A stretch of 64,000 nucleotides of DNA from IMG/VR virus record IMGVR_UViG_3300011008_000003; one strand, 5' to 3'. This DNA is from a virus (lineage: Duplodnaviria > Heunggongvirae > Uroviricota > Caudoviricetes). Below are positions 1 through 64,000 of this stretch, piece after piece. Numbering within the stretch: position 1 is the first letter of the stretch; every line of letters starts with the position of its first letter. The translations under genes were made by a program, and so were the position numbers. The notes beneath the pieces are model-generated. The model was not told the DNA's origin. It saw only the letters and a program-made list of their open reading frames with translations, and did no database searches.

Positions 1-1428
1 CTTGCCTTTGGAAATATCATACATTATCAGGTACTTGCGGAATTCCGGATTATCGTCTTCCCATTCAGTGTTCTGATAGTAGATTGAACCGTCAGGTTGC
101 GGAATCTTATAACATTCTTCCTTAGCCCACCAGTCTTCATGGTTTTCTTTCTTGTCGTTAAGAACACGGTTAGTCTTGTGCAAGAAACGAAGAATATAAC
201 CAGTAGTGGTCGGAACCTTATTATAAATCTTGTCAAGTGTAACAATGCAATCGTAAGCATATTCGATAATAAGTTCAAAAAGCTTGAGCTTATAGAAGAA
301 TCTTTCAAGAAGGGTAACGTCCTTGATGTTATAGCATACGAAATTGTTCCAGTCATTCTTGTACGCTTCGTTAATAGAACCGTCATATTTTAATTTCTGG
401 TCACCGAGAACAAGGTTAGCAACAAAGTTCAAAGAGTAAGAAGGTAGAGGGTCATGTTTACCGAAAGTCTTATACAATTCCATGAAGTCTATAGAATACA
501 GGCCAGGAATTTCAAATGTAGCACCAAGGTCAACACCTTCAAGTTTTCTATCGCGGATTTCATGCTTGACAGGATCCATACCGAGAGGAGATAAGGCTCT
601 TTCCCAATAGATTGTCTTCTGTGTAATTGCACGAAGCTTTTCGCAACGGTTAATGATATACGGAATATCGTACGAGACAGAGTTCCATCCCGAAATAATA
701 TCGAAATCCATATTCCTAAACCAAGAAACCCATTTCTTAATCAGGTCTTGTTCACTTCTACAATAAACATAAGTAGTATCTTCAAGCTTATCCTTGTCAC
801 CAGTATATGGCTTTAAACCGAACGTAAAGCGCTTCTTTTCACGAGTTGAGTAGCAAGTAATAAGATTTATAGGCCAGTCAGCTTTTTCAGGTGCAGGGAA
901 CTCATATGACGCAAAACAAGAATTATTAAATTTAGTCCAGATATTATTTTCTATATCGAAAACTTCAAATTCATCTTTCGGATATTTCATATCAAAATCG
1001 TAAAGCTCGACTGTCTTGAAAATCTGTTTGTCGAGATTACGTATTTCAATCGGCTGGTCGTCATAATACTTAGAAGAACCAGCAACTTCAATATCGAATA
1101 AGCAAATATTCCAGTCGTTAATATCGACTTCAAGGTTTGCAAAATCGTATCGTTCATGCATGAACTTGACTTCTGGACGAAGGTCAGATTCTGCAATGAT
1201 ACAGTTCGCACTCATCTTATGAGGTTCAATCTGTTCTTTCCTGGTATAAGGAAACTTTTTAACAGGGTTCTTATAAATGTCAGTAATATTTGATTTACCA
1301 GTAGGATCCGAGACATAACACCAAGGCTTATAATCGTATGTGTCCCATGTATTGGAACCTTGTTCCTTTAGCAATATCTTGTTCTTTATCCTATCGTAAT
1401 AACAATTCTTAAAACCAATCTTTGCCAT
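1..1428 (-). CDS. 43: Family B DNA polymerase (T4 gp43-like), N-terminal/3'-5' exonuclease half, runs off the window start
   Basis: Manual translation from ATG at 1428 (MAKIGFKNCYYDR...) stays open to position 1; contains ExoI LFDIEV, ExoII SGWNSVSYDIPYI, SYSLNFVA and ExoIII YNIKDV motifs. Absent from the ORF track because there is no stop in the window. Confidence 0.93.
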   Translation of the reverse strand, partial: MAKIGFKNCYYDRIKNKILLKEQGSNTWDTYDYKPWCYVSDPTGKSNITDIYKNPVKKFPYTRKEQIEPHKMSANCIIAESDLRPEVKFMHERYDFANLEVDINDWNICLFDIEVAGSSKYYDDQPIEIRNLDKQIFKTVELYDFDMKYPKDEFEVFDIENNIWTKFNNSCFASYEFPAPEKADWPINLITCYSTREKKRFTFGLKPYTGDKDKLEDTTYVYCRSEQDLIKKWVSWFRNMDFDIISGWNSVSYDIPYIINRCEKLRAITQKTIYWERALSPLGMDPVKHEIRDRKLEGVDLGATFEIPGLYSIDFMELYKTFGKHDPLPSYSLNFVANLVLGDQKLKYDGSINEAYKNDWNNFVCYNIKDVTLLERFFYKLKLFELIIEYAYDCIVTLDKIYNKVPTTTGYILRFLHKTNRVLNDKKENHEDWWAKEECYKIPQPDGSIYYQNTEWEDDNPEFRKYLIMYDISKGK

Positions 1429-1458
1429 ATATACCTATATATTTTACATAAAATATAG

Positions 1459-1493
1459 AAAAATAACACGGCCCATGAGACCGTGTTATTTTT
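1459..1493. terminator. Intrinsic terminator hairpin
   Basis: AAAAATAACACGG-loop-CCGTGTTATTTTT inverted repeat downstream of the 1511-1717 ORF. Confidence 0.7.
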
Positions 1494-1510
1494 TATTGAG
1501 ATTTCCTCAA

Positions 1511-1717
1511 TTAGATGTGAAGAGCTTTAATGAATGCGGCAATATCAGACATAGCCTGCATATAGCCGTTCTTGAATTCAACCTTTGCTTCAGGAACAGG
1601 GGTCTTCTTAACTTCGTCAAGACGAGCCGGAATAAACTGCTTGATAGCACGGATAGAATTAACAAGGACATCTTCCGAGTCAATAGCATCATTAAAGTTA
1701 TTTGCATTACTGGTCAT
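1511..1717 (-). CDS. Hypothetical protein (68 aa)
   Basis: ORF in the minus-strand operon, GGAG RBS upstream. Confidence 0.7.
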   Translation of the reverse strand: MTSNANNFNDAIDSEDVLVNSIRAIKQFIPARLDEVKKTPVPEAKVEFKNGYMQAMSDIAAFIKALHI

Positions 1718-1730
1718 AGTTTTTCTCCAT

Positions 1731-1961
1731 TTATTTTTTTGTTAACCATATATTATAGATTCGAGTATCTTCTTGTTGCTTCCTGATATTTTCAGGAATG
1801 AACTTTTGATATTCTTCCGGAATATCCGACAAATCAGGTGCCTGTTCGTATTGGGACCATGCATCCTGCTGAGCAATTTGCTGAGCAATCTCGGGCATTC
1901 CCTCGAGAGCTGCTTCAAGGTCAATTGGTCTATCTTTATCGTGTTTGTACTCTGGAATCAT
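1731..1961 (-). CDS. Hypothetical protein (76 aa)
   Basis: ORF co-oriented with and overlapping the infA stop. Confidence 0.6.
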
Positions 1962-2199
1962 ATCTATACTCTATTATACCTTTGGATAAGTCATATTCTG
2001 ATAATTTCACCTGAACCCTATCGTCAGGGAGTATCTTAATACGATTTATCCTGATTTTACCGCATATTGTACATAGTACGACAAAATCGTTGTCAAGTTT
2101 CACGTCAAACATCGCGTTGGCTCGCGCTTCAAGAACTGTGCCATCTACGAAGATTCCGTCTTTGGGCTTTTTAGGACCTTTATTAACTTTCTTCTTCAT
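1936..2199 (-). CDS. infA: Translation initiation factor IF-1
   Basis: [60 protein letters not shown] matches the IF-1 S1/OB-fold pattern throughout. Confidence 0.93.
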
Positions 2200-2202
2200 T
2201 AT

Positions 2203-3318
2203 TTATTTTTTCTTTGTTCGTTTCTTAGTAGTTTTCGTAGATTTTTCCGGTGCCTTGACAATCTCAACCGGGGCGTCGACTACAGGATCATCGACAATTT
2301 CTAAGTCTTCACTAGGAGTTATGCTGTCGTTTTCTACGAGCTGTTCTGTCTGCGGTTCAAGCTGTTTGACTTTCTTACTTGTAGCAGCATCCAGTTTTTC
2401 TCGTAACAGTTGTGCATTAGCTTCTATCTGTGCAAGTTTGCTATTGGCGGTCTGAGCCTGCTTTTCGTTTTGGTAAAGAAGAGCATTGCTCAAAAGACTA
2501 GAATCCGCCATTTCGTTCATCTTGATGAACTGTTGATTTAAAGTTGCAGCCTGTTCATCATCCGGCATTTCGATAGACTCAGGCTCAAGTGCCTGCTCAT
2601 TATTATTATCAAGTTCTCCATTATCAGCGGTTTCGTATGATTCATTAGTCGGAGGAACAGGATTATATACTGGCTTTTCAACTATTCTTTCTACCGGCTT
2701 TTCTACATACTTAACTATTTCTTTCGGCTTCGGGTTAACAATGGCTTCGAAAATCTTGTCAAGATGCTTGTTAATCTTTTCAAGACCAGACATACCATAA
2801 CGATAAAATGCAGTTTCGATTTTCTTCTGCATTTCATTCATCATTACGTATGCTTTTGACAAAGCTGGATTGTTAGCTGATTCTGTAATCCGCGGTTCAC
2901 GACGTTTATTAACAGGCGGCATATACAAATCTTCATCCGGTTCTTCCGGAATTGGAGCCGGTTGCGGTATAGGACGAGGACGCGGGCGAGGCCTTGGCGT
3001 AGGCATTGGAGCTGGTTCAGGTTCAGGTTCCGGAATTGGCTCAGGTCTACGTTGCGGTACAGTACGCGGGCGATTCGGACGATAAGGAATACGAGCACCC
3101 TCATTGATTCGGGTATCATAATCATCATCAAATTCGCTATCGAATTCATCCTCGGTTTCTTCAGATTCTTCAATGGTTTCATTATAGAAATCATCATCGT
3201 CTGCTTCGAAACGTTTTGCCTGGAGTGCTTTTTGTTTTTTGTGCAGCTCAAGCTGTTGTTCTTCAGTCATCGAACGTTTTTGTTCTTCTCGTTTATAAAA
3301 GTCTAAAAAATCACTCAT
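2203..3318 (-). CDS. Hypothetical acidic, Pro-rich protein (371 aa)
   Basis: Long ORF with PEPEPEP/RPRPRP low-complexity tract; TATAAATA upstream at ~3333-3340. Confidence 0.8.
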   Translation of the reverse strand: MSDFLDFYKREEQKRSMTEEQQLELHKKQKALQAKRFEADDDDFYNETIEESEETEDEFDSEFDDDYDTRINEGARIPYRPNRPRTVPQRRPEPIPEPEPEPAPMPTPRPRPRPRPIPQPAPIPEEPDEDLYMPPVNKRREPRITESANNPALSKAYVMMNEMQKKIETAFYRYGMSGLEKINKHLDKIFEAIVNPKPKEIVKYVEKPVERIVEKPVYNPVPPTNESYETADNGELDNNNEQALEPESIEMPDDEQAATLNQQFIKMNEMADSSLLSNALLYQNEKQAQTANSKLAQIEANAQLLREKLDAATSKKVKQLEPQTEQLVENDSITPSEDLEIVDDPVVDAPVEIVKAPEKSTKTTKKRTKKK

Positions 3319-3345
3319 ATTTATACCGTTTTATATTTATAAAGA

Positions 3346-3729
3346 TTATTCCTCAGTTTTGGTAGTAAGCTTTATATAATACGTTTTAGACAAATCATCA
3401 GGTGTCATTACCACGACGAACGGCATTTCGAGAATTCTGGTCAAAGTGTTGATAAGGGCAGTTCCATATATTATGACCTTATAATACATTTCATTGTCTG
3501 TATCTTTCAATTTTACAAGATTATCGATACATTCGTCTGTGATAAAGTATGTATAATAATCTGGGCAGTCATCAGCGGCAATCGACTCGAGAACCTTATC
3601 GAATACCTGCTGGGCTTTCTCAGACGTCACAAAATCAACAATAGACTGAAGAGGATTTGGCTTATCGTGCATAGCCAAATCATGCAAATATTTCAAAATA
3701 TTATTTAACTCAGGTGTTTCCGGTTTCAT
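3346..3729 (-). CDS. Hypothetical protein (127 aa)
   Basis: ORF in tightly packed minus-strand operon. Confidence 0.7.
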   Translation of the reverse strand: MKPETPELNNILKYLHDLAMHDKPNPLQSIVDFVTSEKAQQVFDKVLESIAADDCPDYYTYFITDECIDNLVKLKDTDNEMYYKVIIYGTALINTLTRILEMPFVVVMTPDDLSKTYYIKLTTKTEE

Positions 3730-4000
3730 TCAGTTCTTCCCTTTCAAATGCCTTAATCATCTTATCGAAAAGAAAATCATAGATTTTCGTAAGATATTCA
3801 TCGACATTAGTTACAGTAGTATTAAGAATATTTACATAAATCTTAGCCGCGAAAGAAGGCTTGATGGAAATATAGCCACAGTAAGCCATCTCGGAAATGA
3901 ACAAGGCATAATAATCCTGTAATGTTCTATTCCCGATACCATCAAACACTTCTTCTAGGTTTTCTTCAGCTTCAACAATATTTTTGTATATCTCTTCCAT
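3710..4000 (-). CDS. Hypothetical protein (96 aa)
   Basis: ORF overlapping neighbours, start coupled to the clpP stop. Confidence 0.65.
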   Translation of the reverse strand: MEEIYKNIVEAEENLEEVFDGIGNRTLQDYYALFISEMAYCGYISIKPSFAAKIYVNILNTTVTNVDEYLTKIYDFLFDKMIKAFEREELNETGNT

Positions 4001-4713
4001 TAAATCATCTTTGCTGAAATTTTATCAATTATTCCAAGCTTCTTTGCCTCGCTTGCAGACATATAGTTGTCATACGAGGTAAGCTTTCTAAGTTCATCGA
4101 GGCTCTTGCCAGTCTGCTTCTTAAAAATCTTATTCATCGTATCGGTCCATACCTGCAATTCGTGCTGGATAATATTTATATCGTCAAGCTTGCCACCGAC
4201 TTCGGTAATGCCAGCCTGGTGAATCATAATACGAGAGCTCGGGAAAGCATAGCGGTGACCAATTGTACCGGATGCAAGAATGACAGAAGCCATAGAGCTG
4301 CACGGACCAATACAAATAGTATTAACTTCGATATGCTTAGACTTCAGCTTGTTAATACAGTCGATAATTGCAAATCCAACGTCGCATTCGCCACCTGGAG
4401 ACGAGATATAAATCGTAATCGGACGCTTTGTACCGTCGTCATAGAAACACAACTTCTGAATAATATGAATACCCAATTCCCAAGTAACTGGACCTGTCAT
4501 AAAGATAACACGGTTAGCTTCAAAGTAATTGTTACGAGCCATGTCAAAATAATTACCGAGTTCAGCAAGATTTATCGGCTGACCTTCGCCTTCATTCGGA
4601 TTTTCCGGATTTTCAGGCATACCAGGCATTTCCGGATTTTCCACCGGCTCCTGAACTTCATCATTACGAACTTTCTTGTACTTGCGCTTAGTTAATGTGG
4701 CTTTTAAGGACAT
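4000..4713 (-). CDS. clpP: ATP-dependent Clp protease proteolytic subunit
   Basis: NRVIFMTGPV, IYISSPGG, catalytic Ser motif GPCSSMAS, His motif RIMIHQ, Asp motif DNYMSASEAKKLGIID. Confidence 0.93.
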   Translation of the reverse strand: MSLKATLTKRKYKKVRNDEVQEPVENPEMPGMPENPENPNEGEGQPINLAELGNYFDMARNNYFEANRVIFMTGPVTWELGIHIIQKLCFYDDGTKRPITIYISSPGGECDVGFAIIDCINKLKSKHIEVNTICIGPCSSMASVILASGTIGHRYAFPSSRIMIHQAGITEVGGKLDDINIIQHELQVWTDTMNKIFKKQTGKSLDELRKLTSYDNYMSASEAKKLGIIDKISAKMI

Positions 4714-4981
4714 CTAAATACCTTTCATTATTATTGTTCAACTTATAAACTGCTGGTTGTTTCGGTTTATCAATTTCTGGATCGTCTTGCGGAGTAATAT
4801 TCGCACTTTTGAATAAAACCTTACCGAAAGAAATCGCTGCTTCGACACCACAATACTTGATTATACGGTATCGTTTAGTAGTTTTATTGAAATTAAAAAC
4901 TCCAACATCCCTTTCTCTGGATAACAAGATATACTTGTTACCTTGGGAATCCTTATACAAATGACCTATTTCGAAATTCAT
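4688..4981 (-). CDS. Hypothetical protein (97 aa)
   Basis: ORF in operon. Confidence 0.65.
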   Translation of the reverse strand: MNFEIGHLYKDSQGNKYILLSRERDVGVFNFNKTTKRYRIIKYCGVEAAISFGKVLFKSANITPQDDPEIDKPKQPAVYKLNNNNERYLDVLKSHIN

Positions 4982-5202
4982 ACAAGATTATTCTTCCCTA
5001 AAAAAGTATTAATTTTCTTGTTCAAGTCCATGTTCTTGAGACAAATTGCTTTCTTTTCTTCTTCATTATAATCGTCGTAGTTCTTAATGAAAACTTTGGC
5101 GTAGTCGTCAAAATGTTCAAAGACATCTTCGATTACAGATGCGTAAACGGTTTTTACTGCGTTAAGCGGGGTCACTTCCTTCTGATTCATTTGAATATTC
5201 AT
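4978..5202 (-). CDS. Hypothetical protein (74 aa)
   Basis: ORF in operon, overlapping neighbours. Confidence 0.6.
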   Translation of the reverse strand: MNIQMNQKEVTPLNAVKTVYASVIEDVFEHFDDYAKVFIKNYDDYNEEEKKAICLKNMDLNKKINTFLGKNNLV

Positions 5203-5461
5203 ACACTAATTTTTCCAGTTTTTGAGTGAATTCAGTTTTATTAGCAAAATCCGGCAATTTGGTTTCCGCTATAGCAAACCATTCTTGCAGAGTCTTACAG
5301 GTTTCCAGTTTTTCCGAAACTTTAGCTGCACTGTCGATAACTTCTTTCAGTGCTGCGAACTTTTTCGGATTGTTCGCAATAGAAAGCAAATCCTTATCTC
5401 TCTTAAAGAGAGGCGGGATATTAAACGGTTTGTGCTTTTTCGCCATCGGTTTCTCCTTCAA
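5162..5461 (-). CDS. Hypothetical protein (99 aa)
   Basis: ORF in operon. Confidence 0.65.
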   Translation of the reverse strand: MKEKPMAKKHKPFNIPPLFKRDKDLLSIANNPKKFAALKEVIDSAAKVSEKLETCKTLQEWFAIAETKLPDFANKTEFTQKLEKLVYEYSNESEGSDPA

Positions 5462-5885
5462 CGACTAATGATTCAGTATTATCCGTTTCAGGTCCGACGC
5501 TATCGCCTACGGCAACAGCACAAGTTTCAACACTGTTAGCTTGATGTAGTATTTCAGTTGCTACTTTATGCTGCCAGTCGTCGTAAACTTCCTTAATTGC
5601 GGAATCATAAAAATTACCGTTCTTAATATCGTCATAAGCAGCAAAGAGCTCATTACAGATTGTCTGCTTCAATGTATTGTTCAACGGCTGACAAAAACAA
5701 AGCTTATGCTTGTTATTCATATTTCGTGGATAACGTACATATCTGTAATTGTCCTTGATAATAAGTTCAAGGCCGGTAAGGAGTAGGCAGTTATCAAATG
5801 TAACTTGCCCGACTCCAACCACATCATGGAACTTTTTCTTATACGGGTAAACTTTTACCTTTGTAATTTCCATGATAACCACCAA
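5421..5885 (-). CDS. spoVG: SpoVG-family nucleic-acid-binding protein with acidic tail
   Basis: MEITKVKVYP...GVGQVTFDNCLLLTGLELI...YVRYPR...FCQPLNNTLKQTICNELFAAY follows the SpoVG pattern (ITdVrv...svtfD..fvi.gikvi....fvamPs....di.hPi....R..i...vl.aY). Confidence 0.75.
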   Translation of the reverse strand: MVVIMEITKVKVYPYKKKFHDVVGVGQVTFDNCLLLTGLELIIKDNYRYVRYPRNMNNKHKLCFCQPLNNTLKQTICNELFAAYDDIKNGNFYDSAIKEVYDDWQHKVATEILHQANSVETCAVAVGDSVGPETDNTESLVVEGETDGEKAQTV

Positions 5886-6308
5886 TTACAGACTATTTGC
5901 AAACTGTTCCAATTCGTAACCGGTCCTGTCATAAAGCTTAGGATCCAGAACGCAGTTCTGAGTCGTAATCATGATCAGAAGTTCGAATACATGCTTGATT
6001 TCCTCACGCGGTTCTGCGTCAGAAATGGCAATCATCTTAGTAATGACTTCTTCCGGAATCTTATGAATGAATGTAGATTCATTCTTATAGTCAATGAAAT
6101 GTTCCTTAAAGTCATTGAGATACCAAACAGCTTTTCCCAAATCCTTCTTAGGAGTACCCTTGTCACGATAACGCATACAATATTTCCAGCAATTACCCAA
6201 ATCAAAATTCAACCAACGAGTGACCTCGATTGCTTCAATTCCGGATTCATGAGAACGGTAATGCTTCGGCTTATTAATTTCTTCTTCAAGTGTCTGACCA
6301 TTAATCAT
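5886..6308 (-). CDS. DUF3310-like phage protein (nucleotide-kinase-associated family)
   Basis: INKPKHY..GIEAIEV...FDLGNCWKYCMRYRDKG..KKDLGKAVWYL motif. Confidence 0.8.
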   Translation of the reverse strand: MINGQTLEEEINKPKHYRSHESGIEAIEVTRWLNFDLGNCWKYCMRYRDKGTPKKDLGKAVWYLNDFKEHFIDYKNESTFIHKIPEEVITKMIAISDAEPREEIKHVFELLIMITTQNCVLDPKLYDRTGYELEQFANSL

Positions 6309-6688
6309 ATGGTTTCCTCTTTAGTTAATGCTTCAAGAATTTTCTTCTGTAGCTCTTTTTCGTTATCAGTATGTTCTTGAAGTTTCTGTTCATTTAAATA
6401 ATTAGTTAGGTCTTGTCGATTACGTTCCTTGGCCTGCATTACCCTGATAGGGATAAAGATTACAAGGAAATAACCGAAAGCGATGCCCAGATAAGGCAAG
6501 ATATTTTTGACGAAATATATAAGTGCACTTTGTACTGTATCGCCATATAGGCCAGTAATGCCAAGAACGAATGAATATACAATCGCGCCCGTTATAGAAA
6601 TCACCAAAACTGGTTTGGACGACTTTAGGCCGTCCACTAAATTCTTCTTTAAATTAGAGAGCTTCGTCATCTTCCAGATATGCCTCAA
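6305..6688 (-). CDS. Small membrane protein with two predicted TM helices
   Basis: Hydrophobic stretches VLVISITGAIVYSFVLGITGLY and ILPYLGIAFGYFLVIFIPI followed by a charged coiled tail. Confidence 0.7.
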   Translation of the reverse strand: MRHIWKMTKLSNLKKNLVDGLKSSKPVLVISITGAIVYSFVLGITGLYGDTVQSALIYFVKNILPYLGIAFGYFLVIFIPIRVMQAKERNRQDLTNYLNEQKLQEHTDNEKELQKKILEALTKEETI

Positions 6689-7622
6689 TATCTGTTTCAG
6701 GAATCATATAGCACTTCTTGTTGCTAGAGAGACCAGAAGCAGTCTTAACAGGAATCTTATATTCCTTATTGTTTTCCTTAGCGTCGATGTAGACAATACG
6801 GTCACCAACCTTGGAATGTTCAACACCGTCACCGACAAAAATAATTTCAGCTTCGACCAAATGACCTTCAGTATCGAGTTCTGGCACATAAATGCCAGCA
6901 GAGGTCTTCTTTTCACTAGAATCACGCGTAACGAGTACGTGCTTATCCTTAATCTTGATAATAGATTTCATATTTCCTTTCTCGTCTGTATCAAATACGA
7001 AGTCTACCAGAGAATCCGGAACTTCGTAGAATTTTTCCTTTGTTACCTTACCATCAGCGCCCTTAATCGGAAGCGTAATCTGAATGGAACTCATTTCAGC
7101 AAACGAAACCTTTTCACCAATGTTGCAATGACACGGAACAACAGTATTCGTTTCAGGATTATAAGTACCTGGACCCTGCATAAAGACAGTACCGGAAATA
7201 TTATCGATAGAACGCTTGATTTCAGGAATAACAAGACCACCAAGCGAAACCTTATCATCAGTTGTACGCTTGATGAGCATATAATTCTGAAGAACTTTCT
7301 TTACACCGACAACATTGTTCTCACCATCTTCTTCGAGAACCATAATAGCTTCATTCTGCTTCATCTTGAAAACCGGAGCCTTGGCATTCTTAAGCTTAAT
7401 AGGCTTAGCTACACCTGGATTGTAAACAATAAGGTCACCGACATTAAGATTTACAGAAACATGCTGATTGAATTTCTTATTTACACGACCAGTACCGATA
7501 CCGACCACACGACCATAAGCCATCGGCAAAGTACCGATATTCGGCAAAACAAGTCCACCACTAACAAGCTTGTTAATTGACGTATTTTCTTCGACTAAAA
7601 TATTAAAGTCGACAACTTTCAT
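6654..7622 (-). CDS. groES: Co-chaperonin with three tandem GroES/Cpn10 domains
   Basis: Three repeats with mobile-loop motifs SGGLVLP, LGGLVIP and SAGIYVP, each followed by G.V...G.G and V/IGD.V/I segments. Confidence 0.85.
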   Translation of the reverse strand: MKVVDFNILVEENTSINKLVSGGLVLPNIGTLPMAYGRVVGIGTGRVNKKFNQHVSVNLNVGDLIVYNPGVAKPIKLKNAKAPVFKMKQNEAIMVLEEDGENNVVGVKKVLQNYMLIKRTTDDKVSLGGLVIPEIKRSIDNISGTVFMQGPGTYNPETNTVVPCHCNIGEKVSFAEMSSIQITLPIKGADGKVTKEKFYEVPDSLVDFVFDTDEKGNMKSIIKIKDKHVLVTRDSSEKKTSAGIYVPELDTEGHLVEAEIIFVGDGVEHSKVGDRIVYIDAKENNKEYKIPVKTASGLSSNKKCYMIPETDIEAYLEDDEAL

Positions 7623-7631
7623 TAGTTACCT

Positions 7632-8291
7632 CTATACTTTTAATAGGAAATCTTCTTTGTTAAATTTAGCAAAATTTGCATGGCAATCGTTGGTCAATAA
7701 AATTTTTCCGTCTTTTTCTATAATGCTCTTTTCCGAGCTGTTGCCATAATGCCAAATATTTATATCAGAATAATCAATATTCATTTCGTCAGGATGATAG
7801 TATGTAATAACAATATTAGGAGTAGGTGTAGTATTTATAACGTTTTCTACCCGTGAAACTTCATCGCTAAATATACTTATTTTATCGTCCGTCCACCACT
7901 TCCAGGAGGAAATTTTTTCTTGCATTGAAAAGCCCATAGCACCGCCGATATTGACTCCAAAACGTTCTGTACAAGTACCGTCGAGTCTAACTGGATTACA
8001 TTTAGTTTTCTGTGGGCAACGAAGTCTATTCTTAACATTTTCAAATTTATTAGCAAGCGGTATATCGGAATTCATATCACTACCACCATAAACATAAAAT
8101 ACGCCCCTGTATCTTTGAGCGAGGCGTATTAAAAACGAGGACTCAATCTCGTCGAATTCCGATATACCACCGGCAATGCAGACAAAATCTGCAGGGACGA
8201 AATATTCATCAATAAACTTATCGTAAAGATCACCTTTACGAACCCTATTTGTATAGGGCAAGTTTAGATTATTGATGAAATAACAGTCCAT
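7632..8291 (-). CDS. Metallophosphoesterase-like protein (degenerate)
   Basis: Layout DFVCIAGGI / VFYVYGGSD / IWHYGNS parallels calcineurin-like phosphoesterase motifs, but metal ligands are largely replaced. Confidence 0.45.
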   Translation of the reverse strand: MDCYFINNLNLPYTNRVRKGDLYDKFIDEYFVPADFVCIAGGISEFDEIESSFLIRLAQRYRGVFYVYGGSDMNSDIPLANKFENVKNRLRCPQKTKCNPVRLDGTCTERFGVNIGGAMGFSMQEKISSWKWWTDDKISIFSDEVSRVENVINTTPTPNIVITYYHPDEMNIDYSDINIWHYGNSSEKSIIEKDGKILLTNDCHANFAKFNKEDFLLKV

Positions 8292-8307
8292 AGCCGGTTC
8301 TTACTAA

Positions 8308-8601
8308 TTAAGCAGCCATCTTTGCACGGAGTTCACGCCATGCACGAATTACTGCACGATCCTTAACGGAACGCTTGTGCTTACCACGGCAAATACGTTC
8401 TGCTTCGATGCAGAGACGAGCTTCTTCGTGTGAGAGACGACGAAGATGGGAAACACAAATCTGGATAACTTCCGGACGACGAATTTCCATACCAGTAAGC
8501 TGGCGGCGATTTCGAGTCTGGATAGTGTCTGTGGCAATCATATATGCCTTTCCGGTCTTACAGTTCATAACGTAAGTACCCGCATTCATAAATGTATTCA
8601 T
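8308..8601 (-). CDS. Hypothetical basic protein (97 aa)
   Basis: First ORF of the leftward operon; GAGG RBS and a CTATATT promoter-like motif upstream. Confidence 0.7.
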   Translation of the reverse strand: MNTFMNAGTYVMNCKTGKAYMIATDTIQTRNRRQLTGMEIRRPEVIQICVSHLRRLSHEEARLCIEAERICRGKHKRSVKDRAVIRAWRELRAKMAA

Positions 8602-8646
8602 AATTAACCTCTTTATGGGTGCATTATCGCAACCATGTACTACAAT

Positions 8647-8675
8647 ATAGTAATTTTTATGTAAATCGTAAAGTT
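8647..8675 (-). promoter_or_regulatory. Putative sigma70-type early/middle promoter
   Basis: Minus strand reads TTTACG-N17-TATATT upstream of the leftward operon; the CTATATTT core recurs before other replication/accessory genes. Confidence 0.45.
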
Positions 8676-8702
8676 TACAATATGGACTTTTTCTGGTTTT
8701 CT

Positions 8703-8710
8703 TATAAATA
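8703..8710 (+). promoter_or_regulatory. T4-type late promoter TATAAATA
   Basis: Exact T4 gp55 consensus, 4 nt before ATG 8715. Confidence 0.8.
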
Positions 8711-8714
8711 ATGC

Positions 8715-9482
8715 ATGAGATTGAATGAATTCCTAGAACAGTGTATTCCTGCCTATAAACTCAGAGACGTATTATATAATAACGATGAGTTCTTAATCAA
8801 TTATTTATCGGAACCGGAACATAGTTACGGTGTTGCAAGCTTTTATATTGACCGTGATTCACTTCTGGAAGAATTAGAAAATCATGGAATGAAGATGACA
8901 GGCTTCGATAAGATGATTCAAAAGTATGGCTGGTATATATCGTTCATTCGCGGAAATAAAGTTAGCCTTTTGAAACTTAATGGATATGATGAAGGATTCT
9001 ATGATGTTGCTGGTGCACATTTTAGCAATCTATATCTGCACATTTCTAATGCAGGACCATCTAAAATTAAATCCAATGGATTAATTGCTAAAGATTCATT
9101 AGACCCTGAAATTGATATTTCCGGGACAATGAAACGTGGAATTCTATATCCGAATAAGCGTGTATACTTATGGAAGCTTGAAGATATTTCCGGAAATCTT
9201 ACGAAATCTGCTAAAAATTTCGAGGATAGAGTTATTGCAACATTTAGGTCATTATTACGAGGTCTTAATGCTTCTGGTTACGGTATGTATGTTTATTTAG
9301 TAAGATTGCCGGAAGGTCTTAAAACACATTATGACCAAGAATATGGTCCAGAAAATCCAGCACGTTATGTTACACAGAATGTTCCACCTAGCTACATTAA
9401 ATATATCGGAACTGTAACACGACTTGAAGAAATTGTATTGGCTAAAGATTACAGAAGATTAGAGCAAATTCTCGGAATTTAG
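8715..9482 (+). CDS. Putative ADP-ribosyltransferase/Tpt1-like fold protein
   Basis: C-terminal half has LYLHIS..KIKSNGL, RVYLW, VYLVRLP and YVTQNVPPSYI, the spacing typical of H-type ART/Tpt1-like domains. Confidence 0.5.
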   Translation: MRLNEFLEQCIPAYKLRDVLYNNDEFLINYLSEPEHSYGVASFYIDRDSLLEELENHGMKMTGFDKMIQKYGWYISFIRGNKVSLLKLNGYDEGFYDVAGAHFSNLYLHISNAGPSKIKSNGLIAKDSLDPEIDISGTMKRGILYPNKRVYLWKLEDISGNLTKSAKNFEDRVIATFRSLLRGLNASGYGMYVYLVRLPEGLKTHYDQEYGPENPARYVTQNVPPSYIKYIGTVTRLEEIVLAKDYRRLEQILGI

Positions 9483-9489
9483 TAAAAAC

Positions 9490-9497
9490 TATAAATA
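9490..9497 (+). promoter_or_regulatory. T4-type late promoter TATAAATA
   Basis: Exact consensus, 4 nt before ATG 9502. Confidence 0.8.
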
Positions 9498-9501
9498 ATC
9501 T

Positions 9502-10575
9502 ATGGCATTCGATAACGAAATTATAGAAGAAAATTTACTTCCAGGTAGAGATCCGGTCGGATTCCCTCCGCATCCTGTTCCTCCGCCACCGCCTCCTCCT
9601 TCTGATAGAGGCCGTTTGAAACCTATTCCTCCTGGTCCGAAGCCGCCTGTGCCTCATGGACCTGGACCTGAACCGTTTCCACCTGGTCCTATTCCTCCGG
9701 GACCTGGGCCAAGACCTCCTATGCCTCCTGGTCCTAGCCCATTCCCGCCTGGTCCTCCGAGACCTCGTCCTGTAGAACCTCCTCCTCCGTCACCGAACTG
9801 TGACCCTGTTAGGATGTCTACAGAAATTCAGAATATGGCTCAGATGAGAAACTACATCAAGATGATGCTTGGTTCTCCGGTTATCTGTATCGAAATTAGC
9901 GATGAACAGCTGAATTATATCATCGGTGACGCAGTTCGTTATGTCCAGCGTTATTATTACGGTATGGGTAACTATCGTGACTATCTGGTTATGGAACTTG
10001 TTCCTGGACAGACACATTATAAGATTTGTCAAGAACTAGAAAGTGTTGTAGATTTCCAGACTGCATCATGGATTGGCGATATTAACGAATTGTTCACTTT
10101 GCCGCATAATGCCCTTTATGATTCCGTTATGAGTATGAACAGTTCGACAATCTATCGTGGTGCTTGTTACGGTAACAGTTCTGGTTTCGGTGATGTTCTT
10201 GGTTCCTGGAACGCTGCTTTGATGTGGCTTGAACAGGCTAAAATCGATTTCGGTGAGTCTTATCAGGTACGTTATAACGAAAAAGAAAAGGAATTGTCGA
10301 TATGGCCTTCTCCTCGACACCCAGTTAGAGGAATTATGGAAGTCTATAAGCGCCAACGTTCTGTAAAAATCTTTAACGACATCATGTTTAGAAAGCTCGT
10401 CGTGGCTATGGCTGGTATGAGATGGTGTAATTTCCTTAGAAAGTATTCAATTACGATTGCCGGTGGCGGTCAGTTGAATGCAGATAGCCTCTATTCTAGC
10501 TATAAAGAAGAATATGATGCATGTATTGAACAGATTCGTCTTGAAAGCACCCAGGGTGAATTCTGGATGTCCTAA
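9502..10575 (+). CDS. 13: Neck protein (T4 gp13-like) with ~100-aa Pro-rich N-terminal extension
   Basis: RNYIKMMLGSPVICIEISDEQLNYIIGDAVRYVQRYYYG and C-terminal WCNFLRKYSITIAGGGQLNADSLY match gp13. Confidence 0.85.
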   Translation: MAFDNEIIEENLLPGRDPVGFPPHPVPPPPPPPSDRGRLKPIPPGPKPPVPHGPGPEPFPPGPIPPGPGPRPPMPPGPSPFPPGPPRPRPVEPPPPSPNCDPVRMSTEIQNMAQMRNYIKMMLGSPVICIEISDEQLNYIIGDAVRYVQRYYYGMGNYRDYLVMELVPGQTHYKICQELESVVDFQTASWIGDINELFTLPHNALYDSVMSMNSSTIYRGACYGNSSGFGDVLGSWNAALMWLEQAKIDFGESYQVRYNEKEKELSIWPSPRHPVRGIMEVYKRQRSVKIFNDIMFRKLVVAMAGMRWCNFLRKYSITIAGGGQLNADSLYSSYKEEYDACIEQIRLESTQGEFWMS

Positions 10576-10593
10576 AATCCAAACGTGGATAGA

Positions 10594-10621
10594 TAAATGC
10601 AGGTCTTTTGACCTGCATTTA
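10594..10621 (+). terminator. Intrinsic terminator
   Basis: AAATGCAGGTC-TTTT-GACCTGCATTT hairpin after gp13. Confidence 0.75.
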
Positions 10622-10684
10622 TTTTACAATTTTTTCAATTTTTTCCTCATATATAAAGCATAAATCCTACAGGGAGGAAAAATT

Positions 10685-10840
10685 ATGGATTACGAAGAAG
10701 CATATAATCGCCTACTCGAAAATGATATAGCTACTGCAGATGAAATCGAACTTGTTACTGAAATTAACGGGAAGACACTGGGTACGCTGGTCGATATTTT
10801 AGAGGTCAGGACAGGCTCAAAAGACTTTAATGACATCTAA
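10685..10840 (+). CDS. Small hypothetical protein (51 aa)
   Basis: Manual translation MDYEEAYNRLLENDIATADEIELVTEINGK...; GGAGG RBS upstream; below the ORF-track cutoff. Confidence 0.6.
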   Translation: MDYEEAYNRLLENDIATADEIELVTEINGKTLGTLVDILEVRTGSKDFNDI

Positions 10841-10911
10841 ATTATAAATAATAAAGGTTTTAGCAATGCAAAGGCTAAAAACCTTTGCATTTTTATTTAG
10901 GAGAATTTTAA

Positions 10912-11556
10912 ATGGCAGTAATACCTTTAGACTTGAAAGCCGGTTTTTGCATTGCTTTAGCAAAAAACGCTGAAAATAATACATTAACAATTAATTCTGA
11001 AGATACTCTTACAGTTGGTAAACTGTCACTTGACAGTTCTACTGGTGAGATTGTAACTGCGCCGAAGCAAGCTTTTGACGTAATTATCGTATCACATGAT
11101 GGTTCTAGTTCTAGTTCAAAAACAAGTTATTATGTAAAGTTTAGCAAATCTACTACTGGTGGTCAATATAGTTCGACTACAACCTCTTATATGAAAATCA
11201 GTGGTACTTGTAAATATAACGGCTTAAAATGTATTAAAGTTGATTCGAGTACAGATGACCCAACCTGGTCTGTGGAAGGCGGCATTGATGCTACGCTTCA
11301 ATACGGTGTATATGCAGTTATGGGCGGTTCAAGTGGGGGTACTACAGTAACTCCAAATAATCCAAATGTTCCAATGGTTATCTATATAAATGGTTCCGTC
11401 GGTTCTGGTGCATCAATTAGTTATTATGTAAAAACAAGTTATGCACTTCAAGACGGAGAATTGCTTGGCTGTACTTTTGAAAAAATCGCCGGTGGTTCTC
11501 AGTATAGTAAATTGTCATATAACGGCACTGCTGATCAATGGACATTAATTAACTAA
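10912..11556 (+). CDS. Hypothetical Ser/Thr/Gly-rich late protein
   Basis: ORF with GGAG RBS and TATAAATA at 10843-10850. Confidence 0.75.
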   Translation: MAVIPLDLKAGFCIALAKNAENNTLTINSEDTLTVGKLSLDSSTGEIVTAPKQAFDVIIVSHDGSSSSSKTSYYVKFSKSTTGGQYSSTTTSYMKISGTCKYNGLKCIKVDSSTDDPTWSVEGGIDATLQYGVYAVMGGSSGGTTVTPNNPNVPMVIYINGSVGSGASISYYVKTSYALQDGELLGCTFEKIAGGSQYSKLSYNGTADQWTLIN

Positions 11557-11559
11557 ATT

Positions 11560-11587
11560 AAAAATCCTGCAAAAATGCAGGATTTTT
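11560..11587. terminator. Bidirectional intrinsic terminator
   Basis: AAAATCCTGCA-AAAA-TGCAGGATTTT between convergent genes. Confidence 0.75.
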
Positions 11588-11589
11588 TA

Positions 11590-12291
11590 TTATTTCTTAG
11601 GCTTTTCATACGGATATATGAGCTTGTGCCATAAGTCGTAATGGAAAGTCATTTTACATGTAAGCTTAGATTCACTAGTATAATCCAAATCTTCATTAAA
11701 ACCAAATTCTGTAATTATACAGTTATTATATTCAAAAATCGTACTTAATCCTGGAGATTCATCTTCAGCAGCAACAGTTTTATTTTTAAGGCGAACGTGA
11801 ATCTTATGGAATTTTAAAGCTTCGAGGTCACCGTCACTCCTGTCATGTACATTTTCAAGTTCTGGATGATACATGATATAGTTTCTAGCCATCGTACTAC
11901 TGTTACGAGTTTCGTCTGCCTTTTTAGCTTGTTCAGAAGCATTTTTATGCTTAGCAGATTCATTACGATTAAGTGCATTTACCTGAGTGAGTAAATAAAG
12001 CATATCGTTATCTTCAACATTACTTCTGACATCAAAATTCATTGTACAGTCACCGCCGTAAGTTCTAATTACCGGGAATGATTTTTCTGAGCCGAACCAT
12101 TTCTTTGTAACGATTTCGGTATGATAACTTGGTAAAGTAACAGTAGTAGGAACAAGATACTTTTCTACAATTTCCTGCAATGTTGTGGCTGCACAGTTAT
12201 CAGAATCATTGAAGAAATTAACTTCAAAGAGCCATGCACCTTGTGGGTCAGAAAGGTTGAATATATTTGTGTTTGTAAATATTGATTTCAT
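11590..12291 (-). CDS. Tail tube-like protein (gp19/gp54 family paralog)
   Basis: WLFEVNF...TVTLPSYHTE..KWFGSEKSFPVIRTYGGDCTMNF...YNNCIITEFG..LDY....CKMTFHYD, the tube-fold pattern. Confidence 0.7.
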   Translation of the reverse strand: MKSIFTNTNIFNLSDPQGAWLFEVNFFNDSDNCAATTLQEIVEKYLVPTTVTLPSYHTEIVTKKWFGSEKSFPVIRTYGGDCTMNFDVRSNVEDNDMLYLLTQVNALNRNESAKHKNASEQAKKADETRNSSTMARNYIMYHPELENVHDRSDGDLEALKFHKIHVRLKNKTVAAEDESPGLSTIFEYNNCIITEFGFNEDLDYTSESKLTCKMTFHYDLWHKLIYPYEKPKK

Positions 12292-12294
12292 AGA

Positions 12295-12948
12295 TTAACC
12301 TTTCTTTTTCCTATTAAAGAGCATGTAATTATAGAAGAATGTAACATCACGATTAATTGCTTCGGTACTTTCATAACTGAATTCAATGTCACTTAGACTT
12401 GCAATTTTACAACCATAGAATTCCATTTCTGCAACCGGTGAACGTGGACTTCCTTCAGGATCCCATTTACTATCATCTGGTAAGAGGTTAGGATCAAATA
12501 TTTGTATTTTTATAATCCTAGAATTAAAGTTCGTATATTGTTGTTCTTCTGTAATATTATCGTTATACTTTACATTATTTCCGTTGCCTTCAGTATTGGA
12601 ACTGAACGGATAATTCTGGTTCATATTTTCGAAATTATAAAGTTTTTCAAATATATTAGTTACATCAAAATACTTATTTTCGCTAAATCTTATTGTAAAA
12701 GAATCAGATGTTTTAGCACGAGTAAAGACTTTGCTTTCGACACCGCCATAATAAATCGGAGCAAATTCACTCTCACGTTTTCCTAGACTTACACTTATAA
12801 TGGCTTCGCTGAGTAAATCTGCGTCTTGTTCTTTCAGAAGGTCTTCATTAGATGAAAGAGACTTAATATAATTTGTCATATCAAGCCTATAGACCCATGA
12901 AAGAGCTGGTTGGGCTGTATAGAATGTATTATTCCAAATAGATTTCAT
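12295..12948 (-). CDS. Tail tube-like protein (gp19/gp54 family paralog)
   Basis: WVYRL...SVSLGKRE...YYGG.....DSFTIRFSE...FYGCKIASLSDIEFSYES....DVTFFYNY. Confidence 0.7.
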   Translation of the reverse strand: MKSIWNNTFYTAQPALSWVYRLDMTNYIKSLSSNEDLLKEQDADLLSEAIISVSLGKRESEFAPIYYGGVESKVFTRAKTSDSFTIRFSENKYFDVTNIFEKLYNFENMNQNYPFSSNTEGNGNNVKYNDNITEEQQYTNFNSRIIKIQIFDPNLLPDDSKWDPEGSPRSPVAEMEFYGCKIASLSDIEFSYESTEAINRDVTFFYNYMLFNRKKKG

Positions 12949-12951
12949 AAA

Positions 12952-12965
12952 TTATTTATAAATAA
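12952..12965. promoter_or_regulatory. Palindromic bidirectional late promoter TTATTTATAAATAA
   Basis: Perfect 14-bp palindrome carrying TATAAATA on both strands, each 4 nt from a divergent ATG (12948 and 12969). Confidence 0.8.
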
Positions 12966-12968
12966 TGT

Positions 12969-13460
12969 ATGGAAATCAATTATTACGGCGTAAATAATTT
13001 TGGCGGATATTCAGATATTGCTGACCACGGCAACAGTGCTGATAAATCCATAAAAATAGACAGTATGGTTTGTCCATGCTGTGGTAAACCTGTTCGTTTA
13101 GTCGATTCTAGTAAAAATGAATTCGACGGAGACGACCTTTATACCATAAAAGAATCTAGGTCTATAAACGAGAATAAGCTTGCAGACTATCTGTTGGAAA
13201 TCATAGAAACAGAAGCACGAAATATTTACGAAGATGAGCTTGAATCCAATGAACCAGAAGTTGATGATGCTGGAAATATTGTAAATGATTACGGCGAGCG
13301 ATTCATTTATGTCAATAAAGAATTAAAGAAAATTATCAAGATGAAGGCAAATATGATTTCTAATATTGTCAAGCATCAGGGTATAGAAGTATCACCGTTT
13401 TATATTGAAAATGAACTTTTCCAAACATTGAAAGCCTATGGCTATATGGGAAAAACGTAG
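12969..13460 (+). CDS. Hypothetical protein with CPCC zinc-ribbon-like motif
   Basis: ORF after late promoter; MVCPCCGKPV. Confidence 0.75.
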   Translation: MEINYYGVNNFGGYSDIADHGNSADKSIKIDSMVCPCCGKPVRLVDSSKNEFDGDDLYTIKESRSINENKLADYLLEIIETEARNIYEDELESNEPEVDDAGNIVNDYGERFIYVNKELKKIIKMKANMISNIVKHQGIEVSPFYIENELFQTLKAYGYMGKT

Positions 13461-13501
13461 AATAATTATAAATATATAAGATAATAAAAAGGAATTTACC
13501 C

Positions 13502-14122
13502 ATGAAACGTAATTATAATACATTTGATGCTGCTAGCTGGTTGCTCGAAAACGAAGAGGATGAGGAGACCTTAGATACTGCGGTACCAGAAACCGAAACT
13601 GAAGATTCTGATGAAGATACGGAATCTACTGAAACTGAAGAAACTACCACGGAAGAACCTGAAGAGGAAGAAGATACCGATGGTGAAGTCGATAATTCTT
13701 TAGTTGACGCTGGCGAACTTGCCGACGATACGAGCATTGAAGGCCGTCTCGATACTATCGAAACTAAGCTTGATGATTTGCTCGGTCAAAAGCAGGCAGA
13801 TCCGGCTGCTGAAGACGAATACTATGACCTTGACCTCTCTAACCCGATTTGTCCTCATTGCGGTGCACGTCTGAACATTGTTGACGATAGCGTTGAAACC
13901 AACGATATTGACGACCAGATTATTGACGGCGATTTCGATACTGAAGATGAAACTGATGTCGAACCAGAAGATGGTGAAGATGGTGAAACATTCGGTGAAG
14001 AAATCAGTGTTATGGACGATAATCAGGACACGACACAGGATTTGAACGTTGGCGATGATGATTACGTGAATTTCGATGAAATCATGGCAAGCATTACCGA
14101 CGATGACGACGAAAACAAGTAA
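13502..14122 (+). CDS. Highly acidic protein with CPHC motif
   Basis: D/E-dominated ORF, AAGGA RBS, ICPHCGARL. Confidence 0.8.
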   Translation: MKRNYNTFDAASWLLENEEDEETLDTAVPETETEDSDEDTESTETEETTTEEPEEEEDTDGEVDNSLVDAGELADDTSIEGRLDTIETKLDDLLGQKQADPAAEDEYYDLDLSNPICPHCGARLNIVDDSVETNDIDDQIIDGDFDTEDETDVEPEDGEDGETFGEEISVMDDNQDTTQDLNVGDDDYVNFDEIMASITDDDDENK

Positions 14123-14142
14123 TTGATTTTCATAATAACCTC

Positions 14143-14168
14143 AGACCGGCAGAATTGCCGGTCTTTTT
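14143..14168 (+). terminator. Intrinsic terminator
   Basis: AGACCGGCA-GAAT-TGCCGGTCT followed by T tract. Confidence 0.75.
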
Positions 14169-14219
14169 ATTTAATCATTCGAAAATATTATAAATAATGT
14201 AAGTAAAAATAGGATAAAG

Positions 14220-17200
14220 ATGAGACTTAGCGATTTTTTATACGAAGCAAAAAAGCCTGAAATTGTAGAAATTGAAGTAGCGCCGAGCGTTGCTGTCAAA
14301 GAAGCTGAAGAAATCTACGATAGTGACGAAAAGCTTAAGAAGTTCTTGTCGCGTATTCATAGACCGAAACTTTCTGATGATAGAAGCGGTAGTTTTATTT
14401 ACCGTGTTGAAGAAAAAGACGGGGATAAGGTTAGAAAGGGCGAAACTATTATTCGATTCAACGAAGACAAGGGTAAGAAACCGTCTGAAGTTTTCGCAAA
14501 AATTATTAAGGCAATTAAGACGCCTAAGCCGACTACTTGGGAAAGTATTTTAAAGAAGGCTACTGAAACTCTTGGTGATGCTTCGCAACAAGGGTTCATT
14601 TTGGACTTCTTTATTCCGAAAGTCTCTAATCCTGCTATTAAGCCGAGATCTGAAAAATTACAGTATGTTGAAAATTTACCGGACCGTTATGAAACATTCG
14701 GTAAGGCTATGGTTTTCCGTGCTGGTAAGTGTGTAAGTAAATTGACCGATGTTAATACAAAGATTAACAAGGAAAATTTCCAGGACATCATGCAGAAGTG
14801 CTTCGGTGCAGCTACGGATTCACAAGGTGAAAACGATGCATTCTTGGCACAGTTTGTACGTCTTAAAGAAAAGATGCAGATTGATGCTGCGAAGTTTACG
14901 ATTTATGTTGTAGCTAAAAACGGTGATATTGAAGCTACAGAAGAATCTTTCTATGATTCGTTTACCGCTTTGCTTCCGATGCTTATGGAAGCAGATGATG
15001 ATGAAAACGTTAAGGATTTCATTGACCTTCCTAAAAAAGTTGCTGATTTTGTTAACGATGACATGAAGAAAGCTTTGATTCAGGCATCTAACGTTGCTAA
15101 GAAATATCCAAGGCAGTATAATATTTGTTATAAAAGATTGGAATCGTCTTTTGAAAAAGGCGTTAACGAACAACAAGAACTTGAAAGAAAGACAGACATT
15201 CAGGAATTAGAAGATCCGATTACTCATAAGAAAGTAAAGCGTCACGGTAAGGCTTGGGGTACTGGCGGTCCTAACGGATTTATCCGCGATAATGAAATGC
15301 TGGACCAGCTCTGTAAGGATATTAAAGGCCAGCCATGGACTATGTTCAACTGTGTTGGTAAAACAGTTCTTAAGATTTTCGACGCTATCGAAACTGGTGG
15401 TAAGATTTATCAGAAGCTTTGTGATGATATGGCTGAAGGCTATAAGAATATCATGCATTCTTTCGGTACTACTCGAGGCGATGATTTCGGTAAGCTCGCA
15501 GACCAGTATTCCAAGGACGGTAAGCAGAACAATGCTTTAGGCGCTGACATGGCTGGTGTTGTTTTCGGAATTACGAAAATCTATAAATTACTTGGCGAAG
15601 GTAAAATTGGTACTATTAACGGCAAGTTTAAAACTGTATCTACTATCAATAAGAATAATACTTCTTTAATTCAGGATTCTTTGAATGAACTTGCTGATTC
15701 TATCGCTCGATTCACTAAGAAGGAACCTGAATATAACAAGTGGAAAGAAGATAAAGATAAAGAAATTGAAACCAAGATAAAGAAGTTCGAAGAACAGATT
15801 AAGAAACTTGAAGCGGGTCGTGCTGCTGAAAATCCGAATGCTTCTGAATCTACTAAGTCTTATGTAAATATTCCTAATACACGCACTATCAAACAGCTTA
15901 TTACTGAAGAAGAAGAGAATAAGAAACAAGCTAGTGTCAAGGAAGAAATTGCAAATGCAAAAGAAGAACTTGAAAAACTGAAGAAGAAAAAGAATAGTCA
16001 GGTTCAAGTTAATCTTGAAAACTATTACATGTTGCTTGATGAATATTCTAATGCAGCTGGACATATTGGTGAAATTGCTGATATTCATTCGTTCCTTGTC
16101 AAGATGTTTGATGAAAACGAAGCCAAGGAACAGTATGCTAAGATGTATAACAAGAAAGATTCTAACGAAGGTAGTTCTGAAGAAGAGTCTGGTGAAGAAA
16201 TAACAGATTCTTTCAAGCTGAATATTAAGAATCCGTTTGTTAATGAAGAAGTTGAATTCGAAGAAGATGAAGATCCTGAAGGCGGTGAAGAAGGTTCTAC
16301 TGAAGAAAAGAAGAATGATAAAAAGGAAGAACCTGCAAGCACTCCTAAGGGTGAAGGTAAAGAAGGAAATCTTGACTGGATTGAAACCAAGGCTGGTCAT
16401 AACCTGGTAGAACTTTATCGTCAGTTCGGTGTTAATATCAATAATACAAAACTTGACATTTCTTCTCTGAAGCGTATGGCTAAGGAAAAGAACCAGAAAG
16501 ATATTATTAAGAACTTCTCTACTATCGTCAATTCTCTTAACGAATTCATCAACCATACAGAAATAAACCCGATTACTGACGGCGTTGTTGCGTTCGATTA
16601 TGCCTTTGGTGAAGATGCCGATGAAAATAAATTCAAGACTCTTGCTAATGCATTTAAACTTGAAGGATTCGGTGACGAAGAAGAGGCAAAGAAGAAAGAC
16701 GAAGAAGAAAAGAAAAAGCGTAACGAAAACGGTGTCTTTACTATCGAAGAACTTGAACAGGAAATGAACGAACTTGGTAAGCTTTTGGATTCTAGCAGTA
16801 AGGCTATGAAAACAACGAGCGAACTTAACGGATTCGTAAATACAGCAGAAAACGACCAGTGGGTTACTGAGTACGGTAATAAGATTAAAGAAGTTGAAGC
16901 TATCGAAAAAGAAATTTGGGAAAAGTGCTTCAGAATCTATAATGATAAAGATAAGAATACCAGAAAAGGTAATGAATGGTTGAAGCAGAAACAGTCTGAA
17001 GCTAATAGTCAGGTATTTTTGAATAAGCTTTGGATTACGCTTTCTACTGCAAAGTATATCGGCGAACAGACTAAGAAGAAAATTGAAGCTGCTAAGAAGA
17101 AGGAAGAACATTTCATTGTGATGAATAAGTTCATGCCGCCACTTCTTACAGAAAATGATGATGACAATGATCAGAAGACTGAGCAAGAAGTAGACGGAAC

Positions 17201-17774
17201 GAAAAAGCGTCATACTGTTGAAACAGCTATCAACACTTATAACGATAATCTTTCTAAGCTCGACTTTAATGAATTGGTTCCTAAGGACATCAAGGATGCA
17301 AAGTTTGACATTACAAAGGGTAAGGAATTTAATGCAATGGAAACGAAGATTGCTGAAGGCCGTCTCGGAACCAGGGCAGAAAATGATTCTAACCTTCCTA
17401 AGTCAGTCTTAAAGAATGTTATTGGAGATCCACAGAATAAGGACAATAAAATCTATAAGGCATTGGAATCGAGCTGTAAGCGTATGATGGATTACATTGT
17501 TTACGGTGCTAAGGCTAAGAACCTTAAGGGTGACGATAGAGATATTTATCTTCTAGCTGGTTGTATGATTGGCGTATGTAAGGCAATGCAAAAACTTAAG
17601 AATACACCGGAAGGTCAGGAAGATCACCGTAATCAGACTGCGGCGCATCCTCAACAGGGAGCGGAAGGTACAAAAGTAGAAGCTGGAACACCAAAAACTC
17701 AAAATGCATCCTATATCGATACCCGTTCTAAAAACAGTCTGATAAACGAAATATATAAATATATAAGAGGTTAA
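14220..17774 (+). CDS. Large (1184 aa) helical, charged late protein; candidate internal head/ejection protein
   Basis: Long ORF under TATAAATA; K/E rich; several L/I-x-E sites at domain-like junctions. Confidence 0.85.
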   Translation: MRLSDFLYEAKKPEIVEIEVAPSVAVKEAEEIYDSDEKLKKFLSRIHRPKLSDDRSGSFIYRVEEKDGDKVRKGETIIRFNEDKGKKPSEVFAKIIKAIKTPKPTTWESILKKATETLGDASQQGFILDFFIPKVSNPAIKPRSEKLQYVENLPDRYETFGKAMVFRAGKCVSKLTDVNTKINKENFQDIMQKCFGAATDSQGENDAFLAQFVRLKEKMQIDAAKFTIYVVAKNGDIEATEESFYDSFTALLPMLMEADDDENVKDFIDLPKKVADFVNDDMKKALIQASNVAKKYPRQYNICYKRLESSFEKGVNEQQELERKTDIQELEDPITHKKVKRHGKAWGTGGPNGFIRDNEMLDQLCKDIKGQPWTMFNCVGKTVLKIFDAIETGGKIYQKLCDDMAEGYKNIMHSFGTTRGDDFGKLADQYSKDGKQNNALGADMAGVVFGITKIYKLLGEGKIGTINGKFKTVSTINKNNTSLIQDSLNELADSIARFTKKEPEYNKWKEDKDKEIETKIKKFEEQIKKLEAGRAAENPNASESTKSYVNIPNTRTIKQLITEEEENKKQASVKEEIANAKEELEKLKKKKNSQVQVNLENYYMLLDEYSNAAGHIGEIADIHSFLVKMFDENEAKEQYAKMYNKKDSNEGSSEEESGEEITDSFKLNIKNPFVNEEVEFEEDEDPEGGEEGSTEEKKNDKKEEPASTPKGEGKEGNLDWIETKAGHNLVELYRQFGVNINNTKLDISSLKRMAKEKNQKDIIKNFSTIVNSLNEFINHTEINPITDGVVAFDYAFGEDADENKFKTLANAFKLEGFGDEEEAKKKDEEEKKKRNENGVFTIEELEQEMNELGKLLDSSSKAMKTTSELNGFVNTAENDQWVTEYGNKIKEVEAIEKEIWEKCFRIYNDKDKNTRKGNEWLKQKQSEANSQVFLNKLWITLSTAKYIGEQTKKKIEAAKKKEEHFIVMNKFMPPLLTENDDDNDQKTEQEVDGTKKRHTVETAINTYNDNLSKLDFNELVPKDIKDAKFDITKGKEFNAMETKIAEGRLGTRAENDSNLPKSVLKNVIGDPQNKDNKIYKALESSCKRMMDYIVYGAKAKNLKGDDRDIYLLAGCMIGVCKAMQKLKNTPEGQEDHRNQTAAHPQQGAEGTKVEAGTPKTQNASYIDTRSKNSLINEIYKYIRG

Positions 17775-17777
17775 CTA

Positions 17778-18257
17778 ATGATTCAAGAAGATTTTGAAAA
17801 ACTGGTCGAAAGCATAGCTAACACTGAAAAAGATTTTCAGATTGTTGTAGAAGATGTCGACCTTGATAATATGGATGCATCATCTGATGCTCCGGCTAAG
17901 GATATTCGTGCTGAAATTCGTGACGCGATTAAGCCGCAGGTCGATATTGTTGCTTCCCTTATTACTACTATTAAGGATGCTTTCGACGACAATCTTGACC
18001 AGACTAAGCGAATGAATGACGCAATCGACCAGAATCAGTCCTGGGAACAGACGATTCGTGGTGCATGCGAACAGGTTATTAAAACCGTTGAAGCCAAGGA
18101 TGGAAATATTGACCGGCCGGAATCTATTACACAGGATAGTGCTAAATGTTCTCCGAAAGCTTTCAATAAGTTTATCAAGAACTATACTTCCCGTGACTAT
18201 GGAGTTCTCCAGTTGGCACAGGCTATAATGGTTTTCTACAATTCCCTTGCAGGTTAA
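17778..18257 (+). CDS. Hypothetical protein (159 aa)
   Basis: GAGG RBS; cotranscribed with the preceding ORF. Confidence 0.75.
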   Translation: MIQEDFEKLVESIANTEKDFQIVVEDVDLDNMDASSDAPAKDIRAEIRDAIKPQVDIVASLITTIKDAFDDNLDQTKRMNDAIDQNQSWEQTIRGACEQVIKTVEAKDGNIDRPESITQDSAKCSPKAFNKFIKNYTSRDYGVLQLAQAIMVFYNSLAG

Positions 18258-18277
18258 TTCCACTATATACGAAAAAT

Positions 18278-18301
18278 AAAAGAGCGGTAATCCGCTCTTT
18301 T
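18278..18301. terminator. Bidirectional intrinsic terminator
   Basis: AAAAGAGCGG-TAAT-CCGCTCTTTT between convergent genes. Confidence 0.75.
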
Positions 18302-18302
18302 A

Positions 18303-18719
18303 TTATTTTTTGCTATTCACAAAAATTATGTAATCATGCCATTTCTTAAGAAGTTTTTCTCGAAGCTCGTTATTCAATAATTTATTATATCGTTTAGCTT
18401 CTTTATTTCCGATATTATATTCTTTCTTTATGGCAATCATCAAATCAGGATTTTCTTTTTCAACTTTATAAGCAGTATAGTTAAAATAATGCTTAGTCTT
18501 CTTAACCCAAGTATAAAGAATTGTATAATGTTGCTTATCTGTCAGTTTCTGGATAGAAAGCTCATTGGCAAGCGGAATAAGATATTCATAAGAACTAATA
18601 AAACGGTTAATCATGAACTGTGAATAACCTTTTCTACATTCTTCCGGAAGTTCTTCCCATTTATACTGTTTGGTACAAATAAAATTCAATGTATCAAATA
18701 ACGGATTAGACTTAGCCAT
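18303..18719 (-). CDS. 62: Clamp loader small subunit (T4 gp62-like)
   Basis: LFDTLNFI...YSQFMINRFIS.....ANELS...LTDKQHYTILYTWVKKTKHY matches gp62. Confidence 0.8.
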   Translation of the reverse strand: MAKSNPLFDTLNFICTKQYKWEELPEECRKGYSQFMINRFISSYEYLIPLANELSIQKLTDKQHYTILYTWVKKTKHYFNYTAYKVEKENPDLMIAIKKEYNIGNKEAKRYNKLLNNELREKLLKKWHDYIIFVNSKK

Positions 18720-18883
18720 TATAGTTCCTCAAATTCTATACTCATCTTATTTTGATTAGTATCATCGAAAACGAGTTTCATCTTCATGTTGATACTTTTA
18801 ACCTTAAAAATATAGCAATTTTTTGTGGAGTCTAAAAGCTCATAATCAGTATTATTTGTAAATTCTTCAATAATTTTATTCAT
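18719..18883 (-). CDS. Small hypothetical protein (54 aa)
   Basis: Manual translation MNKIIEEFTNNTDYELL...; fills the gap between the glycosyltransferase and gp62. Confidence 0.55.
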   Translation of the reverse strand: MNKIIEEFTNNTDYELLDSTKNCYIFKVKSINMKMKLVFDDTNQNKMSIEFEEL

Positions 18884-18884
18884 A

Positions 18885-19601
18885 TTAATCCTTATAGAAT
18901 TTACTTAATCTTGAAATCGGCCATTCGCCATGGACTTTCTTATCCCATTTAGCGAAAAATACTTTTCTCAAATCTTCAAAATTTGCAGGCGGTTTACCGA
19001 CACTATAATGTTTTACTTTTAGGTCAATTGTAGAAACTTTATAGCCACGTTCAAGTAATTGAAGACAAATATCGGTATCATAGAAATGATAATCCGTAAG
19101 TGTTTCATCGAAACGTAAACCTTCTTCAAATACACGACGCGGGAAGAACATACAGCATCCGTCTACAGTCGCAAGATGGTCATAGACACCTGGATGTTCA
19201 ATCATTGGATATTCAACAAGGCCGCAGTTATTTGTAATATCGCCTTGAATTATTGCGCCTTCGCCATAAGTTTTTCTACCGCCAGCACTTTTAACACCGG
19301 ACCACCAAGTACAAGTCTTATCTAATGCACTAGTTCCAATCAATCCACAAATACCGATACGATAGTTTTCAAAACGTTTAGTCAATTTATATTCAACAAT
19401 ATCATACGGAACAGCAATATATGAATCCTTGTGACGGAAACATATATTCTGTTCATTCGATTTTAAAACAATATTTTCGATTGCGTAATTGTATTTCTTA
19501 GCTATAGAATCACCGATACTATTATCGATATAAAATTTCTTGTCGGTATCTACATCTACATCTTCTTCACGTTTACTTATCGGTATTATTTCCAGCATCA
19601 C
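18885..19601 (-). CDS. Glycosyltransferase, GT-A fold (GT2-like)
   Basis: NSIGDSIAKKYN, ICFRHKD (DxD-equivalent), TVDGCCMF, FDE.L..YHFYDTDICLQ. Confidence 0.8.
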   Translation of the reverse strand: MMLEIIPISKREEDVDVDTDKKFYIDNSIGDSIAKKYNYAIENIVLKSNEQNICFRHKDSYIAVPYDIVEYKLTKRFENYRIGICGLIGTSALDKTCTWWSGVKSAGGRKTYGEGAIIQGDITNNCGLVEYPMIEHPGVYDHLATVDGCCMFFPRRVFEEGLRFDETLTDYHFYDTDICLQLLERGYKVSTIDLKVKHYSVGKPPANFEDLRKVFFAKWDKKVHGEWPISRLSKFYKD

Positions 19602-20277
19602 TATTTCCTAAAATGTCATTTATCATTCTAACATCAAAACTCATACTTTCACCTTTGATAGCAGCTGCTGCAATCATTAAACGGTTTGCCAAGTTTGAGA
19701 ACATGTTAGATACTCCATCTTTAAAGATTACCAGTTTAGCAAACGGTAATTGTCCTTCAAAAAGATGTTCTTGTTTATCAAGGTCAAGTTCAGGCGCAAT
19801 GGAATCGATGTCAATCGGCAATTCGTTAAATTCAATAGACTTTGAAATAATTGCTTTCTTGACTTCAGGTTTCACTGTATTCGTGAACATATAATAAGCC
19901 AATTTACATTTTGTCTTTTCTTTTTCGATACGCTTAGTGATTTCCTCATCCGACAACGGTTTGTCACCGAATTCTTTCAGGTCAGACATAATCTGTTCCA
20001 ACTGAGTATCAAACAACTGACCTGCTTTGACGTATACGAGCTTATTATCTTTAAAACAAGCCGTCAACGGAAAAACCGAACGATCAAGCATTTCGTTAAC
20101 AATATCTTTTTCCTGTTCGGTTACAACTTCAACAAAATATAAATTGGCGTTATTGATATATGATATTGATTCTTTATAGTCTTGGCAGATATGACACGCA
20201 TCATCTGTGAATACATAAATGCCATGTCGGAAGCTTAATAAAAACTTTTCGAAATTTAACTTTTGAGAATCAAACAT
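19573..20277 (-). CDS. Thioredoxin-like fold protein
   Basis: N-terminal VYVFTDDACHIC (CxxC) and FP.TACFKD (cis-Pro region). Confidence 0.6.
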   Translation of the reverse strand: MFDSQKLNFEKFLLSFRHGIYVFTDDACHICQDYKESISYINNANLYFVEVVTEQEKDIVNEMLDRSVFPLTACFKDNKLVYVKAGQLFDTQLEQIMSDLKEFGDKPLSDEEITKRIEKEKTKCKLAYYMFTNTVKPEVKKAIISKSIEFNELPIDIDSIAPELDLDKQEHLFEGQLPFAKLVIFKDGVSNMFSNLANRLMIAAAAIKGESMSFDVRMINDILGNSDAGNNTDK

Positions 20278-20288
20278 ATACTTATTTA

Positions 20289-20759
20289 TTAGACAACAAT
20301 TTTCGGTTCGCTGAGTTCAGTATGGTAAGTTGCGACAAACTTCTTACCAGATTCAGGATCAGTTTCCTTACGCTTGACATAAAGTGCAAGGGATTTAATC
20401 ATATCCTTATCCGGGTCACAGTTGAATGACAGAACATATTCAGTACGCCAGATACCGTCATTACCTTCCTTACGAGAAACACCGATATTGACAAGCTTTG
20501 CTTCAAGTTCAAGTTCACTGAAATTCATCTGATAAGTAAGATTGTAATCAGCAACCGGAATAGTCATAGAAGTCCAAGCGTCGCGAGTAGCGTTATTGTC
20601 AATTGCACCGTTAAAATCGATGTCGTTACGGAACTGTTGCGGAATCATACGAACGCTGCTATCTTCGACAACCTTCAACTGCATCTGCCAATAAATATCT
20701 TCACCCTTACGAATGAGCTTGAAATTGGTAAGTGTACTTTCAAATGATACATTATTCAT
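20289..20759 (-). CDS. Hypothetical protein (156 aa)
   Basis: ORF with GGA RBS and CTATATTT motif upstream. Confidence 0.75.
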   Translation of the reverse strand: MNNVSFESTLTNFKLIRKGEDIYWQMQLKVVEDSSVRMIPQQFRNDIDFNGAIDNNATRDAWTSMTIPVADYNLTYQMNFSELELEAKLVNIGVSRKEGNDGIWRTEYVLSFNCDPDKDMIKSLALYVKRKETDPESGKKFVATYHTELSEPKIVV

Positions 20760-20854
20760 TTTGATTTTCCTTTTTAAAATTTTCGATAATACAAATATAG
20801 CAAAGTTTTATTTAACAAAAAACCTAAAAAATAATTTTAGGTTTTTCTGAATCT

Positions 20855-22063
20855 TTAGATTATATCCGGATTTTTTGTATCGAAATACATTAGCATTTCG
20901 TTAAGATGTTGTTCTGATTCTAGCCATAATGCGTTATTATTCGCATATTCATATTGCCATTCCAGAACTTCGTTATATTTGTCTTTCTTAGTCAACGGCC
21001 AGAATACCTTATCGATTTCTTCAACTGTTGAAGTATCTTTAATCTTACAGTCTTTATGAATTTCTCGATACGGACTTTCATCATTCTTTTCAAAGATATT
21101 GCCCATGAATACGCATCCACATGCACAAGCTTCTGTAAATCTCAATGAAGACTTAGCCCTATTGAACGGATTATCGACAATTGAAGCAATACTGAAGTCC
21201 GCATTGATTTCCATAAATTTCCTAGGGAATGAATGAGAATCTGTCCAAGGCAAGAACTGAATCTTGTTCTGGATTTCCTGCCAGAAGAACGGTAGTGAAC
21301 CCATTACATAGAAATCAATCTTATCTTCCTTGACATTTTTGATTACCCAGTCACAAAGTCCAGTATTCCAGTCTCCTCTGTCACCAGGTTGTCCAGGATG
21401 GCCTTTAGGGAAGTTTGGGTTCTGTCCTGGGGCCATTTTAGGAATTGGTTGACGGTAATGGGTCGGAGAACCAGAATAGACCACACGCGGCTTTACGAGG
21501 TCCTGTGTGAGTGGCTTCTTTCTAGGAAAATTCCAGAGATAACGCGGAACGACGTTCTTAATAATAACAACATTGCCTGCACCGAATACACGTTCGAACA
21601 TTCTCTTAAGATATGTGGTAGTTACAGAAATAACATCGAGAATATCAACACATTTCTTCATATATTCAAGAATTTCAGGCATGTTCTCATGAATAGAATC
21701 ATGTGCCGGATTATACGGAGGAACGGCGTCATTATTTTCGTCGGCGTCACCGGTAATAAAAGTCAAATCGTCATAATCTGCACAAAGCTTATAACCATAT
21801 TTCGGCTGTAATTCCTTGTAACGCTTAATAATCTCATAATCATGCTTATTTTCCGGTCTCTGGAAAACTATAGACTTAGCACCTCTTAAAAGGTTCGGGT
21901 CATATGTAATTTTCGGAAGAATAATCGGAGTTACACCATGTTCATAACCGTTAATATATTCAGCATTAAATCTTAACCTGTAGTGACTACAGCCACTACG
22001 GTCTTTTGTATACATAATGGCAAGGTCTTTGCCATTTTCATTCAATGAATCAGCACTAAGCAT
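20855..22063 (-). CDS. Glycosyltransferase, GT-B fold (GT4-like)
   Basis: SGCSHYRLRF, SIVFQR, DYDDL, ISVTTTYL, and C-terminal IASIVDNPFNRAKSSLRFTEACACG donor-binding motif. Confidence 0.8.
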   Translation of the reverse strand: MLSADSLNENGKDLAIMYTKDRSGCSHYRLRFNAEYINGYEHGVTPIILPKITYDPNLLRGAKSIVFQRPENKHDYEIIKRYKELQPKYGYKLCADYDDLTFITGDADENNDAVPPYNPAHDSIHENMPEILEYMKKCVDILDVISVTTTYLKRMFERVFGAGNVVIIKNVVPRYLWNFPRKKPLTQDLVKPRVVYSGSPTHYRQPIPKMAPGQNPNFPKGHPGQPGDRGDWNTGLCDWVIKNVKEDKIDFYVMGSLPFFWQEIQNKIQFLPWTDSHSFPRKFMEINADFSIASIVDNPFNRAKSSLRFTEACACGCVFMGNIFEKNDESPYREIHKDCKIKDTSTVEEIDKVFWPLTKKDKYNEVLEWQYEYANNNALWLESEQHLNEMLMYFDTKNPDII

Positions 22064-22066
22064 TTA

Positions 22067-22663
22067 TTAATTATCTCCGCCATACGGGTCGTCGATTGTA
22101 TTAAGATTTTCGTAGAAGTCAAGGCCGCTAATTTCCTTATCCTTATGTTCATTCATTTCATTAAGGTAAAGGTTAATCGCGTTTGTAATCAGCTGAGTTA
22201 CGAATGCGAAGGCGCTTGAATTTCGAGTTTCATCATAACGGTTAATGTACATGAACAAAGTCATCATACATTCTTGACGAATATCTTCAACGTCTTCATA
22301 TGCCGGCGTCTGAATAAGCTTAAACGAAATAATACGGCCGTTAATGACCTTCAAGAACGCGTCACAGATTTCAGCCTTGAGTGCGTCGAATTCTGCATTG
22401 AACTTGCGACGTTCTTCATCACCGAGATTGCGATACTTATTCTGAAGTTCTTCAATTTCTTCACGCTTACGCTTAATAAAGCTCTTCGCGAGAATGTACT
22501 TGTCTTCAGTAACAGTCTTCTTAAGTTTTTTATTTTCGAGCTTACGTTCGTATGGATCACACCATTCGCCTGTATCGTTAATATTCATATGGTTAAATTT
22601 GATTATTAACTCTCTCAGGTACTTATTTGATATGTAACCTTCATCGTTTTTATCCTGCTTCAT
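22067..22663 (-). CDS. 55: Late-transcription sigma factor (T4 gp55-like)
   Basis: YISNKYL at the N-terminus; EDIRQECMMTLFMYINRYD...SAFAFVTQLITNAINLYLNE. Confidence 0.8.
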   Translation of the reverse strand: MKQDKNDEGYISNKYLRELIIKFNHMNINDTGEWCDPYERKLENKKLKKTVTEDKYILAKSFIKRKREEIEELQNKYRNLGDEERRKFNAEFDALKAEICDAFLKVINGRIISFKLIQTPAYEDVEDIRQECMMTLFMYINRYDETRNSSAFAFVTQLITNAINLYLNEMNEHKDKEISGLDFYENLNTIDDPYGGDN

Positions 22664-22758
22664 GTTAAATTCCTTAAATATACTTAATATCGTTTTTAAA
22701 TATAGAAAATAATTGTAAAATAAAATTTACAAAATTTTTTTCTGAATTTTTCTTTAAA

Positions 22759-23673
22759 CTAGAAATGCGGAACAGAAGGAACATTAGGCACACTGACACT
22801 ATGTGCTTGTTGCTTTGCTCTGTTGATTTCAGACTTGTTACGTTCGTTTTCTTCCTGCATCATCTTATCGACAATAGCATTTTCGACTTCTACTTCAACC
22901 CATGTCCAGTCATTTGTAATCTGAACATTCGTATATTTGGCAATTCTCGTAATCATTTCAAGAATTTCCATAAGATTGATTGCCGTGAAGAGATTATTGT
23001 CGTTGACAGTCAACGTAACGGAATGTGCCTTATGGCAATTATCACAGACGATGATATATTCGCTTTTAATTCCGCAATAATTTTCATCAATAATGGATTT
23101 AATCGTGATATAATCATAGGCAGATATATTAGTAACGAATTCTACCTTTTCTTCAAATGTCAATGAATCATCGACTATATACATAGCGACTTCTTCAATT
23201 TCATCTTGCGGAATTATATAAGAATCCTTATATTTCGGAATACTTAATTTTAATTCTATCTTTGTATCTGGTAGATAAACATGGTCGATAAACGGTTTCT
23301 CGAGATGTTTAAACTTTAAAGACTCTAGCGTTATACTTTCTTCAATTGGCTGACCACATTCTGTACATTTTGGAATATTGATAGTATAGCCTGTCTTGGA
23401 AGTAAAGCTATTCAACCTGATCCAGAAAATCAAAAATGCACGGTCCGGTAAATATAAGTCTTCAAATTTTAAATTTTCAAGAATAGTGCACTTTTCAAGA
23501 AGTTCGTTACATACGGTCGTTGCGGTCTGAGGAACTAATGTCGCAAGAAACTTGACTTCAAGTACCGTCATGGCACGAATCTTAATCTTGACATTTTTCG
23601 GGTACATCAAGCCACGTGTAGGTAATTCATGCGGATCTACTTGCCAATAGTTATAATTGTCATAATTATGCAT
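22759..23673 (-). CDS. Baseplate hub assembly protein (gp26/gp51-like)
   Basis: LPTRGLMYP...KIRAMTVLEVKFL...DRAFLIFWIRLNSF, CTECG and CDNC zinc pairs. Confidence 0.7.
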   Translation of the reverse strand: MHNYDNYNYWQVDPHELPTRGLMYPKNVKIKIRAMTVLEVKFLATLVPQTATTVCNELLEKCTILENLKFEDLYLPDRAFLIFWIRLNSFTSKTGYTINIPKCTECGQPIEESITLESLKFKHLEKPFIDHVYLPDTKIELKLSIPKYKDSYIIPQDEIEEVAMYIVDDSLTFEEKVEFVTNISAYDYITIKSIIDENYCGIKSEYIIVCDNCHKAHSVTLTVNDNNLFTAINLMEILEMITRIAKYTNVQITNDWTWVEVEVENAIVDKMMQEENERNKSEINRAKQQAHSVSVPNVPSVPHF

Positions 23674-24293
23674 TAGATACCTTCAGGATTCAAGTTAATT
23701 TCAGCTATACCATTAAATACACCTGGACCAAAAGCACCGACATAAGGAACAGGCGTAGTGACACACATTTTAATCGCACTGTCAAGTCGTTTTTCAATTA
23801 TATTCCAAACTTCCTTTGTAGCATCCGGCGTAACTTCGGGGTCAGGATTAATCTGCTGTAATTCCAGCATCATATCTTCGGCTATAATCGGAAAATGCGA
23901 AGTCACCATTGCACCAGTTGCAATTCCTGGAATTATCGGTGCGGCAGTCCATGTAACAATTTGACCGGTAATCTTAATACCGATATAATTGAATAAATTT
24001 ACGAGACCGCCTGCAGGAACAGAAACTGCAGCAATTACTTCCGGAACAAGTAACATAAAAGATTCGAAAATCGGGCGGCAAATTTTTAACGGCGTTGCAG
24101 GAGTACCGAGAACGGCCGTAGCACCTGAAGGATAAGTTACAGTTCCGTAGATATTACAATAGACTTTTGAAAAATAAATCATCAGCCATTCATTCAATGC
24201 GTCTGTCATTGCCGTAATACTGGCTAACTGATTAGTCGTCGAATCAAGTGCAGAAAATTTAGGTTTCAAGCAATCGTCGTATAAGCTAATCAT
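23673..24293 (-). CDS. Hypothetical protein (206 aa)
   Basis: ORF translationally coupled between terL-C and the hub gene. Confidence 0.75.
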   Translation of the reverse strand: MISLYDDCLKPKFSALDSTTNQLASITAMTDALNEWLMIYFSKVYCNIYGTVTYPSGATAVLGTPATPLKICRPIFESFMLLVPEVIAAVSVPAGGLVNLFNYIGIKITGQIVTWTAAPIIPGIATGAMVTSHFPIIAEDMMLELQQINPDPEVTPDATKEVWNIIEKRLDSAIKMCVTTPVPYVGAFGPGVFNGIAEINLNPEGI

Positions 24294-25045
24294 TTAAAGT
24301 CCGCCCAGAAGTCTTCATTGTATTCGCCCGCATCCGCCATCATATCTATAGTCATTTCATCCTGTTCTTTCTTGTCCTCGACATGTCTGATATTTTCCAT
24401 ATCGATTTCCGGCTGCATAGTTGCATAGACTGCCCAGTAGAGCGCGGAAACAGTATCGTCGTGACAACCCTTAACAGCTTTAAAGACGTTAGGCGTATTT
24501 TGTTCTTCGAATGTTGACAATTCCTTAATAGTAACTGCGTTATGAACTTTAAGGAATCCGGCATCCATAACTCGCTGTAATTCCATACATGCATCAAGCT
24601 TGGAACGCTTGTCTGCCTTGGTACCGAGGCCGTGTCCGGCTTTTTCGGTATTAATCATATTCGTATTCTCGAGCGTATACCAAAGTTCTTCAGCTACCTG
24701 CTTACCGACATCGTTATTTTCAAGGATGTAATAGGCGTTATTGTACATCTTTGAAATAAAGTCGATTTTTCTTGAGAACTCGCCAGGTTTGACGGTATTC
24801 GAACGATAGATTGCAACCTGTTCCATATCGTTCTTCGCACGGATTTCGATAACCTGTACACATGCATAGTCACCGCCGACACCTGAACAACAGTCAACTC
24901 CCATGACATATAAAGCGCCTGGTTTCGGCCTTGCATAAATTTCAAGAGTGAGGTCTTCAAATAATGTTTCGATAGGTTCTGATTCCATAAGCTTCTCGAG
25001 ACATTCAGAAGAAATAAGTGTCGGAGAAGAACCAATGAACGAGCA
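24290..25045 (-). CDS. 17: Large terminase C-terminal nuclease extein (T4 gp17-like); part of ORF 24290-25348
   Basis: CSFIGSSPTLIS junction; RNase H-like motifs MGVDCCSGVGGDY, LENNDVG, HDDTVSALYWA; ATPase domain absent. Confidence 0.9.
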   Translation of the reverse strand, partial: CSFIGSSPTLISSECLEKLMESEPIETLFEDLTLEIYARPKPGALYVMGVDCCSGVGGDYACVQVIEIRAKNDMEQVAIYRSNTVKPGEFSRKIDFISKMYNNAYYILENNDVGKQVAEELWYTLENTNMINTEKAGHGLGTKADKRSKLDACMELQRVMDAGFLKVHNAVTIKELSTFEEQNTPNVFKAVKGCHDDTVSALYWAVYATMQPEIDMENIRHVEDKKEQDEMTIDMMADAGEYNEDFWADFK

Positions 25046-25348
25046 GTTATGATTTATAAGCCCGTTATTCGTAGAATAGAGCCCGCCGTCAACATTTACA
25101 GGAGTATATACGGTTCGTTTTCCGGTTTCCTCTACAGAAATAACCGTACTTTCACTAAACTGTGTATTCTTTACCAAGTCTCCCGGTTTTAACTTGCATG
25201 CCTCAATCTCTCTACCGTCGGGCAATGTAAGCTTATGGTCGTCAGAGCACTTGATTTCGCAATTATCGAAAACTACATGTAATGTATCTGCAAGTTTTTT
25301 AGAGAAGCCTTCGAACTTCTTGTATTTTTCACCGAGTTTGATAAACAT
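25046..25348 (-). mobile_element. C-fragment of an atypically split intein (101 aa) at the N-terminus of terL-C
   Basis: Block B IKCSDDH, block F VYTPVNV, block G terminal HN followed by +1 Cys; block A missing; ORF has its own Met directly after the regA stop. Confidence 0.88.
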
Positions 25349-25355
25349 ATTTTTC

Positions 25356-25781
25356 TTAGGCTAGGTTATTTATATTGAATTTCTTTACTTTCTTATATTC
25401 CTTCGCGTCCTTATATGAAACGATGTCGATTCTTGTATTATGCGGTTCGATGTCTTCGGGATGCATAATCTTAATCATATTCCAGCTAGCAAGCAGGAAA
25501 GCTATAGAATTCCTACGCTGAATATCTTCCAGAGATACATTGCCGAAGCCGTGATAACCGGTTTTGCTCGTACCCATGGTAAAGAGCTGCTTGAAGTGAG
25601 CTAGGTAGAAAGAATCGAAATTCTTATAAAGGTGGCACGACTGGTAAATAATCTTGTTGACCTTATCGACGATGCCGATTCTTGTCAGTGTCTCGTTAAT
25701 AATGCGTTCGTCGACAAGAGGCTTGATAAGAAGTAGTTTGTTAGTTTCGTACATATCAGTATTCCTCAGGTTTCCAGTCAA
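25356..25781 (-). CDS. regA: Translational repressor RegA
   Basis: INETLTRIGIVDKVNKIIYQSCHL....YLAHFKQLF...NVSLEDIQRRNSIAFLLASWNMI. Confidence 0.92.
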   Translation of the reverse strand: MTGNLRNTDMYETNKLLLIKPLVDERIINETLTRIGIVDKVNKIIYQSCHLYKNFDSFYLAHFKQLFTMGTSKTGYHGFGNVSLEDIQRRNSIAFLLASWNMIKIMHPEDIEPHNTRIDIVSYKDAKEYKKVKKFNINNLA

Positions 25782-26178
25782 AATCTTTCATTTCGTTTGC
25801 AAACATGACGTCGGCAACATGGGAAGGATCCAGTTCTTCGGTAATACTTTCAGAAAAGCATTTCATGAGGACATTCTTCGTCCTCGTATATCTTACAATA
25901 TCGGATTCGTCGAGCTTGGAGAACCCGTAACCCGTATAACCCTTTTCCGTATAGACACGGTTGATTTCTTCGACGAGCTTTGTAACGTCGACATATTTGG
26001 AATTATAGAAGAGATATTTTTTATCTCCGATAATCCTTGCTGTCCATACGGCAGGGTTGGCTGACGCTAGAACGTCGTCAACCGTTTCATCTTTGTCGGC
26101 AGGACGGACAATCGTATTTCTTGACATCTCGTCCGTAGTCTTGTCGACTTCTTCACACATGTATTGTTTAAACGTCAT
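25756..26178 (-). CDS. Hypothetical late protein (140 aa)
   Basis: TATAAATA-N4-ATG; N-terminus MTFKQYMCEE. Confidence 0.75.
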   Translation of the reverse strand: MTFKQYMCEEVDKTTDEMSRNTIVRPADKDETVDDVLASANPAVWTARIIGDKKYLFYNSKYVDVTKLVEEINRVYTEKGYTGYGFSKLDESDIVRYTRTKNVLMKCFSESITEELDPSHVADVMFANEMKDFDWKPEEY

Positions 26179-26190
26179 ACATTATTTATA

Positions 26191-26217
26191 AAAAAGACCG
26201 CCTTGTGCAGGCGGTCT
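26191..26217 (-). terminator. Intrinsic terminator
   Basis: AGACCGCCT/AGGCGGTCT stem with A tract on the plus strand, downstream of 26239. Confidence 0.7.
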
Positions 26218-26238
26218 GTTTCAAAATCCAAATAAATA

Positions 26239-27036
26239 CTAGATTTTCGGCAAGAAGAACGACGGAGAGAACGGAATAGGAATTTCGATTTCTTCATCGC
26301 AGTGAGAACACTTGAACTTTCCGTAAGGAGTAGCGATAAACATGTAGTCACTGACAAGATTCGTAAACTTCGTGAACGACATGCCGTCAAGTTCGCTGAC
26401 ATATTCGTATGCGGTAAGCAATGTTACTTCGCGGCCGTTAATCTTTGTAATGTAACTAGAGAAGTCAAGAAGACCCGGGTCGATGTCGAGAAGCGTATTG
26501 GGGTCATTCTTAATCTTTTCTACTGCCATTTCGGTGTTGATAGTCGGATATTCGATAGAAATCTGGTCGCCGTTAATTTCAAAATATTCCGGCAGAGGCT
26601 TTTCATAATAGGAAACAGAAAGATTCTTGAGTACAAAATCATAATGGGCGATTGTACCGCAGTTCTTACATTCGTAACGGACCTTAAAAGGAATATCATT
26701 ATAGGTATAAGAACGAAGGAAGAAAATAAGCCAGATTTTATCTGCTACGAGAATCTTTGTATAGTCGAATCCGTTACCGTCCCAGATGGAAGTCTTAAGG
26801 ATATTGTTGATAACGAAGTTCGAATTCTGTTCTGTAATGGTGGCGAGCTTCTTAATATTGATTGTGGAGAGTTTCTTCACATAAATCTTGTCTGGATAGA
26901 ACATTCCTTTGGAAGGTAATAAACTCTTGTCCAACAGTATAGCGTTCTTAGGCGGCTGATTAACAATTCCAGCAAGGATGTCTTTGACAGAGCCATTTTT
27001 TGGATCGTTACTGATGTCTATTTTTTCTGATTTCAT
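26239..27036 (-). CDS. Baseplate hub assembly protein (second gp26/gp51-like paralog)
   Basis: LPSKGMFYP...VKKLSTINIKKL...DKIWLIFFLRSYTY, CKNCG and CSHC zinc pairs. Confidence 0.7.
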   Translation of the reverse strand: MKSEKIDISNDPKNGSVKDILAGIVNQPPKNAILLDKSLLPSKGMFYPDKIYVKKLSTINIKKLATITEQNSNFVINNILKTSIWDGNGFDYTKILVADKIWLIFFLRSYTYNDIPFKVRYECKNCGTIAHYDFVLKNLSVSYYEKPLPEYFEINGDQISIEYPTINTEMAVEKIKNDPNTLLDIDPGLLDFSSYITKINGREVTLLTAYEYVSELDGMSFTKFTNLVSDYMFIATPYGKFKCSHCDEEIEIPIPFSPSFFLPKI

Positions 27037-27074
27037 ATATTCACCTCAAGTTTTAACAATTTATTTATAAGAAA

Positions 27075-27455
27075 TTTTGTGAATCGATTAATATTCTCAT
27101 CTTTTGGACAATGCGATTGCTCGAGATCTATAGCCTAATGTAGGAAACATTAGACTACGAGACTATTCACACTTTTGGCATAAAGCTTCATGTCTCGATC
27201 CTTGGGATTTACACTGCAGCTTACGGGGCGGTCATCCTGTACTCCGACTACATCTACAGAAACCATGGCGGCTAAATTTACAGATTGTCAGTCTGTAATT
27301 CGCTGACGTTGAGCATTAACCGTAACCTCGAAAGGCTCGAGATAAACCGGTTCATTTCTGGAAAACCCACATCTCAGGTTTTCAATGGCTAACCCTCTAC
27401 CGACAATTCCATTGGATTGGTCTTCGCTCCGAGGAATTAGACTTAGCTATGTTTG
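27075..27455 (-). ncRNA. Putative structured non-coding RNA of unknown class
   Basis: ~400-nt ORF-free interval, more GC-rich than other intergenic DNA, with dense hairpins at 27131-27157, 27278-27298, 27327-27341 and 27361-27383; promoter-like CTATATTT at 27461-27468 on the minus strand. Confidence 0.55.
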
Positions 27456-27515
27456 GTTTCAAATATAGTAAAAAAACTTTTTACGTAAAATTATTTTAAT
27501 AAAAAATCTGAAATT

Positions 27516-29573
27516 TTAACGATGTTTTCTGACTTTTTTCGTTTCTTCTTTATTCAATTCTGAATTTCCACGAAGACCCTGCTTGACAGCGGCGAGAAGC
27601 TGGCGAGCATCATCCGGAGTACCTTCCATCTTTGCAGCAGTTACGTCGAGCATACCGTGAGAATATGCAGAAAGTGAATTGATGTATTCTTCCGTAATGA
27701 TGTTATCGACGGAAACACCCTTACGAGCGGCTTCTTTTTCAGCTTCTGTACGGATTGCGATACCGAAGAGATATGCGGCATTGAGGTTTTCATCAGTAAT
27801 CGCTTCAGAATACATATTTTTGATTTTTATATCAGTATAAGAACCGTCAGAAGTTTTAGCTTCCTTAGTGCCGTTAACACCGTATTCGTAGTTCATCACG
27901 AGTTGCTTGTCGCCTTCCATAGTTTCAGAAGTATATTGCTGACCTTTACGCTTATCGAATTCTTCCTTAGAAATTTCGATATAGTCGACGCCTTTCTTAC
28001 CGGAACCTGCCTGGCGTACATAATACTTACCGTCTTCAGATTCGACGACGGCGACAGCACCGACAAGTTCGAGTGCGACAGGCTTAGTGGGATTTTCGTT
28101 ATTTTTATTAGATTTCGTACCCTTAGCAGCAGCGCTTTTGTTACCGTTATAGAGACGGTCAGTGTCGAATACGATACTACCCTTTTCATCACCTGTACCG
28201 GTAACACCCTGAGAAGCAGAGTTAGTGACAGTAGTACCCATGCTCATACGTGTAGCAGCTTCATTATGGAATACGAAACTAGTCGGAAGTTCAAATGTAA
28301 CGGCGTCGTGCTTATTGTCTTCGACAAATACAATCTTGTTATTACCGACTGTCTTGACGTCAGTAACAGTAATAGAGTTACCGGCACCGTCTGACATAAC
28401 GTCGCCAGTCTTTGTCTTTTCAATCGGGTTGACTTTTTTCTTGCCAGGAGCAGAAGAAGCACCAATCTGGTTGATTGTGTTATATTCTTTTTCGAGTTCG
28501 TCGTATTTCTTGTCGTATACTCCGAGAGCGGCAGTAAACTCGTCGATAACTTTTTCGTCAGCGCCTATTTGTCTCAGGTTTGCAGCTATTGCATCGATTT
28601 CATCTTTGGACAAACCGTCTTCTGCTGTTACATTATCAAGATATTTAGCGATAAATAAGCCCTTATCAGCATTAAATTCTTCGTAAGCAGTTTCGCGTTT
28701 TTTACCCTTATTTCTCTTTGTATATTCATCGATAGCTGCTTGTGCCAACTGCTGTTTACCCTCATCAGAAAGGGAATTGAACATGTTATTATATTGGTCA
28801 GAAACAATCTGTTTTTCAGCGGCTCTAATATCAGCTTGTTCTTCTCTGATTTCTTGCTTACGCTTTTCATTTTTCGGATTTTTCTTAAATCCACCAAGTC
28901 TAGGAGCAGCCTTGATTTCCTGGTCTACAAGGTTTTCAGCATTCTTACCACCGGTAAGATGTTGAGTATAATCGTCTGCATCCATGACATCCTGTATGAA
29001 ACCTTCGCCGTCATGGTTGAGATTAATTTTATCATCAATCTTCTCATTACTAAGTGGTTCATCGTAGACATACAGAACATAGAAATCTGCAGAAATTTCT
29101 ACAGGACTACCGTAGCCGTTATTATTAAATGACGGATTTTCAAAAGATTTTAAGGTAGCTATGTAATGTTTTCTATCAACGACGTTATGCATCGTTTCAT
29201 CGAATTGAGTAACTTCAATGTTTATAAGATTAGAAACAGAACTTCTCATGTAAGCAATTTGCCCGTAACAATCACAGAGAAATCTATATACTTCCATATT
29301 ATCTGTTTCTTCAAATGTGATACTCATTTCAGTATCACCGAACTTAAATACAGGAATTACAAATTGAGTATTACCGTAATATTTCTTTGCTTCAGTATCT
29401 AGTTTAAATGTAGGCTGTGTTATTTTCTTGATAGTAAATGAACGACGTTCATAGCCACCGTCGCTTTCTCTATTATTATCTAAGTAGTTGTACGGCCAAA
29501 TATCGCAATTAAACCTATAGGTTATATGCGGTTTGACAGAACTTAGATAGTTATAGACATTTACTAACGGCAT
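27516..29573 (-). CDS. Tail tube/initiator-like domain fused to a long C-terminal extension (685 aa)
   Basis: N-terminal ~175 aa YRFNCDI...KKITQPTFKL...YYGNTQFVIPV..GDTEMSITFEETDN has the tube fold; the rest is coiled and beta-rich. Confidence 0.6.
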   Translation of the reverse strand: MPLVNVYNYLSSVKPHITYRFNCDIWPYNYLDNNRESDGGYERRSFTIKKITQPTFKLDTEAKKYYGNTQFVIPVFKFGDTEMSITFEETDNMEVYRFLCDCYGQIAYMRSSVSNLINIEVTQFDETMHNVVDRKHYIATLKSFENPSFNNNGYGSPVEISADFYVLYVYDEPLSNEKIDDKINLNHDGEGFIQDVMDADDYTQHLTGGKNAENLVDQEIKAAPRLGGFKKNPKNEKRKQEIREEQADIRAAEKQIVSDQYNNMFNSLSDEGKQQLAQAAIDEYTKRNKGKKRETAYEEFNADKGLFIAKYLDNVTAEDGLSKDEIDAIAANLRQIGADEKVIDEFTAALGVYDKKYDELEKEYNTINQIGASSAPGKKKVNPIEKTKTGDVMSDGAGNSITVTDVKTVGNNKIVFVEDNKHDAVTFELPTSFVFHNEAATRMSMGTTVTNSASQGVTGTGDEKGSIVFDTDRLYNGNKSAAAKGTKSNKNNENPTKPVALELVGAVAVVESEDGKYYVRQAGSGKKGVDYIEISKEEFDKRKGQQYTSETMEGDKQLVMNYEYGVNGTKEAKTSDGSYTDIKIKNMYSEAITDENLNAAYLFGIAIRTEAEKEAARKGVSVDNIITEEYINSLSAYSHGMLDVTAAKMEGTPDDARQLLAAVKQGLRGNSELNKEETKKVRKHR

Positions 29574-29576
29574 ACA

Positions 29577-30458
29577 TTACCAGCCTTCGAATGGGTCATA
29601 ATATTGTGGGTTTTCTACCTTGGTTTCTTGTGATACATATTCTTCATGAGTTCTAACGTTATCGGTAGGTTCGATAACGGAAGGATCCTTTTTAGGAAGT
29701 TCACCTTCATCTGTATCTTTCTTTGCGTCAGTATTTGTCTGAAGCATATCCTTTTCCGGACCAACTGTACTGGTCGGAATATTCTTTTCGTCATTAGTCA
29801 AGTCAAGGTTGAAAGTTTCACCAAGTTCTTCATAATGACGAAGTTCTTCCATCTTATCAGGATTGACGTTTTCTTCGTCGACGTTATCAGTATTGTTGTG
29901 CCAGACACGGAGAATAAAAGTATATGTGGTAGGAACACTAAGGAAACTTGTATTTTCTGCAAATTCCTTAACGTTTACAATCTCATAGAAAGTATCTGAA
30001 TATTCGATGTATACAATATCGCCAATTCTAGGCTCAATCGGCTCATAGATGTCTTGAAGGTCAGGATAGCTGAGCTGACTTGCATCGTAAAAATGCTGGA
30101 TTGTGCACTGACAGGTTATGAGTTCAGTATAAATCATTCCCTGCAGGTTATAGCTTTTCTGCATCTGCGGAATACTGTCAGTATACATCTTGAGGATAAA
30201 TCTACGAACGACATTAGGAATATTGTCTTCACCGAAGAGAATATCTTTCTTCGTATTCATATCCCTTACGTAATATTGTACCTGAAAACCGAAATTTGAG
30301 TATGCTTCAGAAGTAAGTTCAGAAATCAAAGCAGTTTCTGCCTTATAACAGTCATTATTCTGACCGTCGAAATATTTAGGCGCAGTCCAGTCTTTTCCTT
30401 CGACAGAACAGCCTGCCCCGGTAAACAATTTTGTGAATTCTGCAGCATAGTCAGCCAT
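29577..30458 (-). CDS. 14: Neck protein (T4 gp14-like)
   Basis: ISELTSEAYSNFGFQVQYYVR....DILFGED...F.LKMY and PRIGDIVY....FYEIVNV. Confidence 0.85.
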   Translation of the reverse strand: MADYAAEFTKLFTGAGCSVEGKDWTAPKYFDGQNNDCYKAETALISELTSEAYSNFGFQVQYYVRDMNTKKDILFGEDNIPNVVRRFILKMYTDSIPQMQKSYNLQGMIYTELITCQCTIQHFYDASQLSYPDLQDIYEPIEPRIGDIVYIEYSDTFYEIVNVKEFAENTSFLSVPTTYTFILRVWHNNTDNVDEENVNPDKMEELRHYEELGETFNLDLTNDEKNIPTSTVGPEKDMLQTNTDAKKDTDEGELPKKDPSVIEPTDNVRTHEEYVSQETKVENPQYYDPFEGW

Positions 30459-30461
30459 AAC

Positions 30462-30475
30462 TTATTTATAAATAA
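30462..30475. promoter_or_regulatory. Palindromic bidirectional late promoter TTATTTATAAATAA
   Basis: Perfect palindrome between divergent genes 30458 and 30493. Confidence 0.8.
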
Positions 30476-30492
30476 TTAAAAGGACAGAATTA

Positions 30493-30975
30493 ATGCAGTT
30501 AGATGAAGCAAAGAAAATTTTGGAAGATGCTGGCTATACAGTAATTAATGAAGGTAAAGTTACTCGATTTATTGCTGGATTGGCACTTGCAGCAGGTCTT
30601 TTAACACAGGCACAAGCAAAGGAATTTAATGCTCGTGCTAATTCAGATTATAGTAGCAAGGCAACTACGTCAATTTTTGCAAAAGATATTCAGAAGAGCT
30701 ATAATATGGATTCAAATGTCAATATTACAGCGAACATGGTACAGGCTATTGCAGACCAGGCTTCTAAGAAATTGACTGATAAGATGTTAGCCAATAATCT
30801 TTATGACCTTGATGACATGCTTAAGCTTAATGAATTTAAACAGATTATTGAATTCTATAAACAACTTAAGAGTGCAGATGAAAACCTGGCGAATATGTTC
30901 TCTCGCCGCCTTGATAAGTCGTTAACTAAGTCATTAAGTATCGCTCCGAATATTCAACGATACGCTGGAGTATAA
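30493..30975 (+). CDS. Hypothetical protein with shared LxEA..GY leader and internal signal-peptide-like segment
   Basis: MQLDEAKKILEDAGYTVINE then GKVTRFIAGLALAAGLLTQAQA. Confidence 0.75.
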   Translation: MQLDEAKKILEDAGYTVINEGKVTRFIAGLALAAGLLTQAQAKEFNARANSDYSSKATTSIFAKDIQKSYNMDSNVNITANMVQAIADQASKKLTDKMLANNLYDLDDMLKLNEFKQIIEFYKQLKSADENLANMFSRRLDKSLTKSLSIAPNIQRYAGV

Positions 30976-30979
30976 AAAT

Positions 30980-31006
30980 AAATCCTGGTTTAAAACCAGG
31001 ATTTTT
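30980..31006. terminator. Bidirectional intrinsic terminator
   Basis: AAATCCTGGTT-TAA-AACCAGGATTT between convergent genes. Confidence 0.75.
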
Positions 31007-31009
31007 AAT

Positions 31010-31486
31010 TTACATTTTACCGAGTAGTTCAAGTACGTCTTCTTTGGTTTGTTGAGGAGATTCGTACTTTACGATTTGACCACCTGCATCAGCAAAAGCG
31101 TCGCAGTTCTTTCTGAAATCATCGATAAGTAATGCCGAAGGTTCGGCATAATAAGCTTTTTCCTTGCCAAGATTTACGACAATCATGTGGTGTTTGTCTA
31201 ATCCGATATTTTTCTTCAACCAGTTCATTCTACCGATTTTTCCGTCAGAATAATTAACAGAAGTGAGAATGAAAAGGTCAAGATTTTCCTGTGCACAAAG
31301 ATTCTTTACCCATTCGTAAAGTTCTTTTCCCTCAGGAAGCCATTCCATATTTTCCCAAAATTCAGGTGAGTTCTGGTGAATAATTTCCCAGTCAACTGTA
31401 TTACCGTTAATACAGTTGTATTTTTCACATTCACCTCTAAAATTGGCCAGAACACCATCAACATCCAAGTATATCTTGTCAATCAT
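31010..31486 (-). CDS. HAD-family 5'(3')-deoxyribonucleotidase (NT5C-like)
   Basis: IYLDVDGVLANF, FWENMEWLP, FILTS, LLIDDFRKNC. Confidence 0.85.
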   Translation of the reverse strand: MIDKIYLDVDGVLANFRGECEKYNCINGNTVDWEIIHQNSPEFWENMEWLPEGKELYEWVKNLCAQENLDLFILTSVNYSDGKIGRMNWLKKNIGLDKHHMIVVNLGKEKAYYAEPSALLIDDFRKNCDAFADAGGQIVKYESPQQTKEDVLELLGKM

Positions 31487-31562
31487 TATCTAAATCCTTT
31501 TAGTCAAATAAAATATAGCAAATTTTTTGAAAAACTGTTATAGAATTTATTTTACACCATAA

Positions 31563-32237
31563 TTATTTATAGATAAAATCAGAAAGGATAAGTCCACAAG
31601 GATGTTCTTTGGTCTTAGTAAGGAAGCATTCCTGGATATACTTTTCCTGGTTTGCCATAATTTCGATATTGTTCTTGATTCTGAGTTCTTTTCTAAGGAA
31701 TTCACAGATAGCAAAGGCGTCTATAATATCAGAAGTAGGAGAATTACCAGCTTTTCCATTAGTTACTGCTGGCAGGTCAGAAAGGTCAGGTTTGACACCC
31801 TGCCACTTATTGAAAGCATCTCTCATTCCGATTTTATCAGCCGAGCCATAACCAGCAAAGAATTTCTTATTCTGGTTAGGTGTATAGAATTTCAGTTTAC
31901 AACCATGCCTGAACAGGCTAAGTTTTATATTTCCTTCGAATTCTGCAAGGCTGAAAATCATGCCGGATGCACCAGACATAGAATAAGCATAGTCTTCGAC
32001 CCCGATATAATCACAGTCTTTGCACCACCAGATTATATTGTCACAGAAAAACTGATAACGTTCGTAGTCATTCTTAAATTGTGTCGTTTTATAATAAATG
32101 ATATTGTCGGCACTGTTCTTTAAAACTTTAGTAAAACCATGCCGTTCAACTTTAGTGACGTTAAAATTATCGTCAAGTTCTTCAATAATTACACCCGAAG
32201 AGCTAATAGAAAGGTCAAGTCCTGCAATCTTAATCAT
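31563..32237 (-). CDS. RuvC-like Holliday junction resolvase
   Basis: IAGLDLSISSSGV, IGVEDY, ADKIGM, DIIDAFAI acidic catalytic motifs. Confidence 0.8.
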   Translation of the reverse strand: MIKIAGLDLSISSSGVIIEELDDNFNVTKVERHGFTKVLKNSADNIIYYKTTQFKNDYERYQFFCDNIIWWCKDCDYIGVEDYAYSMSGASGMIFSLAEFEGNIKLSLFRHGCKLKFYTPNQNKKFFAGYGSADKIGMRDAFNKWQGVKPDLSDLPAVTNGKAGNSPTSDIIDAFAICEFLRKELRIKNNIEIMANQEKYIQECFLTKTKEHPCGLILSDFIYK

Positions 32238-32247
32238 AAATATATTT

Positions 32248-33498
32248 ATGGCAGCAATAGTCGGATATGAATATAATTTCGCAAAACAGCGAATACAAAA
32301 ATACAGTGATGTAAATAGTACTCCAGTTAAACCTGATGAAAGTAGTAGCAGTACCGAATCTACGGAAGAACAATCCGAAAAAGAGAAGCTAATAGCAGAA
32401 GGTGGTTGGCAGACCCCACAAGAGTATTATGCTAATGCAACTTCTTCGGGCGGTAATAGTAGTTCCGGAGAAGGTGAAAAACAATACAAAGTTGTATCTG
32501 AAAAACTTAATTATTTTTGGATTGAAGATTTAAAGAACTGGGGAGTATATTTTATTGGCAATTTTGAAAATTGTTTCTGTAACTATTTCCATTTATGCTT
32601 ATGGAATGGTAAAGATAATTGGATTCCGATTATTCCTCCTGGCAATGTTGAAAAGGCATTATATCCGAAAAATCTTCTTACACTTCAATTAAATAAAGAC
32701 GATTATAGAATATCGAATTTACAGAATAAATTCTTGGAAAATGACGTAATAGATCCAGTTATTCAACATAGAGGACTTGTTCAGGCAATTCATTCATCGA
32801 ATTCTGATGGAACATCGATATATACGAATCCTACATTTTACAAGACCGATTTGTATCTTCAGGTTGTCCATGCGATAAAGCTTAAGAAACAAGTCAAGTA
32901 TGGAATTAATGATACGAATAATTTCAAGACTATTGCATATAGTACCAACTATATTGATATGATTAAACCTGCACATGTTGGATATTTTGCACAGAGTAAT
33001 TTTAGAGCTCCGGTATTGATTGGCGCTCCTCCAGTCTGGCGTTCTTCTACTGGTGAAGTAACATTATGTACGATATTACAGTGGAACGTTGATAACGGCC
33101 ATGCATATTATTACAAGAAAATAAAGGAAGATAAGGGTTTTAGAAAATATTATAATCCAGATATTTGTAGTAGTAATGGTACTGTTGCAACTAATAAAAT
33201 TATGTCAAGCGATGTTATTGCTAGTATGAACTGGTTAAATGCCCGTTGTGCTAAGTTTTTTGGAAATGGAAACAATAAAACTATAGAATATGACTGGCTT
33301 CAGGAATATAATACGACTGTAGATAAGTCAGAATATAGTAATAGTAGCGGTAAACCGAGCAGCATGTTAAATAGCGAATTGGTGTTCGAACAGCACAATA
33401 TAAATAAAGAAAATTCGTTGAGATGCGGCTTTAAGATAAATCGACCCGTTGTGACGACAACCGAACGTAATGAACAAGAATACGCTAAAAAGTGGTAA
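32248..33498 (+). CDS. Hypothetical protein (likely start 32248, MAAIVGY...)
   Basis: The ORF-track extension to 32098 is antisense to ruvC; coding-like composition begins at ATG 32248. Confidence 0.75.
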   Translation: MAAIVGYEYNFAKQRIQKYSDVNSTPVKPDESSSSTESTEEQSEKEKLIAEGGWQTPQEYYANATSSGGNSSSGEGEKQYKVVSEKLNYFWIEDLKNWGVYFIGNFENCFCNYFHLCLWNGKDNWIPIIPPGNVEKALYPKNLLTLQLNKDDYRISNLQNKFLENDVIDPVIQHRGLVQAIHSSNSDGTSIYTNPTFYKTDLYLQVVHAIKLKKQVKYGINDTNNFKTIAYSTNYIDMIKPAHVGYFAQSNFRAPVLIGAPPVWRSSTGEVTLCTILQWNVDNGHAYYYKKIKEDKGFRKYYNPDICSSNGTVATNKIMSSDVIASMNWLNARCAKFFGNGNNKTIEYDWLQEYNTTVDKSEYSNSSGKPSSMLNSELVFEQHNINKENSLRCGFKINRPVVTTTERNEQEYAKKW

Positions 33499-33501
33499 AT
33501 A

Positions 33502-36500
33502 ATGGAATCTTTTGTTTTCAATAGTTTTAAAGAAAGATTAATGCGTGGTGACGTTAAGTTGAGTGATGTATGGTATCATTACCCAGTTAATAAAAAGTTC
33601 GCTGAAGCATATGAAAATGATATTAAATCCTTGTCATCTACTTCTGCATTTATAATGTATGACATGGCTAATAATAATGCCAGTTATTATAAGACTACAA
33701 CTGATAATGATAAGTTGTTTACAGACTGGTATAATTATTACGGTACACAGATAAATAAGGTCACTTATACCTATAAGCCGATGGATGAAGAAGACTTAGC
33801 GATGAAACCTGAATTTGTTACTAAGGACGGTTGGGATAGTTTTAGTGATAAGGAAAAGTGTCCGTATTTGTATAATTTTTTCTTCTATGATACTACATCT
33901 ATATTTTATCGAGAAACTAACTTAACAGATACTGAAGGTCATAAAAAGCCTAGGGGTTTTTATTATGTCAAGACGAAAGAAGAATTACTTTGGTGTGCAC
34001 AGAAGGTCAATGGTTCTTCTTACGATAATGAGATAAATATTGTCCTTGGTGACAATATCGGATATGAATCTAACTATTCGAATATTAAGACTCCGATTGG
34101 TATAAATCCATCTCAGCCGTTTAACGGAATATTGTTCGGTAATGGTTTTGGTTTTATGAAAATCAGGATGAACTGTGAAAATGATGTTAACGGTATAGTC
34201 GGTTATCTTGGAAAGAATGGTATTATTGACCATCTCTGGGTAAAAGACTGTATGATGTTATGTAAGAAAAATATTTCTTTGACCCATCTGACTACTGGTA
34301 GTTTTGATGTTGTTGCAGGTTTTGTTTGTGGTAAGAATAATGGTGGTCGTATTCAATATGTGTATGTAGCAGACAAGATGGTAGTTAATAACTTCGTGCC
34401 GAAGATGTATAGCGTAGCGAATAAAACAGATATTAATACGGATAGCGAAGCTTTAACTAATCCTGCTGGTAACGTTTTCTATCCAGACTATCTTTGTTAT
34501 AATTCTGTCGGTAATATTATTCCGTATGTTGGATATTTCAATGAAGGTGTTTTCGCAACGTATTCTGGCTGGTCTAAGGCTACTGAGACCATGTACACGT
34601 ATTGGAATACCAAGGGAATGTATGATGGTTATATTATAAAGGAAAATAAAGGAAATACTTCTCCGAAAGAATGGTATTATTGGAATGGTGTTGAATATAA
34701 GAATGAAACTGATAATATCGGTGGATATTTGTTCAGTTATACAGCACCAGCAAATAGGAAAAATATTTTATGGTACGATTCTACGATGATAGAAGAAAGC
34801 TTCAGAATGTATGATGAAGCAGATATGAATTCTGTCGGTATTGGTAAAAACGGAAAAGATTTTGGCCTTGTATTGTTAAAGCAAGCCGGTTATTCTCAGG
34901 AATATCAGGATATTGAATATGCACCGTATTTTAATCAGTCTATTAAAATGAACCAACAGAACCGTGCGGCTTATTATGTATCGCCGGTGGTTGGTGTTAA
35001 TGGTGGTATACTGAATCACGTATATGTTTCTGCAGATATGCAGTTTAGTGGTACGTTTGTTGGTTTTGCTGGCGGTCTTGCCGGTAAGCAGGCAAATGGT
35101 TATATTGCTAACTGTAAGGTAAATTTAAGTGCTTCCGATGTTGTTTCTGGCGGTGAACCGCTTAGAGATTATTTGATTAGTACGGACAATTATGATAATC
35201 AAGCATATAATTATTGTTTTGAAAAGAGAAGTATTAAGAATATTGGCGGTTTATTTGGTTCTATTATTGTCGGTAATAATAGAAGTCTTCAGTTGGAATC
35301 TGTTGATTCATATTTCAGTAATATGATGAACGTTATAAGTGATAACGGTAATACGGTTTATAAGGATTATTACTTCGATAACCGTTTTGCTGGTTTGGCT
35401 GCGATGGTTGAATATAATTCTTCTAATATTGGTGATATTTGGTTCTATAATAGTAGAATCGCTGCAAAATATAAAGCTGGAGAATTTTCTAAGTATGCTC
35501 CTGGCATAGACCCGAATACAATGTATTTGCGTGATATTAATGACTCGACTGGATATTACAGAAGCATTCAGGTATCAAACTGTGATATTAGGTATGCAGA
35601 AAATAAAGATACTCGAATTACAAAGTATACTCCACTGCGTATTGTCGATATTTGTAATAGTGATTTGAACTATAATTATCAATATGGTGTTTCTTCTCCG
35701 ATATTTGGTGAAATAAAGCCGATTTATTTGTCAGTTCCGTCAATTATTACTACTCCTTTCCATAATACGTCTAAACAATATGCTGACAATTCTAGTGTAT
35801 TCTCAGATACTGATACGATTGGTGTTATTGGTATGGACCAGCAGATTGCATGTCCAAGGTCAAATCCTAATTACTGGGCAATAAACACAGAAGTTGATTT
35901 GCCAGGTATTTCTAATGGTGTTGGTCTTTGGGTAACGGATGCAACTAAGGGTGTTGTTGGTTGGAAAGCTGATGGTTATGCCGGTGGTGTTATTGATTGT
36001 CTTAATACAACTTCCGGTGCAAACTTTGATATGGATATTAAGTCTATTGCGAAAATGCTTGCACACTGGAACAATACTTCGATTGGTTCTAATGTTTATA
36101 ATGATTATTTCAAATGTATTAGTGTTCCATATGCAGCAACAATTAGTGAATCTATTGCAGAAGAAATATACATGGATGAACGAAATGCTCTTACGACATC
36201 CGATACAGTTACTAATGAAGAAACATTTGGTAATCAATTCTCGGTTAATGCGAATAATGATACTGAAGGTATAACTTTAAAAACCGGTTATAGAAGAATG
36301 ACGAATGGTATGACTCGTCAGACCGGTTATAGAGCAATTCCGGGCAGTTATAATGGTAACAAGAAATTAACCAGATACCCATATTTTGGTTCTGACCTTT
36401 CTATTATTCCGACTGAAACAGATGGTTATAGCCATCGAGATACATTGAATTTAACTCATGAAGATTTCGATTATGATTTTGTTGAAATAATCTATACGAA

Positions 36501-37890
36501 TGCTCCATATTATGGTGATTATCCTAGTGGTAAGGATGCAGGATGTGGTGTAAAAGATGTCCGAATTAGAATAAAGAAAGAAGCATTTAATTATGCACCA
36601 TTTACCGATAAAGTATTTAGTAATATTACTGAAGCTAATAATTATTATGTAGTACATGCTCGTGCAGATGTAGACTTTCCAAGGATAGGTAAGGAATGGT
36701 CGGCAGCTTGTAATTGGACTGGTGGTGATCTTTCAACTGGAGGTGCATGTAAGCTTGATGACTTTTTTGAAACGAGTAGTAAGGATTCCTTTAATGAGTG
36801 GATAAATACAAATGCATTTGGCGCAAAATATGGTTGGTATTTCTATACTGATTTTGATACTAGAGATCCAAGTACCACAATTTCAATATTCTTGCAAGCA
36901 TTTATTTCATTTGATATGTCACCATATAGTAGGAGAAAAGAATCAGGAGTATCTCCTCCGTTTTTCCCGTTTACTATTGGTTATATTGCAGGTGAAAGTG
37001 ATGGAAGTACAGATGATTATGATGAAGGAACTAAAGATTTTAATTCAAGATGTCGTGCTTATTGTTGTAAACCGTTACCGTTGTCAAAAATTACATCAGT
37101 TAAATTCTATAAAGGCGATATAAATGCCGAATCTGGTTTAACTGAAGTAGTAGTTGATAGAACACTTTATAGTAAGATTCACCCGGAATGGTATACTGAG
37201 TTACAAAATACTGGACTTTTCTTTAATAGTCTTGTAATGTCTTATGGCGGTGATGTTAATGGCGTTACTCAAAACAAAGGCGCTGAACCGGTTAATTATC
37301 CGTCAAGTGCATGGTATGGATATATGTCAGCAGATTCTAACTTTGTAAATATTGCTACCAATGCTTTTGTTGATTCTGGTAATTTGTATAGTACATACTT
37401 CAAGTATACTTACACACGCAATATTGAGAACACTAACAATATAAGCGGTGCTGGTGATTATGAATGGCTTGTCGGTTACGAATATCAAAATGGTCGAGCT
37501 GGTTTCTGGTGTCATAATGATAATGCTAAGTATTCTTCTAGTGCATATAATGATAAGATTGTATATACACCGAATTATATGACTTTTGGTAAAACACTTA
37601 GCGAAGCATGTATTCTTAAATATCTTAACAGAAATGAAACAAATAGAAAGAACGGTTGCAAGGTTGTTGGTTTTTCCGCTGATGATTTCGATGGAATATA
37701 TGTTACAGATAGTGATAGAAATCCAGTAATGTATATTGATGTTGGTATGGGTGAATGTTCTCCTGGTACTTCTTGGTCTTATGAATGTTATCCGAGCACT
37801 ACAGAAAAGTCTGACAGAATGAGTGGTCTATTATTAGAAACTAACCGTGATGATATAATAGATAATACAGAGGAGGATGAAAATGCCTAG
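33502..37890 (+). CDS. Very large (1462 aa) beta-rich protein; putative tail fibre/adhesin with GLUG-like repeats
   Basis: Repeats VNGIVGYLG, VAGFVCGKNNGG.I, VSPVVGVNGG.L, FAGGLAG, NIGGLFG resemble GLUG motifs; Y/N/G rich. Confidence 0.6.
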   Translation: MESFVFNSFKERLMRGDVKLSDVWYHYPVNKKFAEAYENDIKSLSSTSAFIMYDMANNNASYYKTTTDNDKLFTDWYNYYGTQINKVTYTYKPMDEEDLAMKPEFVTKDGWDSFSDKEKCPYLYNFFFYDTTSIFYRETNLTDTEGHKKPRGFYYVKTKEELLWCAQKVNGSSYDNEINIVLGDNIGYESNYSNIKTPIGINPSQPFNGILFGNGFGFMKIRMNCENDVNGIVGYLGKNGIIDHLWVKDCMMLCKKNISLTHLTTGSFDVVAGFVCGKNNGGRIQYVYVADKMVVNNFVPKMYSVANKTDINTDSEALTNPAGNVFYPDYLCYNSVGNIIPYVGYFNEGVFATYSGWSKATETMYTYWNTKGMYDGYIIKENKGNTSPKEWYYWNGVEYKNETDNIGGYLFSYTAPANRKNILWYDSTMIEESFRMYDEADMNSVGIGKNGKDFGLVLLKQAGYSQEYQDIEYAPYFNQSIKMNQQNRAAYYVSPVVGVNGGILNHVYVSADMQFSGTFVGFAGGLAGKQANGYIANCKVNLSASDVVSGGEPLRDYLISTDNYDNQAYNYCFEKRSIKNIGGLFGSIIVGNNRSLQLESVDSYFSNMMNVISDNGNTVYKDYYFDNRFAGLAAMVEYNSSNIGDIWFYNSRIAAKYKAGEFSKYAPGIDPNTMYLRDINDSTGYYRSIQVSNCDIRYAENKDTRITKYTPLRIVDICNSDLNYNYQYGVSSPIFGEIKPIYLSVPSIITTPFHNTSKQYADNSSVFSDTDTIGVIGMDQQIACPRSNPNYWAINTEVDLPGISNGVGLWVTDATKGVVGWKADGYAGGVIDCLNTTSGANFDMDIKSIAKMLAHWNNTSIGSNVYNDYFKCISVPYAATISESIAEEIYMDERNALTTSDTVTNEETFGNQFSVNANNDTEGITLKTGYRRMTNGMTRQTGYRAIPGSYNGNKKLTRYPYFGSDLSIIPTETDGYSHRDTLNLTHEDFDYDFVEIIYTNAPYYGDYPSGKDAGCGVKDVRIRIKKEAFNYAPFTDKVFSNITEANNYYVVHARADVDFPRIGKEWSAACNWTGGDLSTGGACKLDDFFETSSKDSFNEWINTNAFGAKYGWYFYTDFDTRDPSTTISIFLQAFISFDMSPYSRRKESGVSPPFFPFTIGYIAGESDGSTDDYDEGTKDFNSRCRAYCCKPLPLSKITSVKFYKGDINAESGLTEVVVDRTLYSKIHPEWYTELQNTGLFFNSLVMSYGGDVNGVTQNKGAEPVNYPSSAWYGYMSADSNFVNIATNAFVDSGNLYSTYFKYTYTRNIENTNNISGAGDYEWLVGYEYQNGRAGFWCHNDNAKYSSSAYNDKIVYTPNYMTFGKTLSEACILKYLNRNETNRKNGCKVVGFSADDFDGIYVTDSDRNPVMYIDVGMGECSPGTSWSYECYPSTTEKSDRMSGLLLETNRDDIIDNTEEDENA

Positions 37891-38767
37891 TTGCATGTTA
37901 AATTCATACATAACTCTTGCTAGGAATCTATCGTCGAAAAAAGACCTATTATATGATCCAACATATTATGATGTTTGGTTATGTCCTAGAAATATATCGT
38001 TGTCTGGAATCAACGGTACTAATGAAACGTTATATACTTTGAGAAATACTTTTTATCAAGATGCAATGACACATCTTGGTATGTTGGGAAATCTTCATAT
38101 GGAAACATATGATACTGACGGCATGCCATCTGAAAAAACATATCAGGAAATTTATAATATACCAGTTTCTGCGTATATGTTTTCTAAGACAGAATGTACA
38201 TCGCCGACATTCATGCAGGATTCTTGTTATCCGGATTTTAGCTATAGTGTTTATGATAAGCGTTTACATTATGCAGCAAGCGGAGATTATTATCTTTATG
38301 GTTCTGGTAGTTTGAAAAACTGGCAGAATAGACAGTCATATTTCAAGACTGAATATAATTTTTCGAATGATTATGACAAAGGTGAATATTTGAGATTTGA
38401 TGGACCGAAAGATTACTTATGTGAAGAAAATACAGCATTAGTATCTGACGCAGTATCGTTAAATACGGATGTTCATAATGCACAAGGCGGAGCATTATTA
38501 TTGACTTGGTATTCTGGTAGAAGAGTAGCAAATGTATCTGCTGATTATGTAAATACGATAAGTAAATGTGATACTATTGAACATACGAGAGCATGGAGTG
38601 CTTGTTCTGGTACTTATATGCTTACGTCTGCAAGACCGGTTGATGCTTTTACTTATGGTACAGCAGCAATTCCATGTATCTATTATGAATTACCGTTGAA
38701 TTATAAGCTCAAGAATGCAGTAGTTAATATTCAATGGTCTGAAAACGGGTTATATACATTTAGTTAA
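37877..38767 (+). CDS. Hypothetical protein, probably virion-associated
   Basis: Cotranscribed with the preceding large ORF; similar Y/S/T-rich composition. Confidence 0.7.
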   Translation: MKMPSCMLNSYITLARNLSSKKDLLYDPTYYDVWLCPRNISLSGINGTNETLYTLRNTFYQDAMTHLGMLGNLHMETYDTDGMPSEKTYQEIYNIPVSAYMFSKTECTSPTFMQDSCYPDFSYSVYDKRLHYAASGDYYLYGSGSLKNWQNRQSYFKTEYNFSNDYDKGEYLRFDGPKDYLCEENTALVSDAVSLNTDVHNAQGGALLLTWYSGRRVANVSADYVNTISKCDTIEHTRAWSACSGTYMLTSARPVDAFTYGTAAIPCIYYELPLNYKLKNAVVNIQWSENGLYTFS

Positions 38768-38768
38768 T

Positions 38769-39308
38769 ATGTCGATTTATTCTAAAAATTACGTAAAGGG
38801 ATATTTTATCCCTAAGCATCCGGAAAAATGTCTGAATATTCATCCGGAAAATTCAAAATACATTGTCGGGCGCAATGCAAAAGTTTCGAATTGTACTTAT
38901 CGTAGTTCTTGGGAATTGAAGTTTATGAAGTTCTGTGATAAGTTTGATTCGATTCTTGAATGGGGTTCTGAAATACTTGAAGTTCCATATATTAACGAAG
39001 TTGATGGAAAACAGCATACGTATGTTACTGATTTCTTTTTTGTTTGTCGTGATAAATTAGGGGCAATAAATAAGTATATTTTAGAAGTAAAGCCTAAGTG
39101 TCAGATTGCTGTTCTGAATGAGAATAACCAGATAATATATCCTGACCCGCCGAAGAAAAAGTCTCAGAAAGCTATACGTAACTGGCAAGAACGTTGTAAT
39201 GTTTTGAGAATCAATAATTCTAAATGGACATATGCACGTAAGTGGTGTAAAGAAAACGGATATATTTTTAAGGTTCTTTCAGAGGAAGAAATCGGAATAA
39301 AATATTAA
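38769..39308 (+). CDS. 4: Head completion nuclease (T4 gp4-like, TnsA-N fold)
   Basis: YRSSWELKFMKFCD....EWGSE...PY....H.YVTDF...LEVKPK...N..KW..AR.WC..NG..FKVLSE. Confidence 0.9.
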   Translation: MSIYSKNYVKGYFIPKHPEKCLNIHPENSKYIVGRNAKVSNCTYRSSWELKFMKFCDKFDSILEWGSEILEVPYINEVDGKQHTYVTDFFFVCRDKLGAINKYILEVKPKCQIAVLNENNQIIYPDPPKKKSQKAIRNWQERCNVLRINNSKWTYARKWCKENGYIFKVLSEEEIGIKY

Positions 39309-39350
39309 AATAAATATTTTAAAAAATTTTTACTATATTTTATAGAGTTT

Positions 39351-39896
39351 ATGGACGCATTTCAGAGTTTAAAAGAAGAATTTAATTTAGATGAAGCAGA
39401 AGCCGAAGTAAAGAATGCTTTGGTTAAAGCTGATGAAAAGATTGCCGAAGTTAGAGAAGGCATTAAGTCTCAAAAATATAATCTTGAAGATAAAGAATAT
39501 ATTATTACTGAATTACAAGACTTGATTGCATCTGACCGTGAAGTTATGTCTACCTTAAAGGATATGATTACACAAGGTGCAGGTAATCCTGCTATGTATG
39601 CTGTTTATGCTACACTTTCAAAATCCGTTCGTGAAAATGTGGCAAAGCTTAGCGATGTAGAAAAAGAGATTACTGACTATCAGGTTATTGAATCTAACGA
39701 AGAATATCGAGAAAAAGTTCTTGCATCCAAAGAACGTATGGCAGAGCGTAAGGCTGTTACTAATTCTGGAGGAACTCCAGGCCAGCTTACACAGAATAAT
39801 ACTTATATATTTACCCCTGCTGAACAGTTCGAAATTATGAAAAATGCTAATGTTAAACCTATTGAAGTCGAACAGCCTAAATTTGATTTGTCGTAA
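39351..39896 (+). CDS. 16: Small terminase subunit (T4 gp16-like)
   Basis: NPAMYAVYATLSKSV parallels the gp16 PR..EVFATL motif and TQNNTYIFTPAEQFEIMK parallels its TNNNVFVGS.AEL tail. Confidence 0.6.
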   Translation: MDAFQSLKEEFNLDEAEAEVKNALVKADEKIAEVREGIKSQKYNLEDKEYIITELQDLIASDREVMSTLKDMITQGAGNPAMYAVYATLSKSVRENVAKLSDVEKEITDYQVIESNEEYREKVLASKERMAERKAVTNSGGTPGQLTQNNTYIFTPAEQFEIMKNANVKPIEVEQPKFDLS

Positions 39897-39907
39897 GGAT
39901 TGTAAAA

Positions 39908-40216
39908 GTGTTATTTTCAATATATTATAAGATTGAGCATAGGGAAGAATTTTTAGAAAAACAGCTCATAAAGGCATATAGAACTTGCGACATTGACGAT
40001 CGTGAGATTATGGCTGAACGTATGACTGATTTAATGGAATTGATAGTAAATATGCTCTTAAATGAAGATAAACAGGGGCTTTATATGCTTTTGACGTCAA
40101 AAAATTCAAAAAGTACTCGAGTTTTCTTCAATTATTTAACTTGCTCAAATCTTCGTAGTATAAATAAAGAGATAGTTAAGAATCGTCTTAACGAAATATT
40201 TAAGGCAAATAAATAA
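39908..40216 (+). CDS. Hypothetical protein (102 aa, GTG start)
   Basis: ORF in operon, AGGA RBS. Confidence 0.65.
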   Translation: MLFSIYYKIEHREEFLEKQLIKAYRTCDIDDREIMAERMTDLMELIVNMLLNEDKQGLYMLLTSKNSKSTRVFFNYLTCSNLRSINKEIVKNRLNEIFKANK

Positions 40217-40219
40217 GAT

Positions 40220-41020
40220 ATGAAGACATTAAAAGATATATTTGACGAAACATTCAAGCCTATTAGTCTTTCAGAATCTGAAGATTTTAATAACTTCTTG
40301 ACAGAAGAGGCTGATTTTACGCCAGTTCCGGTTATTAGCGAAGCTGACGACCCGTTTGGCGGTGATGATACAGCCGGCGGCGGAGACGCTGGTGGAGATG
40401 CAGGCGGAGACCTCGGCGGTGACGCAGGCGGTGATCCGTTTGGCGGAGATGCTGGCGGAGCTGATCCGTTTGGTGGTCCAGATGGTGGTGCCGGTGGCGG
40501 CGGAGCTGGTGGTGGCGCCGGCGGAGAAGGCGGTGCAGCTGCTGGTGAAGATAAGGATAAGGACGAGGATGAAGATACTGTTGATTTCGATGCTCATGAA
40601 GATGACCCGGAATTTAACCAGGGAACAAATAATCCGAACGATGTAACCTTGTCTGATACTCCGGGTGCAAAGGCAGTATTCGATATTGAAAATATCATGA
40701 AGACTGTAACCTCTGTAATCCAGACACTGAGCGAAGACCAGTTGGTTGAAATCGAAAAGGTTAAGGCTTGTATCGAGCTCATCTTTAACGGTAAGCTTCT
40801 GAACGAAGAAGATTTAGAGTTTGAAAACATTAAGAACGCTATATTCTTGGTCAAGAAGATTTCTGCTAAGCTCGATATTAAGGCTAGGGCATATTTGAAC
40901 AGAAAGCTCAAGGAACCGTTGATTAAGAAACGCGATAAGATTAAGCAAGACATTGCTTCTAAGAAGGGTGAACTTAATAATACGCGTGATTTACTAACGA
41001 AACTTGATACAGAAGTTTAA
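40220..41020 (+). CDS. Hypothetical protein with Gly/Asp-rich GGD(A/P) repeat linker
   Basis: DDPFGGDDTAGGGDAGGDAGGDLGGDAGGDPFGGDAGGADPFGG tract; basic helical C-terminus. Confidence 0.8.
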   Translation: MKTLKDIFDETFKPISLSESEDFNNFLTEEADFTPVPVISEADDPFGGDDTAGGGDAGGDAGGDLGGDAGGDPFGGDAGGADPFGGPDGGAGGGGAGGGAGGEGGAAAGEDKDKDEDEDTVDFDAHEDDPEFNQGTNNPNDVTLSDTPGAKAVFDIENIMKTVTSVIQTLSEDQLVEIEKVKACIELIFNGKLLNEEDLEFENIKNAIFLVKKISAKLDIKARAYLNRKLKEPLIKKRDKIKQDIASKKGELNNTRDLLTKLDTEV

Positions 41021-41024
41021 AAAG

Positions 41025-41052
41025 AAAACCGGTTGAAAAACCGGTTTTTTAT
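41025..41052. terminator. Bidirectional intrinsic terminator
   Basis: AAAACCGGTT-GAAA-AACCGGTTTT between convergent genes. Confidence 0.8.
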
Positions 41053-41067
41053 TTTATTTAATTTTTA

Positions 41068-41553
41068 TTAGGTTAAATCAAATTCAGGAAGTTCAGACTT
41101 TTCTTCTTCAACAGGAGCTTCAGTTTGTACTTCTACTTGTTTAGCCTTTTTCTTTTTTGTCGGCTTTGTTTCTACAACCGGTGTTTCAACAACTTCTTCA
41201 GCAACAGTTTCTTCGACGACAGGAGCAGTTTCTTCAACTACTGGTTCAACCTGTTCTTGAACAGCTTCTTCCTGTGCCTTCTTGTTAGCCTTGAGCATAT
41301 TGATGAAATTCTGATATTCCTGTTCGAATTCATCAAGATTAACCTGCTGGACAGGGCGTCTACGTGATGAGAATGAACGGAAGTGACGAGCGGCCGGAAT
41401 AACCGGAGCTGGAATTTCCGGGTGAATAAGTTTAAGATGTTCAACGTCTTGCTGAGAATATTGAGGCGTTGTATCTCTACGATAACGTTCTGCAAATTTG
41501 TTTTGCAGATTCTGCTTAAAAAGCATATATTGTGAATTTACATGTCTTGCCAT
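41068..41553 (-). CDS. Hypothetical protein (161 aa), basic N-half and acidic C-half
   Basis: ORF with AAGGA RBS. Confidence 0.75.
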   Translation of the reverse strand: MARHVNSQYMLFKQNLQNKFAERYRRDTTPQYSQQDVEHLKLIHPEIPAPVIPAARHFRSFSSRRRPVQQVNLDEFEQEYQNFINMLKANKKAQEEAVQEQVEPVVEETAPVVEETVAEEVVETPVVETKPTKKKKAKQVEVQTEAPVEEEKSELPEFDLT

Positions 41554-41567
41554 GATTTGTTTTTTCC

Positions 41568-41945
41568 TTATTTTATATGATTCAACATCGTTTCTGGTAC
41601 ATTATGTACTACATATCCAGGAGGATTAGCCTTATTTCCCTTTTCGATTCTTAATGTATAGAGGTTAACTCCGTCGATAGGGTCAGATTGTTCTAATATC
41701 CTATAAAGACATTTATCATCCTTGACATTACTAACGACACATTCATTAATTTCAAACGGGCGTACAGTATAGTCTACAGTATATTCAGAAAATTCTTCTA
41801 CTTCTGGTGGTTCATTACCTAGAGTTTTTGCACGCTTTACACCGTCTGCTAATTTACGAGCTACCCAGTCAGGGCAAGTCTTCGCCTTGATTACGTCTCT
41901 CATAGTTTCCATGAGAATATTTAGTTGCTGGGTTTTTAAATCCAT
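41568..41945 (-). CDS. Hypothetical protein (125 aa)
   Basis: Start overlaps the stop of the 41945-42232 ORF. Confidence 0.75.
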   Translation of the reverse strand: MDLKTQQLNILMETMRDVIKAKTCPDWVARKLADGVKRAKTLGNEPPEVEEFSEYTVDYTVRPFEINECVVSNVKDDKCLYRILEQSDPIDGVNLYTLRIEKGNKANPPGYVVHNVPETMLNHIK

Positions 41946-42232
41946 TAGTGTTTTACCAAACGTTTCTTCTTTTTCTTTTTCTTCTTAATCTGCCTTAACC
42001 AGTATTCAGGATGATGTGCATCTGGAACGCCTTTGTAAAGCGGGTTGATAGAGTACGGAGATCTCTGATAAAGAAGACCCATACGCTGTGGACAACATCC
42101 CTTACAGTCACCGCCGTGAGGAATGCCTTGGTCAAGGCCACAAGGAGAACCAACGCCCATGGTGAAATCTTCATTGAGCTGGACTTCATAGCCGTTTTCT
42201 TCTAAAATTTCTAATGCTTCGTCTAAAGTCAT
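41945..42232 (-). CDS. Small protein carrying a copy of the major capsid N-arm peptide and a poly-Lys tail
   Basis: LNEDFTMGVGSPCGLDQGIPHGGDCKG vs MCP LTEDFTQGVGAPLGLDQGIPHGGDARG; C-terminal IKKKKKKKKRLVKH. Confidence 0.85.
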   Translation of the reverse strand: MTLDEALEILEENGYEVQLNEDFTMGVGSPCGLDQGIPHGGDCKGCCPQRMGLLYQRSPYSINPLYKGVPDAHHPEYWLRQIKKKKKKKKRLVKH

Positions 42233-42251
42233 AATTTATTTATGTTTCCTT

Positions 42252-42524
42252 TTAATAGGCGTCGTATTCACGCCATGATGATTTTAAAAATTCTTCTCTA
42301 GTTCTTGTATATTGTTTTCCATTATATTCTACAATTACATTATTGCCGATAGTTTCTTTTATTACTACCTTGATTGGACAACATGCTTTTACTTCTTTGA
42401 TATGTGTCCAGTATTTACCGCCAACTTCTATATTGAATCCGAATCTATCGAATTCTCGCATATTTCGTTTTTCACATTCTGGACATGGTACCGGTGGCGG
42501 TGGAGGAGGCGGATAATAATGCAT
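42252..42524 (-). CDS. Hypothetical protein (poly-Pro, CPEC, SH3-like C-terminus)
   Basis: ORF in operon. Confidence 0.65.
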   Translation of the reverse strand: MHYYPPPPPPPVPCPECEKRNMREFDRFGFNIEVGGKYWTHIKEVKACCPIKVVIKETIGNNVIVEYNGKQYTRTREEFLKSSWREYDAY

Positions 42525-42525
42525 G

Positions 42526-43065
42526 TTAATGTTTCCTTAAAATTGTGTCCAACTCATCGTTGAGCCTGTGAATGATATACTGTTTCGATAAGCTTTCGGT
42601 ATTGGTAAGGCAGTTCTGAAGTCGAATATCACCCATTGCACTGTTCAGCCAGTTAACTGACATGAGACAAGACATTCTGGGTTTCAGCCATTCTCTAAGC
42701 TTGAACATCAAGAGGTCGAGATTGGAAATTGCGTCTTCTTCTTGCTGGTTTACCGGATTTCTTACAAGCTTACCGTTTTTATCGATAAGACCAAGTTTGA
42801 AAGCTTTGGTTTTCGATGGAATTGTAGTAATCGATTTTAAAAATATGTAGACAAGAATATTGTCTATTGTCCTGTTATGATTTGTGAGGCTTATTTTCTT
42901 ATTTTTGATTTTAAGAGATTTGACAGTCTTACGTGCTTCAGTAAGAATGTTATCTGCTTCAAAATAATCAGAAATCGTCTCTGCGTTATTCACGAGACGA
43001 GAAAGCCCTTTGACAGGGTTTGGATCTTCAAGAGAATAGTAGAATCGTTCCCATAGTTTTTCCAT
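42526..43065 (-). CDS. Conserved T4-like hypothetical protein
   Basis: TKAFKLGLIDKNGKLVR..EEDAISNLDLLMFKLREWL motif, which I recall from T4-like phage hypotheticals; late promoter 4 nt upstream. Confidence 0.65.
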   Translation of the reverse strand: MEKLWERFYYSLEDPNPVKGLSRLVNNAETISDYFEADNILTEARKTVKSLKIKNKKISLTNHNRTIDNILVYIFLKSITTIPSKTKAFKLGLIDKNGKLVRNPVNQQEEDAISNLDLLMFKLREWLKPRMSCLMSVNWLNSAMGDIRLQNCLTNTESLSKQYIIHRLNDELDTILRKH

Positions 43066-43068
43066 ACA

Positions 43069-43082
43069 TTATTTATAAATAA
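43069..43082. promoter_or_regulatory. Palindromic bidirectional late promoter TTATTTATAAATAA
   Basis: Perfect palindrome between divergent genes 43065 and 43090. Confidence 0.8.
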
Positions 43083-43089
43083 TTTTGCT

Positions 43090-43947
43090 ATGGGTATAGA
43101 ATGTAAGATATGTCATAACTGGTTTAACGATGTCAACGAATTGACTTTGCATATAAGAAGGGACCATAAAATAACGGTCCAATCTTATTATGATACTTAT
43201 GTTAGAAAACCAGATGAGGGTAAATGTAAGAATTGCGGGAAACCGACGAAATTTAATGGTTATAGTAAGGGATATTCTGAATTCTGTTCGGTATCATGTG
43301 CAAGAACGAAACAGATTGAAGACCAAGCTTCAGAATATACGTGTGCGATATGCGATGAAGTAATTAAAGGAAAGAACGTGAGAGCTACGATGATTGCATT
43401 CGCGACTCATATTCGAAATGCACATGGGATTTATGAACCTAGATTGTATTACGATAAATTTGTTAAGAAAGAAGGCGAAGGAAAATGTCCGATTTGCGGT
43501 AAGGAAACAAAGTTCCAGTCTATCTCGAAAGGATATGACCAGTATTGTTCTGTAGAATGTGCCGCCGCTGGTGCAAAACAAGACGAGAATTCCCATAATT
43601 CAAAAGTTCATTTGACAGCAGTGCTTAAAGAAAAAGCAAGAAATTTTGCGGAGAAAGTTGCTGAAAAGTACCGTAACTTTTTACGTAAAGAAAAGAAATC
43701 GGGTTTTTCTGATGTTCGTGAAAATACGATTGTACAAGAAAATATAAAAGACGAAAGAATGGTCGAGACTGTTGACGGAAGTATGGCACAGGTTAAAACC
43801 GAAATTTCTATGTCGACACAACGTGACCCATGGATGGGAACACAGACCAAATATACTCCTAGAATGGAAAATTGCTATAAAAATCCATATTTTGATGAGA
43901 TTATCGACGACGGCGAAGGTATCAACGAAACAGAGTGGTGTCGGTAA
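43090..43947 (+). CDS. Tandem zinc-finger protein
   Basis: Two copies of CxxC..H...H followed by YYD.(Y/F)V.K..EGKC..CGK.TKF....KGY..(F/Y)CS..CA. Confidence 0.8.
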   Translation: MGIECKICHNWFNDVNELTLHIRRDHKITVQSYYDTYVRKPDEGKCKNCGKPTKFNGYSKGYSEFCSVSCARTKQIEDQASEYTCAICDEVIKGKNVRATMIAFATHIRNAHGIYEPRLYYDKFVKKEGEGKCPICGKETKFQSISKGYDQYCSVECAAAGAKQDENSHNSKVHLTAVLKEKARNFAEKVAEKYRNFLRKEKKSGFSDVRENTIVQENIKDERMVETVDGSMAQVKTEISMSTQRDPWMGTQTKYTPRMENCYKNPYFDEIIDDGEGINETEWCR

Positions 43948-43984
43948 TATTATAAATAATATAAAAATAAAGGCTTAAAGAAAT

Positions 43985-46900
43985 ATGGAAGTTGAAAAGA
44001 AGTTTATATTTACCGATGAAGGTCGTAATCTTTTAATTTCTCAAGATGGTGGCGTAAGGTTTGCTACAATTGGCGGTATTCTCGTTCAAGGCCTTGCTCC
44101 TGTTCCGGCAGATATGCTTTGGGAGACTTATAGGGGTTTGACGTTTGAACAGTTACTGGATAACGACAATGTTATGATCGGTATGCCGGATGTGGCATAT
44201 AAGTCGATAAATACTGGACTTATTGAACCGGTAAATGAAGAACAGTACGAAGCTGCATTGGAAGATATTAAATCTGGTACTGGTTTACAACATATGTTCG
44301 GTACATATTATAAGCCGAACAGGGAATTAGAAGGCGATAGCGGCTCTCATTACGGTACATATGAATTTACATATGACAAGACTTCTCTCGCTTGGGACAT
44401 GCAGAATGATGTGTCATTTAGCATGCTTATTTTGATTGGTAAGCAGTATGCTGAAACTGACGACGCTACATTTAATGTTGATAAAACACAGCGTCCTGTA
44501 ATTGTTGGTATTGCTCAGCTTCCTGGTATTTACGATGATGAAATTGGTCCGTCAAGTTTTGAAGGTGGTATTGAATTCCTTGCTGAACAGAATAAGTATA
44601 TCTGTACAAGTCTTCGACTTCAGTTCACTCTTACCGATGCAGACCATGACGCAACTGAAATCTTCATGGATGAAGAAAAATATGAAGATTATATGGACAT
44701 GATGAGTAAGATGTCTGTCATTAATGACGGTCTTAAAACAAAGGATGAAGTCCATATTGTCGATACGAATCAGCCTAAAGAAACTCTTGAAAAACTTGAT
44801 GACGCATTAAGTAATACTGATACATTATTACGAGTTGCCCCGTCTCCTGGTAGTGTTGCTACTCAGCGTACTATGATGATTGCTGACCCGTATTATGCAA
44901 CAGATTTGGAAAACCAGTGGAATGCTGGTGCTCAGGTTCATATTGTCAATAAGAAGGTTGATAAAGATAATAAGACAAGGTATAAGGAGCAGATTGTCCT
45001 TACTACATTGGAAGCACCAGAAGATATTGAAGATTTGACTGCTGAAGAATTAACAGCATATTATGCTGGTATTATGCTTCGCGGTAAAGGTGCTGAAATT
45101 AAGGGAGAAACAAGTAAGGGTGCTGGTCCTGAATATATTCCGACACCAGGCACTTCAGGTACATCTGCAACTTATATTGATATTCATTATAATGGTTTTG
45201 AATCCCCAATTTTCCGACAGGTTGCGGTTCCTGAATATGATAAGTATGCAGTAGATATTTTCGGTATTGAGAATAAGATTCTCGACGCAGATAATATTGA
45301 TAAATTCTTGTTCTCTCAACGTAACGTATCTTTTATGCCAGCAGGTCCAGAAGAATACGGTTATGAAGATGATACAGTTAACTACGGTTATAATGTAGTT
45401 TTGAATTCTCATGAAAACATTATGAACGCAAACACGAACAATATGTTTGTTCGTTCTAACGGAAATATTCTTTCTGGTTATTCTAACTGTAACTTGCTTT
45501 TCGCATCTGATAGAAACCTATTTACAAACGGTGCTAATACTAACCTTGTGTTCGGATCCGATTTGAACATGTTCGACGGTGAAAATTCTCAAGGTAACAT
45601 AATAATTGGTGGTAGTGAAAACTTTATTGATGGTACAGTTCACAGTATTTACTTCGGCGGTACCGGATTAAAGAGCTTCGGTCTTGATGAAAAGATTTTG
45701 ATGGGTAACTATAATGCCTATAGTACGGCAGATGTAGTTTATGGTTGCGGTACAAGTAATGACGACCGTCGTAATGCATTGGAATTCTTCCCGTCTACTG
45801 GTACGTTGAATCTTTATAATAATGGTAGCTTGGCAATTACGCTTGGCGGTACTAATGGTATTTTGATGCCGCAAGGCAAGGTTCTGTCAGTTGACAAGTT
45901 ACATGCAAGTGATTTCTTGTGGACTAGTAATTTAAAGGTTAGCCCGGAAGTTGATAGTGCTGGTTATATTACAATGTCTGTGTCAAGGCAGCAAAATGGT
46001 ACTTTGACTCCGTATATGGCTATGCGTACGAGCACTTTGAATAACAAGTCTGGTTATTTTGAATTCTCTACTGCAAAAACTGCTATCGAATTAGGTTTTG
46101 ATGATGCTTCTGATGAAGAAACTACAAGAGAATTTAGAAGCTATCTCGATACTGGTATGGCTGGTTTTGTTAGAAACTACTATTCGAGAATGCCGAGTGT
46201 TAACGGTATTGGTATTAATAGTAAGTATAACAATACAACCAGGAAGATGGAAGAGCAAGCAGGTACTATTGATATTTTCGAAGGTAATAGAAATTCAAAT
46301 GCACGCCTTACTTTGGATGCAAGAGGAATGACATTTACCGAATCTGAAGTTGAAAGGGTTAAGCTTTCTCCAGAGGGACTTGAATTCTTTGATGAGAACC
46401 ATAATTCTGTATTGACATTAACTGAAGATACTCAGATTTATCAAAAGTTAACTATGGATGTTACTATCAATATCTACGGGAATCCAGACTGTGGTGATGC
46501 TCATAATGAACCAGCTACTAGAGGATGGCGTCCTATTATTACAAGTATTGACGGTCCAGAATTTTATAAAAAGTGGATTAAGAATATATTTAAGGGTGCA
46601 GCACCTATTTGTATGATGGCTGGTAATCATGCTCCTAAATATGAAAATAAGGCACTTTCTGTTGTTGGTTCTACTACTGCTGGTGCTTGGAATAGTCAGC
46701 AAATTCACTATTTGTCTAAGAACAACGCTGCTAATGTTACATCATTCTCTAATATTGTAGCTGGACAGGGTAATTTCTTCGGTTATAGAAAGAATGAAAC
46801 TAGTTATGTTGCTGATACAGGTGACAATGCTGTAATGTTCTATGCGATTAAGGTTCCTACAGATACTAATGGTAGAATGATTAATGAAATCGAAATCAAT

Positions 46901-47278
46901 TTGTATCTTGAAGATTATAGTGGTTATGATTATTCGTTCCCGGCAGTATTTTATGTTGAAGCAGGTCAGGGTGATTTTACTGAAATGATTCGTCCATTGA
47001 TAAAGCTTAATGTAAGTTTACATGATTCTGGCGACGGAAATGATAATAATGAAGACTTCTGGATTTGGACTTATAATCATAATGACCCATCTGCACAACA
47101 GGATAATAGAGATTATAATTTGTATAGACATGTTAAATATAAAGAAACAATTAAAGAATATACAATCCATCAAGATAAGATAACCAGATTTACTAGCCGT
47201 GCAGCTGTATGTAGTACAGGAATATGGCCAGCAAAATGGAATAATAATCCTGCAGGATGGATAATAAACGAACAATAA
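43985..47278 (+). CDS. Large (1097 aa) putative tail fibre/baseplate-attached protein
   Basis: N-terminus FIFTDEGRNLL typical of baseplate-attachment domains; central Asn/Gly-rich beta-solenoid-like repeats; adjacent to gp6. Confidence 0.6.
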   Translation: MEVEKKFIFTDEGRNLLISQDGGVRFATIGGILVQGLAPVPADMLWETYRGLTFEQLLDNDNVMIGMPDVAYKSINTGLIEPVNEEQYEAALEDIKSGTGLQHMFGTYYKPNRELEGDSGSHYGTYEFTYDKTSLAWDMQNDVSFSMLILIGKQYAETDDATFNVDKTQRPVIVGIAQLPGIYDDEIGPSSFEGGIEFLAEQNKYICTSLRLQFTLTDADHDATEIFMDEEKYEDYMDMMSKMSVINDGLKTKDEVHIVDTNQPKETLEKLDDALSNTDTLLRVAPSPGSVATQRTMMIADPYYATDLENQWNAGAQVHIVNKKVDKDNKTRYKEQIVLTTLEAPEDIEDLTAEELTAYYAGIMLRGKGAEIKGETSKGAGPEYIPTPGTSGTSATYIDIHYNGFESPIFRQVAVPEYDKYAVDIFGIENKILDADNIDKFLFSQRNVSFMPAGPEEYGYEDDTVNYGYNVVLNSHENIMNANTNNMFVRSNGNILSGYSNCNLLFASDRNLFTNGANTNLVFGSDLNMFDGENSQGNIIIGGSENFIDGTVHSIYFGGTGLKSFGLDEKILMGNYNAYSTADVVYGCGTSNDDRRNALEFFPSTGTLNLYNNGSLAITLGGTNGILMPQGKVLSVDKLHASDFLWTSNLKVSPEVDSAGYITMSVSRQQNGTLTPYMAMRTSTLNNKSGYFEFSTAKTAIELGFDDASDEETTREFRSYLDTGMAGFVRNYYSRMPSVNGIGINSKYNNTTRKMEEQAGTIDIFEGNRNSNARLTLDARGMTFTESEVERVKLSPEGLEFFDENHNSVLTLTEDTQIYQKLTMDVTINIYGNPDCGDAHNEPATRGWRPIITSIDGPEFYKKWIKNIFKGAAPICMMAGNHAPKYENKALSVVGSTTAGAWNSQQIHYLSKNNAANVTSFSNIVAGQGNFFGYRKNETSYVADTGDNAVMFYAIKVPTDTNGRMINEIEINLYLEDYSGYDYSFPAVFYVEAGQGDFTEMIRPLIKLNVSLHDSGDGNDNNEDFWIWTYNHNDPSAQQDNRDYNLYRHVKYKETIKEYTIHQDKITRFTSRAAVCSTGIWPAKWNNNPAGWIINEQ

Positions 47279-47283
47279 AATTA

Positions 47284-47311
47284 AAAAGCTTCAGATTTTT
47301 CTGAAGCTTTT
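47284..47311. terminator. Bidirectional intrinsic terminator
   Basis: AAAAGCTTCAGA-TTTT-TCTGAAGCTTTT between convergent genes. Confidence 0.8.
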
Positions 47312-47328
47312 CTTTTAATTAAACAAGA

Positions 47329-50091
47329 TTAATTATCTTGATAATATTGAACGTTAATTATATTACGTAAGCAAGCACGTTCCATTTGTGTGCTGAAATT
47401 CGTAATATTATTGTTATTGTCGAGAATGGAGTCACAAATACCAGGTTTAATCTTCGGATAAATATCCATAATCAAATTAGTGATATGTTCCCATTCACCG
47501 TCATAGATATTAGAATCTGCCTTAATTTTACCAGCATAATAGGTATCGATAATCTTCGGAACAAGGTAGTTCCAGAAAGAATTTTCAGATAATGTCATTT
47601 CATTATCGAGACTAATGCTACCTTTACGCATAATGGTTTCTTCACGTGTATTAACATTACTGGAAGTAACAGTATAAGGCAAATAAATTGCACGCTGGGC
47701 AGAAGTAATAGTATAAAGCTTATTAGCAAGCCAGTCATCGACAAGCGATTGAATAGATTTAATTTGGTCAGGAGCCAGATTATATTCATCGGTCTTATAC
47801 GGAGAGAATGTCGTACTAGAATAGAAGTCATTAGTATTCGGAAGAACGATGTTGAATTGTTCAATATTATCAAAATCAACCGTACCATCTTGTAATGCTT
47901 TCGGAGTCAAGACGATAAAGTTTTCATTTTCTGAAACTTCAGCAGAGAATGTATTAGTTTGAATAATAACTTTAGTATCAGCACCGCTTTTAGTTTCGGT
48001 TTTTAGAATGTCGATTTCGATATTTCTTTCTTCAAACATCTTAGCGAACATCTTATTACCGTAAGCATCAATATTCGGAATCTTAACTTCATTCCACCAG
48101 AAATCACCATGGTCTCTTTTCAATTGTGCTTCTTTTGTAAGTCCACCAGCAGATTCAGTATAGCTATTGAGAACTGTTGTATAGGTTTCAAGAGATTTGT
48201 TCTGAATGAATTCATAACCCGGAGAAACCTTCTTATTCCAGAAATACTTCTTAAGGTCAGATTTAATAAGTTCAGAAACTTTGAAATCAATATCAGTAGA
48301 AACAGTTGCCGGATGTTCGTTATAAAGCTTTATAATTTCAGATTTATAAATCTTTTTATGCGTAGAAACACGAGAATCGAGATATTCATAAACACGATTC
48401 TTCATTTCGTTCATGTATGCTTCAATATCAGTTAACGGCTTAACATAGACAGTACCGACAGCATCAAAATATTGAACATATGGAGGCAAAGAGAAGATAA
48501 CAGAGTTAATTTCAGAATTAAATTGACAATTCTTATTGATTAACTGAATATTACGTAGCCATTGGTCTTGCGGATTTTCAGAATATTGACAATTATAGAA
48601 ACCCTGATAAGACTTTAGCAATTTGATATAGTCGCAAAGATGTTCAAGATACTTGTTGCCATAAAGCGAGAATGTATCTGTTGTATTGTAGTCGTCTTCT
48701 GTAAGAACATTTCTAACTGTCCAGTTACCATTTGGGTTCTTAAGATATAAATGACCCATGAGGCAGTAAATAATGTTATTCTGACAAAGCGGATGCAGGA
48801 ATCCGATTGTATCTTCAATATCGTGCTGACCGAATACCATGGCAGTCTGAACTGTCATCGGGCTAGAAAGTGCACGGAAGTAAGACATATAATCGTCACG
48901 TGTAATAAGCTTGCCACGAGAAGAGAAATATGCAGGAGCATTGATTTTCATGCTTGCCTGACTTTCAAAATTTTCACCACCGTAAATGTCAGAATTGATA
49001 ATGAACTGAACGTTATTAGTTAAAGAAACAATACTACCCTTGACAGAAACGTTAATCTGGTTGTTATGCGTCATAACGGCACCATTTACGCCGACAGTAT
49101 TAGCTTCCTTGCCTTTTGTAGTAAGATATTTAACATAAAGATTATCCTTATCAGACTTTAAACCGATACTAGCAATATTCGGTTCAGAACTGAAAGTAAC
49201 ACGAACAGTTTTATCCGGGTTCGTATCGATGAGACAAATTTTAAGCGGTTCTTCTGGAAGAGTACCATTTAAATTGATAATGTCGTCACTGAGGTAAATG
49301 GATTGGGTTTCAATCTTATAGATATTTTCCTTATTGAATGCGTCAACTTCGTCAGCGCCGATACCTACCTGACACCAGCTGAGGGTTGGGTCATAGACAT
49401 TTTCAATAAATGCATACGGGTCACGCTTACCATACCAGTTAGAGAAATTGACATCATCGACATCATAGAACTGACAAGGTTCGCCAAGTTTCTTGATATT
49501 GGCAGTTCCGAGGAATTCAACAATTTTCTGTTCTGCCTGGAAACATTTAATCGGGGTTGTATTAACTGTATTATAAAGGTTGATGCCGATTAACGGGATA
49601 TATTCGCTTGATTCTTGTGGAACGGCAAAAGTCAAATCTCTATACCAGTCAGAAGAGGTACCGTTGATAATATCTTCTTCGGTAAATACATAGCTATATC
49701 CGTTGTCGAGAATAAACGGATTTCCGTTGAACATAAGCTTCGTAGTATCACGGTTAAAGAAAACTTCAGTACCAGCAGTCAATGTAGCTGGAAGAGGACC
49801 TTTAATTCTGATAACAAGTTCACAACGTGCAGGTACTGGACGTCTCGGATTATATCCAAGATTTTTACAATGCTTGATTATGCTAGAATCGAGCTTAGCC
49901 GTAGAAATAAAACCTTCTTCAGCGGTACGCTGGATATAGAAGTTGGTCATATCGGTAACAGCGGCAAGCATTTCAGTGAACATGCCGAAAATCGTTGCCG
50001 AGGTTATGTTTTTAAAGCGCGGATCTGATTTTAATCTTGCTTGAAACTGCTGTACAAGCTGATTATATGTAACGTTCAAGTAATTAAGCAT
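47329..50091 (-). CDS. 6: Baseplate wedge subunit (T4 gp6-like)
   Basis: FGMFTEMLA..TDMTNFYIQRTAEEGFISTAKL.SSIIKHCKNLGYNPRRPVPA; GGENFESQASMKINAPAYFSSRGKLITRDDY. Confidence 0.9.
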   Translation of the reverse strand: MLNYLNVTYNQLVQQFQARLKSDPRFKNITSATIFGMFTEMLAAVTDMTNFYIQRTAEEGFISTAKLDSSIIKHCKNLGYNPRRPVPARCELVIRIKGPLPATLTAGTEVFFNRDTTKLMFNGNPFILDNGYSYVFTEEDIINGTSSDWYRDLTFAVPQESSEYIPLIGINLYNTVNTTPIKCFQAEQKIVEFLGTANIKKLGEPCQFYDVDDVNFSNWYGKRDPYAFIENVYDPTLSWCQVGIGADEVDAFNKENIYKIETQSIYLSDDIINLNGTLPEEPLKICLIDTNPDKTVRVTFSSEPNIASIGLKSDKDNLYVKYLTTKGKEANTVGVNGAVMTHNNQINVSVKGSIVSLTNNVQFIINSDIYGGENFESQASMKINAPAYFSSRGKLITRDDYMSYFRALSSPMTVQTAMVFGQHDIEDTIGFLHPLCQNNIIYCLMGHLYLKNPNGNWTVRNVLTEDDYNTTDTFSLYGNKYLEHLCDYIKLLKSYQGFYNCQYSENPQDQWLRNIQLINKNCQFNSEINSVIFSLPPYVQYFDAVGTVYVKPLTDIEAYMNEMKNRVYEYLDSRVSTHKKIYKSEIIKLYNEHPATVSTDIDFKVSELIKSDLKKYFWNKKVSPGYEFIQNKSLETYTTVLNSYTESAGGLTKEAQLKRDHGDFWWNEVKIPNIDAYGNKMFAKMFEERNIEIDILKTETKSGADTKVIIQTNTFSAEVSENENFIVLTPKALQDGTVDFDNIEQFNIVLPNTNDFYSSTTFSPYKTDEYNLAPDQIKSIQSLVDDWLANKLYTITSAQRAIYLPYTVTSSNVNTREETIMRKGSISLDNEMTLSENSFWNYLVPKIIDTYYAGKIKADSNIYDGEWEHITNLIMDIYPKIKPGICDSILDNNNNITNFSTQMERACLRNIINVQYYQDN

Positions 50092-50200
50092 CTATAACCT
50101 TCAATTTTATATTATTTATAGTATTTGGTATAGAGGCTAAGAAAATGACGTAATCAAAAGGAGGATATTATAAATAATACAAAACAGTTAAGGTAAAAAC

Positions 50201-51826
50201 GTGAATTTAAATTTTCTTAATCCATTTAGTAGCAGCTTCTTAAAAACTTCGCCGGAACACAGTGAAATCCGTGCAAGGGAGGCAGCTCGTAACTCATACG
50301 GTAAAATCGAAGACACCATTGACTGGTCTGCTTTGTCAAACGCCTACGGGAATACATTTGATGATCCCGCTAATCCGCGAGACACAACCCAGATTTATTT
50401 TGACCAAATTTATATAAACAAGTGGCAGAAGATTAGCTGGTATCGTTCCATGGCGATGTACCCGCTTATCGGTAAAGGTTTGAATATTATTACCGACGAA
50501 GCAGTTTGCCCAGACGCACTTGGTAATGTCGCAATGTTTGACATCAAGGAACCGTATAAGCAGAAGTTTACTGCTACAGAATATGCAACCTTGAAGATGG
50601 AATTTGATTATATTGTTGAATGTGTATTTGGACAGGAAAATATATGGAATTTGTTCCATAAGTGGTTACAGGATGCCGAACTCTTTTTGGAAATTGCGTT
50701 GAATGACAATGGAGATAAAGTGGTCGGCATTAATACATTGGCACCTTATGCGATGTTGGTCATTTATGACAGGGATTCCGATAATATTAACGGATTTATC
50801 GAAAATGTAAACTATCTTAATCAGGCACAGATACAAGACAAGAATACTGAAATTCGTCGTTTCTTGCCGAACCAGATTGCATATGTTCGTTATCCGATTA
50901 CTTGGAATAACCGTAATGACGTTCGCGGACATTTGGAACGTTCTATTCGACCGTTGAACCAGCTTAGAAATATTGAAGATGCATTGACGGTTTATCGTAT
51001 TACTCGTGCAACTGAACACCGTGTATTTAACATTTATACTGGTCGTCGTCCGCCTGACAAGGCTGCTGCTTATGTTCAGGAAGTTCGTAATAAGTATCGT
51101 AAGAATTTGACTCTCGATAATACTACTGGTATGGTCAATGCAGTCAAGAATACTCAGGCTATGACTGAAGACTTCTTCTTCTCGAAGGACGACTCTGGCC
51201 AGCAGTCCTCTGTTGAAACATTTGCTTCCGGTTCTACATTTGACGGTCAGATTCAAGACCTTTATATGTTCCAGAAGATGGTTATGGACGGTATGTTTAT
51301 TCCGCAAAATCGTTGGAAGTCTGATGAACTTAGCGGTGCAAATTATAATCAGGGTATTGAATCTGCAAACCTTGAAGAAGTCGCATTCCAGCGTTGCTGC
51401 CGTCGTCTTCGTAGGGCTTTTGCTGATGTAATTAGGCAGGTATTCCTTGTTCATCTTCGTGTTCGTGGATATAAGGAAAAGTTCCTCGATAAGGCAATCT
51501 ATAATATCGATCTTCATCCGGCAACTGACTTCGAACGTATGCGTGACCTTGCTCTTGCAGAAAAACGTGGTTCTGTTCTTTCTATGCTTTCTCAGTTCTT
51601 GCCGACGACAACGAATATTAAGCCGGGTAGTGAAGAACTTGCTCCGTTGTTCTCTAAGCAATACTTCATGGAAAAGATTCTTGGTATGTCCACACAGGAT
51701 ATTCTTATGAATAATAAGATGCTTGAACAGGAAATCAAGCAGATGAATGAAGAAGCTGAAGCCGCAGCTGCTGCAGGTGGCGGAGAAGGTGAAAATCCTG
51801 ATGAAGGCGGAGACTTAGGATTTTAA
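50201..51826 (+). CDS. 20: Portal protein (T4 gp20-like), GTG start
   Basis: YRSMAMYP.I..G..II.DEAV, LERSIRPLNQLRNIEDALTVYRITRATEHRVFNIYTG, MTEDFFF. Confidence 0.95.
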   Translation: MNLNFLNPFSSSFLKTSPEHSEIRAREAARNSYGKIEDTIDWSALSNAYGNTFDDPANPRDTTQIYFDQIYINKWQKISWYRSMAMYPLIGKGLNIITDEAVCPDALGNVAMFDIKEPYKQKFTATEYATLKMEFDYIVECVFGQENIWNLFHKWLQDAELFLEIALNDNGDKVVGINTLAPYAMLVIYDRDSDNINGFIENVNYLNQAQIQDKNTEIRRFLPNQIAYVRYPITWNNRNDVRGHLERSIRPLNQLRNIEDALTVYRITRATEHRVFNIYTGRRPPDKAAAYVQEVRNKYRKNLTLDNTTGMVNAVKNTQAMTEDFFFSKDDSGQQSSVETFASGSTFDGQIQDLYMFQKMVMDGMFIPQNRWKSDELSGANYNQGIESANLEEVAFQRCCRRLRRAFADVIRQVFLVHLRVRGYKEKFLDKAIYNIDLHPATDFERMRDLALAEKRGSVLSMLSQFLPTTTNIKPGSEELAPLFSKQYFMEKILGMSTQDILMNNKMLEQEIKQMNEEAEAAAAAGGGEGENPDEGGDLGF

Positions 51827-51838
51827 TAATTAGGAGTA

Positions 51839-52174
51839 ATGATGTTTGAAGCAATAAATCAAAAATATAAAAAGCAACGTATGCTGGCAGAAGCGAAAGA
51901 ACTGTTAAAAGAAAACGGTTATACGCTTTTGCTGGAAACTCCAGTAGAAAAATTTGAAGATACTGAAAGCAAACAATTTCTTCTTGACGTTATAGACAAT
52001 TTGGAAACATATGGTTATACAGAAAAAGAAGAAATTGACCATTTAGATAGTCTTAAAGGATATATCTGGAATGAGTTGAATAAATTGGCAAGAAGCTTTA
52101 GTATTCAGAAAATAATTCAATATCTAGCTAGATTAGGATTATATCATGATAATGGAGCTGCTCAGCATGCATAA
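51839..52174 (+). CDS. Hypothetical protein with shared LxEA..GY leader
   Basis: MLAEAKELLKENGYTLLLET; GGAG RBS. Confidence 0.75.
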   Translation: MMFEAINQKYKKQRMLAEAKELLKENGYTLLLETPVEKFEDTESKQFLLDVIDNLETYGYTEKEEIDHLDSLKGYIWNELNKLARSFSIQKIIQYLARLGLYHDNGAAQHA

Positions 52175-52179
52175 TTAAA

Positions 52180-52203
52180 AAGACCGGTTATTTAACCGGT
52201 CTT
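52180..52203. terminator. Bidirectional intrinsic terminator
   Basis: AAGACCGGTTA/TAACCGGTCTT between convergent genes. Confidence 0.75.
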
Positions 52204-52208
52204 AATTT

Positions 52209-53210
52209 TTAAGATTCATAATATTTTAGTAGTGATTTTAGCGGCATATCGAAATAACTTAATTCAGAATTTTCATTTTCGCCGCAATAATGGTAATAAT
52301 GCCAGAGTAGTTTATAAATTGTTTCATCACTAGAATTTTTAGAAACGAATAAGTTATAAAGGTCAAATACTGGTATAGGGAACCATACATAATCTTCCTC
52401 ATTATCAGTATCAAGGTCTGGCGTATGCTCAAGCATGAATTCAAGAGCACTGTTGATATTATGACCCTCACAAGTCAGTAAGCGATAGTCATCACCACCG
52501 AATTCATCCATATACTGTTTATCCCAAGGAATACGTTCAGTATCATCAGAATCGCCTGTAATTTTAGAAAGCGGAATTCCATTTTCATAATAATCTTCAA
52601 GTGTTTCGATGTCATTCTTGGAAATAGCATATGCGATAGGATCACGAGGAGTAGCAGCTACTCCGTCAGCACCAGTTGGTTGACCAAGAAGTTCAGTACC
52701 GCAATGATGTAATTGACGCAATTTATCGAAATTTTCATCCGGTTCTGGGTCTTCCGGTTTGCCGCATTCATATTCAAATTCGCGTCTTGCTTCTTCTTCA
52801 TCTTCAAGGAAACCTTCATTTGCACTATAAAGATTGGCAAGTTCCTTCGCAACAGAAATAGGATCAGCACCATCTTCAATAAATTGCTTGATTTGTTCAC
52901 GATGATTTCTGTAATAATTATATGGTCCATCTTCGCCCATATCGAAGAGTTCATCAAGAACACCATCGATGAAATCTGCATCAGATTCTACAGATTCACG
53001 AATTCCATGGAATTTATAATTTCCGATACCGCGGCCAATTTCAAATTTGATACATTGTGCGGCAAAATCCGGCGAGACAGTAGAAGAATCATTGCTAAAA
53101 TAATCAGTAATGAGGTTCATGATAGCATTGAGATTCTTTGAGGTATCAACTCCGTATTTCTTGAGCCAATGCATTACTTTTGCCGTATATTTTTCAAAGG
53201 CTGTTCTCAT
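52209..53210 (-). CDS. Hypothetical acidic protein, possible degenerate ankyrin-like repeats
   Basis: DPIAYAISKNDIETLEDYYENGIPL and NSALEFMLEHTPDLD segments. Confidence 0.65.
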   Translation of the reverse strand: MRTAFEKYTAKVMHWLKKYGVDTSKNLNAIMNLITDYFSNDSSTVSPDFAAQCIKFEIGRGIGNYKFHGIRESVESDADFIDGVLDELFDMGEDGPYNYYRNHREQIKQFIEDGADPISVAKELANLYSANEGFLEDEEEARREFEYECGKPEDPEPDENFDKLRQLHHCGTELLGQPTGADGVAATPRDPIAYAISKNDIETLEDYYENGIPLSKITGDSDDTERIPWDKQYMDEFGGDDYRLLTCEGHNINSALEFMLEHTPDLDTDNEEDYVWFPIPVFDLYNLFVSKNSSDETIYKLLWHYYHYCGENENSELSYFDMPLKSLLKYYES

Positions 53211-53977
53211 AGTAAGTTCCTATATTGTTCATTAAATGTTTTAAAGATATTGGCATAAAGTTGAATATTACTTGCCGTTTCTTTAGAACTAAACTTGCTT
53301 ACACCGGTTTCATCCGGTTCAAGGAAGTCAATCCTTAATTTTACAGTACAAAAGACAGAAGTACGATTAAGTGTATATCCGAGAATTTCTAAACGGTTTG
53401 CATTATCGACATTCTGTTTGATATATGGACGAAAATACTTGTCAAGTTGCATAAGATAGCTCTTGACGTCAGTATTGATTTCATTAGCCATATCGAAAAG
53501 CTTGATACGAAGAATGGCAAATGCTTCACCTTTCTTAGTTTCTACATCCTTAAGTGCAACACCGTCAATGTTATGGACAATGAAAAGCAACTTATTACGG
53601 AGAAGAACATCGTCAATCTGGAGCTGTTTGCCAACTTTTACAGTATTTTTGTCGAGCTGTTCAAGAATATAATCTGCACATTCTGTACTATTATAGCCGT
53701 CATTGTACATGTCAATAACGTCTTCGTTAAGCTCGCGTGGCATTTTCTTGATAGTATAGCCGGATTTCTTAACGATATTGGCGACTGACTTGAGATAGCG
53801 GTTGAACATTTTTTCAATATTACTGCTTTCGTTCATACTACGCAATGACATGACATAGTTTTTCGGGTCGACACCGTTGATGTACGACTCGAAAAGCCCG
53901 TCAAGGTCAAGCTTTATATCTGTATGCTTACGGGAAATAATTTTTTCAACAGTAGATTTATATTGAAGAAAATCCAT
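53207..53977 (-). CDS. Hypothetical protein (256 aa)
   Basis: Cotranscribed after the tail tube gene. Confidence 0.75.
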   Translation of the reverse strand: MDFLQYKSTVEKIISRKHTDIKLDLDGLFESYINGVDPKNYVMSLRSMNESSNIEKMFNRYLKSVANIVKKSGYTIKKMPRELNEDVIDMYNDGYNSTECADYILEQLDKNTVKVGKQLQIDDVLLRNKLLFIVHNIDGVALKDVETKKGEAFAILRIKLFDMANEINTDVKSYLMQLDKYFRPYIKQNVDNANRLEILGYTLNRTSVFCTVKLRIDFLEPDETGVSKFSSKETASNIQLYANIFKTFNEQYRNLL

Positions 53978-53979
53978 TA

Positions 53980-54582
53980 TTACTCGTCAGTTCTGATAAT
54001 TTCGAAGTTAGAGTATGAGAATGTTGCAGAACGTGTAACCTTACCATCGGCATTGTGGTCAAGACCGAAATCAGAGATGGTCTTCGGCCAGCAACGGTAG
54101 AGATACCATTTAACCGGAAGAGCCTTCTTCAAGGTAGAGTCATAGAGCTTGATTTCGATAGTAGCGCAATAGTCGGCTGCGATGTTAGAAATAGCACCAC
54201 CGGTCATTTCATTGCTACCGCCACCAATATCCTGGCTGAAACCCTGGTTCATCAAGCAGTTTGCCCACTTGTGAAGCTGCTGAGAAACCATCATATCCTG
54301 GAATTCATCCCAAAGGATAGTCAAGTCACCAGAAACAGTTGCACGACCAGGATAGAGGAGCTTAGTGCCCATGTACTGGGTATCAAGTTCAGTAAAAGAC
54401 TTAGCCGGTAAAGAAGCCTGCCTTGCACGAATCATCAATTCGTTAGAATCGAGGATAGAAGCCAGTTCAGAACGAGTTTCAAAAATAAAACGGGTCTGGA
54501 AGAGGTATTGCTTGGCAAGGTCCGGCAAGGTAGAAAGATGTCCAAACACGGACATACTAGTATCAAAACGCTGATTCGCCAT
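53980..54582 (-). CDS. 19: Major tail tube protein (T4 gp19-like)
   Basis: KQYLFQTRF, RARQASLPAKS..ELDTQYMG....PGRATVSGDLTILW, LYRCWPKTISDFGLD....VTRSATFSY; highly expressed codon usage, GGAG RBS. Confidence 0.9.
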   Translation of the reverse strand: MANQRFDTSMSVFGHLSTLPDLAKQYLFQTRFIFETRSELASILDSNELMIRARQASLPAKSFTELDTQYMGTKLLYPGRATVSGDLTILWDEFQDMMVSQQLHKWANCLMNQGFSQDIGGGSNEMTGGAISNIAADYCATIEIKLYDSTLKKALPVKWYLYRCWPKTISDFGLDHNADGKVTRSATFSYSNFEIIRTDE

Positions 54583-54758
54583 TATAATTTCTCCTAAATT
54601 ATTTCTTTTTATTATTTATAATGGTGAACAGATATTTAGAGTTTTCATAAAAACATTTAGAAATTTTATAAATAATTTATATAAATCCAAATTTGTGAGT
54701 GAGTGAAATTCTGTTTATTTGTGTTTATTTAAGTTTATAAAATTATTTAGGAGAATTT

Positions 54759-57700
54759 ATGGCTAAATATTCAGTTCCAGGAATCCGTTTTACTGAGATA
54801 GATAACACTATCCGTGCGGAATCCGATCCGGGCTTGGGCATTGGTGCAATCGTTATGGCATCAAATAAAGGCCCTGTTAACCAGCGTGTGGTTACGAAGA
54901 ATTATAACGAATTTACCGAAATCTTCGGTAAACCGGAAACTCTTGAGAGTTACGGTCACTTCGCTGCTGAGAATTACTTCGCTAATTCCAACCAGCTTTT
55001 CGCAGTTCGTGCCACAATGGGTGACGAACAGTATGCACAGATTCAGTATAGCTACCGTGGCGCTCCGGTGACTGCTACCAACCAGTCTATCGATACTGCC
55101 AAGTTGACTTACGTCGACAAGGAAGCTGACAATAATCTTGTACTTTTGCAGCCGCTTTCTGCGGTTACTGTCGTTCAGTCTATGATTTCTGGCGGCGACT
55201 GGCAGTACGATGGCGGTGAAGAAGACCCGGATGGTGGTCAGTATGGTTTTGCTCTTAAGCAGAAGGCTTATTACAACCTGTTCTCTGACTTCAAGAAGGA
55301 AACTGAAGACCTTATCGTTTTCAAGGGTACAACCGACGACGGTTGGAAGGGCACTATCACTGAAGAAGGTGTTCGTGTTATTTACCCGACTTCTGTCGAT
55401 GTTAACGGTAATGACCCGCAGCTCGATACTAAGTTGAACTTCAGTGACGAAGGTTGGGAATCTTCCGCTGCACCTGAAAGCATTAGCATTGTTCCGAAGG
55501 GAAGCTTGTATAATATTGTCAGCATTGATGTCCCGGCATCTGCAACGCTTGACAAGGAACGCAACAAGATTACATTCTATAGCGATATTTCTGCAACTTC
55601 TGCTATTAGCGGTTGGACAGTTTCTGGTGTCGATTTCAAGGATGTCTTCAAGGATGATTATTTCCTTGGTGATTATGACTTCGAAACCGCTGACCCGGCT
55701 ACTGACAATTACGGTATTCTTGAAGCTCAGCGTATGGAAATCATGGACTGGGATCAGCCGGACCTTAAGAAGACTTACTACGTCGATAGCAAGGCATTTG
55801 AAGATACCTGTGCTCAGGCTTTCGGTATCAAGTATACTGAATGGTTCAATATCGATTCTAGCTATGCTATTGTCGGTAAGAAAGAACTTGACGAAGATGA
55901 AGGAACAGACTTCGTATTCTGTTCTGCAGTCTCTGCGATGTATACCAACAAGACTCAGAAGGAAGAATGGCTCGGTAACGATGATATTAAGGAACGTACT
56001 CCGCGTGAAGTTATCGTCGACATGATGGATTCTTACGGATGTAACGACATTTCTGATATTAACGATTACTACTACATGAAGTATCACGATGTATTTGCTG
56101 ACGCTACCATCGAAAAGATTGTCAAGGAACGTCCGGATTACTACAGCTCCAAGAAGCCGAAGAACCCGCCTGCAGACTATAATCCGCAGAATTTCCGTGA
56201 ACATGTTGAAGAATATCTGTTCTGGCTTTATTCCGAAAAGGGAACAAACGTTCTTACTAAGGAAAGCGTCTATCTCGCTGACGATACAGAACTTGTTAAG
56301 TTGCCAATCCAGGCCGGCTATACTATCAAGAAGGCCGATGACGAATATGTTACTTTGAATAATATTGTTGCTAGCCCGACTTCGTTCCTTGTCAACTCTG
56401 TCGATAAGACTTATGCTGACGGTTATACGGTTACGACCGACGCTGAAGATGAACCGGGTATCGGCGATATTGAACGTTATAATTCTGTGTTTGCTGACCA
56501 GCTTGTTATCGCTTCTATCGGACCTGGTGAATACGGTAACGACATCGGTGTTTCTATTATCACGACTGAATGTGAAAACATTCCGGCTCTTCATCACCAG
56601 AATGCCTTCCAGTGGAAGGATAAGTATGATGATGAAGACCAGATTAAGAAGGACACTTCTCCGTATAATCAGAACCCGCTCAACCTCATTTGGAAGAAGG
56701 TTTTCCGTATCAATGTCTACATCAAGACTAAGACTCAGACCGCTGAAGCCGCTTGGGGTACAGGTATGGATGCTCTCTTGAAGGATCCTGCAGAATCTTG
56801 GTGGGTTTCTACTGACCCGTATGCAAAGGACGGCGAAGGTAACAGCCTTTACGCTCCGGTTGTAATTAACGGTCATTCTGACTACATCTATGTTTCTCGT
56901 TCTTCTGCATCCGCCGCTGCTAACAAGAAGGGTGAATACGTCCAGCCGAACCAGACTTTCGCAATTTACAACCTCACCGGTGGTAAGAATTCTACCAAGA
57001 ATACGATTTCTGAAAAGGCTGCTGCTCTTAACTTCTATAACGATAGACAGCGTGCTAAGTTTGATATTCTCTTCAACGTCGACGCGGTTGATACCTTCAA
57101 CGGTCGTCAGAAGTATAACGCTCTCCAGCGTAAGATTGCTCAGATTGCTGCATCTCGTACCCAGGATATTGGTGTTGTTCAGGTTACTTCCAAGGCTGCA
57201 AAGACTGCTAAGCAGATGATTTCGGAAGCAAAGAACTTCTCCTTCAACAAGGGTGATTACGTAGCTGAATACGGTGGTTATGATAAGTATTACAACTCTG
57301 ACCTCGCTGCATGGATTTACCTGCCGAAGTCTGTTGCTGGTGCTTGCTCTATGGCTTACTGTGATAATTACTTCTATCCGTGGATGGCTCCGGCTGGTGT
57401 CGAACGCGGTACGATTAATTACACTAACGGTCAGTTGCTCCGTCTTACCGACGACGAAATCGGTCAGCTCTATGACAATAACGTTAACACGACTCGTGAC
57501 TGTGGCGGTTACGGTGTGGTTCTTTGGGGTCAGAGAACGGCTCTCAAGAAGAACAGCCTGCTCAACCGTATCAATGTCCGTCGTTGCTTGAACTATATCG
57601 AGAAGATTCTTGAAAACAAGATGACTCCGTACCTCTTCATGCAGAATAGTGTTAACACTCGTAGCTCCGCAAGAAATGATATTCGTAGCTTCCTCGAAAG

Positions 57701-57872
57701 AGTCAAGGCTGCTGAAGGTATCTATGACTTCGACTTGAGTGTTACTGCGGACCCGGATGATCCGACAATCATGAACGTTGCAATTCAGATTCAGCCGACA
57801 AGCGCAATCGAATTCATCGACATCAAGATTATCGTCAACCGTCAGTCTGGTGTTACTGTTGCTGAAGAGTAA
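54759..57872 (+). CDS. 18: Tail sheath protein (T4 gp18-like) with large insertion
   Basis: SVPGIRFTEID, KGPV, IFGKP; C-terminal WMAPAGVERG, LYDNNVN, VVLWGQRT, RINVRRCLNYIEK, PTSAIEFI. Confidence 0.95.
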   Translation: MAKYSVPGIRFTEIDNTIRAESDPGLGIGAIVMASNKGPVNQRVVTKNYNEFTEIFGKPETLESYGHFAAENYFANSNQLFAVRATMGDEQYAQIQYSYRGAPVTATNQSIDTAKLTYVDKEADNNLVLLQPLSAVTVVQSMISGGDWQYDGGEEDPDGGQYGFALKQKAYYNLFSDFKKETEDLIVFKGTTDDGWKGTITEEGVRVIYPTSVDVNGNDPQLDTKLNFSDEGWESSAAPESISIVPKGSLYNIVSIDVPASATLDKERNKITFYSDISATSAISGWTVSGVDFKDVFKDDYFLGDYDFETADPATDNYGILEAQRMEIMDWDQPDLKKTYYVDSKAFEDTCAQAFGIKYTEWFNIDSSYAIVGKKELDEDEGTDFVFCSAVSAMYTNKTQKEEWLGNDDIKERTPREVIVDMMDSYGCNDISDINDYYYMKYHDVFADATIEKIVKERPDYYSSKKPKNPPADYNPQNFREHVEEYLFWLYSEKGTNVLTKESVYLADDTELVKLPIQAGYTIKKADDEYVTLNNIVASPTSFLVNSVDKTYADGYTVTTDAEDEPGIGDIERYNSVFADQLVIASIGPGEYGNDIGVSIITTECENIPALHHQNAFQWKDKYDDEDQIKKDTSPYNQNPLNLIWKKVFRINVYIKTKTQTAEAAWGTGMDALLKDPAESWWVSTDPYAKDGEGNSLYAPVVINGHSDYIYVSRSSASAAANKKGEYVQPNQTFAIYNLTGGKNSTKNTISEKAAALNFYNDRQRAKFDILFNVDAVDTFNGRQKYNALQRKIAQIAASRTQDIGVVQVTSKAAKTAKQMISEAKNFSFNKGDYVAEYGGYDKYYNSDLAAWIYLPKSVAGACSMAYCDNYFYPWMAPAGVERGTINYTNGQLLRLTDDEIGQLYDNNVNTTRDCGGYGVVLWGQRTALKKNSLLNRINVRRCLNYIEKILENKMTPYLFMQNSVNTRSSARNDIRSFLERVKAAEGIYDFDLSVTADPDDPTIMNVAIQIQPTSAIEFIDIKIIVNRQSGVTVAEE

Positions 57873-57891
57873 TAGATTATGACAGAAATAC

Positions 57892-57918
57892 AAAAGGCAT
57901 CCGAAAGGATGTCCTTTT
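57892..57918 (+). terminator. Intrinsic terminator
   Basis: AAAAGG-CATCC-GAAA-GGATG-T-CCTTTT after the sheath gene. Confidence 0.75.
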
Positions 57919-57947
57919 GTTTTATATAAATAATTAGAGGTTTATAA

Positions 57948-60900
57948 ATGGCTAATTTTGTCAAAGATGTCGATTTTACTGTAAATGATAAGAGTACAAT
58001 AGATAGATTTCATGTCGAGCTGACTTTTGCTTTTGACGTATCGAACTATCTTGAAAATGACGGATTTAGAATCACGATTGAAGACTTATTGACTCATAAG
58101 AATCTTTTAATCACGTCTGAAGATTTACTGTATGGTGACGGTTATGGTCTTGTTCCAATACAAGGCGATGAAATAAATGAAGAGACAAAAGCTAAGCAAA
58201 TTAATGATAGTCTTATTGAAAATGAAGGTTTAGTTATTTTTCTTACCGGATATAATATATTGACTATCATAATGATACCGAAATGTACAAATGGTAATAA
58301 AACAATCGGATTTTATTCTTCTAATGTCTATGTTCAGTTTACCGAAGAAGAAGAAATTAATAGCATTAAGTTCTTTGCTAATCTTTTTCCGAAAATGATT
58401 AGAAATGAGACTATCGTACAGAATGAAGAAATTGATGACCCTGTTTTGAAAGAAATGAATATTAGACCGGCATTTGATTTTAATAAGAATGTTGATAAAA
58501 ATGTAAATAGGTCATTTAAATACGATACTAAGAAAATCTTTTATGCCAATACAACTTCTAAAGAATACATTGATGAAGAGGTTCCAGCATATATAAGCAC
58601 TATTTCGGCAATGGGTATTGACGATTTAGATAAGGCGATATTTGATTTCCAATATAATTGGGAAAAGGCAGAATCTTATCTTGTTGACGAAAGCACTGAT
58701 AAGAAATATGATATTGATTATACGGTAAATGAACCTGATTCTTATACATTTGAACCTGTTCCTGATTATACGACTACAGTCGATGATTATTTGATAACTC
58801 AGTATATCTACAAGGAAACTCCGGGTTTCTATAAGAATAAGCTCGTATTTAATCTCGAAAATATTCCGACTGGTACTTCATTAGAAAATCTTGTTGTAAC
58901 AATCGAAGATCTTAATCCAAAACGATTCAATAGTATGGATATTAGCGGTACAGGTACGGTTAAAATCTATAACCCGAACGTTGATTACCGTTCTCTTGAT
59001 ATTTTAACGTCTGGATTTATTGAAGATTTGTTTGAAAATCTTGACGTAGAGATTGATTATGAAGGTATAGATACATCTAAGTATGAAACTTATGGTGAAG
59101 TTACGATTCCGTTAAAGAATATTTGTTTTGATTTGCCTGAAGGCACAAAGAAGGCTGTTGGCAAATTTGGTTATTCAGCATATCTTGACATTCAGAATAT
59201 AGAAAGACTTACTCCGGAAGAAATTAGAGATATTACTTATGGTTGGGATTCTGTAGCAATAGATTATTATACAGAAGCACCTAAATTAGTTCCATTATCT
59301 GCAGAAATTGTTAGTGCTTCTCCTAATTATGCAGATAATACTATAATGCTTAATGACCCAGAAACGATTTCGGTTAAGATTACCAATTTAAATCTTGATT
59401 ATATTTCTGATGATTATCCAATTGCAATTAGTTGTACTTGGAATGGTGAAGATAAAGAGAGATCTATTATAAATGAAGATAAGTCTCATTATGCAACAGA
59501 TCATTATATTACATTCGATGTAACAGGTCTTGAAGCGACTGAAACCATAGATACATATGATTTTGTTGTTGCAGGTTATATTCAGGGTGAAGACCCAGAT
59601 GTGGAACCGCCTATTACAAAAGAACAGATGAAAACAGAAACTACCGGTTCAACCAGTATGCAATTTAAACTGTTTATTGATACTCTTGAACATTTGGTAT
59701 TTGATGAAAATTCTATTGTATATGACCCAGAATTACAGGTTGATGAAGAAGGAAATCTTGTTAAGCAGATTAAGAAAGATTTTACTCAATCATTTACAAT
59801 AGTATTAAAGAATCCAAATATTAAGTATAGAGATTCTGTTGCTTATCCGGTAAAAGTTGAAGTTGTACAAGGTGTAGACTTTTTCAATGATGCTGAAGTA
59901 TCTTGGACATATGATGCTAATTATTCAGATATGGGTGAAACTGGCGGTAAGATTATCGTAACAGTAACGAATATGCATATTGATGTTCCTAATGTTAAGA
60001 AAACTATTAGCCTTTATGCTTATATCGATGCTGATGATGCACATCATACACAAGAAGAAATTAAATACCAGACAGACGCTTCGTATGAAGATGAAGAATG
60101 GTGGATGATGGAAGACCCAGTTATTCCGTATATCTGGGAATTCATGAAGAATTATGTCATTTATACTGACTCTGTTCTTGAAACCGAAAACTCATATATT
60201 GGTGCAAGAGATATTCGTTGTGCCGGTGCAAATTTCAGCTTTACTAACGTTGAATCTAACATTTATGCTATCGGTAATTTGAACATTAACAATCATAATA
60301 GAAATCCAGATTTGCCGTATTATTTAGGAGATGAACAAGTTAATCCTGGTTCTACGTCTACTGGTCAAAGCCCAGAGCTTAATTTCTATAATAACAATAC
60401 TATTAGATATAATCTTACCGGCGAAAATAAGCCAATGCTTTATTACTATTACAACCCGGAAGATCCAGATGGAAATAATAGATTTACAAATACGAATGTT
60501 TCTGTAATTGGTGGCGACCCATTTGATGGAAGCATGATTTTGACCGATAAGATGATTCGTGAAATCCCGCAGCTTCCAGTTTATCCTGGTACTAAGGTAA
60601 TTGATATTGGACAAAATGCTACATATGATTTTGATGCAAATAAAGATACAGATTTTGATTATGATGAAGAATTGAAGATTTATAGAGCAAAATCATTTAC
60701 TGCTGGTAATAATTGTAGACTTGAATTGTGTGCTGGTGAATTCCATCTTGAAAACTTTAATGCAGATACATTTTTGGTAATCCATGTGCCTGTGTTAGAA
60801 GATGGGCAATACGTAAAATTGATGGTACAGGGCAATATTAGAATAAGTAATAACTTGACTATCATAAATGACAATGACAGGATGGATTCATTACTGTTCT

Positions 60901-61100
60901 ATAGCTATGAAGGCGATATATCGTTTGCTGCTGCTGGAGATAGTCAGGGAACTGACCGCCAGATTGGTCTTGCAGTTGCGCCTAAGGGAACTATTTCGTT
61001 AAGTAATAAGTTTATCTGGAAGGGCGGAACTTGGGCCAAGAAAGTTATTGTTCAGGCAAGGGCTGAATATCACTTACTTCCTGAAGTTGATGATGAATAA
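57948..61100 (+). CDS. Large (1050 aa) acidic structural protein with C-terminal beta-helix (choice-of-anchor A/ice-binding-like) domain
   Basis: Ig-like acidic repeats; C-terminus GLAVAPKGTISLSNKFIWKGGTWAKKVIVQARAEY resembles beta-solenoid C-ends. Confidence 0.6.
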   Translation: MANFVKDVDFTVNDKSTIDRFHVELTFAFDVSNYLENDGFRITIEDLLTHKNLLITSEDLLYGDGYGLVPIQGDEINEETKAKQINDSLIENEGLVIFLTGYNILTIIMIPKCTNGNKTIGFYSSNVYVQFTEEEEINSIKFFANLFPKMIRNETIVQNEEIDDPVLKEMNIRPAFDFNKNVDKNVNRSFKYDTKKIFYANTTSKEYIDEEVPAYISTISAMGIDDLDKAIFDFQYNWEKAESYLVDESTDKKYDIDYTVNEPDSYTFEPVPDYTTTVDDYLITQYIYKETPGFYKNKLVFNLENIPTGTSLENLVVTIEDLNPKRFNSMDISGTGTVKIYNPNVDYRSLDILTSGFIEDLFENLDVEIDYEGIDTSKYETYGEVTIPLKNICFDLPEGTKKAVGKFGYSAYLDIQNIERLTPEEIRDITYGWDSVAIDYYTEAPKLVPLSAEIVSASPNYADNTIMLNDPETISVKITNLNLDYISDDYPIAISCTWNGEDKERSIINEDKSHYATDHYITFDVTGLEATETIDTYDFVVAGYIQGEDPDVEPPITKEQMKTETTGSTSMQFKLFIDTLEHLVFDENSIVYDPELQVDEEGNLVKQIKKDFTQSFTIVLKNPNIKYRDSVAYPVKVEVVQGVDFFNDAEVSWTYDANYSDMGETGGKIIVTVTNMHIDVPNVKKTISLYAYIDADDAHHTQEEIKYQTDASYEDEEWWMMEDPVIPYIWEFMKNYVIYTDSVLETENSYIGARDIRCAGANFSFTNVESNIYAIGNLNINNHNRNPDLPYYLGDEQVNPGSTSTGQSPELNFYNNNTIRYNLTGENKPMLYYYYNPEDPDGNNRFTNTNVSVIGGDPFDGSMILTDKMIREIPQLPVYPGTKVIDIGQNATYDFDANKDTDFDYDEELKIYRAKSFTAGNNCRLELCAGEFHLENFNADTFLVIHVPVLEDGQYVKLMVQGNIRISNNLTIINDNDRMDSLLFYSYEGDISFAAAGDSQGTDRQIGLAVAPKGTISLSNKFIWKGGTWAKKVIVQARAEYHLLPEVDDE

Positions 61101-61104
61101 AAAG

Positions 61105-61131
61105 AAAACCGGTCAAAATGACCGGTTTTTT
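61105..61131. terminator. Bidirectional intrinsic terminator
   Basis: AAAACCGGTCA-AAA-TGACCGGTTTT between convergent genes. Confidence 0.8.
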
Positions 61132-61152
61132 ATTTAACAAGGAGATAAAGAT

Positions 61153-61533
61153 TTAAGAGTTGACACCCGGAATCGGAGTCAAGTTATTGCAATCGCAACC
61201 GTTGCAGCTGAAAATCTTTGTATCTGCGTCAATCTTCTTCGGCGGGAGAAGCTTATGAGTATGTCCGTCACCTGCCGGCTGGACGACACCATTGTTGATG
61301 AAATGGATATGTCCGCCAACCTGTGTTATAGGAGTAGGCTCATTGAGATTCGACGGTTCACAGATGGAATCACTGGTACGACCGTAACCAGTTTCGTCAA
61401 AAATCCAGTATTCGTGATGATGCGGACCCATAACATTGGAACCGCTAAATACGTCAGTTACACCGATTTGCGAGGTATTTTCGTTGAGCGCCATCTGCAT
61501 TTGTTCGCCAACATAATCTGTAAATTTCTTCAT
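61153..61533 (-). CDS. His-motif protein (HxH repeats, YmaF-like)
   Basis: HHHEY, GHIH and GHTH motifs plus CNGCDC. Confidence 0.6.
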   Translation of the reverse strand: MKKFTDYVGEQMQMALNENTSQIGVTDVFSGSNVMGPHHHEYWIFDETGYGRTSDSICEPSNLNEPTPITQVGGHIHFINNGVVQPAGDGHTHKLLPPKKIDADTKIFSCNGCDCNNLTPIPGVNS

Positions 61534-61561
61534 TTTGCTAATTCCTCAATATTTTACTTCT

Positions 61562-61575
61562 TTATTTATAAATAA
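61562..61575. promoter_or_regulatory. Palindromic bidirectional late promoter TTATTTATAAATAA
   Basis: Perfect palindrome between divergent genes 61533 and 61603. Confidence 0.8.
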
Positions 61576-61602
61576 TACAGATATAAAATTGGAGAAATTG
61601 TC

Positions 61603-62166
61603 ATGACACTTTATGAAGCAAAACAGCTAGTTGAACGTGCGGGCTATTCCGTCGTCAAGAAGAATCACGAAGTTACTAAGAAAGACTTCGTTACAAAGAA
61701 ATACGACAAGGATTCTGTCGAAATCGATGATAATCATGATATTGTGGTAAAGAAGAAGCAGCGTAAGCTTGCTCGTAAGTGCCCTTGCTGTGGTCGTTCA
61801 CATTGTATTTGTTCTAGTGCGGTTAAGGAAGCTCTTGCCGTTGCTGAAAAGGCTGGTTTCCAGGTTATTTCTGAACGTATTGGTGACAGCGCTGGTACGA
61901 AGCTTTCTGAAGTCTGCGAAAAGTGGCTCAGAAACGCATTTTTTGAAAAGGTTGCAAATGCTGCATCTCTCGAAGTAGCAAAGGCACAGTTCCTTGAAGA
62001 CGTTTCCAAGCTTGTCGACCATGGTGTTTCTGGTCCGAAATACAATGAAATCTGTTTTCACATAGACGAAAGCCCAAATCTCAATAAGACCTTGCTCTAT
62101 ATTGCAGGCCTTATGCAGACTGCTCAGGGACGTGGTTTGCGCCGTGACCCTCGCCGTGGCTGGTAA
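61603..62166 (+). CDS. Hypothetical protein with two copies of the LxEA..GY leader and a Cys cluster
   Basis: MTLYEAKQLVERAGYSVV and VKEALAVAEKAGFQVISE flank KCPCCGRSHCIC. Confidence 0.75.
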   Translation: MTLYEAKQLVERAGYSVVKKNHEVTKKDFVTKKYDKDSVEIDDNHDIVVKKKQRKLARKCPCCGRSHCICSSAVKEALAVAEKAGFQVISERIGDSAGTKLSEVCEKWLRNAFFEKVANAASLEVAKAQFLEDVSKLVDHGVSGPKYNEICFHIDESPNLNKTLLYIAGLMQTAQGRGLRRDPRRGW

Positions 62167-62183
62167 TAGCTGAAATCTTTAAC

Positions 62184-62212
62184 AAAACCGACCGTAATAG
62201 GCCGGTTTTTTT
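62184..62212 (+). terminator. Intrinsic terminator
   Basis: AAAACCGACC/GGCCGGTTTT stem plus T tract. Confidence 0.7.
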
Positions 62213-62284
62213 AACGAATGACAGAAAAAACTCAAACGACCTTATAAATAAAATATAGAAAAAATAATAATTTGGAGGAATCAA

Positions 62285-63259
62285 ATGGATAAAATCCTTG
62301 AAACACTCGCTCAGAAATTTACGGCCGAAGAGCTCAATGAAGTCAAGAAAATCATTGAGTCATCTGTCGACGAAAAAGTACAGGCGAAGTTAGATGCAGA
62401 AACAAAAATCGTTGCTAAGAAGGCAGAAGAATTCTGTCAGAAGAAGATTAAGGAAGCTGTAGAGAAGAAGACCGCTGAAATTGAAGAAATTGCCAATAAG
62501 TTCTGCGCAGAACGTTGCGAAGCTTTGAGCAAGGAAGCAAATGAAAAGGTCGAATCTTACAAGAAAAAGCTCGAAGAAACTTCTGAACAGTATATCTTCG
62601 AATACTTCGATCAGAAATTCCAGGAAAAGTACGGTAAGGAACTTGAAGCTATTGAAGAAAAGGTCATTACCGGTCTTGACAAGTATTTGGAATTCAACAT
62701 CAACGAAAAGATTAGCCCGGCTCTTATCCAGAAGACTGCCCTTTCTGAAACCTATGCTCCGATTATCGAAGGTATCAAGCGTCTCTTCGAAGACGAATAT
62801 GTCCCGATGGACCAGAGCGGTTCCAAGAAGATTCGTGAACTCAAGGCTGAAAATACTCACCTTGAAGAATCTCTCAAGAAGCAGCTTGACGAAAATATGC
62901 GTCTTGCTGAACTTGTAGAAAGCACTGGCAAGCGTTCTTTGATTTCCGAAAAGACTTCCGACCTCACTGCCGCTCAGCGTGTCAAGGTTAAGAAGTTCTT
63001 CAAGGAAAAGAGCCTTAACGAAACCAAGAAAGATATTGATGCGTACATCGAGATGATTCAGGAACAGACCGATTCTGTCGCTGCAATGCGTTATGAAAAG
63101 GACCGTCTCTTCGAACATCGCGAACGTCCTGTTCGCAAGACAAGCTATGTCGAAGATCGTACGAACGACCCGCTTAACGAAAAACGTGTCTCCAAGAAGC
63201 CTGAATTGAGCGCTCGCGAACGCATGTTGCTTGGTTCTGCAAACCTTTTGGACGACTAG
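62285..63259 (+). CDS. 22: Prohead core scaffold protein (T4 gp22-like)
   Basis: Coiled-coil K/E-rich protein directly upstream of gp23; VITGLDKYLE, IIEGIKRLFEDEYV, LISEKTSDLT. Confidence 0.85.
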   Translation: MDKILETLAQKFTAEELNEVKKIIESSVDEKVQAKLDAETKIVAKKAEEFCQKKIKEAVEKKTAEIEEIANKFCAERCEALSKEANEKVESYKKKLEETSEQYIFEYFDQKFQEKYGKELEAIEEKVITGLDKYLEFNINEKISPALIQKTALSETYAPIIEGIKRLFEDEYVPMDQSGSKKIRELKAENTHLEESLKKQLDENMRLAELVESTGKRSLISEKTSDLTAAQRVKVKKFFKEKSLNETKKDIDAYIEMIQEQTDSVAAMRYEKDRLFEHRERPVRKTSYVEDRTNDPLNEKRVSKKPELSARERMLLGSANLLDD

Positions 63260-63353
63260 TTACAAAAAAACGAAAAATTCAAAAAGTCGTTTATAAATAA
63301 AATATAGAATTTGAATGAAAGTTCGAAAAAATTAATTATAGGAGAATTAATAA

Positions 63354-64000
63354 ATGAAAATTACGAAATCTCAGGCCGGTATGATGGACCGTTGGAGCCA
63401 GGCTCCGAAGGGCCTCTCAGTCGCTGGCATCAAGGACAATCTCGTCCGTTATAATACTGCACGTCTTCTTGAAAACCAGCAGACTAAGAACCTCGGTACT
63501 GAACTGTTGACTGAAGACTTCACTCAGGGTGTTGGTGCTCCGCTCGGTCTCGACCAGGGTATTCCTCATGGTGGTGACGCTAGGGGTGTGTTCGCTCCGA
63601 TTTCTCTTGCCCTCGTCCGCCGCGTGTTCCCGCAGCTCTTCGCTAACGTCCTCGTTGGTGTTCAGCCGTTGACTGGCCCGGTTGGCTTGGCATTCGCCCT
63701 CCGTTACATTTACAAGACCAATAACCCGAACGAACTCGTTGAAGCCGCATGGAAGGCAGTTCCGCGCTTCTCTGGCTTTACTGGTTCTACCGCCAACAAC
63801 GACGGTGAATGGGATGCAGGTACTGGTGTTGATACTCAGTCTGCAGAAGGTTGGAAGATCACTGGCCCGACGTTTGGTTCTGATGACCCGTCTGTAAGCC
63901 GTAAGATGCCGGAAATCGGCCTTATGCTCAGCCGTCAGTCTATCGTTGCTAAGACTCGTAAGCTCGCTGCTTCCTTCTCTCTCGAATCTGCTGCCGACAT
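63354..64000 (+). CDS. 23: Major capsid protein (T4 gp23-like), 5' partial in window
   Basis: Manual translation MKITKSQAG...ARLLENQ...LVRRVFPQLFANVLVGVQPLTGPVGLAFALRY...IVAKTRKLAASFSLESA; runs off the window end. Confidence 0.96.
   Translation, partial: MKITKSQAGMMDRWSQAPKGLSVAGIKDNLVRYNTARLLENQQTKNLGTELLTEDFTQGVGAPLGLDQGIPHGGDARGVFAPISLALVRRVFPQLFANVLVGVQPLTGPVGLAFALRYIYKTNNPNELVEAAWKAVPRFSGFTGSTANNDGEWDAGTGVDTQSAEGWKITGPTFGSDDPSVSRKMPEIGLMLSRQSIVAKTRKLAASFSLESAAD

Follow-up and report, generated by a model that had tools for sequence, protein, structure and literature searches.

The 64,000-nucleotide stretch of viral DNA analyzed here (IMG/VR record IMGVR_UViG_3300011008_000003, hereafter the window) encodes a small protein that carries a near-copy of the cleavage junction and mature N-terminus of gp23, the major capsid protein of the same phage. 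This protein, which we refer to as the mimic, is a real and conserved peptide rather than a one-off curiosity, and it is probably head-associated. The explanation that we favor, with moderate confidence, is that the mimic represents, in rumen megaphages, the uncharacterised family of T4 gene 61.1, and that as a small late protein of the gp61.1 type it would be loaded into the prohead and trimmed by gp21 to a basic peptide that uses the contacts of the capsid N-terminus.

The window derives from a roughly 415-kb rumen T4-like phage, and related complete genomes with terminal repeats in IMG/VR measure 415,750 and 424,163 bp. Its gp23 gene (63354..63998, plus strand) is 3'-open and encodes the N-terminal 215 amino acids of a protein that matches the Pfam family Gp23 (PF07068, E 9e-21), of which a full-length relative has 439 amino acids. 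This capsid protein is only ~33% identical to those of cyanophages and other T4-like phages. A T4-type scaffold gene (PF25623) lies just upstream of gp23, and the portal is encoded at 50450-51826. A gp21-type protease (Peptidase_S77) is encoded in 5/5 related records searched (E 1e-29 to 1e-36), with its gene in these relatives a few kb downstream of gp23, a position just past the end of the window.

The mimic gene occupies 41945..42232 on the minus strand, with its ATG at 42232, and the list of open reading frames bears out the 95-amino acid product that a sequence-only reading of this DNA had singled out. As read from the sequence, the protein begins with an acidic leader (residues 1-21, 42170..42232, minus strand, pI 4.05) that ends in L-N-E, a predicted gp21-type cleavage site. 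This is followed by the copy of the mature gp23 N-terminus (residues 22-47, 42092..42169, minus strand), which is identical to the window gp23 at 19/26 positions and corresponds to the part known in T4 as the "N-fist". A decayed equivalent of the N-arm comes next (residues 48-82, 41987..42091, minus strand) and aligns to gp23 at about residues 81-121, after which the protein closes with a poly-Lys tract and short C-terminal end (residues 83-95, 41948..41986, minus strand). Cleavage after L-N-E would leave a mature protein with a computed size of 74 residues, 8.4 kDa and pI 9.8. The poly-Lys tail reported earlier is thus present, as are the extra Cys residues, although the latter vary in position among homologues and are not a conserved feature; zinc binding was rejected as a role for them on the same ground. 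A leader similar to that of the mimic is found in three other ORFs of the window, in which the residues after the predicted cut differ from the capsid copy.

The match to gp23 is both strong and confined. BLASTP aligns the small protein to gp23 with 31/73 identities (E 2e-15), and the core of this alignment is the 21/27 identity between mimic residues 19-45 and gp23 residues 52-78 that the sequence-only reading had counted. The next best 27-mer in the six frames of the window reaches 9/27, and shuffled queries (n=200) never exceeded 11/27. Both matching segments start at an L-x-E site, as had been noticed, with the predicted cut (slash) falling at LNE/DF in the mimic and at LTE/DF in gp23. At the DNA level 60/90 nucleotides are identical, and among the codons of the 21 identical residues 9 are the same and 12 different. 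The resemblance is therefore conserved at the protein level, and a recent DNA copy is excluded, in agreement with the initial interpretation. Comparison of family against family with hhalign equates mimic residues 17-84 with gp23 residues 51-121 (probability 99.2, E 3.6e-19). Relative to gp23 and the gp24 vertex protein (PF07068, HK97 fold), the mimic is thus homologous to gp23 51-121 but lacks the whole HK97-fold body (the P, A, E-loop and I domains), and it gives no match to the Pfam Gp23 family.

What has been copied can be defined more closely by reference to T4. The L-T-E cut site of the window gp23 and the first 26 predicted mature residues (63507..63593, plus strand) are invariant or nearly so among 13 gp23 clade representatives, and L-T-E lies 33 residues upstream of a conserved LVRR motif. 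For the cut site of T4 gp23 (LTE/AEIGG, after residue 65) the distance to a downstream VRR is 34 residues, and from this near-equality it follows that the copied 26 residues occupy the position of the T4 N-fist. The earlier label of an "N-terminal arm" is therefore right in that the mature N-terminus is copied, while a better description is cut junction, N-fist and decayed N-arm. The N-fist of T4, made up of the 25 residues that begin gp23*, is in contact with four subunits of the mature shell (PMC9958956, PMC9546572). The N-terminal segment of T4 gp23 is disordered and internal in the unexpanded head, where it probably touches the scaffolding core (PMC9546572), and on expansion the N-fist moves to the outer capsid surface (PMC9958956, PMC9546572). 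Because the T4 N-fist ends on the outer surface, docking of the mimic inside the shell, as first proposed, is not a safe assumption. The roles put forward with it, those of DNA tether, assembly chaperone, size regulator and protease decoy, stand as candidate functions. Structure prediction was uninformative in either direction; a complex of two copies of gp23 81-439 with the mature mimic scored 0.00 with a partner pLDDT of 30, and an AF2 model of gp23 from a 13-row alignment had a pLDDT of 32.

Several lines of evidence establish that the small gene is maintained by selection. Homologues form 22 clusters in a set of 5.8 billion metagenomic proteins, and the family patterns are matched by 89 IMG/VR stretches. 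The reading frame is intact in every homologue, the [LIVM]-x-E site is invariant across all of them, and the residues invariant in the family are E21, D22, F23, V27, G28, P30, G32, D34, G36, I37 and P38, such that the capsid copy rather than the C-terminus is the most conserved part of the protein. Among 11 orthologues dS is ~1.3 or saturated, and the median dN/dS is 0.08 over 61 alignable codons, with a value of 0.06 for the copied segment and 0.12 for the rest. The constraint on which the sequence-only reading had made its proposal depend is thus evident as purifying selection, at a dN/dS of about 0.06-0.08. The small ORF has no PHROG match at E <= 0.01 and no Pfam family match, and a search of the GenBank phage collection with it returned nothing by megablast or tblastn. 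The mimic locus is also missing from the nearest record, G001. Sheep and bovine gut RNA runs contain 22-34% of sampled words of positions 41400-42700, a measure of word presence only. A programmed frameshift within the Lys-coding tract into the downstream ORF was considered and rejected, as the tract lacks an A_AAA_AAG heptamer and a stop codon ends the -1 frame before the next gene.

Co-conservation of the peptide in both genes, which had been named as a check on the proposal, is seen in relatives of the window phage. Five related genomes were surveyed, two of them complete with terminal repeats and the others 98%, 70% and 18% complete, and in each the peptide occurs exactly twice, in gp23 and in one small protein. 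No full-length gp24-like paralogue was found in the three relatives that are complete or nearly so (98-100%). Across IMG/VR every gp23 clade of this group of phages (58-99% identity to the window gp23) has the peptide, as does a set of non-capsid proteins, and all carriers of this megaphage peptide are very large T4-like genomes. The non-capsid carriers keep a fixed order of parts, namely [LIVM]-x-E, the motif DF..GVG.P.G.DQGIP..GD directly after the cut, a spacer and a polybasic tract. Their leaders range from 8 to 138 residues and end in [LIVM]-x-E, the spacer after the 26-residue copy is short and often x-[RYK]-M-[GD], and the polybasic tract is present in every one of them whatever the leader or C-terminal domain. 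What follows the Lys tract varies even among close relatives, with nothing, +45 aa, +100 aa or other extensions. These C-terminal domains have no significant Pfam match (best E 0.005-0.022, under the curated cut-offs), and the possibility that they are homologues of the 125-aa ORF downstream of the mimic gene was rejected for want of homology. The window protein, at 95 aa and with no C-terminal cargo, is the minimal version of this modular family.

The surroundings of the mimic gene point to late expression as part of a conserved three-gene module. A T4 late-promoter-like box with one mismatch, CATAAATA, lies at 42237..42244 (minus strand), 4 nt before the mimic ATG. An exact box, TATAAATA, lies at 43070..43077 (minus strand), 4 nt before the first gene of the module, and is likely to mark the start of the operon. 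The TATAAATA box occurs 33 times against 8.8 expected, with copies ahead of gp23, of the scaffold gene and of the operon to which the mimic belongs. Directly upstream of the mimic gene is a 90-aa ORF with a Pro run and a Cys pair (42252..42524, minus strand), which we term mid90. Every megaphage clade has it in this position (tblastn, E 1e-8 to 1e-46); mid90 has no Pfam or PHROG family and no similarity to the ORFs upstream of the long-form 61.1 genes of Acinetobacter phages. Other neighbors of the mimic are unnamed small ORFs, a head-closure protein, baseplate genes and the portal, and no primase gene 61 was found beside it in the window.

The gene that probably opens this operon, two genes upstream of the mimic, provides the link to T4. 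It encodes 179 aa (42526..43065, minus strand) and corresponds to the N-terminal part of long-form gp61.1 proteins; we refer to it as domain X. Domain X matches phrog_18642 (5e-9) and phrog_2086 (1.5e-5, positions 5-69), aligns by BLASTP to the protein in the 61.1 position of Acinetobacter phage AB1I1M-1 (25/83, E 2e-10) and has a tblastn match in the annotated 61.1 of Acinetobacter phage Ac42. Its AF2 model is all-helical (pLDDT 79.5) and has as its top BFVD match RB69ORF032c (probability 0.97), while a comparison of the model with the PDB gave no match at E <= 0.001 and an Atlas search returned unnamed viral clusters only. T4 gp61.2 was compared as a candidate relative and rejected. In most megaphage loci with enough flanking sequence, distant clades included, domain X is encoded 0.5-2.4 kb ahead of the mimic gene; a motif scan missed it in loci of the L070, L071, L074 and L080 types. 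As a family, domain X comprises 549 representative clusters, and a downstream polybasic tract in the same chain is seen in 6/150 of the top representatives. Domain X is therefore a wider family in which fusion to the mimic is the exception.

In the light of domain X, the statement in the sequence-only reading that no such T4-like protein was known does not hold, as T4 gene 61.1 encodes a protein of the same layout. T4 gp61.1 is a 54-aa "hypothetical protein" with a leader, MKTFKEFIKE, that resembles a capsid-targeting sequence (CTS) and ends I-K-E. The protein then matches T4 gp23 57-93, the cut site and N-fist, at 17/37 positions (E 6e-9) and continues with KKKK. It belongs with phrog_1823 (3e-33) and, through its C-terminal third, phrog_2086 (1e-15). 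The 61.1-position proteins of Ac42 and AB1I1M-1 consist of domain X fused to L-x-E, a copy of the N-fist of their own gp23 and a basic tail, with 14/31 identities between Ac42 gp61.1 and residues 64-94 of its own gp23. In RB69 the same arrangement is split; RB69ORF032c is the N-terminal half of domain X and overlaps the start of RB69 gp61.1 by 4 nt, and RB69 gp61.1 contains the other half followed by the cut site, N-fist copy and basic tail. The Kyanoviridae phage Melnitz has a domain X ORF and directly thereafter a mimic-like ORF with I-K-T-E, a gp23 match and KKKEKK, for which the match to the predicted cut site of Melnitz gp23 is weak (8/13, E 0.019). A second gp23 N-terminal copy was not found in cyanophage S-RIM2 and its relatives (466 records, 466 places at E <= 10) by a search that is too insensitive for a copy of T4 grade. 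The first residue of the copy is precisely the P3 residue of the cut site in each of the lineages compared.

The shared layout of the gp61.1 family and the window locus is therefore a leader or domain ending in [LI]-x-E, a cut-to-N-fist copy of the phage's own gp23 and a Lys/Arg-rich tract. In the long forms (phrog_2086; Ac42 gp61.1, and RB69ORF032c together with RB69 gp61.1) the N-terminal domain is what the window encodes as the separate domain X ORF. BLASTP detects no similarity between the small ORF and T4 gp61.1 themselves, so the link between them is drawn from the architecture and from the domain X neighbor. There are also clear differences. The window leader is a 21-aa acidic motif, neither CTS-like nor a fused domain X; the window copy is much closer to gp23 (21/27 versus 17/37) and reaches into the N-arm; and its Lys run is longer. 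T4 gene 61.1 is located beside the primase gene whereas the window mimic lies among late structural genes, and T4 gp61.1 is cargo-free whereas relatives of the window mimic add variable C-terminal domains. In the literature we found gene 61.1 only among the conserved ORFs with no function listed by Nolan et al. 2006 (PMC1524935), and no description of capsid mimicry. Cryo-EM studies of the T4 head (PMC9958956, PMC9546572) do not describe extra density assigned to gp61.1, which argues against a stable, symmetric, high-occupancy component of the lattice, at least in T4.

Each mimic resembles the capsid protein of its own lineage. When every mimic was scored against own and other gp23 proteins, each scored best on that of its own lineage: T-even mimics reached 54-65 with T-even gp23 and at most 12 with any other, the Melnitz mimic scored 28 on its own gp23 versus 6 or less, and for megaphage mimics the scores were 108-120 in the same clade, 87-94 for the sister clade and at most 7 outside these two. 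Mimic and gp23 of the same or matching megaphage clades also agree at clade-specific residues (T at 10, L/A at 12, G/A at 24), an agreement that involves about three independent changes and is therefore only suggestive of residue-level tracking. Domain X is independent evidence that these loci have a common origin, and the tracking of own gp23 thus has to be accounted for, by co-evolution of the mimic with gp23 or by repeated renewal of the mimic from gp23; the synonymous differences seen in the window argue against a recent refresh.

These observations suggest how a gp61.1-type peptide of this kind might work, with entry into the prohead, cleavage, docking and an effect on assembly being steps that we infer. 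The precursor would enter the assembling prohead by means of its leader, by contacts with the scaffolding core of the type made by the capsid N-terminus, or by both. A gp21-like protease would then cut the precursor at LNE/DF together with gp23, leaving the 74-residue basic peptide with a free N-terminus of the mature-gp23 kind. This peptide could occupy recognition sites for the capsid N-terminus, either on the core before expansion or in the lattice afterwards, with its Lys tract binding acidic core proteins or packaged DNA. Because the same module carries variable C-terminal domains in relatives, it may additionally act there as a loading or anchoring handle for cargo.

A broader form of this explanation covers T-even, Acinetobacter, Kyanoviridae-like and rumen megaphages together. 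In it, a small processed peptide present across the T4 superfamily would need its likeness to the capsid N-terminus of its own phage in order to bind at the docking sites of the latter, and by binding there it would, together with domain X, control a step of head assembly, expansion or DNA anchoring. Such sites could lie on the scaffolding core or be inter-capsomer N-fist positions left empty, for example at the portal vertex. We regard this generalization as tentative and as less likely than not.

Among the rival explanations, the one that we rate highest is that the mimic is packaged and injected as an internal protein of the kind of T4 IPI, IPII and IPIII. The module would then be a loading or retention handle only, and the real function, carried mainly by the variable C-terminal domains, would be delivery into the host for anti-defence or takeover. 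T4 internal proteins do have a short acidic/amphipathic leader ending [LI]-x-E, a basic mature part and a C-terminus that varies between relatives (PMC9026906), and the swapping of C-terminal domains among close relatives of the mimic resembles hypervariable internal-protein loci. However, the sequence of the T4 proteins holds no copy of the capsid protein, and their CTS of ~10 residues (MKTYQEFIAE type) differs in sequence from the 21-aa acidic leader of the window; some relatives of the mimic have leaders of 8-15 aa, none of them closely like the T4 CTS. Packaging and cleavage of the T4 proteins have been shown experimentally, whereas the window protein is known here as a sequence. A mere handle also leaves the resemblance to own gp23 unexplained, given that the T4 CTS needs ~10 residues (PMC9026906). 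Furthermore, the 95-aa window version is under strong purifying selection with no cargo at all, T4 gp61.1 is likewise cargo-free, and conservation is greatest in the capsid copy and not in the C-terminus. We therefore consider a role as an injected internal protein unlikely.

Somewhat more improbable is a decoy or timer for the protease, that is, an abundant capsid-like substrate that delays or buffers gp21 or provides shielding from host systems that sense the protease. The exact start of the copy at P3 of the cut site in each lineage would suit such a substrate. Hosts, moreover, do monitor this activity, since their CBASS enzymes become active once T4-type prohead proteases cleave them (preprint PMC12991175). 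But the post-cut residues are absent from the other predicted substrates that the window encodes with this type of leader, which means that the protease does not need them. A decoy also leaves the invariant polybasic tract and the 26 conserved residues past the cut with no explanation. Finally, gp23 is present in thousands of copies, so that competition with it would call for very high expression.

We are more doubtful still that the mimic is a regulator of capsid size or geometry that competes with the N-terminal segment of gp23 for core contacts and thereby tunes curvature for a head holding ~415 kb. The T4 head-length mutations A66D, A94V and G97S map to the equivalent N-terminal segment of gp23, which, as mentioned above, is thought to contact the core (PMC9546572), and the particular peptide described here is confined to very large T4-like genomes. 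Against this, T4 and Acinetobacter phages with ordinary 168-kb genomes carry the same kind of protein, which is thus not specific to giant heads. Lastly, a functionless, decaying remnant of a partial gp23 duplication would account for an alignment limited to a 70-residue piece of gp23 with strong divergence after the first 26 mature residues, but it is excluded by a dN/dS of 0.08 at saturated dS, by a frame intact in all homologues, by a three-gene module kept across clades and by the same architecture in distant T4-like lineages.

For the binding that the favored gp61.1-type explanation supposes, there is a conceptual precedent in the DarA-Hdf pairs of phage P1. These are small internal proteins that bind both shell and DNA and that cryo-EM places on the capsid wall at penton-hexon junctions (PMC12810830), whereas binding by the mimic is conjecture. 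The P1 proteins have no sequence or architectural relation to the mimic.

The assembly of the T4 head is one of the most thoroughly studied pathways of its kind in biology, yet no function has been described for a small protein, gp61.1 in T4, that copies the capsid cut site and mature N-terminus and that is conserved as far as phages with only ~33% capsid protein identity. The megaphage mimic is the clearest example so far, with 21/27 identity, strong selection, a conserved module and modular C-terminal cargo. What is new here is a deep-branching lineage of megaphages whose copy is by far the closest, together with statistics on its selection; a three-gene module of domain X, mid90 and mimic; and split, fused and adjacent forms of domain X that tie the mimic to gp61.1. 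Through this tie the question becomes directly testable by T4 genetics and structure. If the peptide does dock at sites for the capsid N-terminus, it would bear on shell-core contacts, expansion and the control of head size, and it might offer a natural means of getting proteins into heads of the T4 type. Should the superfamily-wide reading also be true, these peptides would represent an unrecognised component of the T4 head pathway.

The leader found on the mimic gene product is not confined to that protein, as three further ORFs of the window, all on the plus strand (30493-30975, 51839-52174 and 61603-62166), carry a leader of this type (..EA..LLE..GY.V..) ahead of an [LI]-x-E site. None of the three matched a Pfam or PHROG family, and they are candidate prohead-core or packaged proteins. 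One of these ORFs lies directly 3' of the portal gene, which is the same position that is occupied by gp67/gp68 in T4, and another lies directly 5' of the scaffold gene and contains the leader motif twice.

Two very acidic, repeat-rich proteins adjoin the operon, one with Gly/Asp GGDAGGD-type repeats (40220-41020, plus strand) and the other with E/V/T-rich PVVEET repeats that end in a KKKK patch (41068-41553, minus strand). Both resemble scaffolding or internal head proteins in their amino acid composition. The minus-strand protein is also part of the operon that contains the mimic gene and is kept in the closer clades. The 90-aa ORF mid90 (42252-42524, minus strand), which has seven consecutive prolines and a CPEC...CC motif, lies immediately 5' of the mimic gene in all megaphage clades (E 1e-8 to 1e-46). 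It matched no known family, and no counterpart was found 5' of the Acinetobacter 61.1 genes. The T4 late-promoter-like box TATAAATA occurs 33 times in the whole window against 8.8 expected (3.7-fold enrichment), and often is located only 4 nt 5' of a start codon, as with the box at 43070-43077 and the ATG at 43065, leaving no space for a Shine-Dalgarno sequence.

In the 415,750-bp IMG/VR relative G002, at 148211-149745 and 259226-259369, ORFs of ~220 aa show weak similarity to part of the gp23 C-terminal half (30% over gp23 residues 273-382), and these are probably half-size capsid paralogues. Near a contig end of record G014 (locus L174, about 109213-109320) there is a peptide copy, ..FGAPLGADQGIPHS.., with stops just 5' of it and no in-frame Met upstream, which may be an L025-type subfamily member that has degenerated or was mis-assembled. 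The long form of gp61.1 is present in RB69 (NC_004928, L194, 3318-3784) as two overlapping ORFs, ORF032c and gp61.1. In Ac42 it is fused, and in T4 the short CTS form alone is present. The split in RB69 may reflect a frameshift or a true two-gene arrangement.

The window's small protein has no C-terminal domain past its poly-Lys tract. Differing C-terminal domains follow this tract in the small-protein ORFs of related loci L001, L006, L009, L019, L023, L024, L070, L079 and L080. Forms among close relatives include a beta-rich extension of 45 aa, a helical one of 100 aa and one 357-aa form, and one relative's domain weakly matches a SWIM zinc finger (E 0.022). These variable domains look like cargo that would be exchanged on a constant N-terminal module.
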